Assembly (NCBI GenBank): GCA_018992685.1
Contig: JACVGT010000007.1
Span: 42,378 to 106,377, forward strand
Length of the DNA: 64,000 nucleotides
DNA from: Theionarchaea archaeon
GTDB taxonomy: Archaea; Methanobacteriota_B; Thermococci; Methanofastidiosales; SZ-28-30
Reading direction: 5' to 3'
Shown: piece by piece, positions 1 to 64,000 of the stretch
Layout of the letters: each line of letters begins with the position of its first letter
How positions within the stretch are numbered: position 1 is the stretch's first letter
Translations under genes and position numbers: made by a program
The notes under the pieces: model-generated
What the model saw: the letters and a program-made list of their open reading frames with translations, nothing else
The model's database searches: none
What the model was told of the DNA's origin: nothing

Positions 1-108
1 CAGGTAGCTGGAACAGTGATCTTTTGGAATTATGTAATTTATTTCTGAGAGCCCCGTTAATTCCCCGCTTACTGTAAAACTTATATAGGTGCACTTACCT
101 TTTAAAGC

Positions 109-2682
109 ATGGAGATTCAGACGCAGGAACTCCTAAAGACACTTTCAAACAAGACCAACCTCGAGATCATAAACTTGTTGAGAAACGAACCATCCTATCC
201 CCGGAAAATATCTGAGATACTGGGAATGCAGGAAGGCTATATCTCGAGAATTCTCTCAAATCTCGAAAAAATGGGTATTTTGCGCAGTCAGTGGGCATAT
301 CGAGAACGTAATGTCAAGCTGTACTATGTTGACACAAAGGAGATCAGCATCGCCTTTGAACCTGAAGGCTTGAAGCTTCACGTGAAGACCAAAGGTGAGA
401 AAGAGGTATCTGTGTCTTATGATGCGTTCAAGTTTGAAATACCTGAACCGCATGGCTTCATCAATAGAAGAAAGGAGCTGCAGTTGATTGATACTCAACC
501 CATGGTCGTCATTGAAGGATTGGCGGGTATTGGAAAGACCTTCCTGGCTGCAGAGTATGCTCAGAACGTACAGCCAAGGGGGAAGAAGATCTTCTGGCAT
601 TCATTCACCGATATTGACTCCTTTCACTATGTTATCAACAAATTATCTGTATTCCTGAATAATGTGGGCCTTTCCAATCTTCTGGAGTATATAAAACAGG
701 AGGGTAGGGACAGCAGGGTACTGCTTTCCCTCTTCCAGCGGGGAATGACAGAGGACATGGTATTCTGTTTTGATGGGTTTCAGAAAGTGCAGGATTCTGA
801 ACTTGTCACCATGTTCAAACTGCTCAAAGACCCAGTTGCAAAAATTATTGTTACGTCCCGGGAACGTCCTTCCTTTGTTACAATATCCCGGAGTGATATT
901 ACAGAAATCAGGTTATCAGCTTTCACTGAAAAAGAAGCCAGAGAGCTCCTTCATTCCAGAGGTGTCATTCTGGGAGACAAAATGATGAAAAAGGCCCACA
1001 GAAAACTGGGAGGTCATCCTCTGATTCTGGACATGTTCTGTGAAGCAGCAAAAGAGAAGCAGCCAAACCTCGTTTTGGAAAACCTTCCTGGCCACCAGGT
1101 GGAAGATTATCTGTGGAGCGAAATCTTTCAGACCCTGTCAGAGGATGAACGGAAACTTGTGGAGTGCTTGTCCATGTTCAGAATACCTGCATCGGTCGAT
1201 ATCCTTAAGAAGGTGTACCAGGCTCCTGGGTTCTGGACCTGCCTGAAGGGACTGGAAAAACGCATGTTTATCAGGAGACAGAACGGCGGATACGTGCTCC
1301 CCTCTTCGATTGTGGAATTCACCTATCAGAGAGTCCCCGACAAGGAGGAACTGCATTCAGAAATCGCTGCCTTCTACAAATGCCAGGGCACTTCAGAGGG
1401 GCTCCTGGAATCTATGTATCATTTCCTGCAGGGTGAAAACCAGGATGAGGCTGCTCGTCTGGTAGCACAACCTCAAGATGTCGATTTGATAGAAAGGGGG
1501 TACCTGTCACCCTATCTGGACATTCTGAATGGGTTCAGGAAATCCAAGATATCCCCGGAGCTGTGGTGCTGTATCATGTGTGCCAAAGGTAGAATTCTGT
1601 CGTTGTATGGAGATTCCAAGAGTGCACTCCGGGCATTTGAGGAGATGCAGAAAACTGCTCAGACCATCCAGTCTGACAAGTACGACGCCCGGGCTCTACA
1701 TTGGATAGGAAACATCCATGCGTCAAAAGGAGACTGGAAGACAGCGCACATGTGTCTTGACACCAGCCTGTCCATACTGGAAAGACTCCAGGAGCATGAG
1801 GAAATGGTGGGTATCCATGCAGACATTGGATTGCTCTTGATGAAAGAGGGAGTATTTGAGAAAGCACTTTCTCATTTTCGGGCAGGAAAGGACATTGCCG
1901 AAAAGAGTGGGTTCATGTACGGCCTTTCACAGATGCTGCGAGGCATAGCAAATGTGTACTACTACCAGGATCAGTTCGACACAGCTCTGGAATTTCACAC
2001 GAAGAGTTTGACCCTGGCTGAAAAGGTGAGGGATGTGAGGGGCATTGCAGCAAACTACAACACGCTGGGATTGATTCACTTCTATAAGGGTGATCTTGAA
2101 AAGGCCATATCCTGCTTTAAGAGGACGCTTAATATATCAGAGAGGATTTCAGATATCAGAGATCAGATCATCTCGTGCGGAAACCTGGGGATGGTGTACG
2201 CAGAGGGAGGAGAGAGCGGCCTGGCACAGAACTATTATCAGAGAGCGTTGCATCTGGCAGAATCGCTGGAGGATCTATACTCCATTACCTATTTGAAAAT
2301 GAAAATGGCAAGTCTTCTCCTGGAGAAAAAAGAATTGGAGAAAGCTCGCGCTCTCTGCGAGGTGTGCGAGAACATGTTTTCCTTGTTGGGCAAGAGCCTT
2401 CATTACGGGGAGTTCTGCAGGATTTTTGCCATGGTATTGCAGCAGAGAGGGGAATGGGAAAAAGCGCAGGAACTCTACCTCAAAAGTATTGATGAGACCA
2501 GTGGATCACCTCTTGAACTGGGAAAGACCTATTTAGAGTTTGGACTTGGGATGAAGAGATATGGATCACTGGAAGAAGCTGAAGCGTGTTACGAGATGGC
2601 GCTTCAACTGTTTCAGCAAGTATCAGCAGAAAGAGAAAGAGAAAAAGCACAGGAGAAGTGGGGAGCTGACAATCGGGGTTAA
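109..2682 (+). CDS. ArsR-type wHTH + STAND-like P-loop NTPase + TPR repeat transcriptional regulator
   Basis: N-terminal HTH (LSNKTNLEIINLL...PRKISEILG), Walker A GLAGIGKT, Walker B-like VFCFDG, GxPL motif (GGHPLIL), C-terminal TPR-like repeats; TATA-like AAAACTTATATAG at about 76-88. Confidence 0.85.
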   Translation: MEIQTQELLKTLSNKTNLEIINLLRNEPSYPRKISEILGMQEGYISRILSNLEKMGILRSQWAYRERNVKLYYVDTKEISIAFEPEGLKLHVKTKGEKEVSVSYDAFKFEIPEPHGFINRRKELQLIDTQPMVVIEGLAGIGKTFLAAEYAQNVQPRGKKIFWHSFTDIDSFHYVINKLSVFLNNVGLSNLLEYIKQEGRDSRVLLSLFQRGMTEDMVFCFDGFQKVQDSELVTMFKLLKDPVAKIIVTSRERPSFVTISRSDITEIRLSAFTEKEARELLHSRGVILGDKMMKKAHRKLGGHPLILDMFCEAAKEKQPNLVLENLPGHQVEDYLWSEIFQTLSEDERKLVECLSMFRIPASVDILKKVYQAPGFWTCLKGLEKRMFIRRQNGGYVLPSSIVEFTYQRVPDKEELHSEIAAFYKCQGTSEGLLESMYHFLQGENQDEAARLVAQPQDVDLIERGYLSPYLDILNGFRKSKISPELWCCIMCAKGRILSLYGDSKSALRAFEEMQKTAQTIQSDKYDARALHWIGNIHASKGDWKTAHMCLDTSLSILERLQEHEEMVGIHADIGLLLMKEGVFEKALSHFRAGKDIAEKSGFMYGLSQMLRGIANVYYYQDQFDTALEFHTKSLTLAEKVRDVRGIAANYNTLGLIHFYKGDLEKAISCFKRTLNISERISDIRDQIISCGNLGMVYAEGGESGLAQNYYQRALHLAESLEDLYSITYLKMKMASLLLEKKELEKARALCEVCENMFSLLGKSLHYGEFCRIFAMVLQQRGEWEKAQELYLKSIDETSGSPLELGKTYLEFGLGMKRYGSLEEAEACYEMALQLFQQVSAEREREKAQEKWGADNRG

Positions 2683-2848
2683 CCCGGCTGAATATTCACG
2701 GCACAGTGGTAGATTCTAAGAAAGGAGAGGAAGCAGTGCCACCTCCATATATTTCCCTCATAGCGCTCCAGAGATTGGTACCTGGCTGTTGTTTTAAGAA
2801 GAGTGTAACTTCAGAATTCTGGGAGTTCCACAGATATTCGACTTCAAT

Positions 2849-3682
2849 TCATGAGGTAACCAGCGATCTCACTGTCTCCAGGTTTTGCCTGTGTCCTCTG
2901 GTTGCATCCACAGGGGTTTCCAGTATGAGAGGAAGGTCCCTAATAGCGGGATGGTTCACAAACACTCTGAATCCCTCTTCCCCTATCTCGCCCAGTCCGA
3001 TGTGAGCATGTTCGTCTTTTCGGGAATTGAAAGGATACTTGGAATCATTCAGCTGTACGGCCCTGAGGTTGGAGATGCCGACAGTGCTGTCAACCTGGTT
3101 CATTGTTCTATCAAGTCCCTCTCTGGTTGTAATATCGTACCCTGCAGCAAATACGTGACAGGTATCCAGACAGATACCTGTTTCACAATTGATGAGATCT
3201 CTGAGGTGCTGCAGTTGCTGAAAGGTGTAACCCAGATCTGTTCCCTTTCCTGCAGTCGTCTCCAGCAGGATGATGACTTCCTCCATGTCAGGTTCGAGGT
3301 TGTTCAGGGAGGTGGCAATTTGCAGTAATCCCTTGTCTTCACCCTGCCCCAGATGAGATCCAGGATGAATTTTGATATATTCAATTCCCAGGGCTTTAGC
3401 TGCTGCAATTTCCTTCTCCATGGTCTCCATGGACTTCTTGTAGATATCCTCCTTGGGGGTGGCCAGATTCGTTAGATAGGACTCATGTATGAGAATAGGC
3501 CATATCTCCTTTTTCCTGTAGATCTCTTTGAATCTGGCTGCCTCTTCATCATCTAGTTCTGGAAACCGCCAAGTACGAGGAGAATGAGTGAAGATTTGCC
3601 CGCACGTACCTCCAATTTCCCGAATTTCATCAAATGCATGGGTTACCCCTCCTTGTATTGAGACGTGAGCTCCGATATTCAT
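2849..3682 (-). CDS. nfo: Endonuclease IV (AP endonuclease family 2)
   Basis: GAHVS, QIFTHSPR, HESYLTNL, HPG, LLETTAG, CLDTCH, NDSK, DEHAHIG, ILETP motifs; start moved to ATG 3682 (MNIGAH). Confidence 0.92.
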   Translation of the reverse strand: MNIGAHVSIQGGVTHAFDEIREIGGTCGQIFTHSPRTWRFPELDDEEAARFKEIYRKKEIWPILIHESYLTNLATPKEDIYKKSMETMEKEIAAAKALGIEYIKIHPGSHLGQGEDKGLLQIATSLNNLEPDMEEVIILLETTAGKGTDLGYTFQQLQHLRDLINCETGICLDTCHVFAAGYDITTREGLDRTMNQVDSTVGISNLRAVQLNDSKYPFNSRKDEHAHIGLGEIGEEGFRVFVNHPAIRDLPLILETPVDATRGHRQNLETVRSLVTS

Positions 3683-3796
3683 GTGTAAGAAAGGTTCGAC
3701 ACTCATAAATAAGTTCCCATGGCGACACGGTACGCTAGTATGGCGAAAGTCCACAGATTTTTAAACAAGGTCTTCCAAAGGAAAGAGAGGGATTTC

Positions 3797-4465
3797 ATGA
3801 AAATGTCCAAGAAGGACCTGGCAAAAGTGATAGATCACACGCTGCTGGCTTCTACGGCAACGCAGGAACAGATTACAGTACTCTGTGAGGAGGGAAAAGA
3901 ACACGGATTTGCTTCTGTGTGCGTCAACAGTTGCTGGGTGTCTCTGTGCAAGAGTCTTCTCGAGAATTGTGAGGTAAAGGTATGCAGCGTTGTGGGGTTC
4001 CCCCTGGGCGCCATGGCTACCCCGGCCAAAGCATATGAAGCAGAAAGAGCGGTAAAGGATGGAGCCGATGAAATCGACATGGTTATGAATGTTGGGAAAT
4101 TTCTATCTGGGACTCCTGGGGATCTGATCTATGTCAAGAGTGATATCAAGGCTGTGGTAGAGGCTGCTTCAGGAAACCCTGTGAAAGTTATTCTGGAAAC
4201 TGGCCACCTATCAGATGAGCAGGTGGCGATGGCATGCAGGATCGCACAGGAAGCAGGAGCTCATTTTGTTAAAACGTCTACGGGATTTGGGCCTCCATTT
4301 GAGATGAAACATGTCACTTTGATGAGGAAAGCGGTGGGCGATACCATGGGTGTGAAGGCAGCAGGGGGCATAAAAACATATGAGAAGGCAGTGGAAGTCA
4401 TTCAGGCTGGAGCAAGCAGGATCGGAGCCAGCGCAGGAGTGGCTATTGTGAAGGCTGCTCTGTAG
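3797..4465 (+). CDS. deoC: Deoxyribose-phosphate aldolase
   Basis: IDHTLL, VVGFPLG, GADEIDMV, KVILET, FVKTSTG, VKAAGGI, RIGAS; start likely ATG 3797 or 3803. Confidence 0.95.
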   Translation: MKMSKKDLAKVIDHTLLASTATQEQITVLCEEGKEHGFASVCVNSCWVSLCKSLLENCEVKVCSVVGFPLGAMATPAKAYEAERAVKDGADEIDMVMNVGKFLSGTPGDLIYVKSDIKAVVEAASGNPVKVILETGHLSDEQVAMACRIAQEAGAHFVKTSTGFGPPFEMKHVTLMRKAVGDTMGVKAAGGIKTYEKAVEVIQAGASRIGASAGVAIVKAAL

Positions 4466-4474
4466 GGTGGAGTC

Positions 4475-5860
4475 ATGAGAGGGCTTTTTGGGACCTCTGG
4501 GGTGCGTGGGCATACAACCAGTGAAATCACCCCACAACTGGCCATGGACATTGGAGGTGCAGTGGGTGCACTGATTGGAAGAGGAAAGAAGGCGTGCACA
4601 GGAAGAGATACGCGTTTCGGCTCACACATGCTGGAGCTGGCCGCACGTTCTGGATTGATGTCCCAGGGAATTGATGTCACAGAATGTGGTGTGGTTCCCA
4701 CTCCCGTCCTAGCTCACATGGTGAGAGAAGAAGCCGATTGCGGTATCATGATAACAGGGTCGCACCTCCCCCCAGACATGGTGGGAATTATACCCTTGTT
4801 GGAAGATGGGGCATATCTGCCTGATCAACAGGCCAGACTTGTGGAGGAGAGCATTTTACACCGGACATTTCATAAAACCAGAGTTGGAAATATGGGACTT
4901 GGTGGGCTGTATGAGGTGGCAGATTCTCTTTCCCGGTATAAAGAGAGACTCCTTTCTATGGTTGATGAAGATTCTATTGCTAAGAATGGATTTAAAGTGG
5001 CTGTTGACCCTGTAAATGGCACTGCCTGTGCGTTCCTGGCTGACATTCTAGGTTCCCTTGGATGTGAGGTTTCTGAAATAAATGGAGAACCTTCTGGAAT
5101 TCCAGGCCGATCTCCTGAGCCCCGAGCCTCTACGCTCACCGATCTCTGTGCACTGGTAAAGGAGAGTTCATTTGACCTCGGTGTTGGATTGGATACAGAT
5201 GCAGACCGTGTGGTCTTTGTCGATGAAAAGGGAACCCCTGTATCAGAGGATGTCATGGGAGTGATTTTTGCAGACCATGTCTTTCATGAACAGAAGGGGA
5301 TTCTTGTGACCCCAGTCAATTCGTCAGGTATTGTGGAATGGTTTGCCAGAACCAGAGATGTGAAGGTGGAATACTGCAAAATCGGGCAGCCTGCTACTGT
5401 GGAGGCTATAAGAAAGACTGGTGCAGCTTACAGCTATGAGGAATCAGGTAAATACTACTTTGCTGAAGAAGTGAACTGGTGTGACGGACTGCTGGCCACC
5501 CTGAAACTCCTGGAGATCCTTTCTCTCAATGATTCTACACTATCTCAGCTGGTGAATAGATACCCCCGGTTTTACCAGGTCAAACAGACTGTTGACCTTC
5601 TTCCGGAGAAGAAAGATGCAATCATGTCTCTTATCGAGAACCGTGTGCAGCAGGTTTTGGGAGACAACCAATCACGGATCGTAGAGATTGACGGTTACAA
5701 ACTGGTTTACCCTGATGATTCTTGGCTACTCTTGAGAGGGTCTGGTACGGAGCCAGTGCTCAGGATTTACTCTGACTCTCCAAACAGGAAAAGAGCTGAA
5801 ACCCTGGTGAAGAGAGGAATAACCCTTGTTAATAAAATCATGAACTCAAAGCTCGTCTGA
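4475..5860 (+). CDS. Alpha-D-phosphohexomutase superfamily enzyme, probably archaeal phosphopentomutase
   Basis: LFGTSGVRG, TGSHLP phosphoserine loop, DTDADR metal loop, RGSGTEP; 9 bp downstream of deoC. Confidence 0.85.
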   Translation: MRGLFGTSGVRGHTTSEITPQLAMDIGGAVGALIGRGKKACTGRDTRFGSHMLELAARSGLMSQGIDVTECGVVPTPVLAHMVREEADCGIMITGSHLPPDMVGIIPLLEDGAYLPDQQARLVEESILHRTFHKTRVGNMGLGGLYEVADSLSRYKERLLSMVDEDSIAKNGFKVAVDPVNGTACAFLADILGSLGCEVSEINGEPSGIPGRSPEPRASTLTDLCALVKESSFDLGVGLDTDADRVVFVDEKGTPVSEDVMGVIFADHVFHEQKGILVTPVNSSGIVEWFARTRDVKVEYCKIGQPATVEAIRKTGAAYSYEESGKYYFAEEVNWCDGLLATLKLLEILSLNDSTLSQLVNRYPRFYQVKQTVDLLPEKKDAIMSLIENRVQQVLGDNQSRIVEIDGYKLVYPDDSWLLLRGSGTEPVLRIYSDSPNRKRAETLVKRGITLVNKIMNSKLV

Positions 5861-6115
5861 TTCTTGCTATTGACTACGCAAGTCCTGTTAAGTACGACTT
5901 CGCTCCATGTCTCGCCACGAAATGCCACAATACCCCTTCTTTCGGGATTCCCTGGGAATAGAAGTGGTCATTCCTTCTTGACCTTCTGCATTGCTGAAAC
6001 GTCTCCCGTGGTGACTAGTTGTCTCAAGAACCATCTGGAAAGGAGCTATCAGCGTCTTGTCGTGTCCTGGAACTGAACGCCTCGTTCAACGCCCAGGCCT
6101 TTTTCTACTCCGATA

Positions 6116-6310
6116 TCATGGATTTCTACACTTGTACTTCCTGTACAATCCGTATCCCACCAGAAGAGGAGCTCCCACAATGCAAACAGGGCATACTGCG
6201 CTTGCAGCCACTCCAGCTACCGCGACTGCGGTCAACCCCCCACCAGCTGCCAGATAGAGAGTTCCATCATCAGTAGGATCTTTCTTTTTTTCGAGCGATT
6301 CAGCTTCCAT
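6116..6310 (-). CDS. 64-aa small membrane protein with CxxC (CPVC)
   Basis: Gly/Ala-rich hydrophobic segments around CPVC, basic C-tail; TATA-like AATACTTAAAAA about 25 nt upstream of the ATG. Confidence 0.6.
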   Translation of the reverse strand: MEAESLEKKKDPTDDGTLYLAAGGGLTAVAVAGVAASAVCPVCIVGAPLLVGYGLYRKYKCRNP

Positions 6311-6527
6311 CTTTGTCTTTTTTTAAGCTGGTTTTTAAGTATTTCCCGAGAACGTCTGGAATAAACGAAAATTAGATATAGTCTCATATAATCTTTATAA
6401 TATGTCTATAAGGGCAGATACTCTGAGTCGGCAGAGGCGACCAAGAGGGCTACAGGGTTTGTCGCAGGACAGGCCTTATCACACCCGCTACCTAATCCAC
6501 ATTTTCAACGAGAAGAACAAAACGGAT

Positions 6528-7448
6528 CTATTTCTTTCCCTTCTCGTAGTGTTTCCCAAGAGCTGCCGGTGGTACAGCTCTCTTCACTGCTCCAGCCAAG
6601 ACCAGAATAGTCAGAACATAGGGAATCATCTGAATGAACTGATTGGCAGCCACTGTCCCCTGCAATTTCATTTGCAGAGCATCAGTAAAACTGAAGAGAA
6701 GACTTGCTCCAAAGGCTCCTGCAGGGTTCCATTTGCCAAAGATGTTCGCCGCCAGAGCGATGAATCCTCTCCCTGCAGACATGTTTTGGCTGAACAGGTT
6801 CAACCATCCCAGGGACAGGTAGGCACCCCCCAACCCCGATAGCATGCCGCTGGCTGTTACAGATAAATACTGAATCCGGTGCACGTTGATTCCCACGGTA
6901 TCTGCAGCCTCTGGGTGCTCACCTACTGCCCTAATTCTCAATCCCAGAGGAGTCCTAAACATGATGACCCAGGCAGCAACAACAATCACAATCATGATGT
7001 ATACCAGAGGGTTTTGCTGGTCAAAGATATCCTTGAGGTAGGGAATGTCTCTGATCAGTGGGATGGACAAGGGCTTCAATCCGGAAACAGGGTCTGACGC
7101 TCCCCTATTTCCCCAGATGATCTGGAGCAACAGCGTGGTAAGCCCAAGAGAAAGAATATTCACTCCCACTCCACTGACGACCTGATTTGCTTTGAACTGG
7201 ATACATAGTACCGCATGCAGCAATCCAAAGGCCCCGCCTGCCAGGACTGCGCACAGCACACCGATCCAGGGATTTCCCAGAAAATGTGTGCCCACTACAC
7301 CAGCAAAAGCACCCATCAGGATCATGCCTTCCAGTCCGATATTAATGATACCACTGCGTTCTGAGTACGCGCCCCCGATGGAGGCCAGGGCAATAGGGGG
7401 AGATATCCTTAAGGTTGCACCCAGCAGTATGGCAATACTAGAAAGCAT
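6528..7448 (-). CDS. Nucleoside/simple-sugar ABC transporter permease (NupC/YufQ-like)
   Basis: ERSGIINIGLEG, RAVGEHPEAA, GRGFIALA motifs; start ATG 7448. Confidence 0.9.
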   Translation of the reverse strand: MLSSIAILLGATLRISPPIALASIGGAYSERSGIINIGLEGMILMGAFAGVVGTHFLGNPWIGVLCAVLAGGAFGLLHAVLCIQFKANQVVSGVGVNILSLGLTTLLLQIIWGNRGASDPVSGLKPLSIPLIRDIPYLKDIFDQQNPLVYIMIVIVVAAWVIMFRTPLGLRIRAVGEHPEAADTVGINVHRIQYLSVTASGMLSGLGGAYLSLGWLNLFSQNMSAGRGFIALAANIFGKWNPAGAFGASLLFSFTDALQMKLQGTVAANQFIQMIPYVLTILVLAGAVKRAVPPAALGKHYEKGKK

Positions 7449-8517
7449 TGGCAATCCCTCCTTTCCTGATTTTCTTGAAGATTCTGAACATTTCAGGAGC
7501 TGCCACAAACAGTATCACGATACCCTGGATCACCACCACCAGATCTGTGGGGACATTGGTCATCTGTTTCATGACCATCCCTCCGTTCCGCAGAGCACCA
7601 AACAGCAAAGCACCCAGTACTACTCCCACAGGATGGTTTCTCCCCAGAACAGCAACAGCGATCCCGTCAAATCCGTACCCCGGGGAGAATCCGAAAATAA
7701 ACCGTTTGTGCAGTCCCAGTACCTCGCCTGATCCACCCAGTCCTGCCAGCATTCCTGATATGAACATCGATATGATAATGCTTTTCTGGACACTTATCCC
7801 CCCGTATTCTGCAGCTGTGGGGTTGAGTCCTACTGCTCTGATTTCGTATCCCAGGGTAGTCCTATACAGAATATAGTACGTGACACCGACGCAAATGAGA
7901 GCCACGATTATGGCTGCTGATAACTGGGTGGAGGGTACCAACCGTGGAAGCTGGGCTGATGGTGTAACAACATCAGTCTGAGCAATCCATCCTTCAGCCT
8001 TCAAAGGATAGTTGGCCAGATAGTTGCACAGGAGCACACCGATGTAATTCATCATAATGGTGGTAATCACTTCATGGGCACCCACCCTGGCTTTCAACAC
8101 ACTGGGCACCAGAGACCATGCACCACCTGCAAGGGCCCCGGCTCCCAGGGCCAAAGGAATGTGAAAGAACCAGGGAAGCCAGGCAAAGTTGATCCCTACC
8201 ACGGCAGCAGTAATGGCCCCAACGTACAGTTGTCCCTCACCACCAATGTTGAATAACCCACATCGAAAGGCGAAGGCCACGGTCAGCCCTGTAAAGATGA
8301 GGGGTGTTGCCCTTGTGAGGGTCTGGGCAAAATCATACGTACTGCCGAATGCACCTTCGTACAGTGCCTTGTATGCCTCAAGAGGCGATGAGCCTGCAAG
8401 ATATACAATCACTGCTCCCACCAAAAGGGCAGCAATAACAGCAATGATTGAGATAAAAATGTCCATCAGACTTTCTTTTTGAATAACCTGAGTTATTTTT
8501 ATTAATCGTGGATTCAT
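7438..8517 (-). CDS. Nucleoside/simple-sugar ABC transporter permease (NupB/YufP-like)
   Basis: GLFNIGGEGQ, HEVITTIMMNY, GYGFDGIAVA motifs. Confidence 0.9.
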   Translation of the reverse strand: MNPRLIKITQVIQKESLMDIFISIIAVIAALLVGAVIVYLAGSSPLEAYKALYEGAFGSTYDFAQTLTRATPLIFTGLTVAFAFRCGLFNIGGEGQLYVGAITAAVVGINFAWLPWFFHIPLALGAGALAGGAWSLVPSVLKARVGAHEVITTIMMNYIGVLLCNYLANYPLKAEGWIAQTDVVTPSAQLPRLVPSTQLSAAIIVALICVGVTYYILYRTTLGYEIRAVGLNPTAAEYGGISVQKSIIISMFISGMLAGLGGSGEVLGLHKRFIFGFSPGYGFDGIAVAVLGRNHPVGVVLGALLFGALRNGGMVMKQMTNVPTDLVVVIQGIVILFVAAPEMFRIFKKIRKGGIANAF

Positions 8518-10043
8518 GCGTGTCCACCTGCCATCAATAATCCCAGTTCTTCTTCAGTGGTCTTCTGAGGATCTCGCTCTCCCACAATTTTCCCTTCGTA
8601 GATGACAGCGATCCTGTCAGAGAGACAGCGAACCTCATCTAAATCTGCAGAAATGAGAAGTATGGCCTTGTCCTTTTTCCTCATGCTGAGAAGGGTTTCA
8701 TGGATGAACTCGATTGCGCCCACGTCGAGACCTCTGGTAGGCTGTGAAGCGATAATAATCTCGGGCTCTCTTCCCAGTTCTCTGGCCACAATCACTTTCT
8801 GCTGGTTTCCACCTGACAGATATTTGACCTCACTGTGTACCCCAGTTCCTCTAATGTCAAAGGTCTCCACCAGCTCGGACGCATATGAATCCACCTTATC
8901 ATATTCCATTCTGAACCCGCGGGAAAAAGGAGCCTTAAAGTGGGATCCCAGTATCAGATTCTCGGATAGAGAGAAATCCTGGATGAGCCCTCTCTTCTGG
9001 CGATCTTCAGGGATGTGGGATACTCCTGCGTTGATGAAGTCCCTCGGGGAGGAATGTGTTAGATCTTCCCCGTTTACAAGAATCTTCCCCCCGCTTGGGC
9101 TTCGCAGTCCCGTTGCCGTTTCTGCCAGTTCCAACTGGCCATTGCCTTCAACTCCCGCAATGCCAAGAATCTCACCTTTCCGCAGTTCCAATGTTATCCC
9201 CTGTAGGGCTTTCACTCCTCTCTCATTGTATGCTTCCAGGTTCTGCATCTGCATCACAGCCCCCTTTGGGGGGTGAGGAGGTTTTTCCACTACCAGGCAG
9301 ACTTCTCTGCCCACCATCATTCTTGCCAGACTGGCAACATCTGTTTCCCCGGTGTGAACTGTTCCCACCAGTTGTCCTTTTCTCAGCACGGTGATGCGGT
9401 CACAGGTCGCCATGGGTTCCTTCAGTTTGTGGGTGATGAAAATGATAGTCTTTCCTTCTTCTTTTAACGATTTCATAACTTTGAACAGTTCTTCCCCTTC
9501 TTGTGGGGTCAAGACTGCTGTTGGTTCATCCAGAATGAGAATTTCAGCTCCCCGGTACAATGCTTTCAGAATCTCTACTCGCTGTTCAATGCCTACTGAT
9601 ATATCCTGGATCTTGGCTCTGGGGTCTACAGCAAGACCATACCGTTTTGAGATTTCTTCAACATCTCGTGCTGCCTTTTCTCTGTCCATGAGGAAATGAG
9701 TCTCCGGCTCAACACCCAGGACAACGTTCTCAGCCACAGTGAAGGGAGGCACTAACATGAAGTGCTGGTGGATCATGCCAATACCCAGTGAGATCGCATC
9801 ATTGGGATTTGTTATCGCAGTGGGCTTACCATTAACAGAAATTTCACCAGAATCAGGCTGGTATAGCCCATACAAGACGTTCATTAACGTGGTCTTTCCC
9901 GCACCGTTTTCTCCAAGAAGAGCATGAATTTCTCCTTTTCTAACTGAAAAAGTAATATCGTCATTCGCCAGAACACCAGGGAAGCGCTTGGTTATGTGTT
10001 GCATCTCCACAGCATTGATGGGTTCTGCATTCATTGCCATCAT
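8514..10043 (-). CDS. Tandem-domain ABC ATPase (NupA/YufO-like)
   Basis: GENGAGKT, ILILDEPT, LSGGNQQK, QPTRGLDVGA; start among ATG 10043/10040/10034. Confidence 0.93.
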   Translation of the reverse strand: MMAMNAEPINAVEMQHITKRFPGVLANDDITFSVRKGEIHALLGENGAGKTTLMNVLYGLYQPDSGEISVNGKPTAITNPNDAISLGIGMIHQHFMLVPPFTVAENVVLGVEPETHFLMDREKAARDVEEISKRYGLAVDPRAKIQDISVGIEQRVEILKALYRGAEILILDEPTAVLTPQEGEELFKVMKSLKEEGKTIIFITHKLKEPMATCDRITVLRKGQLVGTVHTGETDVASLARMMVGREVCLVVEKPPHPPKGAVMQMQNLEAYNERGVKALQGITLELRKGEILGIAGVEGNGQLELAETATGLRSPSGGKILVNGEDLTHSSPRDFINAGVSHIPEDRQKRGLIQDFSLSENLILGSHFKAPFSRGFRMEYDKVDSYASELVETFDIRGTGVHSEVKYLSGGNQQKVIVARELGREPEIIIASQPTRGLDVGAIEFIHETLLSMRKKDKAILLISADLDEVRCLSDRIAVIYEGKIVGERDPQKTTEEELGLLMAGGHA

Positions 10044-10157
10044 AAGCGTATTTCCCTTAAAAAGGCTACCGGTTGCATCTCTGGTGGCAGTATTTGATGG
10101 GCGAATTCTCACGATAACAGCTTAGGCAGTTCCTGCAAAATCAGACACCTCGCCCCT

Positions 10158-12002
10158 CTACTTCCTCATGGCTGTCTTTCTTTCATGATTTTCGGTTCTA
10201 GCCTCTGCCCCTGGCACTCTTTTGTCTGCTCTCAGCACTGAGATGATGTTCTCGAGAGACTGGTCATAGTACAATACGCCCCTTTCTCTGAGAATCTCCA
10301 GTATGTGCAAAAGCTCTTTCTCCTCCAGATGGGAAAAGTGTTGCTGTACCTGGGTGAATGACGTTATGCTGTCACAGAAAACTAGAAGGTCGGTCTCGTC
10401 TCTGCTAAAGGTACAGGAAAGAGACCTTGATCCTTTTTCCTTAAAGGCAGAACAATCGGGATATTCTGTCCACTGATAATCGCTTCCAGCCCGGGAATAA
10501 AACTGCAGAAGTCTTTGAAAGGTGTTCCACAAAAGGTAGTGGCGAATTCTCCCTGCAAAGAATCCAAAGAATTCAAATCGTTCCCCCTCTGGCAGCTGCA
10601 AGACAGATGCGATTTCTGCCCACATGGGGTCTTTGTTGTAGGCATCCCTTTCATGTTCTGACATCTCATTGTAATATGGTGATCCCTTGTACAGTGTGAA
10701 GTACTTGGGGACAATGGAATACTTCCTCAGGAAGAATCTCAGAAATCTCAAGTTCACACAACTCTCCAGGACGTCTTCCTCAGTTTCAGGTGGCGTCTCT
10801 GCTACAAAATTCCCTTTGATCTCGAGGTTGTGTTGATCCCCGAGCTTGAGAGCCTGTATATTGTGGGCAAAAGAGTGTCTCTTTTCCATTTTCTTCAAGA
10901 GAGCATCAGTCATTGCTTCAAATCCGATCTGCACGATTTCAAAACAAACCTTTTTCATGGCACGTGCTGTATCGGGGTTGATGAAGATTGGAGATGCTTC
11001 TGCAAAAAGGCGGTAGGGACGTCCTCTTCTTTCAGAACTTTCCACAATCAGGGCAAGCAGATGGTGGAATCGCTTCTTGTTACCGGGGAGTTCAGTATCT
11101 ACAAATACGAATGTGTCACCACCGTGTCTCTTGGACTGGAATTCCAGTTCTTCGACAATGTTCTCAGGAGATCGAGCCCGATATGAGAATTCCTCATTCA
11201 GAACGCAAAATTTGCACCTGTTCCAGGGGCAGGAGCGCGACCCCCAAATGGGGATGATGACCCGCATGTCTTCATGAATGTGGGTTTTCAGTGCCGCAAA
11301 ATAGTCTGTGTGGTCTGCAAATGGGTATGAATCCAGATCACAGCTTTCAGAATGCTTGTTTGTTGAGATGATGGCGGCACCATCCCGGTACACCAGATGA
11401 GGGATCTCGGTGAACGTTCCCTCTCGTATCCCCTGAATCAGATGAACCAAAGGGTATTCTCCCTCCCCCCATACAGCGTAGTCAGCCAGCTCAAATACCT
11501 TCATAAAGGCGTGAGCCTGTTCATCATTGCGAATCCCTCCAATGACGATCTGTATTTCGGGGTTTAATTCTTTCAGTCGCCTCATTACATAAGAGCTCAG
11601 AAGCCACTGGTAGGTCTTTAGAGTAAATCCCGCCAGAGGTTCTTTGTAGAGGCCATTTTGGTATATGTAGTCATCGATTTTTGTTCGAAGTGTGTCTACA
11701 AAGGGAGGTATTTTCCCCTGATCAAAAAAGGGTGAAAAATACTGGTCGAGAACAGTCGTCTCGTGATGGGCACCTGAGAGATGTCTCACTGTATACAGAA
11801 CGGGAGTATTAAGAGAGGACAAGGATGAAAACACAGGATAGTCCCCAATGTGATCCTGGAGTTCTGACAGCTCCTCAGCAAGTATTAGATTCCAGTAGAT
11901 ATTTGTCACAGAGATTCCCCTTGATTGCAGGAACCCTTTCAGATATCCCAAAGCAGGATTGGGAATATCGTAACTGTAGGGGGGCAAACAGTTTAGTATC
12001 AT
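10158..12002 (-). CDS. Cobalamin-binding-type radical SAM enzyme (RiPP-maturation/C-methyltransferase-like)
   Basis: PNPALGYLK N-terminus, IVIGG and VWGEGE B12-domain motifs, SRSCPWNRCKFC, QIGFEA; ATGA overlap with upstream gene. Confidence 0.85.
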   Translation of the reverse strand: MILNCLPPYSYDIPNPALGYLKGFLQSRGISVTNIYWNLILAEELSELQDHIGDYPVFSSLSSLNTPVLYTVRHLSGAHHETTVLDQYFSPFFDQGKIPPFVDTLRTKIDDYIYQNGLYKEPLAGFTLKTYQWLLSSYVMRRLKELNPEIQIVIGGIRNDEQAHAFMKVFELADYAVWGEGEYPLVHLIQGIREGTFTEIPHLVYRDGAAIISTNKHSESCDLDSYPFADHTDYFAALKTHIHEDMRVIIPIWGSRSCPWNRCKFCVLNEEFSYRARSPENIVEELEFQSKRHGGDTFVFVDTELPGNKKRFHHLLALIVESSERRGRPYRLFAEASPIFINPDTARAMKKVCFEIVQIGFEAMTDALLKKMEKRHSFAHNIQALKLGDQHNLEIKGNFVAETPPETEEDVLESCVNLRFLRFFLRKYSIVPKYFTLYKGSPYYNEMSEHERDAYNKDPMWAEIASVLQLPEGERFEFFGFFAGRIRHYLLWNTFQRLLQFYSRAGSDYQWTEYPDCSAFKEKGSRSLSCTFSRDETDLLVFCDSITSFTQVQQHFSHLEEKELLHILEILRERGVLYYDQSLENIISVLRADKRVPGAEARTENHERKTAMRK

Positions 12003-13327
12003 TCATGGGCCTCCTTTTGCTTACTGACATATGTTTTCACCTGTGGCAGCCCGAAAACCTGCCTGGTAAAATCCACGGTGAAACAGCCAGGAGCATCCAG
12101 TGTTCCTTTCTCTCTCAATGCAATGGCAGGGCATCCCCCCATACACCGGGGAAGCATGACGCAGGCTTTACACTCAGTAATGGCCAGGGGGTTGCGGGCC
12201 ATCCACGAGTAGTATGCAGGTGTTTTGTCCAGAGAACCACGAGAGTTCAGAGACCCCACAGCATGGCGGGTGTCTCCTACCAAAGACATGCACTTGTAGA
12301 CACGGCCATCCACATTGATGATGTGAAACCAATCAGTAATACCAGCACACAAGGAAAAGTACACACCAATTCCAAAAGGGAGTGTGGTGAATCCTTTGTG
12401 AGCAGCCATTTCCATGACTTCACTGAAGAGATCTGAAGTCCCCGGATATCCGTAAGAACTGTAGTAGTGGGTACAGTAATCCATGCGGGGAGTAACCGTC
12501 CCAAAGTAGGTATGGGCCTTCTCAAGGCCAGCTTCTCTCAACATTTCAAGAAAGGTAATGATATTGTCTTCCCATACGTTAATTCGCATAATCAGATTCA
12601 TGCCATGATCTTCAACACATTGGGCACCCTCTACCACTGATTGCAGGCTGCTTGTCTCATCAGGGAAAACCCTCCTGGTGTGGTGGTAGTACTCAGGTGC
12701 ATCAAAAGTGATATGAATATCTGCTACCGTGAACTGTGAGAGGTTGTCGAGTCCTTCAGGAGTAAGGAGAGTTCCATTGGTGAAGAGCTTGATGAGGAGA
12801 GAAATACCTGCTTCACTACATGCCTCTTGCAGGGTTTCAGTAAGAGAGGTTATGCACTCTTGATTCAAGAGTGGTTCTCCTCCGTAAAGACTCACAAAGA
12901 GCGTGTCAATGCCTCGTACGATCTGATTCTCAGCAAAGGTTACCCCTCTTTCTGCTACCTTCTTGCTCATATGCCCAGTGCAGGCAGAAGAATTCCTGTA
13001 GCAGTACCTACAGTTCAAGTTGCATTCGTGCGTGACAATGAAGTTCAAGAATGCAACTCTCCCAAGAGGAGAGCCCCGATATCCTGTAGAGGGGAGGCAC
13101 CACTTCTTCTGTTCCAAGGAAGCCTGTATCAAGTTCATCTCTTGACCGGTGTCCTCTATGAGAAGTCCCTGCTTTGATAGTGCTTCAATAATCTCAGGGG
13201 AGCCTTTTCCGGTCATGAGGACGTCATACATTTCAGAATCAATCACTGTGAGAGACCCGTTCAATGTATTGTATACAAGGAAATCCTCTCTAAATGGGAT
13301 AATAAAGCAGTACTGTGATCTCTGCAT
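11999..13327 (-). CDS. Radical SAM/SPASM peptide maturase 2
   Basis: N-terminal RRE-like segment (FLVYNTLNGSL), CNLNCRYC, YGGEPLL, SPASM cysteines C..YKC..CKACVMLPRCMGGC..C. Confidence 0.9.
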   Translation of the reverse strand: MQRSQYCFIIPFREDFLVYNTLNGSLTVIDSEMYDVLMTGKGSPEIIEALSKQGLLIEDTGQEMNLIQASLEQKKWCLPSTGYRGSPLGRVAFLNFIVTHECNLNCRYCYRNSSACTGHMSKKVAERGVTFAENQIVRGIDTLFVSLYGGEPLLNQECITSLTETLQEACSEAGISLLIKLFTNGTLLTPEGLDNLSQFTVADIHITFDAPEYYHHTRRVFPDETSSLQSVVEGAQCVEDHGMNLIMRINVWEDNIITFLEMLREAGLEKAHTYFGTVTPRMDYCTHYYSSYGYPGTSDLFSEVMEMAAHKGFTTLPFGIGVYFSLCAGITDWFHIINVDGRVYKCMSLVGDTRHAVGSLNSRGSLDKTPAYYSWMARNPLAITECKACVMLPRCMGGCPAIALREKGTLDAPGCFTVDFTRQVFGLPQVKTYVSKQKEAHE

Positions 13328-13332
13328 AATAA

Positions 13333-14676
13333 TCAAACCCAGATGATCTTTCCCGCCTTGAACCGGTCAGGAAGCTTCTTTTCGAGGTACCAACGAAGCT
13401 GATGTTTCATTTCCTGGTACGGTGCATAGCATCCAACTGCGTGGAATGTCCCATGCTTTTCATATGCAACAGCAGCACATCCTCCCCCACATGAGGGTAG
13501 CATCTGGCACTCACGACATTCCGGTATCTGCAGGGGGTCTCTGCTCATCCAGTCGTAGTAGGTCCATGTATACTCTGGTATGGTACCGTCTTCTGAAATA
13601 TGACCAATGGAATGGTTTTTCTGCCCCACGAAGGTGAGACACTTGTAAAGATCTGCATGAGGATCTATGATGAAGGTTCCTTCCCCTAGGAATCCACAAA
13701 AGACGTGAGCTGGCTTGTGGGTGCGAATGACAGCAGCCGCTTGACCTTTTTGATCCACAATATCTCTGAATTCAGCAAGTACCTCACGGGCTTCTTCCTC
13801 TTTAATGCACTTGGAGTAGTCCTTACATGCTTGAGTTGATGCCCCCACTGTACCACAGCGCACAGGGACATTCTTGAATCCCCTCTCCTGAAGCTCGTCC
13901 AGCAGCTCACCGATGAACGGTCTGCTTTCAGAATCCACGTTCACCCTAAAGCTCACTCCGACGTTTTGGTCCTGCAGAATGTGAGCTGATTGCATCATGT
14001 CATCAAAGGTACCTCCTCCACTCTTGTAGAATCGTTTGGTGTCGTGGATGCGTTTGGGACCATCCAGCGTGATCTGTACGTAGTCTGTGTGGTAGCGCTT
14101 CAACGTTTCAGCTATTTCAGGTGTGACCAGAGTACCATTTGTCACCATCATTGTCACGTATGAGATGCCGTGGTCTTCTGCCCAGGAAAAGCAGGAATCC
14201 ATAATGTACTCAGAATCGTCGAATCTGAGCAGTGGTTCACCACCATACAGCGACACAGAAAATTCCCGCGCGTGAGTGTCTTCCACGTATTTCTTTATGA
14301 ATTTCACAGTTCTTTCCCTGGTGTCAGCATTCATTGTCCCGCGGAATAGCTCTCCTTTTCCTTCATAGCAGTATGGACATGCTAGATTGCAGGCATATGT
14401 CGTTATGAGCATGAAATGGGGAAAATCCACCGTGTATTTCCTGTATTCATATCCTACCTTGAATTTTCGAGATTCATCAAAATCATCTTCTATGATTACC
14501 TTGAGCGCTGCAAGAGATTTGAACAAGTCAGAATCCAGAATGTCAATATTCCCGGCTTTCAAAGCTTCCTTCAGCTCTTCATCTATTCCTATTACTGCAC
14601 CACTCATCATGTTGGCCAACAGGTATTCTCCAGGAGTCTCTGTGGGGATAACTATGTTGAAGTTTGACACTTTCAT
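13333..14676 (-). CDS. Radical SAM/SPASM peptide maturase 1
   Basis: N-terminal RRE-like segment (MKVSNFNIV..YLLANMMSG), CNLACPYC, YGGEPLL, ITLDG, SPASM C..YKC..CRECQMLPSCGGGC..C; SD GAGGTGA before ATG 14676. Confidence 0.92.
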   Translation of the reverse strand: MKVSNFNIVIPTETPGEYLLANMMSGAVIGIDEELKEALKAGNIDILDSDLFKSLAALKVIIEDDFDESRKFKVGYEYRKYTVDFPHFMLITTYACNLACPYCYEGKGELFRGTMNADTRERTVKFIKKYVEDTHAREFSVSLYGGEPLLRFDDSEYIMDSCFSWAEDHGISYVTMMVTNGTLVTPEIAETLKRYHTDYVQITLDGPKRIHDTKRFYKSGGGTFDDMMQSAHILQDQNVGVSFRVNVDSESRPFIGELLDELQERGFKNVPVRCGTVGASTQACKDYSKCIKEEEAREVLAEFRDIVDQKGQAAAVIRTHKPAHVFCGFLGEGTFIIDPHADLYKCLTFVGQKNHSIGHISEDGTIPEYTWTYYDWMSRDPLQIPECRECQMLPSCGGGCAAVAYEKHGTFHAVGCYAPYQEMKHQLRWYLEKKLPDRFKAGKIIWV

Positions 14677-14689
14677 GAGGTTCACCTCA

Positions 14690-14720
14690 GGAAAAAAGAA
14701 AGGCAGGTTGAACTGCCTTT
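14690..14720 (-). terminator. Hairpin plus U-tract between precursor gene and maturases
   Basis: Minus strand AAAGGCAG-TTCAAC-CTGCCTTT followed by CTTTTTT. Confidence 0.7.
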
Positions 14721-14730
14721 TGTTATAGAC

Positions 14731-14838
14731 TTACACATAGGGGTGGCAAATTCTGCAGCACCAGGAACCAGTTCCTTCCGTGATGCACAGAGGCTCCATG
14801 ATTTGCTCTTCTGCTTCGATGAGGATAGTCATGTTCAT
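14731..14838 (-). CDS. Putative RiPP precursor peptide, 35 aa (MNMTILIEAEEQIMEPLCITEGTGSWCCRICHPYV)
   Basis: Translated by hand; acidic leader plus Cys-rich core; directly upstream of two rSAM/SPASM genes; own TATA box and downstream hairpin. Confidence 0.85.
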   Translation of the reverse strand: MNMTILIEAEEQIMEPLCITEGTGSWCCRICHPYV

Positions 14839-14857
14839 AGATTCCACTTCCTATTGC

Positions 14858-14872
14858 TATATAAAGTTTCTC
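14858..14872 (-). promoter_or_regulatory. BRE-TATA promoter of the precursor gene
   Basis: Minus strand GAGAAACTTTATATA, 20-26 nt from ATG 14838/14832. Confidence 0.65.
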
Positions 14873-15183
14873 TTTATCTTTATATACTTTTCTATTCATA
14901 TGAATTCTACTAATTTCGTCACTCTTATAGTAATCAAATAAGAGCAAATGCAGAAGCCAGTAGTCTTTAAAGACAATATCTCTTGATATTTTGGACTACT
15001 TTCGTCCATGTGAGGTTAAATGCAGAGATTCTCAACCGAAATGCCCCCTTTTCTCACTTTTGTAAAAAGTGATAATGTTCGGTAGAAGAGCTCTCCCTCA
15101 CAGATTTTGCAGAATCTGGTAATTGCACCTGCGATCATGAGCTGGCCCGAGAACAAAAAAGTAAAAAGTAAAAAGAAGAAGTA

Positions 15184-16224
15184 TTAATCCCAGGTGTATT
15201 CACCGGCCTCGTCAATACCAGTGGGAACCTTGATTTCGCCAGATGCGATCTGCTCCCTGTAGTCTTCAATGATGTCTCGTATGTCATTAGGCACGTGCTC
15301 GCAAGCACCAACACCATTCTCTTTTGCGCCAAAGCTCTGTATGCCGCCTGCAAAAGTCCCGTCGATTACCTGCCGTATGGTCTCGTATACAGCTACATCC
15401 ACACGCTTTATCATACTGCATAAGAAGGTCGTTACCGGTACTCCCTCAATGGTGTCGCACTGATCCGCATCTACGCCAATGACCAATCCACCACGTTCAA
15501 AAGCCGCCTGGATAGCTCCCAAGCCAGATCTTCCGGCAGCAGCGAACACGATGTCTGCCTCTCCGTCATACTGAGCAAGGGCAAGCTCCTTTCCTTTTGC
15601 AGGGTCTACCCAGTCGCCCACATACTTCCAGGTGACCTCAACATCTGGATTGACGTACTCGGCTCCAAACTTGTAGCCAGCCAGGAATTTTCGAATCAAG
15701 GGTATGTCCATTCCACCTACAAATCCAATCATATCAGTTTCAGTTTTCAGACCAGCAGCTGCTCCTACCAGGAAACTACCTTCGTTTTCCCTGAATACAA
15801 GAGAAGCCACATTAGGTTTGTCTACCACCATGTCCACGATCGCAAACTTCTGGTCGGGGTATTCATCTGCAACAACAGTGATGGCATCTGCCTGATCAAA
15901 TCCTATACCTATTATCAGTGCATATTCCCCGGACTTGGCGTACTGCCTGTGGAATCCTTCGTACTCAGCGATGGCTGTAGGTTCAACATAGTCAAATTCA
16001 ATGCCGAAATCATCTCTAGCCTTCTTGATACCTACGTAACAACTATCATTGAAGCTCTTGTCTCCTAGTCCACCAGTGGCAAAGACAACAGCAATTTTCA
16101 ATTCGGGGGGTGGGGGTGTAGAAGTTGGTGTCGGAGTTGTGGTTTCTTCCTCCTGTCCGATGCATCCCAATGTAAGGGAGCACAAAACTACCAGGGTGAA
16201 CAGCATCTTAATACTTTTGTTCAT
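15184..16224 (-). CDS. BMP-family nucleoside-binding lipoprotein of the ABC transporter
   Basis: Signal peptide with LGCIG lipobox-like motif, T/P linker, GGLGDKSFN, IGFVGG, IGVDADQ, SMIKRVD; SD GGAGGG before ATG 16224. Confidence 0.92.
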   Translation of the reverse strand: MNKSIKMLFTLVVLCSLTLGCIGQEEETTTPTPTSTPPPPELKIAVVFATGGLGDKSFNDSCYVGIKKARDDFGIEFDYVEPTAIAEYEGFHRQYAKSGEYALIIGIGFDQADAITVVADEYPDQKFAIVDMVVDKPNVASLVFRENEGSFLVGAAAGLKTETDMIGFVGGMDIPLIRKFLAGYKFGAEYVNPDVEVTWKYVGDWVDPAKGKELALAQYDGEADIVFAAAGRSGLGAIQAAFERGGLVIGVDADQCDTIEGVPVTTFLCSMIKRVDVAVYETIRQVIDGTFAGGIQSFGAKENGVGACEHVPNDIRDIIEDYREQIASGEIKVPTGIDEAGEYTWD

Positions 16225-16585
16225 ATGATTCCCTCCACGCTCACAGAGCTTGAGTAGATTTAAATACGTTTCGATGAAGCACCGAGGGTTCACTTTGATG
16301 TTAGAAGGAGCGTATGCGAGTCGTTGCTTTTCCGAAATGATGGTCCATTTGCAGGCCAATGAAGTCCTCCTCAAGAGCAACTGGGATTCGCTTTTTCTTT
16401 CTTACCCTCTTCCAGCTTTTCCTTCTTGTTTACAGGGTTCCGGTACAGTCCTTGTGTGAGAATCCCCTTTCTCATTCTTGAAGAAGTTCCTTCATTCTTG
16501 AGACCCCTCGCCCAGCCTCAAGGAAGCGTTGCTCTTCAGAACCAAAAAAGCTTTAGGGTCAAGGACTGAAAGGGAGGTGAAAGAT

Positions 16586-16717
16586 GTGAATCTGCCCGTT
16601 TCAGTAAAACCCTCAATTTCCCCGCTCTCTCGGTTCTGGGTTCAGAAGGAAGGAGTTTTCGTGACCAACGGCGCCCGTGATTTAAGGGACCCAGAAAGCT
16701 GTAGCTCCCACTGTTAA
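16586..16717 (+). CDS. Possible 43-aa peptide ending CSSHC
   Basis: Strong SD GGGAGGTGA 5 nt before GTG; no recognisable homology. Confidence 0.3.
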   Translation: MNLPVSVKPSISPLSRFWVQKEGVFVTNGARDLRDPESCSSHC

Positions 16718-17009
16718 AGTTGAAATAATTAGAACTCTTTGCTGAAGTCCCATCGGCATTCAAAATGTTCTCGTTCTCACTACCTGTTCTGGTGGGTAGG
16801 ACGCCCCGGCAGCCCTGTCCCAAAGCTTCTGCTCTCACGTACATTTTGATCTCCTGGTTCTTTCAACTTCCTTCCTCTGGAGACTGAGATGGAGGTTCAG
16901 TAGCGTGGATTCCTGCAGCCTGCATCTCAGTCCATGTGTACAATCCTGTCTGAAAAACGGGATACACCTACGGAAGATTTATATAGGGTTTATATTAATT
17001 TTCTGTTGC

Positions 17010-17903
17010 ATGGAAGCGCACCAGTTGGACATTGTCTATGCATACGTTCAGTATTGCAGCGACACGAAGGAAGTGAGGTACTCAAAATTCCATAAATGGT
17101 ATAAGCCTTATAACCGTAAACAATCTACCTTCAGACTTTTGAATAGGGCAGTTGAGGAAAAGATCATATTTCCACCACGCATTTTCTGCATACAGAAAGT
17201 TAAGGTCAACCTGGTAGAACACAAGGAAGTTCCCCTCGTTGATCAATTCGAGAAGATTAGCAGCCAAGAAGACACGTTCTATGCAGTCCTCTTGCTGGGG
17301 GCTCATTCACTTCTGTATTTTTCGGCAAGTGATACCGGGACCAACTTGACATATTCGAAATGCATCTTTCCGAGCTATCCCCCAAAGAAGGAGATACAGC
17401 ATATTGATCCGTGCCTTCATGAACCCAGAAAGCTACCTTGTATGGCCCCACCTGACTGGTCTTCTTTTGACTGGGAAGTGTTTCAGAAAAGGAGGGATCC
17501 CACTGAATCAAGTATCAAGATTGGAGGGGTGCTTGGAGTTTCCCACAGAAGAGTCCTGAATAGCTATAAAAGAATTCTAGGAGACTGTTCCGTGTGGATT
17601 CCTTTCTTTCCAAAGGGCTACGGGAATTACACACCCTACTTTGTTTCTTTTGAAACGGATTATGAGACTGGGGTTGTTGAGGAACTGAAAAAGATCGACA
17701 GATCCAGCTACGTTTACAGAATTGATGACACAATGCTTCTGAATCTGTTCTTTGAAAGGCGTCTTGAGATTGACAGCATGTTGCAGTTAGAAAAAAAGGG
17801 GATAATACACGATCTCCGTGTATCCTCCCCAATGTATAGTTTTGAACGATTTCAATCTCAACAAGGCATTCCAGAACCAGGGCCATCTCCAGACAAAGTG
17901 TAA
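17010..17903 (+). CDS. Lrp/AsnC-like winged-helix protein, probable regulator
   Basis: DWEVF..DPTESSIKIGGVLGVSHRRV HTH-like segment followed by a beta-rich RAM-like region; TATA AAGATTTATATAG about 25 nt before ATG 17010. Confidence 0.65.
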   Translation: MEAHQLDIVYAYVQYCSDTKEVRYSKFHKWYKPYNRKQSTFRLLNRAVEEKIIFPPRIFCIQKVKVNLVEHKEVPLVDQFEKISSQEDTFYAVLLLGAHSLLYFSASDTGTNLTYSKCIFPSYPPKKEIQHIDPCLHEPRKLPCMAPPDWSSFDWEVFQKRRDPTESSIKIGGVLGVSHRRVLNSYKRILGDCSVWIPFFPKGYGNYTPYFVSFETDYETGVVEELKKIDRSSYVYRIDDTMLLNLFFERRLEIDSMLQLEKKGIIHDLRVSSPMYSFERFQSQQGIPEPGPSPDKV

Positions 17904-18090
17904 GGAGCTTTGGTCTTGACAGGTTCAAATGGCCATCCCTTTAGTCCTTTCGTATCAATCACCTGAGAAAAATTTCATGAAATTAGAATATATGGTTTTC
18001 TGGGGGAACATGACATTCAAGAATATCTCTAAAGTACGGATTTGATGGATTTCAATCTCTGCATCGCATTTGAGAGCCAGGGCCATTTCC
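17841..18090. repeat. Imperfect 50-bp direct repeat (17841-17890 and 18041-18090)
   Basis: 40 of 50 positions identical by hand alignment, offset exactly 200 bp. Confidence 0.8.
17858..17962 (-). CDS. Gly-rich micropeptide convergent with the Lrp-like gene (..KGLKGWPFEPVKTKAPYTLSGDGPGSGMPC)
   Basis: Open frame from GTG 17962; SD-like AGGTGA sits 5 nt before ACG 17953; TATA-like GAAAACCATATAT upstream; homologous decayed copy 200 bp away. Confidence 0.45.
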   Translation of the reverse strand: MIDTKGLKGWPFEPVKTKAPYTLSGDGPGSGMPC

Positions 18091-18587
18091 CACCAAGGAG
18101 TGAAAACGTGTATTAAATGGGACTAGGTGCTCATCTCCTCAGTTCTTTTCTGCAATCTTCTTCCTTTTCTTGGGTTAGGCCGGTAATACTTGGCAATAAC
18201 CAGAGAATACCATGTACCTTCACGAGCGAACATATCGAGCATTCCCTCTACTACCAACAACGGGTGGAACAATTGCAAAGCTGTCTTGGCCCATGCTACG
18301 GAATAAGCCTTTTCATGTGTTTTTAGTTGATTTCGGATCAAGGGAAGCTATCGTGTTCAAGTGATGTAGTTGCAGTATCTTGCTGCTTTTGTCTATGAGT
18401 TCAATATTCAGGAAGAGCACATTCCCTCTCATCAATTAGGAGTTCTTGGCTGCCAAGGAATTTGTGGTATCTGTCGTGGTGGAGAGATGTAGAAAACCTT
18501 TTATACTGTTGTGTGCCAGTACAATATGTAGTGTAACGTAATGTAACACAACTCCTATCCCTCCCTCGTTTCAGGACTGGTGGAAAA

Positions 18588-18758
18588 ATGGTGAACAATA
18601 AGAAACGGATCACTGTCTATTTGGAAGAGGAACTATACAAAGAGCTTGTGCAGGTTATGGATAAGTTGAGAGAACAGGACAGCATACACTCAAAGTCGGA
18701 AAGCGCTTGCGCCAGACACTTGATTTCCCTGGGAATTCAAAGATATCTCACAAGCTGA
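18588..18758 (+). CDS. 56-aa ribbon-helix-helix (CopG/Arc-like) DNA-binding protein
   Basis: MVNNKKRITVYLEEELYKELVQVMDK..SESACARHLISLGIQRYL has the alternating beta-ribbon then two helices; GGTGG SD; absent from ORF track. Confidence 0.75.
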   Translation: MVNNKKRITVYLEEELYKELVQVMDKLREQDSIHSKSESACARHLISLGIQRYLTS

Positions 18759-18815
18759 AGAAAAGTTTATAAAGTAAACTAAGTGATGGGAATTCACCAC
18801 ATCGGAGGTGAAGTA

Positions 18816-19103
18816 ATGATTCTGTCAAGTGTGGAGAAGAAGAAGATGAAGGAGGCAATTGATGAACTGAAGGAAAGTATTATGAGAGAGGCAGAGGGGA
18901 GAAATGTCGAGATAAGCAAAGACTCCTTGTTAGATATTGAAGAAATCGAAGATAGGTTTGATATTGAAGCAAGAAGACCCCGGTTTTCCTTTGACTGGCA
19001 GAAAAGCAGAAAAGGCTGGGATATCCTAAAAGAGTTTATCCCGAAGGAGGACCTGGCAAAACGAAAGAGAGAGTTGGCGGATTATCTGGATAAGTCACAG
19101 TAG
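18816..19103 (+). CDS. Hypothetical charged protein
   Basis: SD GGAGGTGA before ATG 18816; TATA AAAAGTTTATAAA at about 18761. Confidence 0.7.
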   Translation: MILSSVEKKKMKEAIDELKESIMREAEGRNVEISKDSLLDIEEIEDRFDIEARRPRFSFDWQKSRKGWDILKEFIPKEDLAKRKRELADYLDKSQ

Positions 19104-19118
19104 TGGGGGGCAATATGA

Positions 19119-19702
19119 ATGGTTCTTTCTGAGAAAGTTGCTGAAACGCTGAAAGAAGTACTGGATTACCCTTTGCAGGTTTCTCAAAATGCATTCGTTT
19201 ATGCTGAGGCTGTGACAGGTGAATTGGTTTACGAAGGCATGGGAGAATTTCGAGATGCTATTACTCATATATCCAGAGCACTCTGGATAGCTGATGAAGA
19301 GGAGGCACTAAGAAATCTGGATGAGGCATTGAACACATCCGGAGAGCAGGTGTTGAAAGCATTGAGTGGGCAGCCGCAAGACAGTTCGAATATGTCAAGA
19401 GGATAATTCAGACACCTTCCTTCATTTTCAGATTGATATTCTTCAAGAGAAAGAGTGAGGTACTCGAGATTGAGCGCCAAATCAGGAGACTACTCTTAGA
19501 GGGAAGAGAAAAGAAATCTAGGAAAGACAAATGGGTTGAGGCAATTCTTGATTACAAGAAAGCCATTGAAAAAACTGACAAGCTCTATGAGATGTGTCCC
19601 TCGAAACTTGAATACCGGTATAGGATATTCATGGTGGTAACTGGCTTGGCAACACTGGCTGCCCTGGCCATAAATGTCTATCTCCTTTTCGGGACTGTCT
19701 AA
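19119..19702 (+). pseudogene. Helical protein with C-terminal TM anchor, split by a frameshift near 19327
   Basis: EALRNLDEA continues in the -1 frame as IEHIRRAGVESIEWAAARQFEY, which is in frame with ORF 19433-19702. Confidence 0.7.
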
Positions 19703-19886
19703 GGGACATTTCTAATCAGTGATCAGTGAGTGTAGGAAAATCAGAGACTTGGGATACGAAGAATTATCCCTGCTAGGAGGATAGGAAAATCCGAAATTCG
19801 CTTTCTGTTGAGTCAAGAATAAGAGAGGGTTTAGGCAGAATCATCTATTTCTTTGAGGTCAGTAGCGTTTTCAGCATGGTGACGCC

Positions 19887-20636
19887 TCATTTCAAGTTAA
19901 CATAATCTACGGTAACAGCAATGACCAGTATGGTAAGAACCAGAGAAGATCCCACCAGGAAAATCGCAAAGTGAATAGTCCCGGACACAAGATTTGAAAC
20001 CAGATACACAGCTGTCAACGATATCAACGTTACAAAGGCCAGAAGCAGTGATTCTCTCAAGTGGTTCAACACAATTCCAATGCTCAACCCGATGGCGGTG
20101 ACAGAATCCAGCCCATCCACCACAATGGCAGGAAGCATATACAGAAACAAGATCCCCAGCATGAACCCCAGCAGCACAACAAAGGCATAAAATAATGCAG
20201 ACACAAGCCCTGGTTCTGATATCATCTGAGTGACAGCCAGGATTCCTCCAACGATCAATATTCCGGAGATTACCCCTGCAATGAAGAAGGCCACGATGAT
20301 AGAGAATATGTGACTCTCTATCTCCCGGATTCCCTTTCCAATGGACGATTCGCCAGTAGCTATTCCCACCTTGGTCATGCCGCAGATGACTGCAGCCCCA
20401 CACACAACAATCAGGAAGATGACAGCACATAGGACGAGCAGCTGGCTGAATCGTTCTCCCAATAAGTCTGGAATCGTCTCCACGAGTTCTGAAATCGACG
20501 AAAAGCTTCCAAAGGCTGATGAAAAGATGTACAAGCTGAACCCTATCACAGATAGAGCAGGAACAATAAGAGATGGCTGATTCTTCAAACTGTCAAGTGA
20601 CAGGTAGAGTACATCCAGAAGTCCCAGCCGTCTCAT
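19887..20636 (-). CDS. Multi-pass membrane protein, unknown function
   Basis: About six hydrophobic helices; start ATG 20636. Confidence 0.75.
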   Translation of the reverse strand: MRRLGLLDVLYLSLDSLKNQPSLIVPALSVIGFSLYIFSSAFGSFSSISELVETIPDLLGERFSQLLVLCAVIFLIVVCGAAVICGMTKVGIATGESSIGKGIREIESHIFSIIVAFFIAGVISGILIVGGILAVTQMISEPGLVSALFYAFVVLLGFMLGILFLYMLPAIVVDGLDSVTAIGLSIGIVLNHLRESLLLAFVTLISLTAVYLVSNLVSGTIHFAIFLVGSSLVLTILVIAVTVDYVNLK

Positions 20637-20858
20637 AGACTGAAGGTATTCACTAAGAATAAATAGGTTTCCCCTGCTGTACACCCTCTCCTTTACCGTT
20701 TCGCATGCTCCCTCTCAGGCTGTTCTTGATAATCCTTCGTTGATCTTCATCACGTTCCTGTCAGGTGATTTCACGTCCTGCTTGGTGATAGTTTCTACCC
20801 CACTCTGGAAGACCAAACCTTTTTATGGAAAATTCCGACAGGAGTATCAGGTGATCAA

Positions 20859-21635
20859 ATGGATTTTAAGCAGATACTTGTGGAGAAAAAAGGTCCAATT
20901 GGTGTCATTACAGTGAATAGACCTGATAAACTGAATGCTCTTAACACAGAAGTTGTCTCAGAGATCAGATCGGGATTTGAAATTCTCGATACTGATTCTG
21001 AGGTGAGAGTTGTCGTAATTACTGGGAAAGGTGATAAAGCCTTTATTGCAGGGGCTGACATCTCTGAAATGCAGAACATCAGACCGTTGGAAGCTATGGC
21101 CTTTGCACAGCATGGCCAAGCTACTCTGAGGGCCATGGAGAAAAGCGATAAAGTCGTCATTGCGGCGATAAACGGGTATGCCCTTGGTGGAGGACTTGAG
21201 CTTGCCATGGCATGTGACTTTCGTATTGCTTCTGACACGGCAAAAGTGGGGCAGCCTGAAATCAAGATCGGAGTGATCCCTGGATGGGGAGGGACTCAGA
21301 GGCTGGCCCGCCTGGTGGGCAAGACCAAGGCTAAAGAATTGGTGCTGACAGGGAAGATGATGTCTGCAGAGGAAGCAGAACGCATTGGACTGCTTACCAT
21401 GGTGGTCCCACTTGACACATTGATGGAAACGGTCATGAAAGTAGCTCACTCTCTTGCTGAACTGGGAAAGTTCTCTCTTGGAGCGGCAAAGCACGCCATT
21501 GATGATGGGTGTGAAGTTGACTTTGAAAAGGCGCAGGAGATTGAACGGCAGTTCTTTGCTCTGTGTTTTGCACACCCTGATCAGAAGGAAGGAATGACTG
21601 CATTCTTAGAGAAGCGAACTCCTAGATTCTCCTGA
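20859..21635 (+). CDS. crt: Enoyl-CoA hydratase (crotonase)
   Basis: NRPDKLNALN, AFIAGADI, GGGLELAMACD, GQPE, IPGWGGTQRL. Confidence 0.92.
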   Translation: MDFKQILVEKKGPIGVITVNRPDKLNALNTEVVSEIRSGFEILDTDSEVRVVVITGKGDKAFIAGADISEMQNIRPLEAMAFAQHGQATLRAMEKSDKVVIAAINGYALGGGLELAMACDFRIASDTAKVGQPEIKIGVIPGWGGTQRLARLVGKTKAKELVLTGKMMSAEEAERIGLLTMVVPLDTLMETVMKVAHSLAELGKFSLGAAKHAIDDGCEVDFEKAQEIERQFFALCFAHPDQKEGMTAFLEKRTPRFS

Positions 21636-21710
21636 GACAGATACGGTTGCGAAGTCAAAATCAGAGATTACCGGTGAAAAGCTTTTTAAGGTGCACTCTA
21701 ATTGGGGATC

Positions 21711-22154
21711 ATGACTACTGTTTATGATGTTAATGCCTATGATCTGCTGGCCAGACTCACAGAGGAACTCAAAGATGTAGGGGATATTAAGCCTCCTGAC
21801 TGGTCGAAGTACGTGAAAACGGGGACTCACAAAGAGCGCCCCCCTGTACAGGAGGACTGGTGGTACATCAGGGCTGCATCGTTACTGCGCCGGCTGTACA
21901 TTGATGGTCCAGTGGGTGTGGAAAGACTGCGGAGGCATTATGGAGGAAAGAAAGACCGTGGACACAAGCCAGAGAAATTTGGAAAAGCGAGCGGTGCGAT
22001 TATCAGAAGGCTGCTCCAGCAGATGGAAAAAGCTGGATTTGTGGAGCCTGTACCCAAGGGAAGGAAGTTAACTCCAAAGGGTGTATCATATATGGATCGG
22101 TTGGCATACGAGGTGAAGCTGGCGGCCGGAGTGGGAGAACTGGAACAGTACTGA
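21711..22154 (+). CDS. rps19e: 30S ribosomal protein S19e
   Basis: VKTGTHKERPP, DWWYIRAASLLRRLY, GRKLTPKG. Confidence 0.97.
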   Translation: MTTVYDVNAYDLLARLTEELKDVGDIKPPDWSKYVKTGTHKERPPVQEDWWYIRAASLLRRLYIDGPVGVERLRRHYGGKKDRGHKPEKFGKASGAIIRRLLQQMEKAGFVEPVPKGRKLTPKGVSYMDRLAYEVKLAAGVGELEQY

Positions 22155-22162
22155 GGGATACT

Positions 22163-22477
22163 ATGGAAGATATAGAAGATGTCAGAAGAAAGAAATTAGA
22201 GGAATTAAAAAGACAGCAAGATGAAGAGCAAGAAATGATCCAGCAGGAAATACAGAAACAGGCAGTACTGAAACAGATTCTTGATGTAAATGCAAGAGAA
22301 CGGTTGACCCGCATCAAGATGGCCAACCCCCCGTATGGAGATCAAATAGAAGCTGTCTTATTTCAGCTGTTGCAGGCTGGTAGGATAAAGAATCGCTTGA
22401 CAGAAGAACAGTTCAAGCAACTGATCCATCAGGTTTTCGGCAGCAGAAAGAAAGACTTTCACATTGAGAGGCGATAG
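22163..22477 (+). CDS. PDCD5/TFAR19-like DNA-binding protein
   Basis: [16 protein letters not shown]; conserved position after rps19e. Confidence 0.9.
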
Positions 22478-22478
22478 C

Positions 22479-22634
22479 ATGTCACGGTATAAGAGCTTGG
22501 CCAAGAAATTGAGGCTGGGAAAAGCACAAAAGCAGAACAGGAGAGTGCCTGTCTGGGTGTGGATGAAAACCCAGCTGCATGTCAGGACCCACCCCAGGAG
22601 ACGGCACTGGAGAAGAACAAACTTGCAGAAGTGA
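22479..22634 (+). CDS. rpl39e: 50S ribosomal protein L39e (51 aa)
   Basis: [40 protein letters not shown]; absent from ORF track. Confidence 0.96.
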
Positions 22635-22638
22635 GAAC

Positions 22639-22905
22639 ATGGAAGAAGGAGAAGAACGAGTATATGTGGTCCCTCTGAGGAGTGCCAAGCATGTCCCCCG
22701 CAACAGGAGGGTTCCCCGCGCAGTGCATGAATTGCGTTCCTTTCTCATGCGTCACACCAAAACAGAGAGTGTAGTTATTGGTCAGAAATTGAATGAGGAG
22801 TTGTGGTCCAGGGGAATCCAGAAGCCCCCACCAAGGGTGCGGGTACGAGCAACAAAGCATATAGAAGAAGACCACGAGTTTGTGGTGGCTGAACTGGCAG
22901 AGTAA
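22639..22905 (+). CDS. rpl31e: 50S ribosomal protein L31e
   Basis: YVVPLR..RRVPRA..LNEELWSRGIQKPPPRVRV; start ATG 22639. Confidence 0.95.
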   Translation: MEEGEERVYVVPLRSAKHVPRNRRVPRAVHELRSFLMRHTKTESVVIGQKLNEELWSRGIQKPPPRVRVRATKHIEEDHEFVVAELAE

Positions 22906-22906
22906 T

Positions 22907-23551
22907 ATGATCTCCAAACTGGACTTTGAAGGGATTTCCTTCATTGGTGTGTATGGATTGTGCACAGATACAATTACTCTCATACGACCCGACCTGGGAA
23001 AGAAGCTATCCACTGTGGAGCGAGTGCTGAATACGCCTGTCCTTGAGACTACTATTGGAAGATCATATCTGATAGGCGTTTTTGCCACTGGGAATTCCAC
23101 CTGTCTGGTGGTACCCTATTTCGCAGAACCCACTGAGGTAGAATCGGTGGAGGCGCACGTGACCTGTGCCGTATATCCTGAAAAGTTTACTGCACTGGGG
23201 AACCTGGTGCTGGCAAATGACAAGGCCTGCATTGTGAGCCCAGTTCTGGATGCGGAATTCTTCCAGGATGCCCTGGGAACTGAAGTAGTCAGAGCGCAGC
23301 TTGGCGAGTTTCTGACTGTGGGCAGTGTTGGCGTGGTAACCAACAAGGCGGGAGTTCTCCACCCCCAACTGTCTGATGAAGACATAGAATTTGTGGAGGA
23401 CGTGTTGCAGATTTCCTGTGAACGGGCCACTGCCAACAGAGGTGTTGGATATCTCAGGCTGTGCCTGCTGGCCAACACGAAGGGTATTCTAGCAGGAAGG
23501 GAAACTACAGGACCTGAACTGGTCCGAATAGAAGATATTCTGGAGGGTTAA
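22907..23551 (+). CDS. eif6: Translation initiation factor 6
   Basis: ALGNLVLAND, VGSVGVVTN, TANRG, TTGPEL; syntenic position. Confidence 0.95.
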   Translation: MISKLDFEGISFIGVYGLCTDTITLIRPDLGKKLSTVERVLNTPVLETTIGRSYLIGVFATGNSTCLVVPYFAEPTEVESVEAHVTCAVYPEKFTALGNLVLANDKACIVSPVLDAEFFQDALGTEVVRAQLGEFLTVGSVGVVTNKAGVLHPQLSDEDIEFVEDVLQISCERATANRGVGYLRLCLLANTKGILAGRETTGPELVRIEDILEG

Positions 23552-23552
23552 A

Positions 23553-23864
23553 ATGTCTGAAAAGTCTGAATCTAAGAGTACATCAAAATCGGAAAAACCT
23601 GAAAAATCAAAAGTATCAAAAAAGCCAAAAGACACGGGAAAGGCGAAGCAGAGGAAATCACCTGCAGGAAGAAAGGAGAAAAAAATGAAGACTTTCACTG
23701 TTACAGGCGAATTTGTCATGGGCGACTCACTGCAGAAATTCCAGAAAGACATAGTCGCCCGGGGTGAGAAACGGGCTCGAGAGAAAATATTTCAGGATTT
23801 GGGATCCAAACACAGAGTGAGGCGTTCTCAGGTGTTAATTGATGCAGTGGAGGAAGCGAAATGA
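23553..23864 (+). CDS. rpl18a: 50S ribosomal protein L18Ae/LX
   Basis: FQKDIVA..AREKIFQDLGSKHRVRRSQV; Lys/Ser-rich N-terminal extension, alternative start about 23685. Confidence 0.88.
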   Translation: MSEKSESKSTSKSEKPEKSKVSKKPKDTGKAKQRKSPAGRKEKKMKTFTVTGEFVMGDSLQKFQKDIVARGEKRAREKIFQDLGSKHRVRRSQVLIDAVEEAK

Positions 23865-24304
23865 CGGATGAAAAGAGGGGAGTAACCCTGCAAGAGATAA
23901 ACGAACAGGAATTGGCTCTTAATATCCAGGTTCTCCAAGAGCAGGGGAGAATACTGGCGTCTAATGTGGAGCGATTGTCAATGTACTTGCAGGAGCTTGC
24001 TGCCTCCAGAGCCACATTGGAAGGAATGCAAAGCCTGAAAAAAGGAGATGAGATTCTGGTGCCCATCGGAGCCTCCAGTTTCATCAGGGCGCGGATTGAT
24101 GACATAGAAAAGGTCATTGTGGGTGTTGGCTCCAACGTGTCCATGGACAAGACGCTGGGTGATGCAGCAGCCAGCATGCAGGAAAGAATGAATCTGGTGG
24201 AATCAAAGATCAAGGAGAGCCAGGACGCCTACATAAAAGTGGCTCAGAAACTGGACGTTTTCACGGCAGAGGCGCAGAGGCGCGTGCAGTCCATCTCACA
24301 GTAG
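23861..24304 (+). CDS. pfdA: Prefoldin alpha subunit
   Basis: Coiled coils flanking EILVPIGA and VIVGVGS beta hairpins; syntenic position. Confidence 0.92.
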   Translation: MTDEKRGVTLQEINEQELALNIQVLQEQGRILASNVERLSMYLQELAASRATLEGMQSLKKGDEILVPIGASSFIRARIDDIEKVIVGVGSNVSMDKTLGDAAASMQERMNLVESKIKESQDAYIKVAQKLDVFTAEAQRRVQSISQ

Positions 24305-24382
24305 TACTGGTGCTCTACATAAGCGTTCAGAGAACACCAACCTAATCCAAGAATCAGCTAAAGATTGTCTTGAAGTGAATCT

Positions 24383-25267
24383 ATGTTTGACATTTTGAAG
24401 AAAAAACTGGATACCTTTGTCCAGAAAACTATTTCCGATAAGGATCTGGACAGTATATTGTGGGAGTTGGAAGTCTCACTCCTTGAAAGTGACGTTTCCA
24501 TGAAAGCTTCTGAGAAGATGGTTGAGACCTTACGATCAGAACTCGTGGGATCAAAGGTAGGGCTAACAGAAAGGAAAAAGAATATTATCCAGGATGCTTT
24601 GAAAGATGCAGTCTTACAGGTTCTTGATGTAGATTCTGTTGATCTGGAAGCCCTAATCAGGGAAAAAAATCGCGAAGATGGTCCTCTGATTGTACTGTTT
24701 GTAGGGTTTAATGGCACAGGGAAAACGACCACTATTGCAAAGCTTGCCCACATCCTCAAGCAGAAGTTTACTGTGGTCATTGCGGCTTCAGACACCTTCA
24801 GGGCAGGATCACAAGAACAGCTGGAAAAACATGCAGAAAGAATCGGGGTCAGGGTGATCAAACATGGATATGGTGCAGATCCTGCAGCCGTGGCATTTGA
24901 TGCAATTAAACATGCCAGGGCAAAAGATGTGGATGTGGTGCTGATCGACACAGCAGGGAGAGCAGAAACAAACAAGAACCTCATGGAACAGATGAAGAAG
25001 ATCAAACGGGTGACAAACCCTGATCTGACCATTTTTGTGGGTGACGCCCTGGCTGGGAACGCCGCAGTAGAGCAGGCGGAGAAGTTCGGGGAAGTGGGCA
25101 TTGATGCATCCATACTCACAAAGATCGATGCAGACGCCCGGGGTGGGGCAGCTCTCTCCATCAGCTGTGTTACAGGAAGACCTATAATCTATGTGGGAAA
25201 TGGACAGGAATATACTGATTTGCAGCCTTTTAACTCAGAATGGCTGCTGGAAAAACTAGTTTCATAG
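24383..25267 (+). CDS. ftsY: SRP receptor FtsY
   Basis: GFNGTGKTT, DTFRAG, DTAGR, TKIDADARGG. Confidence 0.96.
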   Translation: MFDILKKKLDTFVQKTISDKDLDSILWELEVSLLESDVSMKASEKMVETLRSELVGSKVGLTERKKNIIQDALKDAVLQVLDVDSVDLEALIREKNREDGPLIVLFVGFNGTGKTTTIAKLAHILKQKFTVVIAASDTFRAGSQEQLEKHAERIGVRVIKHGYGADPAAVAFDAIKHARAKDVDVVLIDTAGRAETNKNLMEQMKKIKRVTNPDLTIFVGDALAGNAAVEQAEKFGEVGIDASILTKIDADARGGAALSISCVTGRPIIYVGNGQEYTDLQPFNSEWLLEKLVS

Positions 25268-25419
25268 GCAGGAAAACTCGGTACATTGAGGTGGGGTTCA
25301 TGATGCGAGAAAGATTTGGGAGGGAGGGATTGCAATCTCCTTGAATTTTGATCGAGTAAACAAAGCACAAAGTATAAATACGTGGGGTTTGAAAAAGCCA
25401 TATACCCGAGGTGTGCTTC

Positions 25420-26595
25420 ATGGATTTCCCTGATGGAGAAATTCTACAGCGGCTGGATGCAAGAGAACTGGATTTGGCAGAAATAATAAAGTCCCTTCAG
25501 GACAGGGAATTTACCGGAGTTCTAAAGTACTTTGGCGAGAAACTGGGCAACATTCTCTTCATTCGAGGGGAGATAGTTGCCATGACCTATGGGAATCTGG
25601 CTGGAGATCAGGTGGGAGATGTCCTCCTTGAGGAGACCACCAAAGGAGGAAGAGCAGAGATTCACCAGCTTCCTTCTCAGACTGCGCGATCTGCGCTCCG
25701 GTATTATATTGACGTTCTAGGATACCCCATTGCAATCTGGAAGCTAGAAGATGCCCGACGGGAAGTCATGAGGCGGGCGGGGATCAATGAGCCTGATGTG
25801 GCCACCCTAGAGCAGATGCTGGAATCAGAGGGAGTGGCACACCTGCTCAAGAGACCTGCGCCTGAGATCATTGCAGCCAAGAAAGAGGTTACCTGCGGAT
25901 GGGATGCTGTGGGGCTGATGGACCAGTACCCTGTTCCCTCTAATACTCACATGAACATTCTGGTCATGGGAGGGCCGAACCCGTACAAGCAGTTATGGTG
26001 CCAGCAATTCATCTACGGAGAGCTGGTAAAGGGGTTGGGAGCTGTCTATTTCAACTTCAATACCACCCCGGATGACATTCGGATGAACTTGGTGCGGCTG
26101 GGAATGGACATTGAAAAATTCGAAGAAGAAGGCAAGTTCTTTTTTGTGGACTGTTTCCCCTGGAGATTGAAGAAGTCTCCGGAGAAGTTTCATTCAGCCA
26201 TTGATAAGTCATCACTCCTGGATTTTGGACTCGCACTATCTGAGGCTTCAAAAGAGATAGATGCTCCTTCCAGTGTGGTGGTATTTGACTCTCTGAGCAA
26301 TTTGATGATTTACTTTGACCCAGATCAGGTCATCAAGTTCGCTGTCAATCAGGGCTCAAAACTGAAGGAGATGGAATGGACTGGACTGTACATTGTGGAA
26401 GAAGGGGTGAATGATACCAAGATTGAGAATTCACTGAGGTTCCTGCTAGACGGCGTATTTGTTATCGAGACTACAAGGAAGAAGTACCTGGGTGAGTTCA
26501 AGATTGAATGGATCCGGGGTATCGTGGACAAACCCACTGCTTACTACTTTGACGTTTCCAAGAAAGGACTGGGTCTTATTCCCAAGAAAGGGTGA
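25420..26595 (+). CDS. N-terminal PATAN/DUF2226-like domain fused to RecA-superfamily KaiC/RAD55-like domain
   Basis: FTGVL..GNILFIRGEIV N-domain; FFFVDCF, VVVFDSLSNL, LLDGVF C-domain; Walker A position reads GGPNPYKQ. Confidence 0.75.
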   Translation: MDFPDGEILQRLDARELDLAEIIKSLQDREFTGVLKYFGEKLGNILFIRGEIVAMTYGNLAGDQVGDVLLEETTKGGRAEIHQLPSQTARSALRYYIDVLGYPIAIWKLEDARREVMRRAGINEPDVATLEQMLESEGVAHLLKRPAPEIIAAKKEVTCGWDAVGLMDQYPVPSNTHMNILVMGGPNPYKQLWCQQFIYGELVKGLGAVYFNFNTTPDDIRMNLVRLGMDIEKFEEEGKFFFVDCFPWRLKKSPEKFHSAIDKSSLLDFGLALSEASKEIDAPSSVVVFDSLSNLMIYFDPDQVIKFAVNQGSKLKEMEWTGLYIVEEGVNDTKIENSLRFLLDGVFVIETTRKKYLGEFKIEWIRGIVDKPTAYYFDVSKKGLGLIPKKG

Positions 26596-26618
26596 GCCTT
26601 TTCTCTTGCTCAGTTCTG

Positions 26619-27041
26619 TCAAATATCCAGGACGCACTGGAAAAAGCGTAATCCATCTTTTTCTCCACTTTTGAGCCCAAAATAGGTAGCAGCTTTGACT
26701 TCTGTCTTGATCTCGTGTTTTTCCTGGCTGAGACGTTCTCCTCTGGCAGTTCCTGAAAGGTACACGCCTTCATTTCTCTTGATGCTTACGGTGAAGTCCG
26801 AGAAGACCATCTCGGTGATGTCTCTCTGAGCAAGCAATTCATTCAGCCATTCCACAAACAGTGATTCACAGTCATCTGCTGCAGCCTCCACCTTGATTTC
26901 TCTGCGGGGAGTCACTCCGTCCACGTTGACCATAACGGAGAACATGGCTCGAGCACCATTTTCAAAGGCTTCTTCTACGGTTTTTCCCCACGATCTGATT
27001 CCCACATCAGCGTCATGATCTAGAAGTTCGAACTTTTCCAT
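26619..27041 (-). CDS. Archease
   Basis: LDHDADVGI, EAFENG, EVKAATY, VLDI C-terminus. Confidence 0.93.
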   Translation of the reverse strand: MEKFELLDHDADVGIRSWGKTVEEAFENGARAMFSVMVNVDGVTPRREIKVEAAADDCESLFVEWLNELLAQRDITEMVFSDFTVSIKRNEGVYLSGTARGERLSQEKHEIKTEVKAATYFGLKSGEKDGLRFFQCVLDI

Positions 27042-27126
27042 GGTCCAGCCAGGGCGCCCCATAAGAAAAACCTTTGCAGTCTTGAAAACCGATTGTTATT
27101 TATAGTTCTCGTGATGTGCACTCATT

Positions 27127-28353
27127 ATGAGAAAGGCGTTCGCGGTATTCCTGGTACTACTTCTTGCATCAGGTATTGGGATAGCTCAGTACGTACGTAC
27201 TTTTGACCCGTCAATTACTGTAGCAACGTGGCCCTACAATAAATCCATGGCCTTCACGGTAACCTGTGATGATGTCTCTTCAGGATACTCTTTGGAGTAT
27301 TTGCAGGAAATCCGTTCCCTCCTGGATTCATACCATGTGAGAGCCACTTTCTTCGTCATACCATTCCACGGCGAATGGGACCTCATGACAGAATCCCCAG
27401 AACTCGTCCGGGAACTCCATGAACTTGCAGGGGCAGGACATGAAATCGGTCTTCACGGGTACGCTCACTACCAGAACGAGTTTGTGTGTCCACCTGAAAG
27501 CCAGCGAGAGCTGCTGAAGAAGGGGCTGGACATAATGAATCAGGCAGGAATTACAGTGAGAGGATTCAGAGCACCTTGTCTCCAATGCACCGAAGAGACC
27601 CTCTCTATACTGAAAGAATATCACTTTGCATACGATTCCAGCATGTTTGGCGAGAGTGGGAGGCCTCTGTTTGGTGGCCCTCTTCCCCAGCTGCTTTCAG
27701 GACATGAGTACACGTGGTATTTGTCCGAAGAGGAGTACCGTGAGAACGTGAGCCTTGCTCAGAAGGAAGCAGACAGCAAGTTCAAAGAGGAAACGGTGTT
27801 TTCAGTGGTGATGCACATGAAGGCAGTTAACGAAGGTGAGGGCATCAGCCTGATGAAGGAATTATTAGCTTTTGTCACTGAAAAGAATGTGTGGAACTGT
27901 ACTTTGCTGGAACTAGTGGAATGGGAGACAGCAGTGAAGGAGGTCAGGTGGGATTCCAGAAAGACGCTGACTGGAGGAGACATTACTTTCTACAACGTTC
28001 CAGAAGGGCTTTCATTGACTATTGTTCTTCCCTCTCATTATGCCTCCGACTTGTCCAGTGATGATGTCACCATGACCTGCCACACGGATGACAAAACGTG
28101 CAAAGTCACCGTATGCTTTGAAAAATCATATGGGGAAGTGACCCTGCCTTTTACTCTTAGCTATGGGTCCCTGCAGTCTCGCAATGATATGGAGATGGTG
28201 CGCGGTCGATCTCTGGATTCTTCACTCTCACCTCCTTGTCAGTGTCTCCCTGGGGGAATGCTTATCGCATGGGAGATGCTGTGCCTGCCCTATAGAAATG
28301 CAGAACGTGTGAAATCTCTGGAGGAGCTTCTGCTTCATCCTTCATTCTTGTAG
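27127..28353 (+). CDS. Secreted polysaccharide deacetylase (NodB-like)
   Basis: Signal peptide, TCDD, ATFFV, HEIGLHGYAH, GFRAP, YDSS. Confidence 0.85.
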   Translation: MRKAFAVFLVLLLASGIGIAQYVRTFDPSITVATWPYNKSMAFTVTCDDVSSGYSLEYLQEIRSLLDSYHVRATFFVIPFHGEWDLMTESPELVRELHELAGAGHEIGLHGYAHYQNEFVCPPESQRELLKKGLDIMNQAGITVRGFRAPCLQCTEETLSILKEYHFAYDSSMFGESGRPLFGGPLPQLLSGHEYTWYLSEEEYRENVSLAQKEADSKFKEETVFSVVMHMKAVNEGEGISLMKELLAFVTEKNVWNCTLLELVEWETAVKEVRWDSRKTLTGGDITFYNVPEGLSLTIVLPSHYASDLSSDDVTMTCHTDDKTCKVTVCFEKSYGEVTLPFTLSYGSLQSRNDMEMVRGRSLDSSLSPPCQCLPGGMLIAWEMLCLPYRNAERVKSLEELLLHPSFL

Positions 28354-28561
28354 GTTCTGTACGCATCAAATGGGTGTGAGATCACATCTCTTAACAAGAA
28401 TCACTTGATGAAATCACTCCATTCTCAAAATCGTGTTGATGAGGGAACATATGCATCACAGAATAGATGCGCGAACTGAACAGGTAGAACCAGAACCAGA
28501 AAAAATATATAAAGACAGAGTCATGAGGGAAATGCAGGAACAACAAGAAAGGAGGGTCAAA

Positions 28562-29062
28562 ATGCAACCAGGAGCGATCTATGAGGAAAAAATTGTATCA
28601 AAATGGATTATAGTTGTACTTCTTTCCATCGCGGGATCTATGCTCTTCTTATTGGCATATCAGGTTCTGATAGAACCACTTGGCTCCGAGCCTGCTCCTA
28701 ATTGGTTCTATCTGATAATGTTTCTCCTGTTTTTAGGAATTGCTTTCACCTTTGGAAGGCTGATCATAAGGATGACACCTGCCTCCATTTTTGTGGGGTT
28801 TGGACCACTTGGACACAACATCGCCTGGGACAATGTGGAGGACTGTTTCCTTGATGAGACGTCAGCCGCAAGGTATGGAGGTGCAGGTGTGCGGACGGTA
28901 AGGATTGGTGGACACTGGAGGATTATCTACAATATCGTGGAAAGTTCCCGCGTGGGCCTCTCGCTCAGAGAAGGCAGATTCAGAGATATTGTATTTTCCA
29001 CACGGCATCCTGAGGACGTCATGACAACAATCAAGGAGTGGGCGCACATTCGAGAGGAATAG
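28562..29062 (+). CDS. Two-TM membrane protein with bacterial PH-like C-terminal domain
   Basis: Two hydrophobic helices, YGGAGVR, FSTRHPE; SD GGAGG before ATG 28562. Confidence 0.7.
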   Translation: MQPGAIYEEKIVSKWIIVVLLSIAGSMLFLLAYQVLIEPLGSEPAPNWFYLIMFLLFLGIAFTFGRLIIRMTPASIFVGFGPLGHNIAWDNVEDCFLDETSAARYGGAGVRTVRIGGHWRIIYNIVESSRVGLSLREGRFRDIVFSTRHPEDVMTTIKEWAHIREE

Positions 29063-29312
29063 CCTTCGTTGGTAGGTTAAGTGGGGCTCGCTTTGGGATT
29101 CCTTGTTTCGCAATACTCATACATGAAACTCTTCTGGAGACTTCGTGAAGCAGGTGGGTTCCCCATATTCCTTTCCTGTCCCGGCCGCCTCGGATTATTG
29201 AGTTGTATGATAAAGACTGCTGAGACGATGCTACACGTGAGAAGAGATAACTCAGGTACAACAGCAGCTTGACGTCGTTCAGAATTATCCACCGTATATC
29301 GAATTTCTGTAT

Positions 29313-31673
29313 TCACTTGCGGAAGGCGACCAACACGATGGCGAAAGCACCCGCATATATGAAGGCCCCAACCAAGAACGCGTAAGAAAACCCAAATGAA
29401 AAAGCCAGTATCATCCCAATGATACTCCCCATGACAGAGCCTCCCCCGTTTACAGCATACATCCAGATAACGTCTTTTTCTACTTCCCTGGACACAATCC
29501 TCAGCCCCAGGGGAAAGGGCATCCCCATGAGCAAGTACAATGGTGACAACAGGAGAACACTGAGCACAATCTTAGTGGGGATAGGATTGGGCATGAAATA
29601 ATAGATGAGAGGAGATAACCCCACTACATAAACAAGGGCTACCAGTATTAGTATTGCCAGTACTCTCTTCACCATTTTTCTCTCATTGGAGAATCTTCCC
29701 GTTATAAAGCTCCCCAAGCCAGAGAATATCAGCATAGAAAACAAGATCACCTGGAAGGCATAGGCTGGCTGGCCCAGGAACAAGGACAACCTCTGAATGG
29801 ACACTGCTTGTATGAGTATGTACCCAATCCCCAACAAGACGAAATACCCAATAAAAGGTATTGTAATTCGGCTCTCGAATTTCAACCGTCGTTCAGCAGC
29901 TACAGGCAGTACCAGGAACAGCACGGTCAGAGCAAAGAACCCCACAAGCATGTATCTCAGAAACGATGGTGCGCTCTTCTCAGTATGGTAAAAATAGGGA
30001 TGATCATCAGTTGTGGGAGTGACATCTCTGCCTTCTGGGACGAGGCTAAGGTAGGAATCCAGGTTGACACCAGAATAGAACGGTGCATACAAACACTCGA
30101 ACTTGAATACATCAGCCTCCGGGCTGTTTATGGAAACATAGTACTCTCGTATAACGGTCTCCGCCTGAGCTGCCTTTTCCAAAATAGCATGAACACTCTG
30201 CTCATCCAGGGGGTTCTTGAAAATGAAGGTGTAGTCTGTCTGTCGATACAGGTTGGTGTAGCCCGAAGACATCACATGTCTGAAAATCATCATATGCAGT
30301 TCGGGAGAGACTCCCTCTCTCAGTAGTGCTTCTCTCGTTGTTGAAAACTGCCTCAGCAGCCGATAGCTTACCCCAGTTTCAGCATCCAGTGCATTATACT
30401 CATCCATGAGACTGGTCACCAGAATTGCGGCAATTCCATCATCCGAGAGGTGGTTCCAGTAGTCTTGATTGGCCTCCACTGTGTAGACATACGTGTCAGA
30501 AAAGGTCTGCACAATTGAGGAAGGCAAAATCAGAGCATCTGAGCCCAGAACTCCATTCTCAATGAGATCAAATGTCCTATTACATCGGTTGACATATGTT
30601 CGCCCATCCTCTACGACATACGTGACTTCTGGTCTGGAGTAGATGTCTTTTGACACATCCTTGAATTCTGAAAGCATCATCTCCATGATGACGGGATTGA
30701 TTTCCACTCCCACGACATCGGTGGAACCTGCTTGTATTGCCATGGCCAATTCGACCCCTCCACCTGATCCAATGGCCAGTATGGACTCGGGATTTTCAAA
30801 GAACATGAAGTACCTGATATCTGTTTCATTCCCTGTAAAGGGATTGTCTGATTTTAGGACAGTGACAGGATAGGACCCATTGACAATGAACTGGACCTTC
30901 CCCCATGGGAATTGGACAACATCCACTCTCGAGGTTGGGCTCCACCGGGTATACAGTATTTCAGAACCTTGTTCAACATATGCGGTCAGTGGCTTCTTGG
31001 GAACGGGTTCCATTTGGTCTTTCATGTAGAAAGCTCCTCCCACGAGAATCAGCATGACCACCATGAGGCCCGCCATTCTCCTGGAGGGTCTCTTGAAAAA
31101 GACCGATGAGACCAAGGCCACCACACTGCAGAAAATGACGACTCCTTCCACAGATAAGGTAGGCACAAGCAATGAAACCAGAAATGAGCCTGCAGCCGCT
31201 CCGACTAGATCACCGAAATAAATGTAGGAAATTTCGCGCTTGGAGGATGTGGGGTAATTCAGAGCGGAGCTCAGCACAATGCCTGCAAAGAAGAAGGGGA
31301 CAGCGGGGAGTAGAGAGAAATACATTAAGAACAGCAGACTGTCAATTGAGAGCAGTTCCAGATGGGTGAGGGAGAGCTGCTCAAAGAATTCTGTCTTGCT
31401 GGCATGCGAAATAGCGACCAGACTGATTATCATGAACAGGCTGAAGAGCAACGCTGCATAGGATAGCAGTGTGAAGTATTCTTTTCTTCTGGAGATGAAA
31501 TAGCCTAGGACACCACCAACGCCCAGTCCAAACATGGCAATTGAAACGATGATATATGAAACATTGGTCCAGAACATGAACCCAAATTGATATGATAGAG
31601 ATACTTCAAAGCATAGGCTGCCTAAAGAGAGGAAGAACACGCCTGCAATGAATATTGATAACCGTCTGTCCAT
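29313..31673 (-). CDS. Membrane-embedded spermidine-synthase-like SAM-dependent transferase
   Basis: N- and C-terminal TM bundles, ILAIGSGGG, VEINP, EDGR, TDDHPYF, MGMPFPLG. Confidence 0.85.
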   Translation of the reverse strand: MDRRLSIFIAGVFFLSLGSLCFEVSLSYQFGFMFWTNVSYIIVSIAMFGLGVGGVLGYFISRRKEYFTLLSYAALLFSLFMIISLVAISHASKTEFFEQLSLTHLELLSIDSLLFLMYFSLLPAVPFFFAGIVLSSALNYPTSSKREISYIYFGDLVGAAAGSFLVSLLVPTLSVEGVVIFCSVVALVSSVFFKRPSRRMAGLMVVMLILVGGAFYMKDQMEPVPKKPLTAYVEQGSEILYTRWSPTSRVDVVQFPWGKVQFIVNGSYPVTVLKSDNPFTGNETDIRYFMFFENPESILAIGSGGGVELAMAIQAGSTDVVGVEINPVIMEMMLSEFKDVSKDIYSRPEVTYVVEDGRTYVNRCNRTFDLIENGVLGSDALILPSSIVQTFSDTYVYTVEANQDYWNHLSDDGIAAILVTSLMDEYNALDAETGVSYRLLRQFSTTREALLREGVSPELHMMIFRHVMSSGYTNLYRQTDYTFIFKNPLDEQSVHAILEKAAQAETVIREYYVSINSPEADVFKFECLYAPFYSGVNLDSYLSLVPEGRDVTPTTDDHPYFYHTEKSAPSFLRYMLVGFFALTVLFLVLPVAAERRLKFESRITIPFIGYFVLLGIGYILIQAVSIQRLSLFLGQPAYAFQVILFSMLIFSGLGSFITGRFSNERKMVKRVLAILILVALVYVVGLSPLIYYFMPNPIPTKIVLSVLLLSPLYLLMGMPFPLGLRIVSREVEKDVIWMYAVNGGGSVMGSIIGMILAFSFGFSYAFLVGAFIYAGAFAIVLVAFRK

Positions 31674-31926
31674 GGGATTGAATTTGGGACTCCTTTATAA
31701 AGTTAGCCTTTTGCGCCCTTGGGGAGATCCGTGTTATGACTGCAAGATGAAAGTGTCGTGGACTCTTCCATGAAAGACAGAGAAAGAGAGATGTCTTTGG
31801 AGGATTCCAGCACCTGTGCTTTTCACGTCAGAGCCGGCCGCAAGGGTTGCTATACAGCGTTCAATGAGTGAAGAAATGGGCCCGGATCTGCTTCTCTATC
31901 AAAAACAAAAAAAGTGAGTCCCTGGC

Positions 31927-33456
31927 TCACTTTTTTCTAATTACTACACCTAGAAACATCAGAATGAATATCAGTGCTGTTCCGAGGCAGCCGTCAGTTC
32001 CACATTCACAACCACAGTCTCCATCAGCTGGTGGAGATACAGTGGGGTTGCTGATAATCTGCTGTACCGCAGCGTATGCATCTACACGGCCCCATCCCCA
32101 GAGGCAGTCCTTGTTGACATTGCCCTTGTCGATGGCAGTAGCACCCATGCAGTTCTTAACTTGTAAGGGCGTTGCTATACCACGGGCGTCCAGCATCAGG
32201 GCAGCGACACCCGCTATGTGCGGTGTGGCCATTGATGTACCAGACATTGAAACATCACTGCATGAGGTTCCGGCATCGGCAGCGTAGATTGATACGCCGG
32301 GAGCTGTGATGTCGGGCTTTGTTCTTCCATCAGTGGTGGGACCTCTGGAAGAGAAGCTGGCTAGAGCATCTGACTTGTCAGAAGCACCAACGGTAATGAC
32401 ATCTGTTGCATCACCGGGTGTATTGATAGTGCAGCAGGAAGAGCCCTCATTTCCAGCAGCTACAACCATTACAACACCCTCTCTCACTGCCCAGTTGCAT
32501 TCTTGGGCTATGCTGCTGGTTCCATCTCCACCCAGACTTCCGAATCCGATCACTATAATGTCCGCTCCGATGGAGACACCCCAATCGATACCAGCAATGA
32601 TATTGGAGATAGTGCCGTTTCCAGAAGAATCCAGTACCTTTCCAATCATGAGAGAAGCACCTGGTACCACACGTGAAACGACAGAGGCAACGTGAGTCCC
32701 ATGACCATTATCATCGTATGGTGTAGGATACCCATTAACAAAGTCTTTCCAAGCTACAATTTTTCCTGCGATATCACAATGAGTAGGGTCAGCACCTGTG
32801 TCGAGAATGCAGACCTTGATGCCTGAGCCATCATATCCAACAGCCCAGCAGTCGTCAACATTGATTAGCGGGATACTGTCAGCCAGCAAGGCGTGAGCAT
32901 TCCCATTGGCCTCAATGAATTCAACCAGGGGCTCTTCAGACAGAGCTCTTAGGTTAGAAACGCGAATGTCAGCTGTTGCCCCCATCCGGCTTAGAAACCG
33001 GTAGTGGATGTTGCCGAATTGACTCACTTTGCAGAAAGCATCGGGTTCTTTGAACCAGACCAATACTCTCAGAGTATCACTTGCGTTCATGGTGGCAATC
33101 ATGTCTCTCACAGACCACCTCATCTTCATTACGCTGTTTGGGACAACACTCACGTACTCGCTGGGACCGACCTTCTTGAGGTACATTTTTGGAATCTTGA
33201 GCGTCCTTTCGTCGACCCGTGTAACTGGCAATTTCTCAATATTGATTTCCTTTGCAATCGTGTTCATCACACCAGCATCAACAGAAAAAAACAGGTAGTC
33301 AGAGTCTTCACCTCTAATTTCAACTTCCAGCTTCAATACATCTCTGCCTTCGTGCCCAAAAGTCTGCACATGGAAAGTGACCTTCTCTGGAATTGCATTG
33401 ACAGTGACCAATGACATCATGAGTATGACAGCTGTGGCGAATCCCCTTCGACTCAT
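31927..33456 (-). CDS. Subtilisin-like S8 protease with C-terminal anchor
   Basis: ILDTG, HGTHVA, AAGN, SGTSMATPH; signal peptide; C-terminal GCLGT + TM helix + RKK. Confidence 0.93.
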   Translation of the reverse strand: MSRRGFATAVILMMSLVTVNAIPEKVTFHVQTFGHEGRDVLKLEVEIRGEDSDYLFFSVDAGVMNTIAKEINIEKLPVTRVDERTLKIPKMYLKKVGPSEYVSVVPNSVMKMRWSVRDMIATMNASDTLRVLVWFKEPDAFCKVSQFGNIHYRFLSRMGATADIRVSNLRALSEEPLVEFIEANGNAHALLADSIPLINVDDCWAVGYDGSGIKVCILDTGADPTHCDIAGKIVAWKDFVNGYPTPYDDNGHGTHVASVVSRVVPGASLMIGKVLDSSGNGTISNIIAGIDWGVSIGADIIVIGFGSLGGDGTSSIAQECNWAVREGVVMVVAAGNEGSSCCTINTPGDATDVITVGASDKSDALASFSSRGPTTDGRTKPDITAPGVSIYAADAGTSCSDVSMSGTSMATPHIAGVAALMLDARGIATPLQVKNCMGATAIDKGNVNKDCLWGWGRVDAYAAVQQIISNPTVSPPADGDCGCECGTDGCLGTALIFILMFLGVVIRKK

Positions 33457-33672
33457 TTTCAAATTCTCACCTCCTCTTTGATTAGTTATACACATACTTT
33501 TCCGTACACTTATAAGTATTTTGAATCAATTATTTTGCATATATGTAATTAAAGGACGATAACCTGAGAAACCACAAAACGAAGACGTTCAACGAACTCG
33601 AATGACTCCAGTGATTCGTTCTTCTGGTTCCCGCTCAGACTCAGATAGAACAACAAAAAAATAAAAGAAAAG

Positions 33673-34641
33673 TTAGTTTGAAGGAGTACACACGTTGGTG
33701 ACATCGACAATCCAGGTACCAGTATATGTACCCACTTCCTGTGGATCAGGTACAGTACCACCAAAAGTGAGTATCCGAGTAATACTGTTAGAATAGCCTA
33801 GGATTCCAGCATCTGGGATTCCTGCTTCATCCACATCTCTGTAATCATCATAAATGATTTGAGCTGCTGCAGTCAACACAGTCTGAACTGAACTTTCATC
33901 TTCAACATAGAACTGTCCCACCGGAATGGTATACGTACCTGCTATCAGGTCAGCCCCTGTGACTGAGATATCAACTTCTCCATTCGAGACCATGCTGATC
34001 ACGTTGTCATTGGTAGCTGTGAGAACTGCTCCCGGGTCTGCGCTCCCAAAATCAATGCTATTACTCTGGACTGCGAACGAGAGGAACTTGTTCACTGTGG
34101 CGTCGCCCTGCGCACTGCTGACAGTGGGATTTGCCGAGTCAGTGGCCTCGATATGATAGTGCCAGTAGTCTGTGGCAGTGGGCCGGGCAATTCCAGAAAC
34201 CTGCCAATTGAGGTCGAAGGTGACATCTTTGTTATTCGGAATGATGGTAACGTTGGTGGTTGAGACATAGCTGTTGGCGACATTCGCCGCCCAGTTTGCA
34301 CTGTTGGTGAAGTCGACGACTGCAGGGTTTGTTCCAGGGTTGGGATTTGTCCATGTCCAGGTGTAGTAGTTTCTGCCATTTCCTGAACTGTCTGAGCCAT
34401 AGTAGAGTTTGATGACAATGATGAGAATGTCTGCAAGTTTGTTACTGTCACTTACGGTGGCATTGATAGTGTATTGTACCTCGGGGTCAATTGTCAACGG
34501 TCCAACTGTGTTGTTTGTCACCTCTGGGGCTTTGTTGTTGACTGTGACTGAGATATCTACGTTCTCAGAATCCGCTGCCGTGTTTTGTATACTGAGTACA
34601 GCAATACCCACTATTGCTATGACGATGACTTTCCTGTTCAT
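33673..34641 (-). CDS. Secreted beta-rich cell-surface protein
   Basis: Signal peptide, N/T/V-rich composition, several NxT/S sequons; SD AGGTGA. Confidence 0.75.
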   Translation of the reverse strand: MNRKVIVIAIVGIAVLSIQNTAADSENVDISVTVNNKAPEVTNNTVGPLTIDPEVQYTINATVSDSNKLADILIIVIKLYYGSDSSGNGRNYYTWTWTNPNPGTNPAVVDFTNSANWAANVANSYVSTTNVTIIPNNKDVTFDLNWQVSGIARPTATDYWHYHIEATDSANPTVSSAQGDATVNKFLSFAVQSNSIDFGSADPGAVLTATNDNVISMVSNGEVDISVTGADLIAGTYTIPVGQFYVEDESSVQTVLTAAAQIIYDDYRDVDEAGIPDAGILGYSNSITRILTFGGTVPDPQEVGTYTGTWIVDVTNVCTPSN

Positions 34642-35114
34642 CTGATCACCTATCTTATGCTTTTTTAAGTTATGATATATAAAGGTATTTGTGAAAATTA
34701 CCGTTTATGAGATAATTTGTGAGAAAATGTGTGATGAAACGACTTCATGTGTGAAGCAGTGTGATTTCTATTGTACGTTCAGATAAATCCCGCGGGTTTC
34801 AGGAAAGTTCTGAGATTGCGTGCTCTTCATATCTGGATTCCTGGAGTTGAAATAGTACTCATGATGAAAGAACGTTTCAGACATGTGGACAGAGATCAGT
34901 TGGGTAAAGAATCCCTTGGCACTGGGGCATTTCGCTCCACGGATTGTTTGGGGAGCTTTCATCAGAGAGAACGGAAAGAGATCATCTTCAAGAACGCTGG
35001 AATGTCCGCTCTCGTGCTGGTATGGGTGGCAGGATGTCTGGTATGCTGTTTGTTCCCATTCTTGCAGGTCAATTCTTCCAAAAAGCTTTTAAGCCTCATT
35101 CGTGTACGAGGTTC

Positions 35115-35333
35115 ATGCCAGAGAAACCATTGGATCTTATTCATGGAAGTCTTGACAACAAGATATCAGTACAGCTCAAAGATGGAAGAGAAATCATAGG
35201 TGTCCTCGCAGGATATGACCTGGACTTTAACCTAACCATAGACAAAGCCACACTGGTGGACCAAGGCGGAAGGAAAGGTCTGGGAAAAATCGTGCTGCGG
35301 CACAACAACGTGGTGTCTATAAAGCCGTTCTAG
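35115..35333 (+). CDS. Sm-like (Lsm) RNA-binding protein, 72 aa
   Basis: PLDLI..VQLKDGREIIGVLAGYD..NL, LGKIVLR..NVVSI; TATA AAAAGCTTTTAAG upstream. Confidence 0.88.
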   Translation: MPEKPLDLIHGSLDNKISVQLKDGREIIGVLAGYDLDFNLTIDKATLVDQGGRKGLGKIVLRHNNVVSIKPF

Positions 35334-35826
35334 GGTTCTCTTGGTATGTCCCCTGGTATCCTTGTTGGGCCTTGTCAGACATTTTTGCGAAGAATAACTG
35401 CAGTAGCCGTGCATTGTGCTGTAGAGAAATACCATGAGGGTTGTAAACCACAAGCAGGGAAATACTCGCTCCATGGAATCCTGCATCCCACACTGCACTC
35501 TCTATGGTGGCACCTGACCGCAAGAGAGACGAACGCGGCCTGCCCAGAGCCACCATGTCAGAGGGGATTGTTACAATCTCGTTGAAGGTCACCCTGTAAC
35601 AGCCTGGAGGGAGGGTAACCCATTCATTGACAAAAGACATTTCCTCTGTGGAAGGCAAAACTCTTTCTTCGTTTGTGAAATCGATCCTGCCTTTACCAGT
35701 GAATTTCTCTACCCTCTTGAGTGTGAGATCAACACCATTTGGAGTGAGCTGTGTAGAAAGATCACGGAAGTGCGTAATCATTCCTTTTTCAATTAACTGG
35801 CTGAGACTGCTATCACTGAGAATCAT
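35317..35826 (-). CDS. dut: Archaeal dUTPase (dCTP deaminase/dUTPase family)
   Basis: PNGVDLT, RPRSSLLR, AVWDAGF, GYQGTYQ. Confidence 0.85.
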   Translation of the reverse strand: MILSDSSLSQLIEKGMITHFRDLSTQLTPNGVDLTLKRVEKFTGKGRIDFTNEERVLPSTEEMSFVNEWVTLPPGCYRVTFNEIVTIPSDMVALGRPRSSLLRSGATIESAVWDAGFHGASISLLVVYNPHGISLQHNARLLQLFFAKMSDKAQQGYQGTYQENPRTAL

Positions 35827-35951
35827 GGGGCTCATGTTCTGTCAGTGCTTAAAATGATTTGGTTTGAATCTCATTCCTTCCTGATGAGAACTGCAGTAAG
35901 AGATGCCATCAGTCCCACTCTGCCAGCCAGCAGAACCTCATGGTGCTGGGG

Positions 35952-37352
35952 TCATTTAGGTACTTCTGTACCTTCATCATTTCCCCCTTCCTGCAAGGAT
36001 TCAGTCACACCTCGAATCTCACAAATGTCAGAAATGGCTACGGGAGCCCCCAGCACGAGCTTTCCATACTCACCATCAAATCCGGGAGGATAAAATCCGA
36101 AGTGATCTTCCTTAACGCTGAGAAGAGCGTCCAATACATCCGAATTGATTCCCTTTAGTGTCTCTTCAAGGGAGTCTCTCTCCATGAACCAGAGCTCGCA
36201 TTCAGATCCTACTCTCTCCACTATGGTTTTATATTCCTTCAGCGCTTTCTTTGCGGTGACAGATTGTATATTCAGTCCTCGTGCCACGACCTCAACCAGG
36301 GGGATCATGTTTGTAAATTCCCTGGGTTTTTCGGTCTTATATGTTTCAATGCTCTTCATGATATTCTCCATATAGGTTACGCTGATTCTCTCTTTCATTC
36401 CTGGTTCTGCGTCCTTTTCTGACTGTTTCCTGTGCAGGGCAACCACCCGCTCAAAGACTCCTCCTGTCAGGTTCTTCGAGCAGATGGGGCATATGTGATT
36501 TCGGGGCACACATTCTGGTGAAAAAAAGCAGTATGATCCATTGTGACCTTTTCTGTCACCTCTGTGTCCCGTGAGAAAATATCGGCCTTCTGCGGGATTG
36601 AACTCAGCAGTACGTATGACATTGTCCTCCCTTATTGCCCTGACTAGATGAGAAAAAGTCAGCCTTGGCAGCCGGAATGTGGTGAACTCCCGTCCCATGC
36701 GATGCAGATGGTGGGAATGGGCATCGCTACTGGATATCCAGGTCCTCGAACTCAGTTCTGGAATCAGATGCAGTAGCGTGGGATCTGCACTCAATCCAGT
36801 CTCCACCGTAGAAATACTACGTTCGAAATCTCCAAAGAATTCGTGAAGGTAGGTAACAGGGCAATTTGACCCATAGATACCATCTGGAGTCAGTATATGA
36901 GCGGGAATCACCTCTATCTCAGGGTCAATATCTTTCAGTGTGTGGAGGCGATAGGAGACATCCCCCGGATCTTTGCACACAATGAATGGCCTTCCAATAG
37001 TGTTTCTCACACCCCAGTCCTGCAGGATTCTGCAAAACAGGTCTACTGCATCAAAAGATGGAAACAGTATTACTGTATGAACTGATTTTCTCCTGTGGCG
37101 TACCTTGGAGGTTATGATGACCTCAGTCTGAAGCACAAACGATGTAGGTCTTTCGTTGAAAGAGAATATGCCATTATCTGTCTCTCTTAGAGTTTTTTTC
37201 AAATAATCCAGCCACTGGGGGTGCAGACAATCTCCTGTTCCCACCACCGTGATTCCTTTCAACGACATCATGTCATCAATTCTGGTAAATGAGATGCTGC
37301 CCACACCACCTGCGTATCCAGAGTGAGCATGAAGATCTACATTGACCTGCAT
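35952..37352 (-). CDS. Endonuclease Q family PHP-domain nuclease
   Basis: DLHAHS, GTGDCLHP, PAHILTP, ETGLSAD, SDAHS, GREF, CPIC, GFDGEYG; start ATG 37352. Confidence 0.85.
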   Translation of the reverse strand: MQVNVDLHAHSGYAGGVGSISFTRIDDMMSLKGITVVGTGDCLHPQWLDYLKKTLRETDNGIFSFNERPTSFVLQTEVIITSKVRHRRKSVHTVILFPSFDAVDLFCRILQDWGVRNTIGRPFIVCKDPGDVSYRLHTLKDIDPEIEVIPAHILTPDGIYGSNCPVTYLHEFFGDFERSISTVETGLSADPTLLHLIPELSSRTWISSSDAHSHHLHRMGREFTTFRLPRLTFSHLVRAIREDNVIRTAEFNPAEGRYFLTGHRGDRKGHNGSYCFFSPECVPRNHICPICSKNLTGGVFERVVALHRKQSEKDAEPGMKERISVTYMENIMKSIETYKTEKPREFTNMIPLVEVVARGLNIQSVTAKKALKEYKTIVERVGSECELWFMERDSLEETLKGINSDVLDALLSVKEDHFGFYPPGFDGEYGKLVLGAPVAISDICEIRGVTESLQEGGNDEGTEVPK

Positions 37353-37425
37353 GTTCCCTGTTTGAGTGCGGTTACTTAAAGGTTGGTAGGCTCGTAATAC
37401 TGTTCGTACTGATGTATTAGAAGCC

Positions 37426-38955
37426 CTATAGTCTTCGCTTTGCTTTGTACGCAAACTGTCTCTCGTACAGTTCCCTGACCTTGTCTATTGAATCGGCATC
37501 TCCTGCTGATTTATCGTCTCTGATGTTCGTAATGCGAGCAAATCGCAGTGCGTACCCTGATGGATAGGTAGGGCTTTTCTGGATTTCATTGAAAACGACT
37601 TCAACTACTACTTTGGGTCTGACATAGACAGTATACGTATTCTCTGACACCTTCAAAGCCAGCAGAGCTACTGTGATGTCCTGAAACTGTGAATCTGTCA
37701 GTCCTTTGAACGTTTTACCAATGACAGCTCCCTCCCTCGTAGCCAGGTGATAATTACTCAACCATCCTTTTCGTCGGCCATGACCCCATTCTGCAGCCTT
37801 AATTATCAGGTCCAGCGTTTCTGTGGGCTTGATCTTGAGCCAGCTCTTGTCCCTCTTTCCCGGCACGTATGTGCTGGTCACCTGTTTGGCCATCAATCCT
37901 TCATGGCCCGCCCTCAGCGCCTGGGATAAGAATTCGTCAGCTTCTTTTGTGCTCCCGGTGATCAGCCGCTGAACCAGAAAAGGACCAGCTATCTCAGATA
38001 GCAGCGCTGTCCTCTCCAGGTAGGTCTTGTCAAGGAGAGTTTTCCCCTCAAGATAGAGGAGATCAAAAATATACAACCGCAGCGGTATCTCCTCTGTTGA
38101 AGTCCCAACATCATGGATTCTTCTGAACCGTCTCAGCACCTCCTGGAAAGGGAGAGGTTTTCCCTTTCTTTCTGCCACCACCTCACCTTCCGTAACGCTT
38201 TCTGGAAAATCTCCAACTAGTGTGACAATATCTGGTAAAGACTCTGTGACATCAGTGAGACGTCTGGAAAAGATTCTCACCTGTTGTGCATTCTTGTGAA
38301 TCTGGATTCTTGCCCCGTCCAGTTTGTATTCCAGGGCCATTTTCTGTTTGATATTCTGTATGTCGCCCATCTGAGCAAGCATAGGCTTTATAGGGCTGAA
38401 TAGCGTTATCTGTGTAGGAAGATCCTTATGAGTTAGAGCGCGCAAAGCAGTCTCTCCAAGATCGCCCAGGAGGGCATGGGAACGTTTTACCGTTTCTGAA
38501 GAGAGTCCCGCAGCCTCCGCTATGGCTTCCAAGACAATCCCCTCACTGGCTCCAATTCGCATCTCTCCAAAAAAATTCTTCAAAATGTAGGTTCTTTCCC
38601 GGTCTGAGGCTTGGCCCAGTAGGCTGGAGATAATCCTTTCTTTCTTTTTCCTCTGGGATGTCTTTGCAATCTCCTGGAAGCAGGTGTACACATCCGCGAT
38701 GGAGAGAGCTTTCTGGAACAGAGGCCGCTGCTGCGACTTCAGTGCATTCTGGACGGTCCTCCAACTGACATCTAATGTCGTGCTGGAGGACTCTGGGAAT
38801 ACCTGACCAGTGATCAACAGGACGGAAAAAGCTATCTCATCAGGGGGGACACTCCGCAGAAATTCTGACAACACGTGGACTTTCTTGAGCTTCTTACGAG
38901 TGGAGCCCACCTGCTCGCAGACACGAGCTAGTTCCGAGAATTGCACTACAGCCAC
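37426..38955 (-). CDS. lig: ATP-dependent DNA ligase
   Basis: IKPMLA, EYKLDG, FDLLY, EGLMAK, WLKIK, LRFAR. Confidence 0.95.
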   Translation of the reverse strand: MAVVQFSELARVCEQVGSTRKKLKKVHVLSEFLRSVPPDEIAFSVLLITGQVFPESSSTTLDVSWRTVQNALKSQQRPLFQKALSIADVYTCFQEIAKTSQRKKKERIISSLLGQASDRERTYILKNFFGEMRIGASEGIVLEAIAEAAGLSSETVKRSHALLGDLGETALRALTHKDLPTQITLFSPIKPMLAQMGDIQNIKQKMALEYKLDGARIQIHKNAQQVRIFSRRLTDVTESLPDIVTLVGDFPESVTEGEVVAERKGKPLPFQEVLRRFRRIHDVGTSTEEIPLRLYIFDLLYLEGKTLLDKTYLERTALLSEIAGPFLVQRLITGSTKEADEFLSQALRAGHEGLMAKQVTSTYVPGKRDKSWLKIKPTETLDLIIKAAEWGHGRRKGWLSNYHLATREGAVIGKTFKGLTDSQFQDITVALLALKVSENTYTVYVRPKVVVEVVFNEIQKSPTYPSGYALRFARITNIRDDKSAGDADSIDKVRELYERQFAYKAKRRL

Positions 38956-39950
38956 CTCTCCAGTGAGTTGCTGTGGAACCCACGCAGCCGGGTGATCAGG
39001 GTATTGATGGTCTTTTCACTGAACCTCCGTTGTCTCAGAAAGTCGAGAAGGTCGTCCTCCTGGAGAGGCGAATATGCCAGGGAATACGTAGCAGTGACAT
39101 CTGGATTCAGAAATATCTGTCTGATCTCATGTAAAGTCTGGGGAAGTTTCTCCTGCATCTCAGGGGGAAGGGCTTCCAGAGTGTCATACGTTCTCATGAG
39201 GTTCAAGGCAGTTTTGGGGCCAATGCCTTTGATACCTGGAGTAAAATCATTCCCCATAAGAATTGACATATCCACCAATTGTTCTCGCGTAATGTTCAAA
39301 TGATCTAGGAAATCTTTTAGAGTGATAATCTCCGGCTTGTACCTTCTGGAAAGCCCTTTTGAGGGAAGATACTCCTTTCCCTGGACAGTGACGTAACGAA
39401 CCTGTCTCTTTGCGCCAAATAATAGTGTGTCATAGTCCCTGCTTGCTGCACCGAAAATGTCTCTTGTCATAAATGCTGCCTGGGCCTCTGCCTCTGAGGG
39501 AGCCTGCACCCAGGGTATCCCCATGTAGGTGAGCAGCCGCTGTGCATCTTCAATCATGTCCTTGGTGAGCCTTGAGGTCATGGTGGATTTTGAATAGGCT
39601 GTGGCATAGTCTTTTATTCTGAGTGCTTCTTTCCATTCTTCTTGTGCTCTTTCCTTGATTTCTTTCCTTTTTTGAAGTTCTCCTTTCTTGAGGGCGGGCG
39701 GCGTTCCATCGAAGACATACACCAGGTTGATGTGATAATCACAGAGAAGCCGTGTGGCTCTGAAGGCCAGCCCATGCAAGTGAGAAGTAATATTGCCCCG
39801 ATCATCAGTCAGGGGCACGCCACCACCTGTTCTGATAAGGGCGAGGAACTGGTATAACACGTTGTTGGCATCAAAAGCCAGCGTTTTTCCTGAGAGTTGC
39901 GCTAGATCTACCACTCTTTTCTTGATGATCGGGGTTAGGTTGACTCCCAT
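38946..39950 (-). CDS. fen: Flap endonuclease 1
   Basis: MGV, YQFLALIR, YVFDG, PSEAEAQAA, DYDTLLFG, GIGPKTA, degenerate PIP-like SNSLERWL. Confidence 0.95.
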   Translation of the reverse strand: MGVNLTPIIKKRVVDLAQLSGKTLAFDANNVLYQFLALIRTGGGVPLTDDRGNITSHLHGLAFRATRLLCDYHINLVYVFDGTPPALKKGELQKRKEIKERAQEEWKEALRIKDYATAYSKSTMTSRLTKDMIEDAQRLLTYMGIPWVQAPSEAEAQAAFMTRDIFGAASRDYDTLLFGAKRQVRYVTVQGKEYLPSKGLSRRYKPEIITLKDFLDHLNITREQLVDMSILMGNDFTPGIKGIGPKTALNLMRTYDTLEALPPEMQEKLPQTLHEIRQIFLNPDVTATYSLAYSPLQEDDLLDFLRQRRFSEKTINTLITRLRGFHSNSLERWL

Positions 39951-40030
39951 GGTACCCACAGGGAAAGTGTGTATATAGGGATTTCCACTCGTAGGTTATT
40001 CAGGTGCCAGAATTCCCTCGGGTAGTGAAA

Positions 40031-41107
40031 TCACGTTACCAGCTCTTCTACAATCATGGTGAGGACCTCAGACAGTTTCTCCCCTACACCCTGTAGCACT
40101 CTCAAATCCTCGATTTCACGAATGTCTTCATCCAAGTCGTCAAGGAGCCAGGCCACCTTTCTGTACGGCCAGGCTCTCTTTGGAGATTCCAGCTCGATGC
40201 GATATGCTGTATCAAATAGTCTTTCTGCCACCCTTTGATTGAAATTGAGACAGTAGCGAGGGATGCGATCTTTCAATTCATATGCCTCTATCATGTTGAT
40301 TGCTCTTCGTGAAATGTCTGCAAAATACTCCAGAATGTTGGAGTCATAGAGAGTCTCGTAATCAGAGACAAGCTCTGGAAACGTGGCTCTCAAGAGCTTG
40401 AAATATCGTACTCTCACATTGTCATCCAGAGTCAATCCACCCACCAGCACAAAGGTGGCCCCATGTTCTTTTGCTGCTCTGATTACATCTTCCATCAGAT
40501 CTGGTGAATCGGTAATATAGGGGAGAACTGGCATGAGATTCACCCCGGTGAGAATGCCCGCCTCTGAGATCTCTTTCATTGCCTTCAATCGCCGTTCTGG
40601 AGAAGGGGCTCCTGGTTCAAAGAGACCAGACAGCTCCTCATCAACAGTGGAAAAACTGAATGAAACGCAGGCCCATGTCCTCTCGTTGATCTCCTGCAGA
40701 ACATCAATGTCTTTCACCACCAAGTCAGATTTTTCTATAATATGCACGGGAAACTCAGAGTCTCTTATGACCTCCAGCATTTTTCTGGAGATGCAGAATT
40801 TCCTTTCAGCAGGCTGATAATCTCCCGTGGCAATTACCCCTTTTTTTGCCTTCTTAAGCTCTTTTTCAAGTAATTGAGCAGCATTACGTTTGACTTTTAT
40901 GATTCTCGAAAAATCATCTGGTGTATCTGTATGCAGGTATTTATCCTGCCTTGCATAACAGTATTCGCAGGCATGCTGGCATCCTACGTACGGATGGGCG
41001 GAATACTTGTTCCAGAACCAGGAATCTGCATGCTTATATGTATTGAGGATTCTTTTTGTATCGTACAGGACGTACGGAGATCCCCCATTCAGCGTGGTCT
41101 GTTTCAT
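40031..41107 (-). CDS. SplB/Rv2578c-like radical SAM protein with C-terminal helix-hairpin-helix domain
   Basis: PYVGCQHACEYCYA, DYQPAE, KSDLV, EPGAPSPERRL, MPVLPYITD; C-tail AWPYRKVA..LQGVGEKL. Confidence 0.88.
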   Translation of the reverse strand: MKQTTLNGGSPYVLYDTKRILNTYKHADSWFWNKYSAHPYVGCQHACEYCYARQDKYLHTDTPDDFSRIIKVKRNAAQLLEKELKKAKKGVIATGDYQPAERKFCISRKMLEVIRDSEFPVHIIEKSDLVVKDIDVLQEINERTWACVSFSFSTVDEELSGLFEPGAPSPERRLKAMKEISEAGILTGVNLMPVLPYITDSPDLMEDVIRAAKEHGATFVLVGGLTLDDNVRVRYFKLLRATFPELVSDYETLYDSNILEYFADISRRAINMIEAYELKDRIPRYCLNFNQRVAERLFDTAYRIELESPKRAWPYRKVAWLLDDLDEDIREIEDLRVLQGVGEKLSEVLTMIVEELVT

Positions 41108-41649
41108 CTCCCCAGAGCGGCCAGAACATCTTCTGCAGCCTTGAACCCCACTTCCAGTGCTTTCTTGTTGAGATCAATGGTCCTGGGTGGAACACTGTCA
41201 AAAACTGCTTTCTGCATGGCTTCCACTGAAACAACACCTGTGAGTCTGGTCAGGCTTCCCAGCATAATGATATTCGCCACAATCTTTCTTCCCAGATCTT
41301 CAGCCAGAGCGGTGAACTCAATCCGTATGGGATCGAACTCGCCTGTGTCAATGACCAGGGAAGGGTCCACTATGATGGTGGCATCTTTTTTCAGATCATC
41401 AGTGTACTTGTCAAAAGCGGGCTGACTCATGGCCACCAGAATGTCTGCCTCCATGACACCTGGAAAGGCAATAGGTTCATCTGAGATTATCACTTCTGAT
41501 CTGGACGCACCGCCTCGCGCTTCGGGACCGTAGGACTGGGTTTGCACTGAGTAGTAATCAGAGTACACAGAAGCAGCCTTTCCTAGGATCATGCCAGCAA
41601 GCACGATACCCTGACCACCGAATCCACACACACGAATTTCTTTCCTCAT
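41104..41649 (-). CDS. 2-oxoacid:ferredoxin oxidoreductase gamma subunit (KorC-like)
   Basis: GFGGQGI, QSYGPEARGG, NIIMLG; ATGA overlaps on both sides. Confidence 0.9.
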   Translation of the reverse strand: MRKEIRVCGFGGQGIVLAGMILGKAASVYSDYYSVQTQSYGPEARGGASRSEVIISDEPIAFPGVMEADILVAMSQPAFDKYTDDLKKDATIIVDPSLVIDTGEFDPIRIEFTALAEDLGRKIVANIIMLGSLTRLTGVVSVEAMQKAVFDSVPPRTIDLNKKALEVGFKAAEDVLAALGR

Positions 41650-42491
41650 GATTTCATCCTCTCCACCAGTAACTTCCATTCATCCATGAATTCTGGTTTT
41701 TCGATGTCCACAAACTCTCCAATCGTGATCTTCTTCCGGGCTTTGTCTTTTTCTTCTTCCGTCCCGTACTTCATAATTCTATCATATTCCTCAACCAGAA
41801 TTACATTCTCCTTGTACCAATTCCACATGGACTCAATATCCCGCAGCTTGTTATACCGTCCATAGGCTGTAGGGCAGGGGGATAATATCTCAATAAAGGA
41901 AAATCCTTTTCTCTTCAAACCTTTCTCAATGGACTTTATGGGTCTATATGGGTGTGTGACAGACCACCTGGCAACGTAAGGCGCTCCTGCTGCCACTGCC
42001 AGAAGAGACATGTCAAAAGGATGCTCCACATTCCCGTACGGGGTGGTGGTTGTGTTGGCAAACCGGGGTGTGGTGGGAGCCACCTGACCTCCCGTCATCC
42101 CGTAGGTGAAGTTGTTGACAGCAATTACAGTGACGTCTATATTCCGTCTGATTGCATGAATGAAATGATTTCCTCCAATTCCCACACAGTCTCCATCCCC
42201 TGTGAATACTACAATATTCAGATCGGGCTCAGCCGCGTGGACACCCGTGGCGAATGCCAGAGCTCTCCCGTGGGTAGTGTGCAGCCCATCAGCTCTCACA
42301 TATCCGGGCAACCGTGAAGAGCAGCCAATGCCGCTGACAAAGATGGTTTCTGTAATGTCCAACCCCACATTGTCAATAGCCTGTATGGTGTAGTGGAGGA
42401 CGTTCCCGATCCCACATCCTGTACAGAATATGGTGGGAAACATGGCTTCTCTGAGATACTTCTCTCTGAGCTCAAGTGTGTTGGTTAACAT
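41646..42491 (-). CDS. 2-oxoacid:ferredoxin oxidoreductase beta subunit (KorB-like)
   Basis: FCTGCG, SGIGCS, HGRA, GDGD TPP motif, YGMTGGQ, SPCPT. Confidence 0.92.
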   Translation of the reverse strand: MLTNTLELREKYLREAMFPTIFCTGCGIGNVLHYTIQAIDNVGLDITETIFVSGIGCSSRLPGYVRADGLHTTHGRALAFATGVHAAEPDLNIVVFTGDGDCVGIGGNHFIHAIRRNIDVTVIAVNNFTYGMTGGQVAPTTPRFANTTTTPYGNVEHPFDMSLLAVAAGAPYVARWSVTHPYRPIKSIEKGLKRKGFSFIEILSPCPTAYGRYNKLRDIESMWNWYKENVILVEEYDRIMKYGTEEEKDKARKKITIGEFVDIEKPEFMDEWKLLVERMKS

Positions 42492-42626
42492 ACGGAGGGA
42501 GTTTCTTCTCATTGATTTATAAAGGTTTTGCCTGGCAGTTGAAGAATCCTGTAATCCTGAAGTTCAAAAATGAAGAAAAGGATAACAAACAGAGGTCCTG
42601 ATGAAAGATTCTTGAGTGTGGACAGG

Positions 42627-43061
42627 TCATAGCCGCAACTGACGGGCTCTTCGGGGACTGTCCAGATATGCTTTGGAAGCTTCAAGCACATCCCTGGTAT
42701 TCGAAAAGGTTATTTGATCTCTTGCCTTCTCATATGGAAGCCAGGCATATCCAATATGTTCCGAGCTGATGGTGACATCCTTTGTCTTGGATTTGGCCAA
42801 AAAATAGGTGACAGTCTTGTACACTGTTTTTCCATCTTTCCTATAGAAGTAGTCGATCTCCTTTTCGAAGTCTGTGAACTCAACACTTCTCAGTCCAGTC
42901 TCTTCCTCTATTTCTCTGGCTGCTGTTTTCAGCCTGGTCTCTCTCTTTTCCCTATTCCCCTTGGGGAATCCCCAGTGTCCAGACTCGTAGTGAAGGAGTA
43001 AGAACTCACTGTCGTGATAAATAACAGCTCCACATGATTCTTCCTTCATGATATACCTCAT
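42627..43061 (-). CDS. Nudix hydrolase (Ap4A hydrolase-like)
   Basis: HWGFPKG..E..AAREIEEETGL, SSEH. Confidence 0.9.
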   Translation of the reverse strand: MRYIMKEESCGAVIYHDSEFLLLHYESGHWGFPKGNREKRETRLKTAAREIEEETGLRSVEFTDFEKEIDYFYRKDGKTVYKTVTYFLAKSKTKDVTISSEHIGYAWLPYEKARDQITFSNTRDVLEASKAYLDSPRRARQLRL

Positions 43062-43139
43062 TTTCCCTAGGTTTCCCAGATGACATGAGTTCCATCACAG
43101 TCAAAAATCAAAAAAAGGAAAGAGAGATTACTGAGGGTT

Positions 43140-44801
43140 TCATTTCTGTTTTTTCAGTTCCTCTTCCACCAGTGTTCTCCTGAGAACCTTGCCCACGATT
43201 GTCTTGGGTAGAGCAGTACGGAATTCTACCTTCTTGGGGATTTTGTACTTAGCAAGGTTTTCTTTGCAGAATTGGATAATCTCTTCTTCTGTAGCTGTTT
43301 CTCCTTCTTTTAACACAACGTAGGCTTTGACTGTCTCCCCACGGTACTCATCTGGAATACCAGCGACCGCAGCCTCTTTGATCTTGGGATATTCAAACAG
43401 CACTTCTTCAATATCTCTGGGATAGATGTTAAACCCTGACGCAATGATCATGTCCTTCTTCCGATCGACAATGTAGAAGTATCCATCTTCATCTACTTTT
43501 GAAATGTCACCAGTATATAACCACCCGTCTCTCAAGGTTTGGGCAGTTTCGTCTGGCATGTTCCAGTACCCTTTCATCACTTGGGGCCCCTTTATACACA
43601 ATTCTCCGATCTCATTTATTCCCAGTATCTTGTCTCCTTTTTCGACATCCACGATCTTGCAGTCCGTGTCGGGGAAGGGTATTCCAATGCTGCCTTCCTT
43701 CACCAGCCCTTCCAGGGGGTTGGAGTGGGTGACTGGTGAGGATTCAGTCAGTCCGTATCCTTCTCTGAGCTTTCCTCCTGTTAACCGTTCGAACATCTGC
43801 AGGACTTCCAATGGGAGAGGTGCTGCCCCACTGATACAGTATTTTATTGAGGATAGGTCGTATTTCGAGACATCAGGGTCATTGTTGATGGCGATGTACA
43901 TGGTGGGAACTCCGGGGAACAGAGTGGGTTTTTGCTTTTGAATCAGGGAAAGAACTTCTCTTGTTTCCCAGCGGGGCACTAAGATCATGCTGGATGCGAT
44001 GTAGATGGGGAAGTTCATAGACACTGTCATGCCAAAGGAATGGAAGAATGGAAGAACTGCCAGTAACCGTTCTTTTCCCACTTCGACTTCAGGGAACCAG
44101 TTCTTGCATTGGATTGCGTTGGCCACCAGGTTCTTGTGGGTGAGCATGACCCCTTTGGACACACCGGTAGTACCCCCCGTGTACTGAAGAAGAGCAACTT
44201 CATCAGATTTCACGGTGACTGAGGGAGGTGTATCTCCTTTTTTCATGACATCCTGGAATGGGATGGCGTCAGGCGCAACGTTGGCAATGTCTTTTCTCTT
44301 GGCAAGGGGATACAGAAGGCTCAAAGGGAAAGGGAGGTACTCTTTCAAACTGGATACGATGACCCTTTTGAGGCCTGTTTTATTTTGAATGTTTCTTGTC
44401 TTTGGGTACAGCATCTCAAGATCCAGGGTTATCATGGTCTCAGCACCTGAATCATCCACCTGGTACTTGATCTCGCGCTCAACGTAGAGGGGATTGTTCT
44501 GGACAACGACTGCCCCTATTCTCAAAGCGGCATACAAGGCGATCACGGATTGGGGACAGTTTGGGAAGAACAGAGCCACTCTATCTCCCTTCTTAATTCC
44601 CAATTTGGACAGACCACAGGCAAATTTGTTGACCTGATCAGCAAGTTCTCGGTAGGTCAGTTTTCCTCCCATGAAGACTGTAGCCACGGTATCTGGGAAG
44701 TTCTTTGCAGAATCTTCCAGAAATCTGTACAAGGGGATGTCAGGGTAGTCGATAGTCTGGGGTACCTTTTTGGGATAGTGCTTCAGCCATATTTTTTCCA
44801 T
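43140..44801 (-). CDS. Long-chain fatty acid-CoA ligase
   Basis: YTGGTTGVSKG, EGYGLTE, GWLYTGD, PKTIVGK. Confidence 0.93.
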   Translation of the reverse strand: MEKIWLKHYPKKVPQTIDYPDIPLYRFLEDSAKNFPDTVATVFMGGKLTYRELADQVNKFACGLSKLGIKKGDRVALFFPNCPQSVIALYAALRIGAVVVQNNPLYVEREIKYQVDDSGAETMITLDLEMLYPKTRNIQNKTGLKRVIVSSLKEYLPFPLSLLYPLAKRKDIANVAPDAIPFQDVMKKGDTPPSVTVKSDEVALLQYTGGTTGVSKGVMLTHKNLVANAIQCKNWFPEVEVGKERLLAVLPFFHSFGMTVSMNFPIYIASSMILVPRWETREVLSLIQKQKPTLFPGVPTMYIAINNDPDVSKYDLSSIKYCISGAAPLPLEVLQMFERLTGGKLREGYGLTESSPVTHSNPLEGLVKEGSIGIPFPDTDCKIVDVEKGDKILGINEIGELCIKGPQVMKGYWNMPDETAQTLRDGWLYTGDISKVDEDGYFYIVDRKKDMIIASGFNIYPRDIEEVLFEYPKIKEAAVAGIPDEYRGETVKAYVVLKEGETATEEEIIQFCKENLAKYKIPKKVEFRTALPKTIVGKVLRRTLVEEELKKQK

Positions 44802-45006
44802 AAATGTTCCTCCTGTTAGAAGAAAAGGTATCTTTTCAATTATTTAAGGTTTGCTATTGTAGCAGTTAGGTTTGCACATGTTGCAGGAGGGTGGAAGTTA
44901 TCATTACTAAGGATAACCCTCAGAAGCTCAGATTTTGAAATGAGTGGTCCCGACGCTGCACGATTCAGTAATCCTCCTGTCCCCCGAAAAAGATTTGCAT
45001 TTTCTG

Positions 45007-45522
45007 CTATTGACTGCATCCCAGGAAATGGGTCTCACTGCGTAGACAGAAGGATCTTCCGTCCACAGCTCTGGACACAGCAAGAATCCCGTTCAGATGA
45101 TCATATTCATGCTGAATCAACTCTGACATATCCCCACAGTATTTCACCTTCTGTTCTTTCCACTTCAGATCGAAGAAGGTTACCCTACACTGACTGTACC
45201 TCTTGATCTTCACCAGGAGATCAGGGAAGCTCATGCAGTCATCCCATACCTCCATTACTCTTGTATCCTCAAATTCAAGTAGTGGATTGATGAGCACCAC
45301 AGGTTCTCCTACATGCAAGTATAGTAGCCGCTTGTTCACTCCGATCTGAGGAGCAGCAATAGCCCTGCCCATTTTATGGGTTTTCCTGAAGTCCATGAGC
45401 GTATCATGAAGATCCCCGACAAGAGATCTCACCATGTCAGTTTCCTCTTTTTCAACCCTTTCACAGACCTTGTACAGGGAAGGATTTCCTAACAACAATA
45501 TCTCTCTTACAGCCATGGTCAT
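45007..45522 (-). CDS. def: Peptide deformylase-like metalloprotein
   Basis: GRAIAAPQIG, DDCMS, QHEYDHLNG, INP. Confidence 0.88.
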   Translation of the reverse strand: MTMAVREILLLGNPSLYKVCERVEKEETDMVRSLVGDLHDTLMDFRKTHKMGRAIAAPQIGVNKRLLYLHVGEPVVLINPLLEFEDTRVMEVWDDCMSFPDLLVKIKRYSQCRVTFFDLKWKEQKVKYCGDMSELIQHEYDHLNGILAVSRAVDGRSFCLRSETHFLGCSQ

Positions 45523-45894
45523 ACCTCACTTCACTTCTCCGCCGGGATGACTTAAAAGGTTCCTGGTTGTCATGGGCAATTCCATCTCCATCGTTGTATT
45601 TAAAAAGGCAAATTATAAGTTTATTTTATTATAAATTTGTCAAGAGATTCTATTTTTGTCAAAAAGATCAAAAATTGACTATTTCAAAAAAAGGCTCAAA
45701 TGAACAATTTAAAGAAAAATAAAAGCAAAAATGAGCATAGATAATCAGAATAGAAAAGTTTATATACTACCTATCACACAAATACATTTGAAGATTGGAT
45801 TAAGAGCAATATGGAGATAGAAGGTCCAGTAAACTTTTATTCCAATCCACATTCATTAAACAAAGCCAAAAATAACCTTAAAGGAGGTAACAAA

Positions 45895-45945
45895 ATGGGA
45901 AAGTCAAAAGGAAAGAAGAAAGGCGAAGAAAAGAAGAAGAAGTAA
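45895..45945 (+). CDS. 16-aa lysine-rich micropeptide MGKSKGKKKGEEKKKK
   Basis: SD AAGGAGGT 6 nt before ATG, TATA AAAAGTTTATATA at about 45754-45766, downstream hairpin plus T-run. Confidence 0.55.
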   Translation: MGKSKGKKKGEEKKKK

Positions 45946-45950
45946 TACCA

Positions 45951-45982
45951 GTGCACTAGCGATTCCCGTCTAGTGTATTTTT
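45951..45982 (+). terminator. Hairpin plus T-tract
   Basis: GTGCACTAG-cgattcccgt-CTAGTGTAT followed by TTTT. Confidence 0.55.
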
Positions 45983-46119
45983 GGCTTTCTGTATCACTTC
46001 TTATTTCTTGTTCACATTCTCGCATTTATTTCTTCATTCTTTTCTATTTTTTTATTGATTTTTCTCACAAGTAAGGGACCGTTCTGTTCTTGACTTTTCC
46101 AGTCACATCGAGAAGGAAA

Positions 46120-47022
46120 TCACTCACCTCTTTTCTCCAGAATTGTCAGGACGCTTGCCAGAAGTATGAGCACACCACCAGCAATGGTAAATTCGTTAAT
46201 TGGTTCTCCCAAGATCAGATATCCATAAATCACACCCGAAATGGCCTCCATCATCATAATCACTCCGGCATGGACAATGGGAACATACTTAATAGACTTA
46301 TAGAGGATACCCATACCAACAACCATGGGAACAAGGGCGAATAACACCAGCAGTATTGCCGTTTCCAGTGAAACAAAGAAGGAAAACCCTGTAATCAACT
46401 GTGCACTTGTAATCATCCTTGAAAGTAGTCCAAACCCTACCGTAAAGATAGATCTGAATGTATAAAACCAGAACATGCTCACCAGAAAATGTCTCGATTT
46501 CAAAGAGAGTGATTTGATCATGATGAATTCCACAGAGAGCAGTACTCCTGCAGCGAGAGCAATGCCCCCTCCTGCAACGTTGAAGCGAGAGATGCTCCAC
46601 ACTTCACTGATGAGAAAAATGCCAAAGAACGCTGTGGCCACCGCTGTCCTCCTCGCCCAGGTCAGCTGTTCCTTGAAGAGTATTTTCCCCAGAAGTGCAG
46701 TCCATGCAGGCTGTGTATACAGAAATAAGACCACCACAGCAACAGGAGTCCCCAGGGCCACAGCCGAGTTTTCGAAAAATCCAACAGCTGCCATGATCAT
46801 CCCCAAAACCACATAATAAGGAAATTCTTTTCTTGGAATTGAGAAATCGATTTTCTTGATACAGAAAACAACCAGAATAACCAGGAGTGCAAGAAACGTC
46901 CGGGAAAAGGATTGCTGGAATGAGGAAATTCCGTTGTCTCTCAACACAGCAGAAAAGGTGGATATAGTGCCTAAGAGGCATCCTGCTATAGCCAGGCTGA
47001 TGCTGTGCTTGACATGTGACAT
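46120..47022 (-). CDS. EamA/DMT family transporter
   Basis: About ten TM helices in two repeats, LYTQP, LGEP..GGVLI. Confidence 0.88.
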   Translation of the reverse strand: MSHVKHSISLAIAGCLLGTISTFSAVLRDNGISSFQQSFSRTFLALLVILVVFCIKKIDFSIPRKEFPYYVVLGMIMAAVGFFENSAVALGTPVAVVVLFLYTQPAWTALLGKILFKEQLTWARRTAVATAFFGIFLISEVWSISRFNVAGGGIALAAGVLLSVEFIMIKSLSLKSRHFLVSMFWFYTFRSIFTVGFGLLSRMITSAQLITGFSFFVSLETAILLVLFALVPMVVGMGILYKSIKYVPIVHAGVIMMMEAISGVIYGYLILGEPINEFTIAGGVLILLASVLTILEKRGE

Positions 47023-47131
47023 ACACTCACTTTGGCATCCCTAATAAAAGGATTGGTAATCCCAATTCTATCATTTTATAACCCATCCTTCACAGGAAAA
47101 GTCTTATAAAGGCTAGATGAAACCGTAGCAG

Positions 47132-48460
47132 ATGGAACGAACGGATTTTACAGAAATGGATATTTCACAAGCCATTCGCCACATTGCACTCCCCTCCATT
47201 CTGGGAATGTTCTTTGGCACTTTATATAATATCGTAGACATTTTTTGGGTAGGAAGACTGGGATATCAGCAAATTGCGGCGGTCGCCCTCTTCGGTATAT
47301 TTTTTGAATTTGTCATTGTTTTCAATGAAGTGGTTGGCGTAGGAAGTGTTGCCTTAATTGCACGACATTATGGTGCACGGAATTTTCAACGGGTCAATGA
47401 AGTGGTGAAACAAACTCTTTTTCTCAAGTTGATGATTGCGGCAATCTTCTGCGTCACCGGCGTAGTACTGGTAGAACCCATCATCGTTGCTCTGGGAGGG
47501 TCTGGAGATGTTATTGAGTATGGAGTGGCCTATGGAAGGGTTATGTCTGTGGGGTTCTTGTTCATGTTATCTGGATTCACGCTGTTCACTGCCATGCGGG
47601 GAGTGGGAGATGCCAGGACGCCCATGAAGATCATGATCGTCTCGAATTTGATGAACATGGTCCTGGACCCTGTTTTCATTTTCGGACTTAACCTTGGCGT
47701 GACAGGAGCTGCTGCAGCGTCTGTTGTTTCCCAACTGGTTAGTTTTGCCATAGGTCTGTCCGTCATCACAGCAGGAAATCACGTGGTCACTATTGACACC
47801 AAGCTAGAATTCGATTTCAAGACCATGAAGACCATTCTCACTGTCGGACTTCCCTCTGGAGCAGAAGCTCTGATGCGAAATATTTCAAGCATGGTTGCCA
47901 TTCGGATTATTTCTGCTTTTGGAATGGCAGTTCTTGCAGGGATGGAGATCATGCTACGGCTAATGGGGCTGGTGTGGATGCCTCTCATGGGATTGAACCT
48001 GGCCTGTGGGACTCTTGTGGGTCATAACCTGGGAGCGAAAAAACCTGACCAGGCTGAAAAAACAGCGTTGAAAGCAGGATACATGGGTGCAGCGATTATG
48101 GTTGGCATTGCCGTGCTCTTTCTTGTGTTCAGCACACAATTGGTCACACTCTTTAATCGGACAGAGAGTGTGGTCCAGGCAGGAACTTCTGCCTTCAGGA
48201 TTGTCTCTCCCTTCTTGATTTTTCTAGGGTTTTCCATGCCATTGAGTGGTGCTTTCTACGGATCAGGAGATACAAAGCCCCCCATGATCATTACCTTTCT
48301 GACTTTTCTCTTGTTCCAGATTCCCATGATGGTTTTCATGTCTAGAGTGCTGGGATTCGCAGGCGTTTTCTGGGCCTATGGACTGAGCATGCTGGGGATG
48401 TGTGTACTGATGGTGACCTGGTTCTTCAGAGGAAAATGGAAAGAACGGAAGTTAGAATAG
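47132..48460 (+). CDS. MATE family efflux transporter
   Basis: LYNIVD..VGRLG, RGVGDARTPM, NMVLDP, GHNLGA. Confidence 0.93.
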   Translation: MERTDFTEMDISQAIRHIALPSILGMFFGTLYNIVDIFWVGRLGYQQIAAVALFGIFFEFVIVFNEVVGVGSVALIARHYGARNFQRVNEVVKQTLFLKLMIAAIFCVTGVVLVEPIIVALGGSGDVIEYGVAYGRVMSVGFLFMLSGFTLFTAMRGVGDARTPMKIMIVSNLMNMVLDPVFIFGLNLGVTGAAAASVVSQLVSFAIGLSVITAGNHVVTIDTKLEFDFKTMKTILTVGLPSGAEALMRNISSMVAIRIISAFGMAVLAGMEIMLRLMGLVWMPLMGLNLACGTLVGHNLGAKKPDQAEKTALKAGYMGAAIMVGIAVLFLVFSTQLVTLFNRTESVVQAGTSAFRIVSPFLIFLGFSMPLSGAFYGSGDTKPPMIITFLTFLLFQIPMMVFMSRVLGFAGVFWAYGLSMLGMCVLMVTWFFRGKWKERKLE

Positions 48461-48555
48461 CACCTCCCACCGTCAGATGAACCCCATGGTTCCTATTGAT
48501 ATAGTAAAACCTTTATAAATGTGCGACAGAACTGGCTCCTACAATAGGTGATAGA

Positions 48556-49557
48556 ATGAAAAAATCAGTGTTGGCTCTTGTTGCACTCTCCTTGGTACTG
48601 TTCCTCCCCAGTGTGGGTGCAGTGGAAACTGTCACCGGAGATCAGGTAGTCATCGATACTCCCATCAATGATGATCTTCTTGTTACTGGGGGTACCATCA
48701 GCATAAATGCACGCATTGATGGCGACGTCATTGCTGCAGGTGGGATCATTGACATCAATGCTCCCATTACTGGTGACTTAATTGCTGTTGGGGGACAGAT
48801 ACAAGTTAAGAGCGACATTGGAGGTAAAATAATCGCTGCAGGTGGCACGATTTCCGTCAGAGGTGCAGTGGAGACAGTGATAGCTGCAGGCGGAGCCATT
48901 GAGTTTACATCTTCAGCAGTTGTCGAGAACTATGTCATTGCAGCAGCCGGTTCTTTGAGTAATGCAGGTGAAATCGGCGACGATCTACTGGGATCGACTG
49001 AGACATTCGAGAACACGGGCATGGTGAAAGGGAAAGTAGAGGTGGAGAAACCTCCCACTCCTGAAGCGGAAATGAAGACCGTATTCAGTTTTTTGACCGT
49101 TTTGTCAAGAATTGGATACTTCCTTCTGGGGTTAGTGTTCATCAAATGGTTTGGTGCACTATTTGGTACCATCCAGAAGGAGGTCAAAGAATCCTGGCCG
49201 AAGAAGCTGGTTGTGGGATTCATTTCGATCCTGGTCACCTTCGTCCTGTTGCTCATACTCCTGGTCTCCGTGGTCGGTATTCCTGTTGCTACTATTTTGA
49301 CCATGTTCTTTGTCATGGCAATGATGGTAGCAGGAATCATTGTGTCATATGCCTTCGGTGAATGGCTGCTGAAGCTGATCAAGGTGGAACCTCACTGGAT
49401 CATTACCTTTGGTCTCGGCTTCATTCTGGTTAACCTGTTCTTTTTGATCCCAATAGCAGGCTTTTTCATCCGGATCATTGTGGTTAGCCTGGGATTTGGA
49501 GCCATAATCTATACAGTGAAAAACAACTGGGGAACAATATCGGCCCCCGCTCCATAA
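48556..49557 (+). CDS. Secreted beta-helix (polymer-forming/bactofilin-like repeats) fused to C-terminal TM bundle
   Basis: Signal peptide, repeats of GDxIAAGGxIxI, four to five C-terminal TM helices. Confidence 0.8.
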   Translation: MKKSVLALVALSLVLFLPSVGAVETVTGDQVVIDTPINDDLLVTGGTISINARIDGDVIAAGGIIDINAPITGDLIAVGGQIQVKSDIGGKIIAAGGTISVRGAVETVIAAGGAIEFTSSAVVENYVIAAAGSLSNAGEIGDDLLGSTETFENTGMVKGKVEVEKPPTPEAEMKTVFSFLTVLSRIGYFLLGLVFIKWFGALFGTIQKEVKESWPKKLVVGFISILVTFVLLLILLVSVVGIPVATILTMFFVMAMMVAGIIVSYAFGEWLLKLIKVEPHWIITFGLGFILVNLFFLIPIAGFFIRIIVVSLGFGAIIYTVKNNWGTISAPAP

Positions 49558-49686
49558 ATTCTCTTCTTTCTTCTTTTTTCTAATTTTTGAGCTGGAATCG
49601 ATGGTTCCAAGTGGAAGCCAGATGTGAATAGCTCGTGCGCAGAGGTTCGGAATTCCTGACACAACGTTTTTAACCGGTGTCTCCAG

Positions 49687-50538
49687 GTGTGGATCGTGAA
49701 AACCAGTGATCTGGGATTGTTGGTTGTTGCTTTCGTATGGGGACTAACCTTCGTCATGGTCAAAGAATCACTCCTGTTTATATCACCTTTCAAGTTTCTG
49801 TTTTACAGGTTCTTTCTGAGTTTTCTATTTCTTGCAGGGCTATCTGGGAAACGGCTGCTCCGCCTGAACGGCTCAGTCCTGGGGCATGGAGCAGTCATTG
49901 GAGTGTTTCTTTTTCTGGGGTATGGGTTACAGACAGTAGGACTGCAGTATACGACTCCTGCAAACACAGGATTCATCACGGGGCTCTCAGTGGTCATTGT
50001 ACCTTTTCTGGCGGTGGCGCTCTTGAAGAAACCGCCTGGAAAGGGTGCTTTTTGGGGGGTGGGATGTGCAGGTCTAGGACTTTTTCTATTGTCAGTGGAG
50101 GAAATGGAAGTGAACCAGGGAGATCTTCTGGTACTTCTGGGTGCCTTCGCTTTTGCCATGCACCTGATCCTGGTGGGAAAATATGTCCAGAATCATGACC
50201 CCGTCCTGCTGACAACGGTACAAATAGGCATGGTAGCTCTGCTCTCATTAACAGCAAGCTCAGGACAACAGTGGTCTGTAAACAGAACTGTAGTGGAGGC
50301 CCTTCTTGTTACTTCTGTTTTTGCGACTGTTATGGCTTTCTTAATACAGAACCTGGCACAGAGACACACGCCTCCCACCCGTACAGCAGTCATATTTGCC
50401 ACAGAACCTGTATTCGCCGCTCTGTGTTCATATGTATTGACTGGGGAGCTCTTCACCGTCCGAAAAGTGGTGGGATGCCTCCTGATCCTCACCGGCATGC
50501 TGATAGCAGAAATAAAGGGTGAGAGGATGAACACCTAG
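49687..50538 (+). CDS. EamA/DMT family transporter
   Basis: VWGLTF, GLQYTT, GFITGL, EPVFAA. Confidence 0.9.
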   Translation: MWIVKTSDLGLLVVAFVWGLTFVMVKESLLFISPFKFLFYRFFLSFLFLAGLSGKRLLRLNGSVLGHGAVIGVFLFLGYGLQTVGLQYTTPANTGFITGLSVVIVPFLAVALLKKPPGKGAFWGVGCAGLGLFLLSVEEMEVNQGDLLVLLGAFAFAMHLILVGKYVQNHDPVLLTTVQIGMVALLSLTASSGQQWSVNRTVVEALLVTSVFATVMAFLIQNLAQRHTPPTRTAVIFATEPVFAALCSYVLTGELFTVRKVVGCLLILTGMLIAEIKGERMNT

Positions 50539-51317
50539 ACCCTATCATACTGTGCATTAATGTTCTTACAGATCCGTTCTTCATTCCCCATGTGAGGAAG
50601 ATCTAACAAGGAGGGGTTCTGAATCAGGGTTTCCTTGCTGTATTTCTTCTTGAGGTCTTTCAGAGTATCCAGAAAGGTTTCCAGATAGGTTATGTGACGC
50701 ACGATTTCTTTCAAATCGCACAGTTCGCCATGCCCAGGAATGATGAACTTGATTTCTAGGGTAAGCAGAGATTGGAGAGCTGCTATCCACTGAGGTAGAT
50801 CAGCGTCCCCCATGTAGGGGTGGTATCCTGCGAAGAGCAGGTCACCGCTGAACAGCACCTGTTCTTCAGGTATGTATACAACTGCACTTCCCAGGGTGTG
50901 TCCTCCTTTATGGGCGACTATAGTGTCTGGTTCTGCATGGATCGTGATTCGTCCCCTGAACGTAAGAGTTGGTAGCCGGAACTGAACCTGCTGAAGTCGC
51001 TTCTCATTTTGAGGTTCTTTCTTCACATCTTCCATGTAGAGAGGAATCATCTCTTTGAGTTTTTCGTAGCAGAAGGCATGTCCAATAATATCTGAAAAGT
51101 ACATGTTGCCAAACGTGTGGTCGGGATGAAAGTGGGTATTAATGAGAAATTTTATGGCCTTATCAGTGGTTTCTTGAATGCGTGTGATATCCTCTCTGGT
51201 CTCATCAGGGAAGGCGGCCGTATCCACCACAAGGCAATATTCATCACCCAGTATCCATCCGTTATTAGAGTTCCCGTGTTCACCAATTCTACAGTATACC
51301 CGATCAGTGACTTTCAT
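50535..51317 (-). CDS. Metallo-beta-lactamase fold hydrolase
   Basis: THFHPDHTFGN, GHT, FSGDL, IPGHG; start ATG 51317. Confidence 0.9.
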   Translation of the reverse strand: MKVTDRVYCRIGEHGNSNNGWILGDEYCLVVDTAAFPDETREDITRIQETTDKAIKFLINTHFHPDHTFGNMYFSDIIGHAFCYEKLKEMIPLYMEDVKKEPQNEKRLQQVQFRLPTLTFRGRITIHAEPDTIVAHKGGHTLGSAVVYIPEEQVLFSGDLLFAGYHPYMGDADLPQWIAALQSLLTLEIKFIIPGHGELCDLKEIVRHITYLETFLDTLKDLKKKYSKETLIQNPSLLDLPHMGNEERICKNINAQYDRV

Positions 51318-51415
51318 GAAGATAGGTTCTCTGCAGGGGTTAAAAGGATGCTGGCATGGACAGGGAGAAGAATACTGCAAAAAATAAAAGAACCTAGGGC
51401 ACGCCAGTGGGTACC

Positions 51416-51943
51416 TCAGCTGGGCGGGAACCGGTACATTGCCATCCAGAGTTCACCGGGGGTCTTATCTATCAGGTATGAGCTTTCCACAACCTGGGCT
51501 TCGTAACTCTCTTTTTCTGTTCTTACGATGTCATAGTGTGTTTTTTCCATAGAGGCAAGATACTTCCACAGTTTCTGGTTTTCTTTATCCCTGGTGGACA
51601 GGTAGGTATAGACTCTATAGGCATTGTCTTCATTGTGCATGGCTGTCTCAAGAGCGTGGATCAAACTGTTGACGGTGGTGACCTTGGCAGAACTCTCCAA
51701 GGGTGGAAGCTCCTTAGGGACCGTGTATGATTTATCTCCAAATTTCGTCTTGAATACCTCGCGAACAGTTTTTTCGTGTTTCTCTTCCTCTCTAGCCAAG
51801 TTCTCCAGTCTGATGGCAGCGAGCCCAGGTGCGTTCTTGGCAAGATCCAGATAGAACGCTCTGGCTGCTTTTTCGGATTCAATGACATACCCCAGAATAT
51901 CTTTCAAGTCCAGTTTAGCAAGTAGGTCAAAAATTTCCATCAT
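51416..51943 (-). CDS. Rubrerythrin/ferritin-like diiron protein
   Basis: E..A..FY, EEEKH, E..AY..Y, EKTH. Confidence 0.85.
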   Translation of the reverse strand: MMEIFDLLAKLDLKDILGYVIESEKAARAFYLDLAKNAPGLAAIRLENLAREEEKHEKTVREVFKTKFGDKSYTVPKELPPLESSAKVTTVNSLIHALETAMHNEDNAYRVYTYLSTRDKENQKLWKYLASMEKTHYDIVRTEKESYEAQVVESSYLIDKTPGELWMAMYRFPPS

Positions 51944-52153
51944 AGTCCTATAAACGTCCCGTAATATTTAAAGATAACTGCTCCTGGATACGCTTGGTGT
52001 TTCATCATGACATCGGGAGTGTTTCTCGAAAAAACACCGCCAATTCTTCACATCCTCGGGCTGGACAGTACGTCTTTCATCTATCAATTCCTAGACCTTT
52101 ACCGAAACCATTTTAAAGACAATAAAGTAGGCCATTGCAGGAGGTGCTGCAAA

Positions 52154-52732
52154 GTGATCGAAATCAGATTTCACGGTCGAGGTGGCCAGGGAGCTGTGAT
52201 AGCTTCTGAAATTCTTGCCGACGCCGCGTTTCGTGATGGAAAATACGTACAAGCCTTTCCTATGTTCGGTGTGGAGCGCAGAGGCGCCCCAGTTACTGCT
52301 TTCACCCGGATTGATAATAAACCAATACGGATAAAGTTCTTCATCTACAACCCTGACTACGTGGTGGTTCTTGACCCCACGCTGGTAGGACAGGTGGACG
52401 TGGCTGCAGGATGTGGGATGTCCTCCTCCTACAAAGAACAAGAAGAGGGCAAAGCCATGATCCTCATTAATACATCCATGGATCCCAAAGATGTGGGGTT
52501 GAAAGGAATGTTTTCCGTAGCTACCGTGGATGCTACATCAATCGCTGTTAAATACAAATTGGGATCAAGGCAGGCTCCCATTGTCAATACGGCAATACTG
52601 GGAGCATTTGCCAAGGCCACCGGAGAGATTAGCCTGGATTTATTGCTAAAAGCTATTGGAGAGGGTGTTCCAGCAAAACAAGAAGAGAATGCCCAAGCAG
52701 CCAAAGAAGCGTATGAGATGGTGGTACTATGA
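52154..52732 (+). CDS. 2-oxoacid:ferredoxin oxidoreductase gamma subunit (first block)
   Basis: [17 protein letters not shown]; GTG start 52154 after GGAGGTG. Confidence 0.92.
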
Positions 52733-53010
52733 GTGAAGCCAAATTTAGAGGGGCACATGATCTACCCCCATGTTCCATTTCTGTCACGCATGAATTGACA
52801 AAGACAGGAAACTGGAGAAATTCAAAGCCTGTGTTCCACAAGGAGAAATGTATCCAGTGCGGTATCTGCTGGAAAGTGTGTCCAAATGCCTGCATTAAGT
52901 TGGGTGAATATCCTGAATGGGACATGGACTACTGCAAGGGCTGTGCTGTTTGTGCAGAGGAATGCCCGAAGGACGCCATTGAGATGGAAGATGAACGGGT
53001 GATGGTATGA
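52729..53010 (+). CDS. vorD: Delta subunit (2x[4Fe-4S]), VOR-type block
   Basis: [29 protein letters not shown]. Confidence 0.85.
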
Positions 53011-54161
53011 GTACCGTCAAGGTCATAACTGGAAATCATGCAGCCTCTTTCGGGGCCAGAGATTCCCGGGCAGAGGTCATTGCTGCCTATCCCATAACTC
53101 CACAGACACAGATCGTGGAACTCCTCAGTGAATTCTGTGCTGATGGGACCTTGAAGGCCAAGTTCATCAAGGTGGAGTCAGAACATTCTGCTATGGCAGC
53201 CTGTATTGGAGCCTCAGCTGCAGGGGTCAGGGCATATACTGCAACATCTGCCCACGGCCTTGCGCTCATGCATGAGATGCTGCACTGGGCAGCCAATGGA
53301 AGACATCCTGTCGTAATGGCCAATGTCAACCGTGCCATGGGCCCCCCCTGGAGTATCTGGACTGACCAGAATGATTCACTCGCTCAGAGAGACACGGGAT
53401 GGCTGCAATTCTACTGCGAGAGCAACCAGGAAGTGTATGATACCACCATGATTGCTTTCAAGGCATGCGAGCAGGTCCTCCTTCCTGGCATGCTGGTATT
53501 AGATGCCTTTATTCTGTCCCACACGTATGAACCGGTGGAAATGCCGGATCAGGAGCTCATTGATGAGTTTCTTCCTCCCTTTGATCCACCATACAAGATG
53601 GACCTGGATGATGCACGGGCCTTTGGTGCTCTGACAACGCCAGAGTGGTACATGGAATTGCGATACCTGATTCAGGAGGCCCACGAGAAGGCACTCGTTA
53701 CGGTACGGGAAGTGGAAAAAGAGTTCGGAGAGACTTTTGGGCGTTACTACGGCACACTGGAACTCTACCGGTGTGATGATGCTGAAGAGGTCATCCTCAT
53801 AGCGGGATCAACTGCTTCGACAGCCAAGGACGCTGTAGACATCATGCGGAAAGGAGGCAGGAAGATTGGACTGGCCCGTATCAAATTGTTCAGACCATTT
53901 CCCAACGAGGAGATCAGGGATATTGCATCTCGCGTGAATAAGATGATTGTGATTGACCGGAACGTCTCGTTTGGAAATCAGGGTATCTTCTTCAATGAGA
54001 TTAAAGCCAGTCTCTACAGTGCCAAGAACAGACCGCCTGTGTACGGATTCGTAGCCGGCCTAGGAGGCAGAGACATGAAGATAGATGATATTACGGGAAT
54101 TGTGGAACAGGCTGATACCTGTGACATTGAAGAAATTCTCTGGTGGGGGGTGAAATTATGA
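53007..54161 (+). CDS. vorA: Alpha subunit, VOR-type block
   Basis: YPITPQT, ESEHSA, LALMHEMLHWA, PWSIWTDQ, GLGGRD. Confidence 0.85.
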   Translation: MSTVKVITGNHAASFGARDSRAEVIAAYPITPQTQIVELLSEFCADGTLKAKFIKVESEHSAMAACIGASAAGVRAYTATSAHGLALMHEMLHWAANGRHPVVMANVNRAMGPPWSIWTDQNDSLAQRDTGWLQFYCESNQEVYDTTMIAFKACEQVLLPGMLVLDAFILSHTYEPVEMPDQELIDEFLPPFDPPYKMDLDDARAFGALTTPEWYMELRYLIQEAHEKALVTVREVEKEFGETFGRYYGTLELYRCDDAEEVILIAGSTASTAKDAVDIMRKGGRKIGLARIKLFRPFPNEEIRDIASRVNKMIVIDRNVSFGNQGIFFNEIKASLYSAKNRPPVYGFVAGLGGRDMKIDDITGIVEQADTCDIEEILWWGVKL

Positions 54162-55060
54162 GTGAAAAGAAGAAGATGCGGGCAACAATCCCAGAAGAGG
54201 AATACATGTTCCCCGGTACTGTGGACTGCCAGGGATGTGGAGCTGCATATGCCATGCGGCTGGCTCTCAAAGCACTGGGACCCAAGACCATGGTGGTCAT
54301 TCCCGCCTGTTGCTGGTCGATTATTGCGGGACCGTTCCCCACATCAGCTCTGAAGATGCCAATTTATCATACGGCATTCGAGACAGCTGCAGCTGTAGCA
54401 TCAGGTGTCAAGGCAGGTCTCAGCATCAGAGAAAAGGAAGCCACCGTCCTGGCCTGGGCGGGAGATGGAGGGACTTTTGATATTGGAGTGCAGTCTCTCT
54501 CTGCTGCCGCAGAACGTAATGAAGATTTTATCTACGTGTGCTATGACAATGAAGCGTACATGAATACGGGCATTCAACGGTCATCTGCAACCCCGTGGGG
54601 GGCATGGACTACCACAACGCCCAGGAAGCATCCCAAGGACAGACCCAAGAAGAACATGATGGAAATCATGGCTGCACACAGAATCCCATACGCGGCAAGT
54701 GCAACCGTGGGTCACCCAGAAGATTTTGTGAGAAAGCTTAAAAAGGCCAGGGAGATTAGGGGGACACGGTTTTTCCACGTACTGGCTACCTGTCCGACAG
54801 GATGGAGAAGTCCACCTGAACTGATGCTGGAGGTACCCCGGCTGGCAGTGGAGACCTGTGTATTCCCACTGTATGAGATTGACAACGGTGTCTACTCAAT
54901 CAGTAAGAAGCCAAAAGAGAAATTGCCTGTCACGGAATACCTCAAAGTGCAGGGACGATTCCGGCACCTGACAGATCAGCAAATCCAGTACATACAGGAA
55001 CATGTGGATGAAACCTGGGAATTGCTCCTGAAGAAGGAGAAACTAGGAAGACTGTTCTAG
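54158..55060 (+). CDS. vorB: Beta subunit, VOR-type block
   Basis: CQGCG, IPACCWSIIAGP, HTAFET, GDGGT, CPTGW. Confidence 0.85.
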   Translation: MSEKKKMRATIPEEEYMFPGTVDCQGCGAAYAMRLALKALGPKTMVVIPACCWSIIAGPFPTSALKMPIYHTAFETAAAVASGVKAGLSIREKEATVLAWAGDGGTFDIGVQSLSAAAERNEDFIYVCYDNEAYMNTGIQRSSATPWGAWTTTTPRKHPKDRPKKNMMEIMAAHRIPYAASATVGHPEDFVRKLKKAREIRGTRFFHVLATCPTGWRSPPELMLEVPRLAVETCVFPLYEIDNGVYSISKKPKEKLPVTEYLKVQGRFRHLTDQQIQYIQEHVDETWELLLKKEKLGRLF

Positions 55061-55068
55061 GTGATACA

Positions 55069-55629
55069 ATGTTTGTAGAAGTAAGATGGCATGGACGAGG
55101 GGGTCAGGGCGTGGTAACTGCATCGGAATTACTGGCAGGGGCCGCTCTGGCAGAAGGTAAATACCTGCAGGCCTTTCCTGAATTCGGGCCTGAACGAATG
55201 GGAGCTCCTATCAGGGCCTTTACCCGGATATCTGATGGTCCCATTGAAATTCACTCTCATGTGTACACTCCTGATATCGTGGTGGTTCTGGACCCCACGC
55301 TACTGGAAAATCCCGCCATAACAGAAGGTCTCTCCGATGAAGGGAAATTAATCGCAAATTTCTCTGGTACCCCTGATGAGGTAAGGAAAATCACCAAATT
55401 CATGGGCAGAATTTACACAGTGGATGCCACACGGATTGCCATGGAGACCATTGGCAGGCCCATTGCCAATACGTGCTGTGTTGGTGCACTGGTGAAAGTG
55501 ACCAGTCTCGTGGGCCTTGAACAGGTTGAGAATCAAATCCGGCAGATGCTGGAATTCAAAATAGGAAAGAAAGGAGCTGACGCCAATGTTGAGGCTTTGC
55601 GACGCGCATATGACGAGGTGAGATCATGA
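55069..55629 (+). CDS. porG: Pyruvate:ferredoxin oxidoreductase gamma subunit
   Basis: HGRGGQG, FPEFGPERMGAP. Confidence 0.85.
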   Translation: MFVEVRWHGRGGQGVVTASELLAGAALAEGKYLQAFPEFGPERMGAPIRAFTRISDGPIEIHSHVYTPDIVVVLDPTLLENPAITEGLSDEGKLIANFSGTPDEVRKITKFMGRIYTVDATRIAMETIGRPIANTCCVGALVKVTSLVGLEQVENQIRQMLEFKIGKKGADANVEALRRAYDEVRS

Positions 55630-55910
55630 AAGAGAAAGGATGGAAAGAATGCCTGTGGGGGGGACTGATTGTAGACGCAGGGAACTCTGTCCTGTACAAG
55701 ACAGGAGACTGGAGATCTCAGAGACCAATCAGAGACGAGCAGAAGTGTACTGACTGCCTGCAGTGCTGGATCATGTGCCCGGACGCAGCCATCAAGGTAA
55801 AAGATGGAAAGATAGTCGGAATTGACTATGACTACTGCAAGGGCTGCGGGATCTGCTGCAAGGTATGTCCCTTTGATGCTATTGAAATGAAGGAGGAGGG
55901 AGAAAAATGA
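55626..55910 (+). CDS. porD: Pyruvate:ferredoxin oxidoreductase delta subunit
   Basis: TGDWR, CTDCLQCWIMCP, CKGCGICCKVCP. Confidence 0.85.
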   Translation: MKEKGWKECLWGGLIVDAGNSVLYKTGDWRSQRPIRDEQKCTDCLQCWIMCPDAAIKVKDGKIVGIDYDYCKGCGICCKVCPFDAIEMKEEGEK

Positions 55911-57073
55911 TTCACGCATTCTCTGGCAACGCAGCAGTGGCCTATGCCATGAAACAGATCAACCCTGATGTCGTGGCAGTCTACCCCATAACTCCCCAGA
56001 CTGTGGCCATGGAACGGTTTGCTGACTTTGTGGCTGATGGAGACGTAGATACAGAACTCATTATGGCAGATTCTGAACACTCTGCCATGTCGTGCTGCAT
56101 TGGGGCTTCTCTGGCAGGTGGGCGAGTCATGACCTCCACAGCGTCAGCAGGACTGGCCTTAATGTGGGAAGTCCTGTTTGTGGCGGCCTCCAACAGGTGT
56201 CCCATCATCATGAATGTAATGAACAGGGCACTTTCTGCCCCCATTAATATTCACTGTGATCATTCGGATGCCATGGGAGCAAGGGACTCCTCATGGATTC
56301 AGATTCACGCGGAGAATGTGCAGGAAGCGTATGATAATATCATACAGGCAGTCAGAATCGCAGAACATGAAAATGTCAGGCTGCCCGTCATGACCAACAT
56401 GGATGGGTTCACCTTGTCTCATGCTACAGAGCGTATGGAAACGCTGGAAGATCAACAGGTCCAGAAATTCATTAGCGAGTTCAAAGCAATTTACCCTCTT
56501 CTGGATGTGGACAACCCAGTAACGTATGGACCTCTGGATCTGTACGATTACTACTTCGAACACAAGAGGCAACAGGTAGAAGCTATGGAATTGGCCTACG
56601 ACGTGATCAAGAAAGTAGGGCAGGAATATGGAAAAATGACCGGACGGTCCTTTGACATGTTGCACCCCTTTGAGATGGAGGATGCAGAAGTAGCTGTAGT
56701 GGTCCTGGGATCCACGTCAGGAACTGCCCGAGTTGCTGTGAGAGCTATGCGCCAGAAGGGTATAAAGGTGGGATTGGTGAAGCTGCGCGTATTCAGACCG
56801 TTTCCCAAGGATGAATTGAGAGAGATGCTCAAGGGAATGAAGGCAGTGGCAGTGATGGATCGGTCCGACAGCTTTGGCGCTTTTGGAGGTCCTGTCTTCA
56901 GTGAAGTGAGGAGTGCATTGCTGGGTGAAGACGTCGAAGTAGTCAACTACATTTACGGACTGGGTGGACGAGACATCAGACAGGATCAGATCGAGCAGGT
57001 CATCACTGACATGAGCACTGTGGCCAAGACAGGCAAAGTGAAATCGTTTGTTACCTATCTCGGGGTGAGATAA
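55907..57073 (+). CDS. porA: Pyruvate:ferredoxin oxidoreductase alpha subunit
   Basis: YPITPQT, SEHSAMS, NRALSAPINIHCDHSD, YGLGGRD. Confidence 0.88.
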   Translation: MIHAFSGNAAVAYAMKQINPDVVAVYPITPQTVAMERFADFVADGDVDTELIMADSEHSAMSCCIGASLAGGRVMTSTASAGLALMWEVLFVAASNRCPIIMNVMNRALSAPINIHCDHSDAMGARDSSWIQIHAENVQEAYDNIIQAVRIAEHENVRLPVMTNMDGFTLSHATERMETLEDQQVQKFISEFKAIYPLLDVDNPVTYGPLDLYDYYFEHKRQQVEAMELAYDVIKKVGQEYGKMTGRSFDMLHPFEMEDAEVAVVVLGSTSGTARVAVRAMRQKGIKVGLVKLRVFRPFPKDELREMLKGMKAVAVMDRSDSFGAFGGPVFSEVRSALLGEDVEVVNYIYGLGGRDIRQDQIEQVITDMSTVAKTGKVKSFVTYLGVR

Positions 57074-58015
57074 ATGGTTAGTCTGAAGAAATTATCGGAA
57101 AAGGAAGAGTTGCTGGCACCTGGGCACCGGTTGTGCGCAGGATGTGGTGCTTCAATCATTGTCAGGCAGGTGCTCCTGGCTGCTGAAACCCCCGTGGTTA
57201 TTGCCAATGCCACAGGATGCCTGGAAGTTGCCACCACCATCTACCCTTACACTGCATGGAGAGTCCCCTGGGTCCATTCTGCATTCGAGAATGCAGCAGC
57301 CACCATAGCGGGTGTCGAAACCATGTACCAGCTGAAGAAACGGAAGGGCGAGATTACCAGGGATATCAAGTTTCTGGCCTTCGGAGGGGATGGTGGTACC
57401 TACGATATCGGGATACAGGCATTATCTGGAGCACTGGAGCGAGGTCATGATATTCTGTATATCTGCTACAATAATGGGGCCTACATGAACACGGGTATCC
57501 AGAGGTCATCGGCTACACCAAAAGGAGCTTCCACAACCACCAGCCCGGCAGGGAGGGTAATCCCCGGAAAGAAGCGGTTCCCCAAGGATCTGACTGCAAT
57601 TGTGGCGGCCCACAACATCCCGTACTGCGGACAGACGTCACCGTCATTTTACAATGACCTCACTGGCAAGGTACAGAAGGCCCTGAGCACTGAGGGTCCC
57701 ACCTTCCTCAACATCATCTCTCCATGTCCTCGAGGATGGAGGCACGAGACAGACGAATCCATTGCCATGGCAGAGGAGGCTGTTACCAGCTGTTTCTGGC
57801 CCTTGTATGAGGTGGAGAATGGAGCGTGGAGACTTACCGGATACTCAAAGCAGATTGCAGAGGGGAAGAAGGAGAAAACCTCTGTTATCGACTGGATGAA
57901 AAAGCAGGGACGGTTCAGACACCTGTTCACCGAAACGAGGAAATCATTCCTGGAATCCATACAGGAAGAAGTGGACAGAGAATGGGAGAATCTCAAGAAA
58001 CGGTGCGGGTACTAG
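57074..58015 (+). CDS. porB: Pyruvate:ferredoxin oxidoreductase beta subunit
   Basis: GHRLCAGCG, ATGCLEV, GDGGT, YMNTG, PCPRGW. Confidence 0.88.
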   Translation: MVSLKKLSEKEELLAPGHRLCAGCGASIIVRQVLLAAETPVVIANATGCLEVATTIYPYTAWRVPWVHSAFENAAATIAGVETMYQLKKRKGEITRDIKFLAFGGDGGTYDIGIQALSGALERGHDILYICYNNGAYMNTGIQRSSATPKGASTTTSPAGRVIPGKKRFPKDLTAIVAAHNIPYCGQTSPSFYNDLTGKVQKALSTEGPTFLNIISPCPRGWRHETDESIAMAEEAVTSCFWPLYEVENGAWRLTGYSKQIAEGKKEKTSVIDWMKKQGRFRHLFTETRKSFLESIQEEVDREWENLKKRCGY

Positions 58016-58120
58016 CCCTTTTTCATGTGACATAGATTGTGGGAAGTGCAGAATACTTTTCCTGTGCTCTCGCACAATCTATAAGAAGCACAGAGTTGAG
58101 AGTGGGATATCTCCACCGGA

Positions 58121-58142
58121 AGCCAGCTCATATGAGCTGGCT
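58121..58142. repeat. Perfect 22-bp palindrome
   Basis: AGCCAGCTCAT-ATGAGCTGGCT, downstream of porB. Confidence 0.85.
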
Positions 58143-58517
58143 AAACACGCTCTTTGTCTTTCCTCCCTTTTTTTATGTGGTTGAATGAACATTCAAAGAG
58201 AATCAAATCAGTCTAGAACAATTAAAATCAGCTCTTGTTGATCTTTTCAATGTTAAAGCTTCTTTTATTCCATGAAATACCTCTAATTAAGATGAAACAC
58301 TGTAGATATCTTTTTTTTTCGTGGTTATAAAATTCTGTCATGAAATTCTTTATATATCAAGTCGGGTAGGATGACATACTCATCTTTCATCTTCCCTTCT
58401 TCTTTTTTTTAGAATGTTCAAATTCACGAGTGGTCTGACTTTTGTATCTAGAATTGCAGCATCAATCAGAATCAGAACTCAACTCAGCATAACCTATTTC
58501 TGGCGTGAATACAAATC

Positions 58518-59543
58518 ATGATGATGACCACCTGCACTCTCTGTGGAAAAGACTCAGTACTGTCTGGCGTGCTCCCTGTGTGTCTGACCTGCATCAGGAC
58601 ACATCCTGGAAAGGCTCTCCCCCTGGCGGAGGCAGTCCACAGAAAAGTCAAGAAGAACTATGGCATGCCGGAAAAACCCCCAGACCAAGGGGCACCATGC
58701 GGATTCTGCGTCAATGGCTGCCGAATTGGAGAAGGACACTCTGGATACTGCGGAATGCGATGGAACAGCCATGGCTCAATAGTCCCTCGATCTGGATCAG
58801 AAGATACCGCTTTTGTGGAATGTTACTACGATCCCCTTCCAACCAATTGTGTATCAATGCACTATTGCGGAGAAAGACACGCCATATCAGGCAAGAATCT
58901 GGCTGTATTCTATGGAGGCTGCACCTATAACTGCCTGTTCTGCCAGAACTGGCACCACAGGATGGTCTCTCATACCATGAGTGTGCAAGAACTGTCTTCT
59001 CGAGTCGATGATGAGACAGCATGTATTTGTTTCTTTGGTGGTGACCCCACTCCTCAGATCCTGCACGCACTCAATGTGGCCAGGAACGTTGACGTGCGTG
59101 TCTGCTGGGAAACAAATGGTGCCTTCTCACGGAGTCTCGCCAGGAGAGTGGGCAAGACAGCCTTTTCTTCTGGAGGCACCGTAAAATTTGACGTGAAAGC
59201 CTATTCAGACTCCCTCCACCACGTCCTGTGTGGGACCTCAAACAGACATACACTGTCCAACTTCAAGTATATTCATGAACGATTTCCCAGGAAAGAGCCT
59301 CCCATCCTGGTGGCATCCACCTTACTGGTACCCGGCTACATTGATGAGAAAGAAGTAGCTGACATTGCTCAGTTCATTGCAGCGCTTGACCCTGATATAC
59401 CCTATTCTCTCCTGGCATTCCACCCTGATTTCAGATTCTCAGACCTTCCGTGCACATCCCGGGAACTGGCACTAGCATGCCTGGAAGCAGCGCGTGAACA
59501 CCTTTGCAGAGTGAATTTAGGCAACGCCTGGCTACTTACGTGA
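58518..59543 (+). CDS. PFL-activase-like radical SAM protein (AmmeMemoRadiSam-related)
   Basis: N-terminal Cys clusters, YYDPLPTNC, CTYNCLFCQNW, FGGDP, ETNG, AFHP. Confidence 0.85.
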   Translation: MMMTTCTLCGKDSVLSGVLPVCLTCIRTHPGKALPLAEAVHRKVKKNYGMPEKPPDQGAPCGFCVNGCRIGEGHSGYCGMRWNSHGSIVPRSGSEDTAFVECYYDPLPTNCVSMHYCGERHAISGKNLAVFYGGCTYNCLFCQNWHHRMVSHTMSVQELSSRVDDETACICFFGGDPTPQILHALNVARNVDVRVCWETNGAFSRSLARRVGKTAFSSGGTVKFDVKAYSDSLHHVLCGTSNRHTLSNFKYIHERFPRKEPPILVASTLLVPGYIDEKEVADIAQFIAALDPDIPYSLLAFHPDFRFSDLPCTSRELALACLEAAREHLCRVNLGNAWLLT

Positions 59544-59651
59544 GTCTTGTCGATTCCAGTCTTCCTGATAAATTCTTTCAAGGAATGTACCTGTTATGTC
59601 GTATCCGGAGATTTCAGAGCAAACCTTTAAAAACGTTGATCTTCTGGCAGC

Positions 59652-60845
59652 ATGATGATTGCCATTCTTGGTATTCCTCTAGCTTTTGCCACCATTCTGC
59701 TCCTTGTGAGAAAAAAGGTCAGTTACGGTCTTGCTATCGTAGTGGGGAGCCTGATTATCGGTGTGTTCTCAGGATTCACTGTGAGGGAATTTGTAGACTG
59801 TGCAGTTGAGACTGTTAGGGACGAACAGACACTCACACTGACTGCAGTCATTACTCTTATTGGCATCATGGGTTACTGCTTTAAGCAGACTGGCCAGATT
59901 GATAATACCATCAGCGAACTACGGGGAATTTCAGGCGAAAAAACAATTCTAGCTGCCATACCTGCTGCATTTGGCATGCTTCCCATCCCCGGAGGTGCTC
60001 TCATGTCAGCGCCAGTCATAGAGCCAGAGGCTGACAGACTGCAGCTGACTCCGGAGCACAAGACCTACCTGAATCTATGGTTTCGCCACGCACTGCTCAT
60101 CATTTTTCCTCTCAGCGCAACAATTATCCTGCCTGCCAGTCTGGCGGGGATAAGCGTTTTCACCATGGTTGCACTGCTTTTGCCTCTCTTTTTGGTGGCT
60201 GTGGCTACAGGGTATGTGATGGGATTGAGATCGATTAAGAAACGTGAAGGTCAGCATGGAACAGGAAGTATCATGCGCGTACTCTATGGGCTGTCTCCCA
60301 TATTGCTGGTGATTGCACTGAATGCAGTGGGAGTCCCACTGGTGGTGGGCTTGATTCTGGGGCTGGTCCTGTTGCTCTTTGAGAGTAATCTGACAGTCAC
60401 GCAGTCACTTCATACCGTAGTACGAGGGATTTCAGTCAACATGGCAATAGCCATGGTGGGGATCATGTTTTTCCGCCAGGTGGTTACTGCGTCTCCCGTG
60501 GTTGCGGAAGTCATGGGTCTTTTAGAAGGGAGTCCTGCAGCACTGCTGATCGTTGGCCTTCCTTTGGTGGTCAGTCTGTTCATGGGACTTGCTCTTCTGT
60601 CTATTGGAGTATGTTTTCCCTTGCTGGAGTCACTATCTCCGTTTTCTCCTCCTGTTTTTGCCACTATTCTGTATACCTCTGCATTCGCTGGGTACCTGGC
60701 AAGTCCCCTGCACTTGTGCCTGATTCTGACAAAAGAGTACTTTCATTCATCATTATTTGGAGTTTACAGGCGTTTCCTACCTTCAATTGGCATCCTTATA
60801 CTCTATAATATCTGCTTTACACTGTTTTTCTTGTGGCGACTGTAG
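59652..60845 (+). CDS. DUF401-like membrane protein
   Basis: GMLPIPGGALMSAP, NLWFRH, SPLHLCL. Confidence 0.82.
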   Translation: MMIAILGIPLAFATILLLVRKKVSYGLAIVVGSLIIGVFSGFTVREFVDCAVETVRDEQTLTLTAVITLIGIMGYCFKQTGQIDNTISELRGISGEKTILAAIPAAFGMLPIPGGALMSAPVIEPEADRLQLTPEHKTYLNLWFRHALLIIFPLSATIILPASLAGISVFTMVALLLPLFLVAVATGYVMGLRSIKKREGQHGTGSIMRVLYGLSPILLVIALNAVGVPLVVGLILGLVLLLFESNLTVTQSLHTVVRGISVNMAIAMVGIMFFRQVVTASPVVAEVMGLLEGSPAALLIVGLPLVVSLFMGLALLSIGVCFPLLESLSPFSPPVFATILYTSAFAGYLASPLHLCLILTKEYFHSSLFGVYRRFLPSIGILILYNICFTLFFLWRL

Positions 60846-60937
60846 ATTGTAGAATTAGGGATTATCTGGCAAAAGAAGTTCTGCCCTTCAGCTAATCTTT
60901 ACGGAAAAGAACAGATATTCAACCCCTCGATCTAAGT

Positions 60938-61462
60938 CTAGAGCTCTTCCAGCTCTTTTTTAAGTGATTGGTACTCCTCCTTTGAGATTTCGCCTCTGGC
61001 CAGTCTCACTTTCAAAATCCTGAAAGGATCGTCCACAGCGGGTTTCTCGACAAGGGGAAGACCTGCCCTGGTCCTTGTGATCTGTTCCTCGATTGTCCTG
61101 AAAATTTGAGATGCACTCTTATTGGGAATTCCCCTCAGTACACAGTCCTCTGACATGAATCTCATCTCGATGTGAATGCTTGAATTTATGATTCCCTTCT
61201 CTATTCTGGTATTGGCCATGTCGCTGTACCGGTAGTCTGTAATATTTCTACGGAGCCCAAGGGTGGTGGGTCTCCTCACCACGATTCTGTGAGTGGTTAC
61301 AAAGATTGAATCAGGGGTTAGAGCCTGTTCTAACCTGGCCTGCCTCACTGCATGAAGAACGTGCTCTCCCGGAATCAGGACGTCTTTGATGTCTCTTGGG
61401 ACTTCAATCTCAAGGCCGGTGAAGATTCCCCCAGTGACAGACCCTTTCTGTTCTTCATTCAT
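60938..61462 (-). CDS. Bacterial PH-like domain + SHOCT domain protein
   Basis: LIPGEHV..IFVTTHRIV; C-terminal ILKVRLARGEISKEEY. Confidence 0.82.
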   Translation of the reverse strand: MNEEQKGSVTGGIFTGLEIEVPRDIKDVLIPGEHVLHAVRQARLEQALTPDSIFVTTHRIVVRRPTTLGLRRNITDYRYSDMANTRIEKGIINSSIHIEMRFMSEDCVLRGIPNKSASQIFRTIEEQITRTRAGLPLVEKPAVDDPFRILKVRLARGEISKEEYQSLKKELEEL

Positions 61463-61667
61463 TGTGATGACCTTGAGTCAATCCATATAAATGTTGGTTC
61501 GGATTTGAAAGAGGTTGATGATGCTTTTTATATCAAATCTCTGGAATGAATTACTTGCAGGTATTTCAAAGCCACACAAATCTCTTTCAGTTGGAAGAAG
61601 ACGTCGATCAGTAAGATTTTTGAAATGGAATGGTTCTTACTCATGCAGCTGGGCCGTCTGTCTCCCA

Positions 61668-62243
61668 TTACCCTAGTTTCTTTAGAGAGCTACACCCGAA
61701 GGAAGCGTCAGGACCACATCCCACCACAAATCCCAGGCCCAGAATCCAGGCTGCTGCATCATCCAATCTATCGATCTCGTACTCCACGACCCCCGTGTAC
61801 GAATGAAATACTCTCTTGTCACTGCGGCTCGATCTCCTTTCCAGTTTATGGTAATGTTTCTCGCACCTGAGAATCCTTCCCTTGCCCTTTGCATCTGGGA
61901 TTATATGCCCGCTCCCATATTCATTAACGAGCCTGATAACTCTGTTTCTGATCAGAGAGAGAAGTCGCTCAAAAGAAGGGGGAAACTCATTGCCTGTGAA
62001 GGGTGTTCTGAACCCAACTGCAATTCTCTTGTCAGTAATCCTCTCTGTGTCGTGGATGTCCTTCAGCAAGAGATTTCTCAAAAAAATTGTCTCTCCGTCA
62101 TATATATTCTTGCCCGTAAATCCACATTCAATACTCCTGACATGGAACCTGTTCAATCCTTCGTACCTGGGAGCGTGCAACCCCCTTTTTCCTAAAAGAT
62201 TCATTCCAAGTATGACATGGGGAGCCTGAACGAATGGCTTTTC
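61668..62243 (-). pseudogene. cas6: N-terminally truncated Cas6 (RAMP) endoribonuclease remnant
   Basis: PHVILGMNLLGKRGL, FRTP, RRSSRS..SYTGVVEY, G-rich loop GCGPDASFGC; frame closed by a stop just upstream of 62243. Confidence 0.65.
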
Positions 62244-62373
62244 TTAAGCAAGAACTCAGGAAAACAGTGAACAATATGAAAGATCAATACAGTGAGTTGT
62301 TATTGTGTGCAGGCGTGGTGGATAAGAAATACAACTGTACAGTCCTAGAATGAGCTGCTATGCATAGAATATT

Positions 62374-63999
62374 TCAGCTTATCAGTTTCTTCCAACATTT
62401 CCGACAGATAGCTCGCTCCTCATAGTTCCTGTGAGGTTCTTGAACATAAAATATTGCACCGCAATCACTACATGTCCACTTACTCAGCCTCGATATGTCA
62501 ACATCACCAAGACTCTCGACTCCAGATGCCACTAACCTCCTCATATTCCCCTGGCCAGCAATGATCTTTCCCTTGTCCCGCAACACTGCTAACGTATCCA
62601 CAACCCTATTAGGATTTTCAAACCTCTTCACCACATCCTCAATCCTCGTGTCATCCTGTGGGATCTGCTGCAGAATGGTCTCCTCATCATACTCGTCCAG
62701 AAGCCTCTGTTCTTTCACTTTACATTCTTCCTTCTTTTCCTCTAAAGTGTGACCATTTATGGAACTTTCACATTTCCTTGAACCTTCATCCTTTTTCTCC
62801 GTTTCCACCTCATTATCGTCCTCCAAAAAACATGGAACCTTTTCCGAAAAGAACCAATTATAATCCCCTTCTATTTCACACGTACCTCCATCACATTTCA
62901 CGTTCAGGTTCCATACTTCCTTAAGCTCTCCCAGGTACTCTTTCAGCCGTTCCTCTGGAAATATATCCCGAAAGTACGAGTGATCACAACTATCCACAGG
63001 TTCACCAGTTTCACCCTCAAGTCTGCACTTCACAAAAATCACCCGTCTCCCATCAGTAGGATCTGGCTCATGCGTTAACCACCCAATATCCTCTAATGGC
63101 TCAAGGAACTTCGTCCTTAACCGAGTACGGCTCAGAGACATCTTATGAACTGTAACATACTTCTCCCGTATCGACTGGTACGTTATTGACCCAGGGATCT
63201 CACAGAGCACCTCATCATAAAAATCAATGACAGGCTGAGGCACACCCGTTACCGTGGTCTCCCTCACCGAATCAAATAATGACCTCCCCACCCAGAAATC
63301 ATACTCATTCGCAATCAAATATGACCCCTCATCCCCTACACCAAAGCGGACTCTCTGCTCCTGGTGCAGAAAAGCACTCATCCGGATGAGTTCCATCAAC
63401 TTATCAAAATCTCTCATAACTCGGGGCTCGTTCCTCTCGTACGTTTCAGCCAGTCCCTCTGCATACGGGACACAGACCTCAACCTCTGACTTCAGGAGAT
63501 TCACCGCTTTTTTCAATAACCTCTCCTGTTCATCTTCCACATTCAGCCAGGGCCTGGAATACTGCCTCCCCTTGTATGCCAGAACCTCCCGTATCTTCTC
63601 AGTTGAAATATCTGGAGTGGTCAGCATACTCCGGGTCGATAATTCCTCCAGGAACGTATAGTCCGTGGTGCAGAACAACGTGGCAGGCCACCCCTCGATA
63701 ATGACCTTTTTCGTGCCCAATTTACCCGCGATTCTGTCCGTGATCTTGTATTCAATCTCCCTTCGATCATGGCTTAGTATGGGCCTTAACATCTCCAAGG
63801 TTTCCTTCCGCGGAGACTCCATAAACACCAGAATCTTATCCTGCAATGAAATATACACTTTCCCATTCTCTAACTGACCACGTTCATGTATTAACGCTTT
63901 GGGGGACATATCACCTATAAACCATACATCCTTTTCCGGGAAGTACTCTGCAACAGTTTTAGCTAAGTGCGTTTTCCCCACAGAGCTCTCTCCCTTCAG
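62374..63999 (-). CDS. P-loop ATPase/helicase-like replication protein with C-terminal Zn ribbon (5'-partial), probably from an integrated element
   Basis: Frame open to window edge: LKGESSVGKT Walker A, EELSTRS, RVMRDF, CSDC..CRKC. Confidence 0.75.
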   Translation of the reverse strand: MKGESSVGKTHLAKTVAEYFPEKDVWFIGDMSPKALIHERGQLENGKVYISLQDKILVFMESPRKETLEMLRPILSHDRREIEYKITDRIAGKLGTKKVIIEGWPATLFCTTDYTFLEELSTRSMLTTPDISTEKIREVLAYKGRQYSRPWLNVEDEQERLLKKAVNLLKSEVEVCVPYAEGLAETYERNEPRVMRDFDKLMELIRMSAFLHQEQRVRFGVGDEGSYLIANEYDFWVGRSLFDSVRETTVTGVPQPVIDFYDEVLCEIPGSITYQSIREKYVTVHKMSLSRTRLRTKFLEPLEDIGWLTHEPDPTDGRRVIFVKCRLEGETGEPVDSCDHSYFRDIFPEERLKEYLGELKEVWNLNVKCDGGTCEIEGDYNWFFSEKVPCFLEDDNEVETEKKDEGSRKCESSINGHTLEEKKEECKVKEQRLLDEYDEETILQQIPQDDTRIEDVVKRFENPNRVVDTLAVLRDKGKIIAGQGNMRRLVASGVESLGDVDISRLSKWTCSDCGAIFYVQEPHRNYEERAICRKCWKKLIS

Positions 64000-64000
64000 G

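Follow-up and report, generated by a model that had tools for sequence, protein, structure and literature searches.

A minus-strand unit of about 5.1 kb, found in a window of 64,000 nt (the whole stretch of DNA analysed) from the Theionarchaea-like genome of an uncultured sediment archaeon, is probably a self-contained RiPP biosynthetic cassette acting on a 35-residue peptide (Table 1). That it encodes a real RiPP pathway with this peptide as substrate can be held with high confidence. As far as the chemistry may be predicted, the likeliest product would resemble a ranthipeptide and carry one more modification, made by a class-B radical SAM enzyme. A system of precursor, two SPASM maturases and a B12-type enzyme had been proposed in a preliminary description of this DNA; it is still the best-supported reading, although the B12-type enzyme is absent from one of the three loci with readable DNA.

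Table 1. Features of the cassette, with the evidence for each
Feature	Coordinates	Strand	Basis
Inserted cassette, approximate extent	10043..15183	-	Pfam assignment of flanking genes; operon contiguous in sister genus (G003)
Upstream regulatory region	14849..15183	-	Direct sequence reading and alignment with sister species (L022)
Precursor peptide gene, 35 aa	14731..14838	-	Orthologues in sister species (L022) and metagenome locus (L030)
Hairpin and U-tract	14699..14720	-	Position between precursor gene and matA
matA, radical SAM/SPASM maturase, 447 aa from ATG	13333..14676	-	Pfam, NCBIfam
matB, second radical SAM/SPASM maturase, 442-445 aa	11999..13327/13336	-	Pfam, NCBIfam
Class-B radical SAM enzyme, 614 aa	10158..12002	-	Pfam, NCBIfam, predicted fold

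Organization of the cassette

The promoter, peptide gene, hairpin/U-tract and three radical SAM genes assigned to one minus-strand unit in the preliminary description were all located as described, and the 5-bp gap and ATGA overlap between the enzyme genes were both read in the sequence. The gap, between the matA stop and matB, is 5 nt if the ATG start of matB is used. The overlap joins the third enzyme gene, which has AAAGGAGG upstream of its start, to matB, to which it is translationally coupled. All three enzymes match Pfam PF04055 (Radical_SAM; 70.1, 50.3 and 54.7 bits; gathering score 29.5).

The cassette is flanked by a Bmp/PnrA substrate-binding gene (15184-16380) and by the gene for its ABC ATPase, which starts at about 10042. 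Because this Bmp-ABC operon is uninterrupted in the sister genus (Bmp end at ~870-903, ATPase start at ~893-902), the unit is regarded as an inserted cassette. The sister species L022 has the same insertion, with peptide ORF and hairpin present and the genes in unchanged order; the metagenome locus L030 retains the peptide, the hairpin and both maturases. Given this retention, the arrangement of peptide, hairpin and maturases is, as judged by sequence comparison, more than chance. No protease, exporter or immunity gene is encoded in the cassette.

Two TATA-like boxes, GTATATAAAG (about 14886-14874) and TTTATATA (about 14869-14862), lie 25-50 nt upstream of the peptide gene, the ATG of which is preceded by GGAAGTGGA. 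Alignment of the upstream region with that of L022 showed conservation of the last ~130 nt before the peptide gene, which hold both boxes, and of the first ~50 nt, with the middle scrambled; the T-rich stretch right after the Bmp stop codon is retained. An ORF of 37 aa (14896-15009) was judged non-coding, its ATG being lost in L022.

The spacer between the peptide gene and matA folds into an 8-bp hairpin (-13.9 kcal/mol) followed by CTTTTTTCC. The hairpin sequence is identical in L022. At the same place, L030 has a different sequence that forms a 12-bp hairpin with a U-tract, the element being kept there by structure rather than sequence. It is likely an attenuator or terminator that sets the peptide-to-enzyme ratio.

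Precursor peptide

The peptide ORF encodes MNMTILIEAEEQIMEPLCITEGTGSWCCRICHPYV, with a leader of approximately residues 1-14 and a conserved core from E15-P16-L17-C18. Eight family sequences were aligned, three from the readable loci and five homologues found among 1.84 billion proteins by profile search and as cluster members. They have the motif EPxCxxEGxGxWCC in common, and E15, P16, C18, E21, G22, G24, W26, C27 and C28 are invariant in all of them. The fourth cysteine, C31, is missing in five of the eight members.

Relative to its orthologue in L022, the peptide gene shows four synonymous codon changes and one non-synonymous change. Comparison with L030, a 73%-identical locus, gave 11 synonymous and three non-synonymous changes in the core, versus one and eight, respectively, in the leader. 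The peptide gene is real and its core is, on these codon comparisons, under purifying selection. The core is better conserved than the leader, the reverse of the usual situation in RiPP precursors.

As anticipated in the preliminary description, a conserved peptide lies upstream at all three maturase loci with readable DNA, despite their differing genomic surroundings. Its placement outside described precursor families also stands: four peptides of the family gave no match to any Pfam or NCBIfam family, curated precursor families included, at E<=10.

Radical SAM/SPASM maturases

The two maturases are 29% identical. Both contain the CX3CX2C motif, and in matA its cysteines (C96, C100, C103) are invariant in 18 sequences, as are seven C-terminal cysteines (C327, C346, C387, C390, C396, C400 and C416) among the 18 matA orthologues. 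In matB the SPASM profile TIGR04085 scores 45.4 bits against a cut-off of 27; for matA it is absent from the 25 best NCBIfam families listed. Together these matches bear out the SPASM cysteines claimed earlier for two of the enzymes, and the C-terminal 7-Cys motif, with two auxiliary 4Fe-4S clusters predicted, places them in the SPASM class. Full-length orthologues of matA fall into 17 clusters (56-92% identity), and 12 clusters were found for matB at E<=1e-60, its orthologues being 82% identical in L022 and 51% in L030.

The top NCBIfam matches of both maturases are full-length; those of matA are led by CefB (383 bits), TIGR04463 (216), Clo7bot (202), geopeptide (184) and PapB (161). The order of families is similar for matB (CefB 219, TIGR04463 162, PapB 112.1 bits) and for the maturase orthologues in L030, and the closest solved relative of matA is the SCIFF maturase CteB (5wgg). 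Judged by these profiles, both maturases most resemble thioether maturases of Cys-rich peptides (CefB, TIGR04463/CrpC, PapB). Function is not transferable from any named family, because every specific score lies under its curated cut-off. A grouping with anaerobic sulfatase maturases, the alternative named in the preliminary description, was rejected at TIGR03942 scores of 89.1 (matA) and 50.8 bits (matB) against a cut-off of 349, well under the 383 bits of matA for CefB, and with no sulfatase among 17 neighbouring ORFs.

Pfam PqqD has no match in the cassette enzymes, and the full-length alignment of matA to models of RRE-bearing maturases begins at residue 4. When matA alone was paired with the peptide, the predicted complex scored 0.69, compared with 0.00 for the best of three controls, a score that may be raised by likeness to solved leader-RRE complexes. 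The mark applied is attained by 58 of 80 solved complexes and by two of 110 mismatched pairs. At least 36% of contacts agreed between runs, and the partner pLDDT was at least 46 but under 50. The modelled contacts, between peptide residues 1-10 and matA residues 19-59 and 431-447, are consistent with docking of the leader on an N-terminal RRE-like domain of matA.

Class-B radical SAM enzyme

The third enzyme has the sequence CPWNRCKFC, the CxxxxCxxC motif attributed to it earlier, in place of the usual radical SAM motif CX3CX2C. This CX4CX2C form is present in 117 of the 120 members listed for its family, which comprises at least 120 clusters (44-84% identity). An AlphaFold2 model (pLDDT 91) gave as best Foldseek matches the cobalamin radical SAM enzymes TsrM, OxsB, MgmA, TokK and CysS (E 3e-16 to 6e-14), headed by TsrM (6wte; E 2.8e-16, TMq 0.53). 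AprD4, which is not a methylase, also ranks high. The B12-domain motifs suggested previously are borne out by the cobalamin radical SAM fold, but not by the Pfam B12-binding profile (25.1 bits, gathering score 32.1). At the level of its modelled fold the protein is a class-B radical SAM enzyme, a class in which a Rossmann-type B12-binding domain precedes the radical SAM barrel, with cobalamin binding predicted. The best NCBIfam match is full-length (residues 6-577 on positions 6-594 of the 606 in TIGR03975) and scores 163.4 bits, under the curated cut-off of 281.85.

No homologue of this enzyme was found within the 13.3 kb read at L030, where the peptide, matA and matB are present; some members of the family therefore manage without it. 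Four further paralogues are encoded in the host genome. Those at C3 and C10 run in the same direction as radical SAM maturase genes, that at C7 adjoins such genes on the opposite strand, and the fourth lies on a 3.4-kb contig. A longest-contig size of 17680 is common to the homologues of the peptide, matA, matB and the B12-type enzyme, and one of 73878 to those of the peptide, matB and the B12-type enzyme; these matching sizes suggest homologues on the same contig.

Proposed pathway and alternatives

The precursor would be transcribed from its own archaeal promoter, and the hairpin/U-tract would pass part of this transcription to the three enzyme genes. The strand-forming N-terminal leader, MNMTILIEAE, would bind the RRE-like domain at the N-terminus of the maturases, as modelled for matA, after which matA and matB would each put a crosslink into the core, EPLCITEGTGSWCC.... 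These crosslinks would most likely be ranthionines, non-alpha thioethers formed by the invariant cysteines; that the product contains thioethers is a little more likely than not. The most plausible donor-acceptor pair lies in the invariant C18-x-x-E21, and the second enzyme would act on C27/C28, beside invariant W26. A further modification, for which C-methylation is the most likely candidate, would be added by the class-B radical SAM enzyme. That this enzyme acts on the 35-aa peptide is likely; that its step is a methylation falls a little short of an even chance. What is said here of thioethers, modified residues, methylation and the sequence of events is to be read as prediction.

Alternatively, one or both SPASM enzymes of the same cassette could make, in place of non-alpha thioethers, sactionine (S-C-alpha) bonds or an aromatic crosslink at invariant Trp26; candidates for the latter are a cyclophane, a C-C or C-O bond like that of streptide or darobactin, and a bond between Cys and Trp. 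This is unlikely. In its favour, invariant W26 directly precedes C27-C28, there are two different maturases and only three conserved cysteines, and neither maturase reaches a family cut-off. In addition, matA matches DynA (113 bits), YhhB (88), the sactisynthase RumMC (75), FxsB (67) and GrrM/OscB (66), but all of these lie well under the Cys-rich or ranthipeptide-type maturases, which score 383 to 161 bits. To our knowledge, cysteine is also rare at the third position of known three-residue cyclophane motifs. Moreover, the invariant C-x-x-E suits the type of motif described for CrpC (PMC13692751). The B12-type enzyme might be a co-transcribed passenger that has another substrate, or touches none of the peptide's residues, leaving a pathway of peptide, matA and matB only. 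L030 has this very composition, the enzyme has a great many family members in these archaea, the TIGR03975 score is under its cut-off, and the C-terminal winged-helix domain matches generic winged-helix proteins only. Against such a passenger, which is judged unlikely, stand the ATGA overlap with matB, conservation in the sister species (84% identity), coincident contig sizes (17680, 73878 and 3821) that link it to homologues of the peptide on three more contigs, and the position of three of the four paralogues next to other radical SAM maturase genes; the three strands and three helices at the modelled C-terminus are also arranged as a peptide-recognition element should be.

It is extremely unlikely that the short ORF is fortuitous or regulatory and that the SPASM enzymes modify a protein encoded elsewhere. 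Precedents for a protein substrate exist in anSME, QhpD (PMC8326336) and CrpC (PMC13692751). Nevertheless, the ORF is conserved at all three readable loci in different surroundings with purifying selection indicated on its core, the complex model puts its leader on the N-terminal domain of matA while controls score nothing, and the profiles for anSME and QhpD give low scores (89 and 96 bits). A Pfam scan of 17 neighbouring ORFs found neither a sulfatase nor a QhpC-like or large Cys-rich gene. A peptide that acts like a cofactor, constrained in sequence and staying with the cell rather than being secreted as an antibiotic, is very unlikely, and is considered in view of the better conservation of core than leader, the lack of protease, exporter and immunity genes in the cassette, and the site inside a nutrient-uptake operon. 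One SPASM enzyme would then make a C18-E21 tie, the other would act on W26-C27-C28 (e.g. a Cys-Trp link), and the CX4CX2C enzyme would carry out a step other than simple methylation. A Cys-Trp link occurs in the cysteine tryptophylquinone subunit that QhpD matures; we know of no RiPP maturase to which one has yet been assigned.

Relation to known systems

The preferred reading, a ranthipeptide-like pathway, has its closest parallels in SCIFF/CteB, freyrasin/PapB and CrpC, in which the precursor is likewise short, contains Cys and begins with a leader. In these maturases a CX3CX2C radical SAM core is combined with an RRE at the N-terminus and a SPASM domain that has all seven cysteines; the cassette maturases resemble them if the RRE-like domain is as modelled. 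CrpC, a methanogen SPASM enzyme and member of TIGR04463, is described in PMC13692751 as installing thioethers on a protein, with ranthionines at C-X-X-Q/D motifs; the CrpA motif resembles the invariant C-x-x-E of the cassette peptide. The cassette also differs from these systems. The scores of matA fall short of the family cut-offs (PapB 160.9 versus 340, TIGR04463 215.5 versus 525, SCIFF 99 versus 425 bits), and the precursor has no sequence relationship to theirs, its conserved features being just three cysteines, two of them adjacent, and an invariant Trp. The cassette has two non-identical maturases plus a class-B radical SAM enzyme, its host is archaeal, and its thioether formation is a prediction.

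CefB (NF038107), a name not found in the literature searched, gives both maturases their highest score among curated families, and matA residues 4-440 align with positions 1-437 of its 444-position model, but the scores of 383 and 219 bits compare with a cut-off of 600. In contrast to the Cys-every-fifth system, the cysteines of the cassette peptide (18, 27, 28 and 31) do not recur every fifth residue. The third enzyme resembles TIGR03975 and cobalamin radical SAM enzymes (PoyC, TsrM, TokK, MgmA/QCMT) in full-length alignment and fold; PoyC, a B12 radical SAM enzyme, reportedly acts as C-methylase on a RiPP (work cited in PMC8326336). It differs from TIGR03975 enzymes in its score (163 versus 282 bits), its CX4CX2C motif and its C-terminal winged helix, and from the proteusin pathway in accompanying thioether-type SPASM maturases, with methyl transfer being a prediction here. 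Jia et al. (2025, cited in PMC13635244) are said to have described a thuricin CD-type cluster with two different radical SAM maturases side by side. Such clusters are similar in having two distinct radical SAM/SPASM genes behind the precursor gene or genes. They differ in that thuricin CD, according to PMC8326336, has two precursors and alpha-thioethers, whereas the cassette has one precursor and maturases only 29% identical.

The precursor is unrecognised by any database family, and the biosynthetic logic is already known and is extended rather than challenged. Archaeal radical SAM RiPPs are almost unexplored, and ranthipeptides were, in the words of a 2026 paper, "only recently reported in archaea" (PMC13635244). 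The locus offers a compact, well-bounded test case and a good genome-mining target, with a 35-aa substrate, two SPASM maturases and a divergent cobalamin-type enzyme from a large, uncharacterised, lineage-specific CX4CX2C family, and the invariant peptide residues show where modifications may be sought. Sibling clusters with Cys-rich peptides of other sequence are numerous in Theionarchaea genomes, so one solved example would aid the reading of many more.

Clusters of similar general type are abundant in the host genome and its relatives. Maturase relatives at 26-37% identity adjoin other Cys-rich short ORFs, and a paralogous locus in the same genome encodes a peptide with six C-A-L-E repeats.

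Layout of the cassette

The preliminary description had placed a TATA element, a 35-aa peptide gene, a hairpin with U-tract and three tightly packed radical SAM genes in one minus-strand unit, and all of these elements were found as described, between 10158 and about 14890 (see table). All three enzymes score above the Pfam gathering threshold for the radical SAM superfamily. The two maturases, matA and matB, both carry CX3CX2C and the full seven-cysteine SPASM motif, in agreement with the earlier assignment. The SPASM cysteines of matA are invariant across 18 matA orthologues, and matB exceeds the TIGR04085 cut-off (45.4 versus 27). The third enzyme has CX4CX2C, and its modelled fold, like those of cobalamin radical SAM enzymes, agrees with the proposed B12 type; the Pfam B12-binding match fell below threshold (25.1 versus 32.1). 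An Rfam search of the window returned no RNA family. The interpretation of the unit as a RiPP cassette is supported.

Features of the cassette, its flanks and a related locus (window coordinates unless a contig is named)
Feature	Position	Strand	Remarks
Large protein, 857 aa	109-2682	+	N-terminal ArsR-type HTH and long TPR/MalT-like region
Two permeases	7438-8517, 6528-7508		Beyond the ABC ATPase
ABC ATPase	8514-10112		Flank of cassette
B12 enzyme, 614 aa	down to 10158	-	ATGA overlap with matB
matB	5-nt gap after matA	-	
matA, 447 aa counted from ATG	start 14676	-	
8-bp G+C-rich hairpin, then CTTTTTTCC	11 nt past peptide stop codon	-	-13.9 kcal/mol
35-codon peptide ORF, MNMTILIEAEEQIMEPLCITEGTGSWCCRICHPYV	14838-14731	-	
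Two TATA-like boxes and purine-rich ribosome-binding site	before peptide ORF	-	Read from the sequence
Bmp/PnrA substrate-binding protein	15184-16380		Other flank of cassette
332-aa ORF	16905-17903	+	No Pfam match; 87% conserved in sister species; adjoins Bmp gene
265-aa ORF	19887-20684	-	No Pfam match
75-aa ORF	C2:35882-36109	-	C-A-L-E repeated six times (unit FCALEVQPT)
Two tandem rSAM/SPASM maturases	C2:33099-35861		Directly downstream of the 75-aa ORF

Insertion into an uptake operon

The window lies on contig C13, one of 45 contigs in a genome of 3.0 Mb, from a class that holds small-genome relatives and a well-sampled family of genomes of about 2 Mb. In the sister genus (G003) the Bmp, ATPase and two permease genes form an unbroken row in which the ATPase directly follows Bmp. 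In the window and at the sister-species locus L022, a shared insertion of about 5.1 kb separates Bmp from the ATPase. Given the unbroken operon of G003 and this insertion, the precursor gene and its three enzyme genes are one discrete acquired unit. The contig of a genome from the same genus (G002) stops 130 nt past the Bmp gene and is informative on neither presence nor absence of the cassette. The cassette, or a relative about 85% identical to it, is present in contigs of four DNA runs from several studies, among which no contig spans an empty insertion site; no RNA run was among those listed as containing it.

A 16-nt inverted repeat (10127-10142 and 15103-15118) was considered as marking the cassette ends. 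It was judged to be due to chance, since it is not conserved in L022 and 18 further pairs of like quality lie within the same 5.5 kb.

The operon split by the cassette (6528-10112 and 15184-16380) is of the Bmp/PnrA-type ABC uptake class. Its ATPase and permease genes now follow the B12 gene on the same strand. No terminator-like site was found in the interval, and these genes may rely on read-through or on a new promoter. Elsewhere in the window, the 857-aa protein is probably a large signal-sensing regulator.

A precursor peptide family

The proposal that the precursor falls outside described families held: four peptides were tested and none matched a Pfam or NCBIfam family even at E ≤ 10. 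Homologous maturase loci were likewise expected to have a peptide upstream, and one is present in both L022 and L030, the one orthologous locus among the listed matches of a metagenome scan. At L022, where matA is 92% identical, the peptide ORF differs by four synonymous codons, the stop codon and one conservative substitution, R29K. Farther upstream the sequence is scrambled. At L030 (matA 73%, matB 51%) a 35-aa ORF, MKLKVLIRANEQVFEPLCITEGTGSWCCKICSPYF, with its own GGAGG site directly precedes matA, in genomic surroundings unrelated to those of the window. The spacer at L030 differs in sequence and again holds a hairpin (12 pairs, -21.8 kcal/mol) and a U-tract. Compared with L030, the core of the window's peptide (residues 15-35) shows 11 synonymous and 3 non-synonymous codon differences, against 1 synonymous and 8 non-synonymous in the leader (residues 1-14). 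A second upstream ORF (14896-15009) was rejected as a gene because its start codon is missing in L022.

Of 1.84 billion representative proteins, five matched a profile of the three peptides at E ≤ 0.001. Two of the five are homologous peptides (40 and 30 aa), and members of their clusters added three more; the other three matches are long repeat proteins and were judged unrelated. M1, L6, A9, E15, P16, C18, E21, G22, G24, W26, C27 and C28 are invariant in the eight-sequence alignment. The tail past the CC pair varies among homologues (RICHPYV, KICSPYF, VYWW, YV), which means that the fourth cysteine is not shared across the family. In the class-wide protein search, orthologues at E ≤ 1e-110 were found in 2 of 133 genomes, the window's own and that of the sister species. 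A degenerate DNA pattern of the core motif, run against 185,579 species genomes, matched only the sister species. No paralogue of the peptide was found in its own genome, where the gene itself was the only real tblastn match and the remaining rows were noise.

P0246, a secreted-looking repeat protein of 499 aa, matched the peptide profile at E 5e-6. It carries many PLCLFHGQGCWKR copies parted by acidic spacers and has P-L-C-x3-G-x-G-x-W in common with the archaeal core. It looks like a multi-core precursor, and the likeness could be due to chance or convergence.

The two SPASM maturases

Both maturases give full-length alignments to NCBIfam models for Cys-rich-peptide maturases. The scores of matA (CefB 383, TIGR04463 216, Clo7bot 202, geopeptide 184 and PapB 161 bits) and of matB (CefB 219, TIGR04463 162, geopeptide 152, Clo7bot 145 and PapB 112 bits) all lie below the curated cut-offs, as do those of the L030 orthologues. 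On the sactisynthase, cyclophane synthase, QhpD and anaerobic sulfatase maturase models matA scored much lower (66-96 bits), which argues against the sulfatase maturase grouping that had been named as an alternative. The nearest solved relative by sequence is CteB, a SCIFF maturase (5wgg, E 1.5e-22). In a 2026 paper (PMC13692751), CrpC of Methanococcus voltae (TIGR04463) is shown to form ranthionine crosslinks at C-X-X-Q/D, with the cysteine before the acceptor; this pattern is matched by the invariant C18-x-x-E21 of the peptide family. Non-alpha thioethers of the Cys-Asp, Cys-Glu, Cys-Thr and Cys-Asn types are products of PapB, QhpD, CteB and NxxcB, according to a review (PMC8326336).

The two maturases share just 29% identity, and matA scores higher with each of two paired paralogues on contig C33 (279 and 254 bits) than it does with matB (178 bits). 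matA and matB are two lineages rather than a recent duplication, suggesting that each has its own job.

Peptide binding was modelled with an 18-row matA alignment and a 5-row peptide alignment. The matA–peptide complex scored 0.69 in each of three runs, compared with 0.00 for the best of three controls. Of 80 solved complexes, 58 attain the 0.69 mark, as do 2 of 110 mismatched pairs. Contact agreement between runs was at least 36% and partner pLDDT at least 46. Confident modelled contacts join peptide residues 1-10 to matA residues 19-59 and 431-447. This strand-on-sheet arrangement is known from solved leader–RRE complexes, and the high score may partly reflect that likeness. The model supports a predicted binding of the leader by the N-terminal domain of matA.

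The cobalamin-type enzyme

The best curated family of the B12 enzyme is TIGR03975, ‘RiPP maturation radical SAM C-methyltransferase’, matched over the full length (163 versus 282 bits); weaker matches were to BchE, PhpK, HpnR and MCR glutamine methyltransferase. Its AlphaFold2 model, built with 59 homologues, has a pLDDT of 91 and a pTM of 0.90. Among solved structures, its fold is nearest to those of the cobalamin radical SAM enzymes TsrM, OxsB, MgmA, TokK and CysS (E 3e-16 to 6e-14, TMq 0.45-0.53), followed by AprD4 and the MiaB/RimO methylthiotransferases. Three strands, three helices and a hairpin make up the C-terminal 100 residues of the model. Modelled alone, they gave only generic winged-helix matches (Z 7-8.3; Foldseek E ≥ 0.17), with no RRE structure among the matches listed; the predicted topology would suit a putative peptide-recognition element.

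The best 120 clusters listed for this enzyme are 44-100% identical to it, 117 of them have CX4CX2C, and all of those with a named source come from Theionarchaea or Methanofastidiosia. By these counts the family is large and lineage-specific. The window's own genome (G000) encodes four paralogues besides the window copy. Those on C3 and C10 read in the same direction as other radical SAM maturase genes there, the C7 copy adjoins such genes on the opposite strand, and the fourth is on a 3.4-kb contig.

Proposed pathway

The analysis shows the genes, how they are conserved, and which families and folds they resemble; leader binding is a model, and the crosslink and methylation chemistry of the following scheme is inferred. 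The promoter would drive the peptide gene, with the hairpin and U-tract cutting read-through into the enzyme genes. The leader strand would dock on the N-terminal domain of matA and probably also on that of matB. Each SPASM enzyme would then form one core crosslink. Non-alpha thioethers are favoured, one from C18 to E21 and a second through C27 or C28 to an acceptor near the invariant G22, G24 and W26. Finally, the class-B enzyme would add a methyl group or another radical modification.

Genes for a protease, an exporter or immunity are absent from the cassette, and conservation is higher in the core than in the leader, which makes a role other than that of a secreted antibiotic possible. What is new is the unclassified precursor family, enzymes outside every curated family, and the combination, in an archaeal lineage not yet cultured, of two SPASM maturases and a divergent radical SAM enzyme of the cobalamin type. 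No published description of the system was found in the main texts of the open-access literature searched.

Possible recurrence of the set

The full three-enzyme set is present in the window and in L022; at L030 no B12-enzyme homologue was found within the 13.3 kb read. Among the homologous proteins found in searches, a longest contig of 17680 is common to peptides P0244 and P0260, matA P0005 (63%), matB P0250 (53%) and B12 enzyme P0213 (52%). The figure 73878 is shared by peptide P0245, matB P0254 and B12 enzyme P0174, 5153 by peptide P0259 and matA P0007, and 3821 by peptide P0261 and B12 enzyme P0146. These matching figures suggest that relatives farther away also have the complete set.

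The window's genome is unusually rich in such enzymes: a search with matA gave 36 matches at E ≤ 1e-5, a large number of which stand in tandem clusters, on contigs that include C1, C3, C7, C9, C10, C17, C18, C19 and C33. Cys-rich short ORFs lie upstream of several clusters, for instance at C18:10930-11088, at C10:13953-14156 and, in two copies, at C1:310154-310240 and C1:310538-310645. In other organisms, maturase relatives at 26-37% identity are also preceded by Cys-rich peptides. The cassette belongs to a broad and varied population of radical SAM RiPP clusters. As a target it is good and tractable, but it follows a known logic, and clusters of this sort are frequent in such genomes.

On C2, the 75-aa ORF looks like a repeat-type C-x-x-E precursor; the best NCBIfam matches of the tandem maturases next to it are CefB, PapB and TIGR04463, below cut-offs. 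On a contig from a Thermotoga sp. MAG (L024), several tandem Cys-rich short ORFs (2122-2771) lie upstream of a 29%-identical maturase. Two of these have E-P-x-C-C after an acidic leader, reminiscent of the E-P-L-C junction in the peptide family.

Follow-up and report, generated by a model that had tools for sequence, protein, structure and literature searches.

RiPPs have been predicted in many archaeal genomes, and few of their products are known. Among the described systems, CteB and its substrate CteA, which yield the SCIFF thioether peptide thermocellin in Clostridium thermocellum, resemble the locus described here in two respects. CteB, like the first maturase of the locus (maturase 1), exhibits an rSAM core, a full SPASM domain and an N-terminal peptide-binding domain, and in both systems a short Cys-containing precursor is encoded beside the enzyme. 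However, CteB is only about 19% identical to maturase 1, which scores 99.3 bits against the SCIFF model TIGR03974 (cutoff 425). In addition, the peptide of our locus matches no SCIFF model, two maturases and a B12 enzyme are present, and the host is an archaeon. The top curated family of both maturases, matching them end to end, is CefB (NF038107, 'Cys-every-fifth'), with 383.1 and 218.6 bits. These scores lie below the cutoff of 600, and the cysteines of our peptide are at positions 18, 27, 28 and 31 (spacing 9, 1 and 3), of which only 18, 27 and 28 are conserved, in contrast to the CefA pattern. As a literature search retrieved no paper on the 'Cys-every-fifth' family, CefB gives no guidance on the chemistry.

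PapB enzymes link Cys to side-chain carbons of Asp or Glu in short Cys-x-x-x-Asp motifs. The PapB family (NF047865, freyrasin-type) matches both maturases across the catalytic region, with 161 and 112 bits, below its cutoff of 340. The peptides of the family described here also exhibit an invariant glutamate three residues past the invariant Cys18, but, unlike PapB substrates, our peptide has no repeated CxxxD and only a single acidic residue in its core. A Cys18-Glu21 link may be conjectured by analogy. In archaea, CrpC of Methanococcus voltae (2026) is a SPASM rSAM enzyme that carries three [4Fe-4S] clusters and is predicted to contain an RRE, and it installs ranthionine (thioether) crosslinks on the Cys-rich CrpA of the same cluster (PMC13692751). 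According to that description, CrpA is a cysteine-rich protein, in contrast to the 35-aa peptide considered here, and its cluster comprises a single enzyme (PMC13692751). The third enzyme of our locus has the same order of putative B12-binding and rSAM domains as TIGR03975 ('RiPP maturation radical SAM C-methyltransferase', B12-dependent class B rSAM), its best family (163.4 bits, aligned residues 6-577). It nevertheless scores below the cutoff of 281.85 and exhibits a CX4CX2C motif (258/263/266) instead of the usual CX3CX2C. A literature search retrieved no paper on RiPPs or biosynthetic gene clusters of Theionarchaea, although supplementary gene cluster tables might list this cluster. The peptide family, its signature and its set of three enzymes are new, whereas the kind of system, an rSAM/SPASM-modified Cys peptide, is already known.

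The predicted precursor gene and the three adjoining enzymes

The locus lies in a 64,000-nucleotide stretch of DNA (hereafter the window) from the metagenome-assembled genome of a Theionarchaea archaeon (G000). On the minus strand, a short ORF is located 45 nt upstream of a pair of rSAM/SPASM genes that are followed by a B12-rSAM gene, all of them on the same strand. The coding features are as follows.

14731..14838, minus strand: predicted 35-aa RiPP precursor gene including the TAA stop, from translation and conservation
14788-14838, minus strand: precursor leader, codons 1-17, sequence MNMTILIEAEEQIMEPL
14734-14787, minus strand: precursor core, codons 18-35, 18 aa, starting at Cys18
14723-14947, minus strand: overlapping 74-aa ORF with a TTG start in another frame, judged spurious because this frame takes non-synonymous changes
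13333..14676, minus strand: maturase 1, rSAM/SPASM, 447 aa from ATG (Pfam Radical_SAM, 3.4e-19)
11999..13327, minus strand: maturase 2, rSAM/SPASM paralogue, 442 aa from ATG, with a possible TTG start at 13336 (Pfam, NCBIfam)
10158..12002, minus strand: B12-type rSAM enzyme, 614 aa, putative peptide C-methyltransferase (best NCBIfam family TIGR03975)

The short ORF runs from the ATG at 14838-14836 to the TAA at 14733-14731 and encodes MNMTILIEAEEQIMEPLCITEGTGSWCCRICHPYV (35 aa). Its product is exactly that of the original prediction, which gave no strand, and the 74-aa ORF that was said to overlie it in another frame is also present. An alternative in-frame GTG at 14847 would yield a precursor three residues longer. 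The leader comprises four glutamates and no basic residue, and the 18-residue tail exhibits Cys18, Cys27, Cys28, Cys31, Trp26, His32 and Tyr34. As read from the translation, the 35-aa peptide carries no signal sequence. It matches no model in Pfam or NCBIfam (0 NCBIfam families at E<=0.01), and no second copy was found in its own genome, including by tblastn. The exact peptide has no identical entry in a collection of about 15 billion predicted proteins. It is therefore unannotated, which fits a gene that was never called in this genome. Gene callers overlook the substrate gene in this genome. From its conservation and its association with the enzymes, the ORF at 14731-14838 is very probably a genuine RiPP precursor gene serving the adjoining rSAM enzymes.

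The two maturases share 28% identity over their full length, and both exhibit the CX3CX2C motif (C96/C100/C103 in maturase 1, C102/C106/C109 in maturase 2). The full set of seven SPASM cysteines, including CX2CX5CX3C, is found at C327, C346, C387, C390, C396, C400 and C416 in maturase 1, and at C327, C346, C386, C389, C395, C399 and C415 in maturase 2, which also matches the SPASM family TIGR04085 (8.5e-12). These cysteines are invariant in 18 orthologues of maturase 1 and in 12 orthologues of maturase 2. For both enzymes, the NCBIfam ranking is headed by CefB, TIGR04463, Clo7bot, geopeptide and PapB, and neither enzyme reaches the curated cutoff of any NCBIfam family. As the peptide also has no Pfam or NCBIfam model, function can be transferred only at the level of the superfamily. 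Among solved structures, maturase 1 finds its best match in CteB (5wgg/5why), with a profile E-value of 2.9e-31 and a Foldseek E-value of 1.9e-16 (TM 0.53-0.58, rank 1-3).

The third enzyme was not mentioned in the original prediction. It scores 54.7 against Pfam Radical_SAM, above the cutoff, and 25.1 against Pfam B12-binding, below the cutoff of 32.1. Its sole solved relative, 9ccb (E 1.8e-6), covers the rSAM core alone. The enzyme is conserved in a same-genus genome (G001, L021, 6033-7850). No protease or exporter gene is found within the cassette.

The peptide family and its maturases

An exhaustive search of 1.84 billion representative proteins with the peptide returned six matches at E<=0.001, two of which are peptides of 30-40 aa (P0006, E 2.3e-5; P0007, E 2.2e-4). 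The other four (P0003, P0004, P0005 and P0008) are long repeat proteins whose matches were judged to be driven by repeats and not by homology. A profile of the natural homologues, run against 5.8 billion proteins, retrieved five peptides with E-values of 2e-17 to 6e-15 among 60 candidates, and P0009-P0014 were added through cluster members and this profile search. The resulting family alignment comprises 10 distinct sequences: those of the window and of the same-genus genome, and eight peptides from other metagenomes (P0006, P0007 and P0009-P0014). The distant peptides come from other contigs, at 47-56% identity.

Thirteen positions are invariant in all ten sequences, namely M1, M3, L6, A9, E15, P16, C18, E21, G22, G24, W26, C27 and C28, and E10, E11 and L17 are nearly so. 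The family motif is EPxCxxEGxGxWCC. The tails that follow the CC pair are more diverse: RICHPYV or KICHPYV in three members, VYWW, IYWW or IYWY in six, and YV in one. By eye, a tyrosine is found in each of the ten tails, one to six residues past the CC pair. The original prediction had singled out the EPLC junction and the spacing of the cysteines as features whose conservation should be tested. Conservation holds for E15, P16, C18, C27 and C28, which are invariant, and nearly for L17, but not for C31, which is present in only three members.

The peptide is seen directly beside the maturase in the DNA of the window's genome and of the same-genus genome. Elsewhere, linkage was deduced from peptide and maturase clusters whose longest contigs have the same size and the same source. 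The combinations, given by size and source of the longest contig, are as follows.

17680/jgi: peptide P0006, with maturase 1 P0018 (63% identity) and maturase 2 P0138 (53%)
12878/ena: P0012 and P0019
5153/jgi: P0009 and P0020
3868/ena: P0013 and P0021
73878: P0007 and maturase 2 P0141, with no maturase 1 of this size among the matches listed
66544/NCBI: P0026 and P0145, both named Theionarchaea archaeon

On this basis, the peptide and the two SPASM maturases appear to co-occur on further contigs, five of them beyond the two genomes. That a conserved precursor-type gene lies beside the two SPASM enzymes named in the original prediction is supported, and both enzymes appear to accompany the peptide family on other contigs. 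Of the 120 relatives of maturase 1 that were listed, 20 are 56-92% identical to it and the other 100 are at most 38% identical, and the orthologues of maturase 1 therefore appear, from these identities, to form a discrete group. Maturase 2 has 11 orthologues, which are 47-82% identical. When genomes and metagenome contigs were scanned with maturase 1, the only close relative was that of the same-genus genome; the rest were at most 37% identical, and none of their contigs carries the peptide gene. Candidate precursors of distant maturases yielded no match to an NCBIfam peptide family (0 of 13 scanned at a curated cutoff).

Modelled leader docking and the probable product

The AlphaFold models of both maturases exhibit an N-terminal domain of three strands and three helices, which we take to be the RRE topology; neither enzyme matches Pfam PqqD at E<=0.01. 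The model of maturase 1 has a mean pLDDT of 67.8 and a weak N-terminus, and that of maturase 2 a mean pLDDT of 75.5, rising to 80-92 across its N-terminal domain. When maturase 1 was modelled together with the peptide, the complex scored 0.74, against 0.04 for the best of three controls. This mark is attained in 58 of 80 solved complexes and in 2 of 110 mismatched pairs; the counts are approximate for our model, whose custom alignments and riding ligands lie outside the calibration. The runs agreed in at least 52% of the contacts, and the pLDDT of the partner, whose own fold is uncertain, was at least 49.

The confident interface joins residues 1-17 of the peptide to three segments of maturase 1: 19-59 (with the closest contacts at 26-32), 321-328 and 431-447. 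Residues 28-32 of the enzyme form the third strand of its N-terminal domain. Modelling of the leader with the N-terminal domain of the enzyme, which had been proposed as a check, thus places residues 1-17 there for maturase 1. Core residues 18-35 have no confident placement. The proposed division between leader and core at 17/18 agrees both with this restriction of the confident contacts to residues 1-17 and with the invariant E15-P16 followed by C18. In the model, leader residues 3-8 would form a beta-strand alongside the third strand of the RRE-like domain at the N-terminus of maturase 1. This arrangement appears to resemble the CteB-peptide structure, and the complex may owe part of its score to similarity with solved leader/RRE complexes, CteB and its peptide among them. 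Maturase 2, which has the same N-terminal domain, probably binds the leader likewise, judging from its fold.

The most likely product, by analogy with CteB, PapB and CrpC, would be a thioether-crosslinked, ranthipeptide-like and C-methylated peptide. The core would begin at the invariant Cys18. The two SPASM paralogues would most likely join C18, C27 and C28 through intramolecular thioethers to side-chain or backbone carbons of the core, for which Glu21, Trp26 and the tail tyrosine are candidate acceptors. Such bridging would be of the ranthipeptide or the sactipeptide type, with links to a beta/gamma or to an alpha carbon, respectively. The B12-type rSAM enzyme may then add at least one C-methyl group. 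For the cysteine-derived thioethers taken on their own, the balance tips modestly in their favour, whereas the reading as a whole, which joins the precursor, leader docking, thioether bridging and C-methylation, appears fairly likely.

The residues and enzymes of the locus could also accommodate a different chemistry, in which at least one SPASM enzyme would make a C-C, C-N or C-O crosslink to Trp26 or to the tail tyrosine, as in cyclophane- or streptide-like products, and the two enzymes would divide thioether and aromatic work, as the original prediction had suggested. The invariance of Trp26 and the presence of a tyrosine in every tail are consistent with this, as is the retention of two distinct maturases across the family at the identities given above; their mutual identity of only 28% leaves room for different specificities. 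However, the same thioether-type NCBIfam families rank first for both maturases. The cyclophane families score far lower with maturase 1 (YhhB 87.9, cutoff 445; FxsB 67.3, cutoff 370; GrrM/OscB 65.8, cutoff 310), and their matches cover the rSAM core only, at about residues 90-277. The structural match of SuiB to maturase 1 is also weaker than that of CteB, and tandem maturase pairs elsewhere in this genome accompany nearly pure Cys/Gly cores as well. We consider an aromatic crosslink unlikely.

It was also suggested that the CCxxCH arrangement, with its CxxCH pattern, could bind metal, and the peptide could then be a small metal- or haem-binding peptide, unmodified or minimally modified, with the neighbouring enzymes being unrelated or acting as chaperones. 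Four cysteines and one histidine do occur within 15 residues of the peptide, and CxxCH is kept in the three closest variants, namely those of the window and the same-genus genome and P0014. These three form one close clade and are the only members of the ten with Cys31 and His32; the other seven lack both residues and yet keep all the other core positions. As CxxCH is found in just three of ten members, the function of the family does not lie in binding metal or haem. Moreover, the cassette contains no haem-lyase or cytochrome-maturation gene, and the peptide co-occurs with both maturases, docks through its leader on maturase 1 in the model and carries no signal sequence. This suggestion does not hold for the family, and we regard such a peptide as very improbable.

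Reading frame, expression signals and genomic setting

The length of the ORF by itself is no evidence for a gene, since 65% of 2000 shuffled versions of the 498-nt intergenic sequence yield an ATG ORF of at least 35 aa. In contrast, an ORF with at least four cysteines in its last 18 residues occurs in only 0.6% of 5000 shuffles of this spacer. In the same-genus genome, in which maturase 1 is 92% identical, an ORF is found at the same place and differs from that of the window by four synonymous changes, one conservative change (R29K) and a stop codon changed from TAA to TGA. Within the overlap, the 74-aa frame takes five non-synonymous changes and one synonymous change between the same two genomes. 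Four of five changes are thus synonymous in the 35-aa frame, against one of six in the overlapping frame, and purifying selection appears to act in the former. Among contigs from four further runs, one (X6) exhibits no difference and three (X4, X10 and X14) carry the same substitutions. None of them has an indel within the ORF, whereas single nucleotides are deleted a short way beyond it, at 14722 and 14689. Farther upstream of the precursor, the spacer is only about 50% identical in the same-genus genome. Two small minus-strand ORFs in this region (14896-15009 and about 15016-15138) were set aside, as their proteins are not conserved in that genome, where identity is about 50% and the frame changes.

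A class-wide search with the peptide profile found the peptide in 2 of 133 genomes, which are those of the window and its same-genus relative (E about 1e-21). The other 42 of the 44 genomes matched at E<=1 in this search were regarded as noise, the best of them having an E-value of 0.0037. In the same-genus genome, which retains the maturases, both conservation and frame are kept; their loss in such relatives is what the original prediction had named as counting against it. That the ORF is a chance product of an AT-rich spacer, and the conserved DNA a regulatory region of the maturase operon, is scarcely credible. In its favour, shuffled sequence often yields ORFs as long as this one, another frame is open in both genomes, and the promoter-like region upstream and the hairpin downstream are likewise conserved as DNA. 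Against it, the codon-aware substitutions favour the 35-aa frame, and distant peptides of 47-56% identity keep 13 invariant residues, which regulatory DNA would not yield.

The stretch occurs in 16 DNA runs from six studies, two of which may be its source; some are labelled as marine sediment or sediment, and others bear coded labels or generic metagenome labels. Among the sequencing runs listed as containing the stretch, none is an RNA run, which speaks neither for nor against expression. Four candidate signals flank the precursor gene.

14844..14851, minus strand: GGAAGTGG, a putative Shine-Dalgarno-like element 5 nt ahead of the precursor ATG
14879..14886, minus strand: TATATAAA, resembling a TATA box, some 41-48 nt ahead of the precursor ATG
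14858-14865, minus strand: second TATA-like element TTTATATA, less conserved and degraded in the same-genus genome
14689..14720, minus strand: hairpin of 8 bp (14699-14720) and, after it, a T-run (14689-14698), located past the precursor stop and ahead of maturase 1

The Shine-Dalgarno-like GGAAGTGG is identical in the same-genus genome, and a more divergent contig exhibits GGAGGTG at the same place. Maturase 1 has its own Shine-Dalgarno-like GGTGA at 14682-14686. The first TATA-like box stays TATTTAAA in the same-genus genome; by its likeness to archaeal promoters, it may be the promoter of the precursor. A sigma-70 promoter scan found nine promoters, against 8.7 expected in shuffles, although the sigma-70 model is inapplicable to archaea. 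The hairpin has a free energy of -10.6 kcal/mol (z -2.1), which is equalled by 6 of 200 shuffles, and is 100% identical in the same-genus genome, while the flanking bases differ. As the sequence is identical, the hairpin shows no covariation. Together with the T-run, it could act as an attenuator or a terminator. An Rfam scan gave only a 19-bit match, which is noise against the threshold of 229 bits. Transcription of the precursor probably starts at a TATA-type promoter of its own, and the conserved hairpin with its T-run probably lets the peptide message exceed the enzyme message.

In both the window's genome and the same-genus genome, the 5-kb RiPP cassette is located between a gene for a Bmp-type binding protein and an ABC ATPase gene. 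In the genome G003, which belongs to the same family but to a different genus, the ABC ATPase gene follows the Bmp-type binding-protein gene after 44 nt. As these genes are adjacent there and split by the cassette in the other two genomes, the cassette is an insertion into the operon of a Bmp-type ABC importer. Its GC content (46-47%) equals that of the genome (46.7%), and there is consequently no compositional sign of recent transfer. The genome as a whole contains 38 rSAM/SPASM matches, and in five of the ten rSAM/SPASM regions inspected a small Cys-rich ORF lies beside the maturases.

We may also advance a bolder proposal, which we consider doubtful. The CxxEGxGxWCC peptides would represent a novel class of archaeal RiPPs and the first to come from Theionarchaea. 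Each SPASM enzyme would install a different bridge on the core of 14-18 residues, at least one of them to Trp26 or the tail tyrosine, a chemistry undescribed for this enzyme clade. The CX4CX2C B12 enzyme would methylate the product, and the peptide, encoded within an importer operon, may be co-regulated with nutrient uptake and serve as a signal rather than an antibiotic.

The system provides a compact and testable archaeal set, comprising a 35-aa substrate with a signature of 13 positions, a B12 enzyme, a predicted contact between leader and RRE, and two cognate SPASM enzymes that come with natural variants at 47-92% identity. With 38 rSAM/SPASM matches and several other unannotated Cys-rich precursors, the lineage is a target for RiPP mining.

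The cassette and the Bmp-type importer genes

The window peptide and its three enzymes lie between two transporter genes, all of them on the same strand, and a further ORF is oriented divergently from the Bmp-family gene:

8514..10112, minus: ABC ATPase gene of the Bmp-type importer, bordering the cassette
10113..15183, minus: cassette of peptide and three enzymes
15184..16380, minus: Bmp-family substrate-binding gene, bordering the cassette on the opposite side
16905..17903, plus: 332-aa ORF

In G003, whose genus differs but whose family is shared with the source genome, just 44 nt separate the Bmp-family and ABC ATPase genes (L071, 1-2370). As these genes are cassette-separated in the window, gene order indicates that the RiPP cassette is an insertion into a Bmp-type importer operon. 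The GC content of the cassette equals that of the genome. For the 332-aa ORF, a Pfam and NCBIfam scan gave no match at E<=0.01.

Within the cassette, the B12-type radical SAM enzyme (10158-12002, minus) exhibits CPWNRCKFC at residues 258-266, which corresponds to CX4CX2C, in contrast to the usual CX3CX2C.

Cysteine-rich small ORFs in the source genome

The source genome, G000, has 38 rSAM/SPASM matches, frequently arranged as tandem pairs or triplets. Further Cys-rich small ORFs, unannotated-looking, adjoin rSAM/SPASM genes:

C1:310154-310231 and 310538-310636, minus: two ORFs
C2:35882-36109, minus: one ORF
C10:13962-14156, plus: one ORF
C18:10930-11088 (L008, 2965-3123), minus: one ORF

One of these ORFs encodes a 75-aa peptide carrying CALEVQPTF six times, and two short peptides terminate in QCMCC cores.

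Precursor candidates and a repeat protein elsewhere

P0004, a 499-aa protein that looks secreted, matches the window peptide at E 1.7e-6. It contains PLCLFHGQGCWK about 14 times, and KR/acidic spacers flank these repeats. The match is probably repeat-driven; P0004 looks like a multi-core, Kex2-processed precursor of the fungal RiPP type.

The closest paralogue of maturase 1 (37% identical) is found in G001, a same-genus genome, and more distant maturase relatives (29-30% identical) occur on Thermotogota contigs, with tandem Cys-rich precursor candidates upstream:

L012 (G001:C71), 2868-3346, plus: two small ORFs, both with C-terminal CPPYPCGCINI, downstream of the paralogue
L023 (= L031), 1882-2771, plus: four tandem candidates, Thermotoga sp. 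MAG contig
L033, 772-1269: two tandem candidates, Thermotogota contig

The L012 ORFs are possible precursors encoded 3', not 5', of their maturase. No L023 or L033 candidate matched the NCBIfam peptide models. Three of the four L023 candidates have a leader ending in E-[IM]-E-P-x-C-C, which resembles the EPLC junction of the window peptide family.
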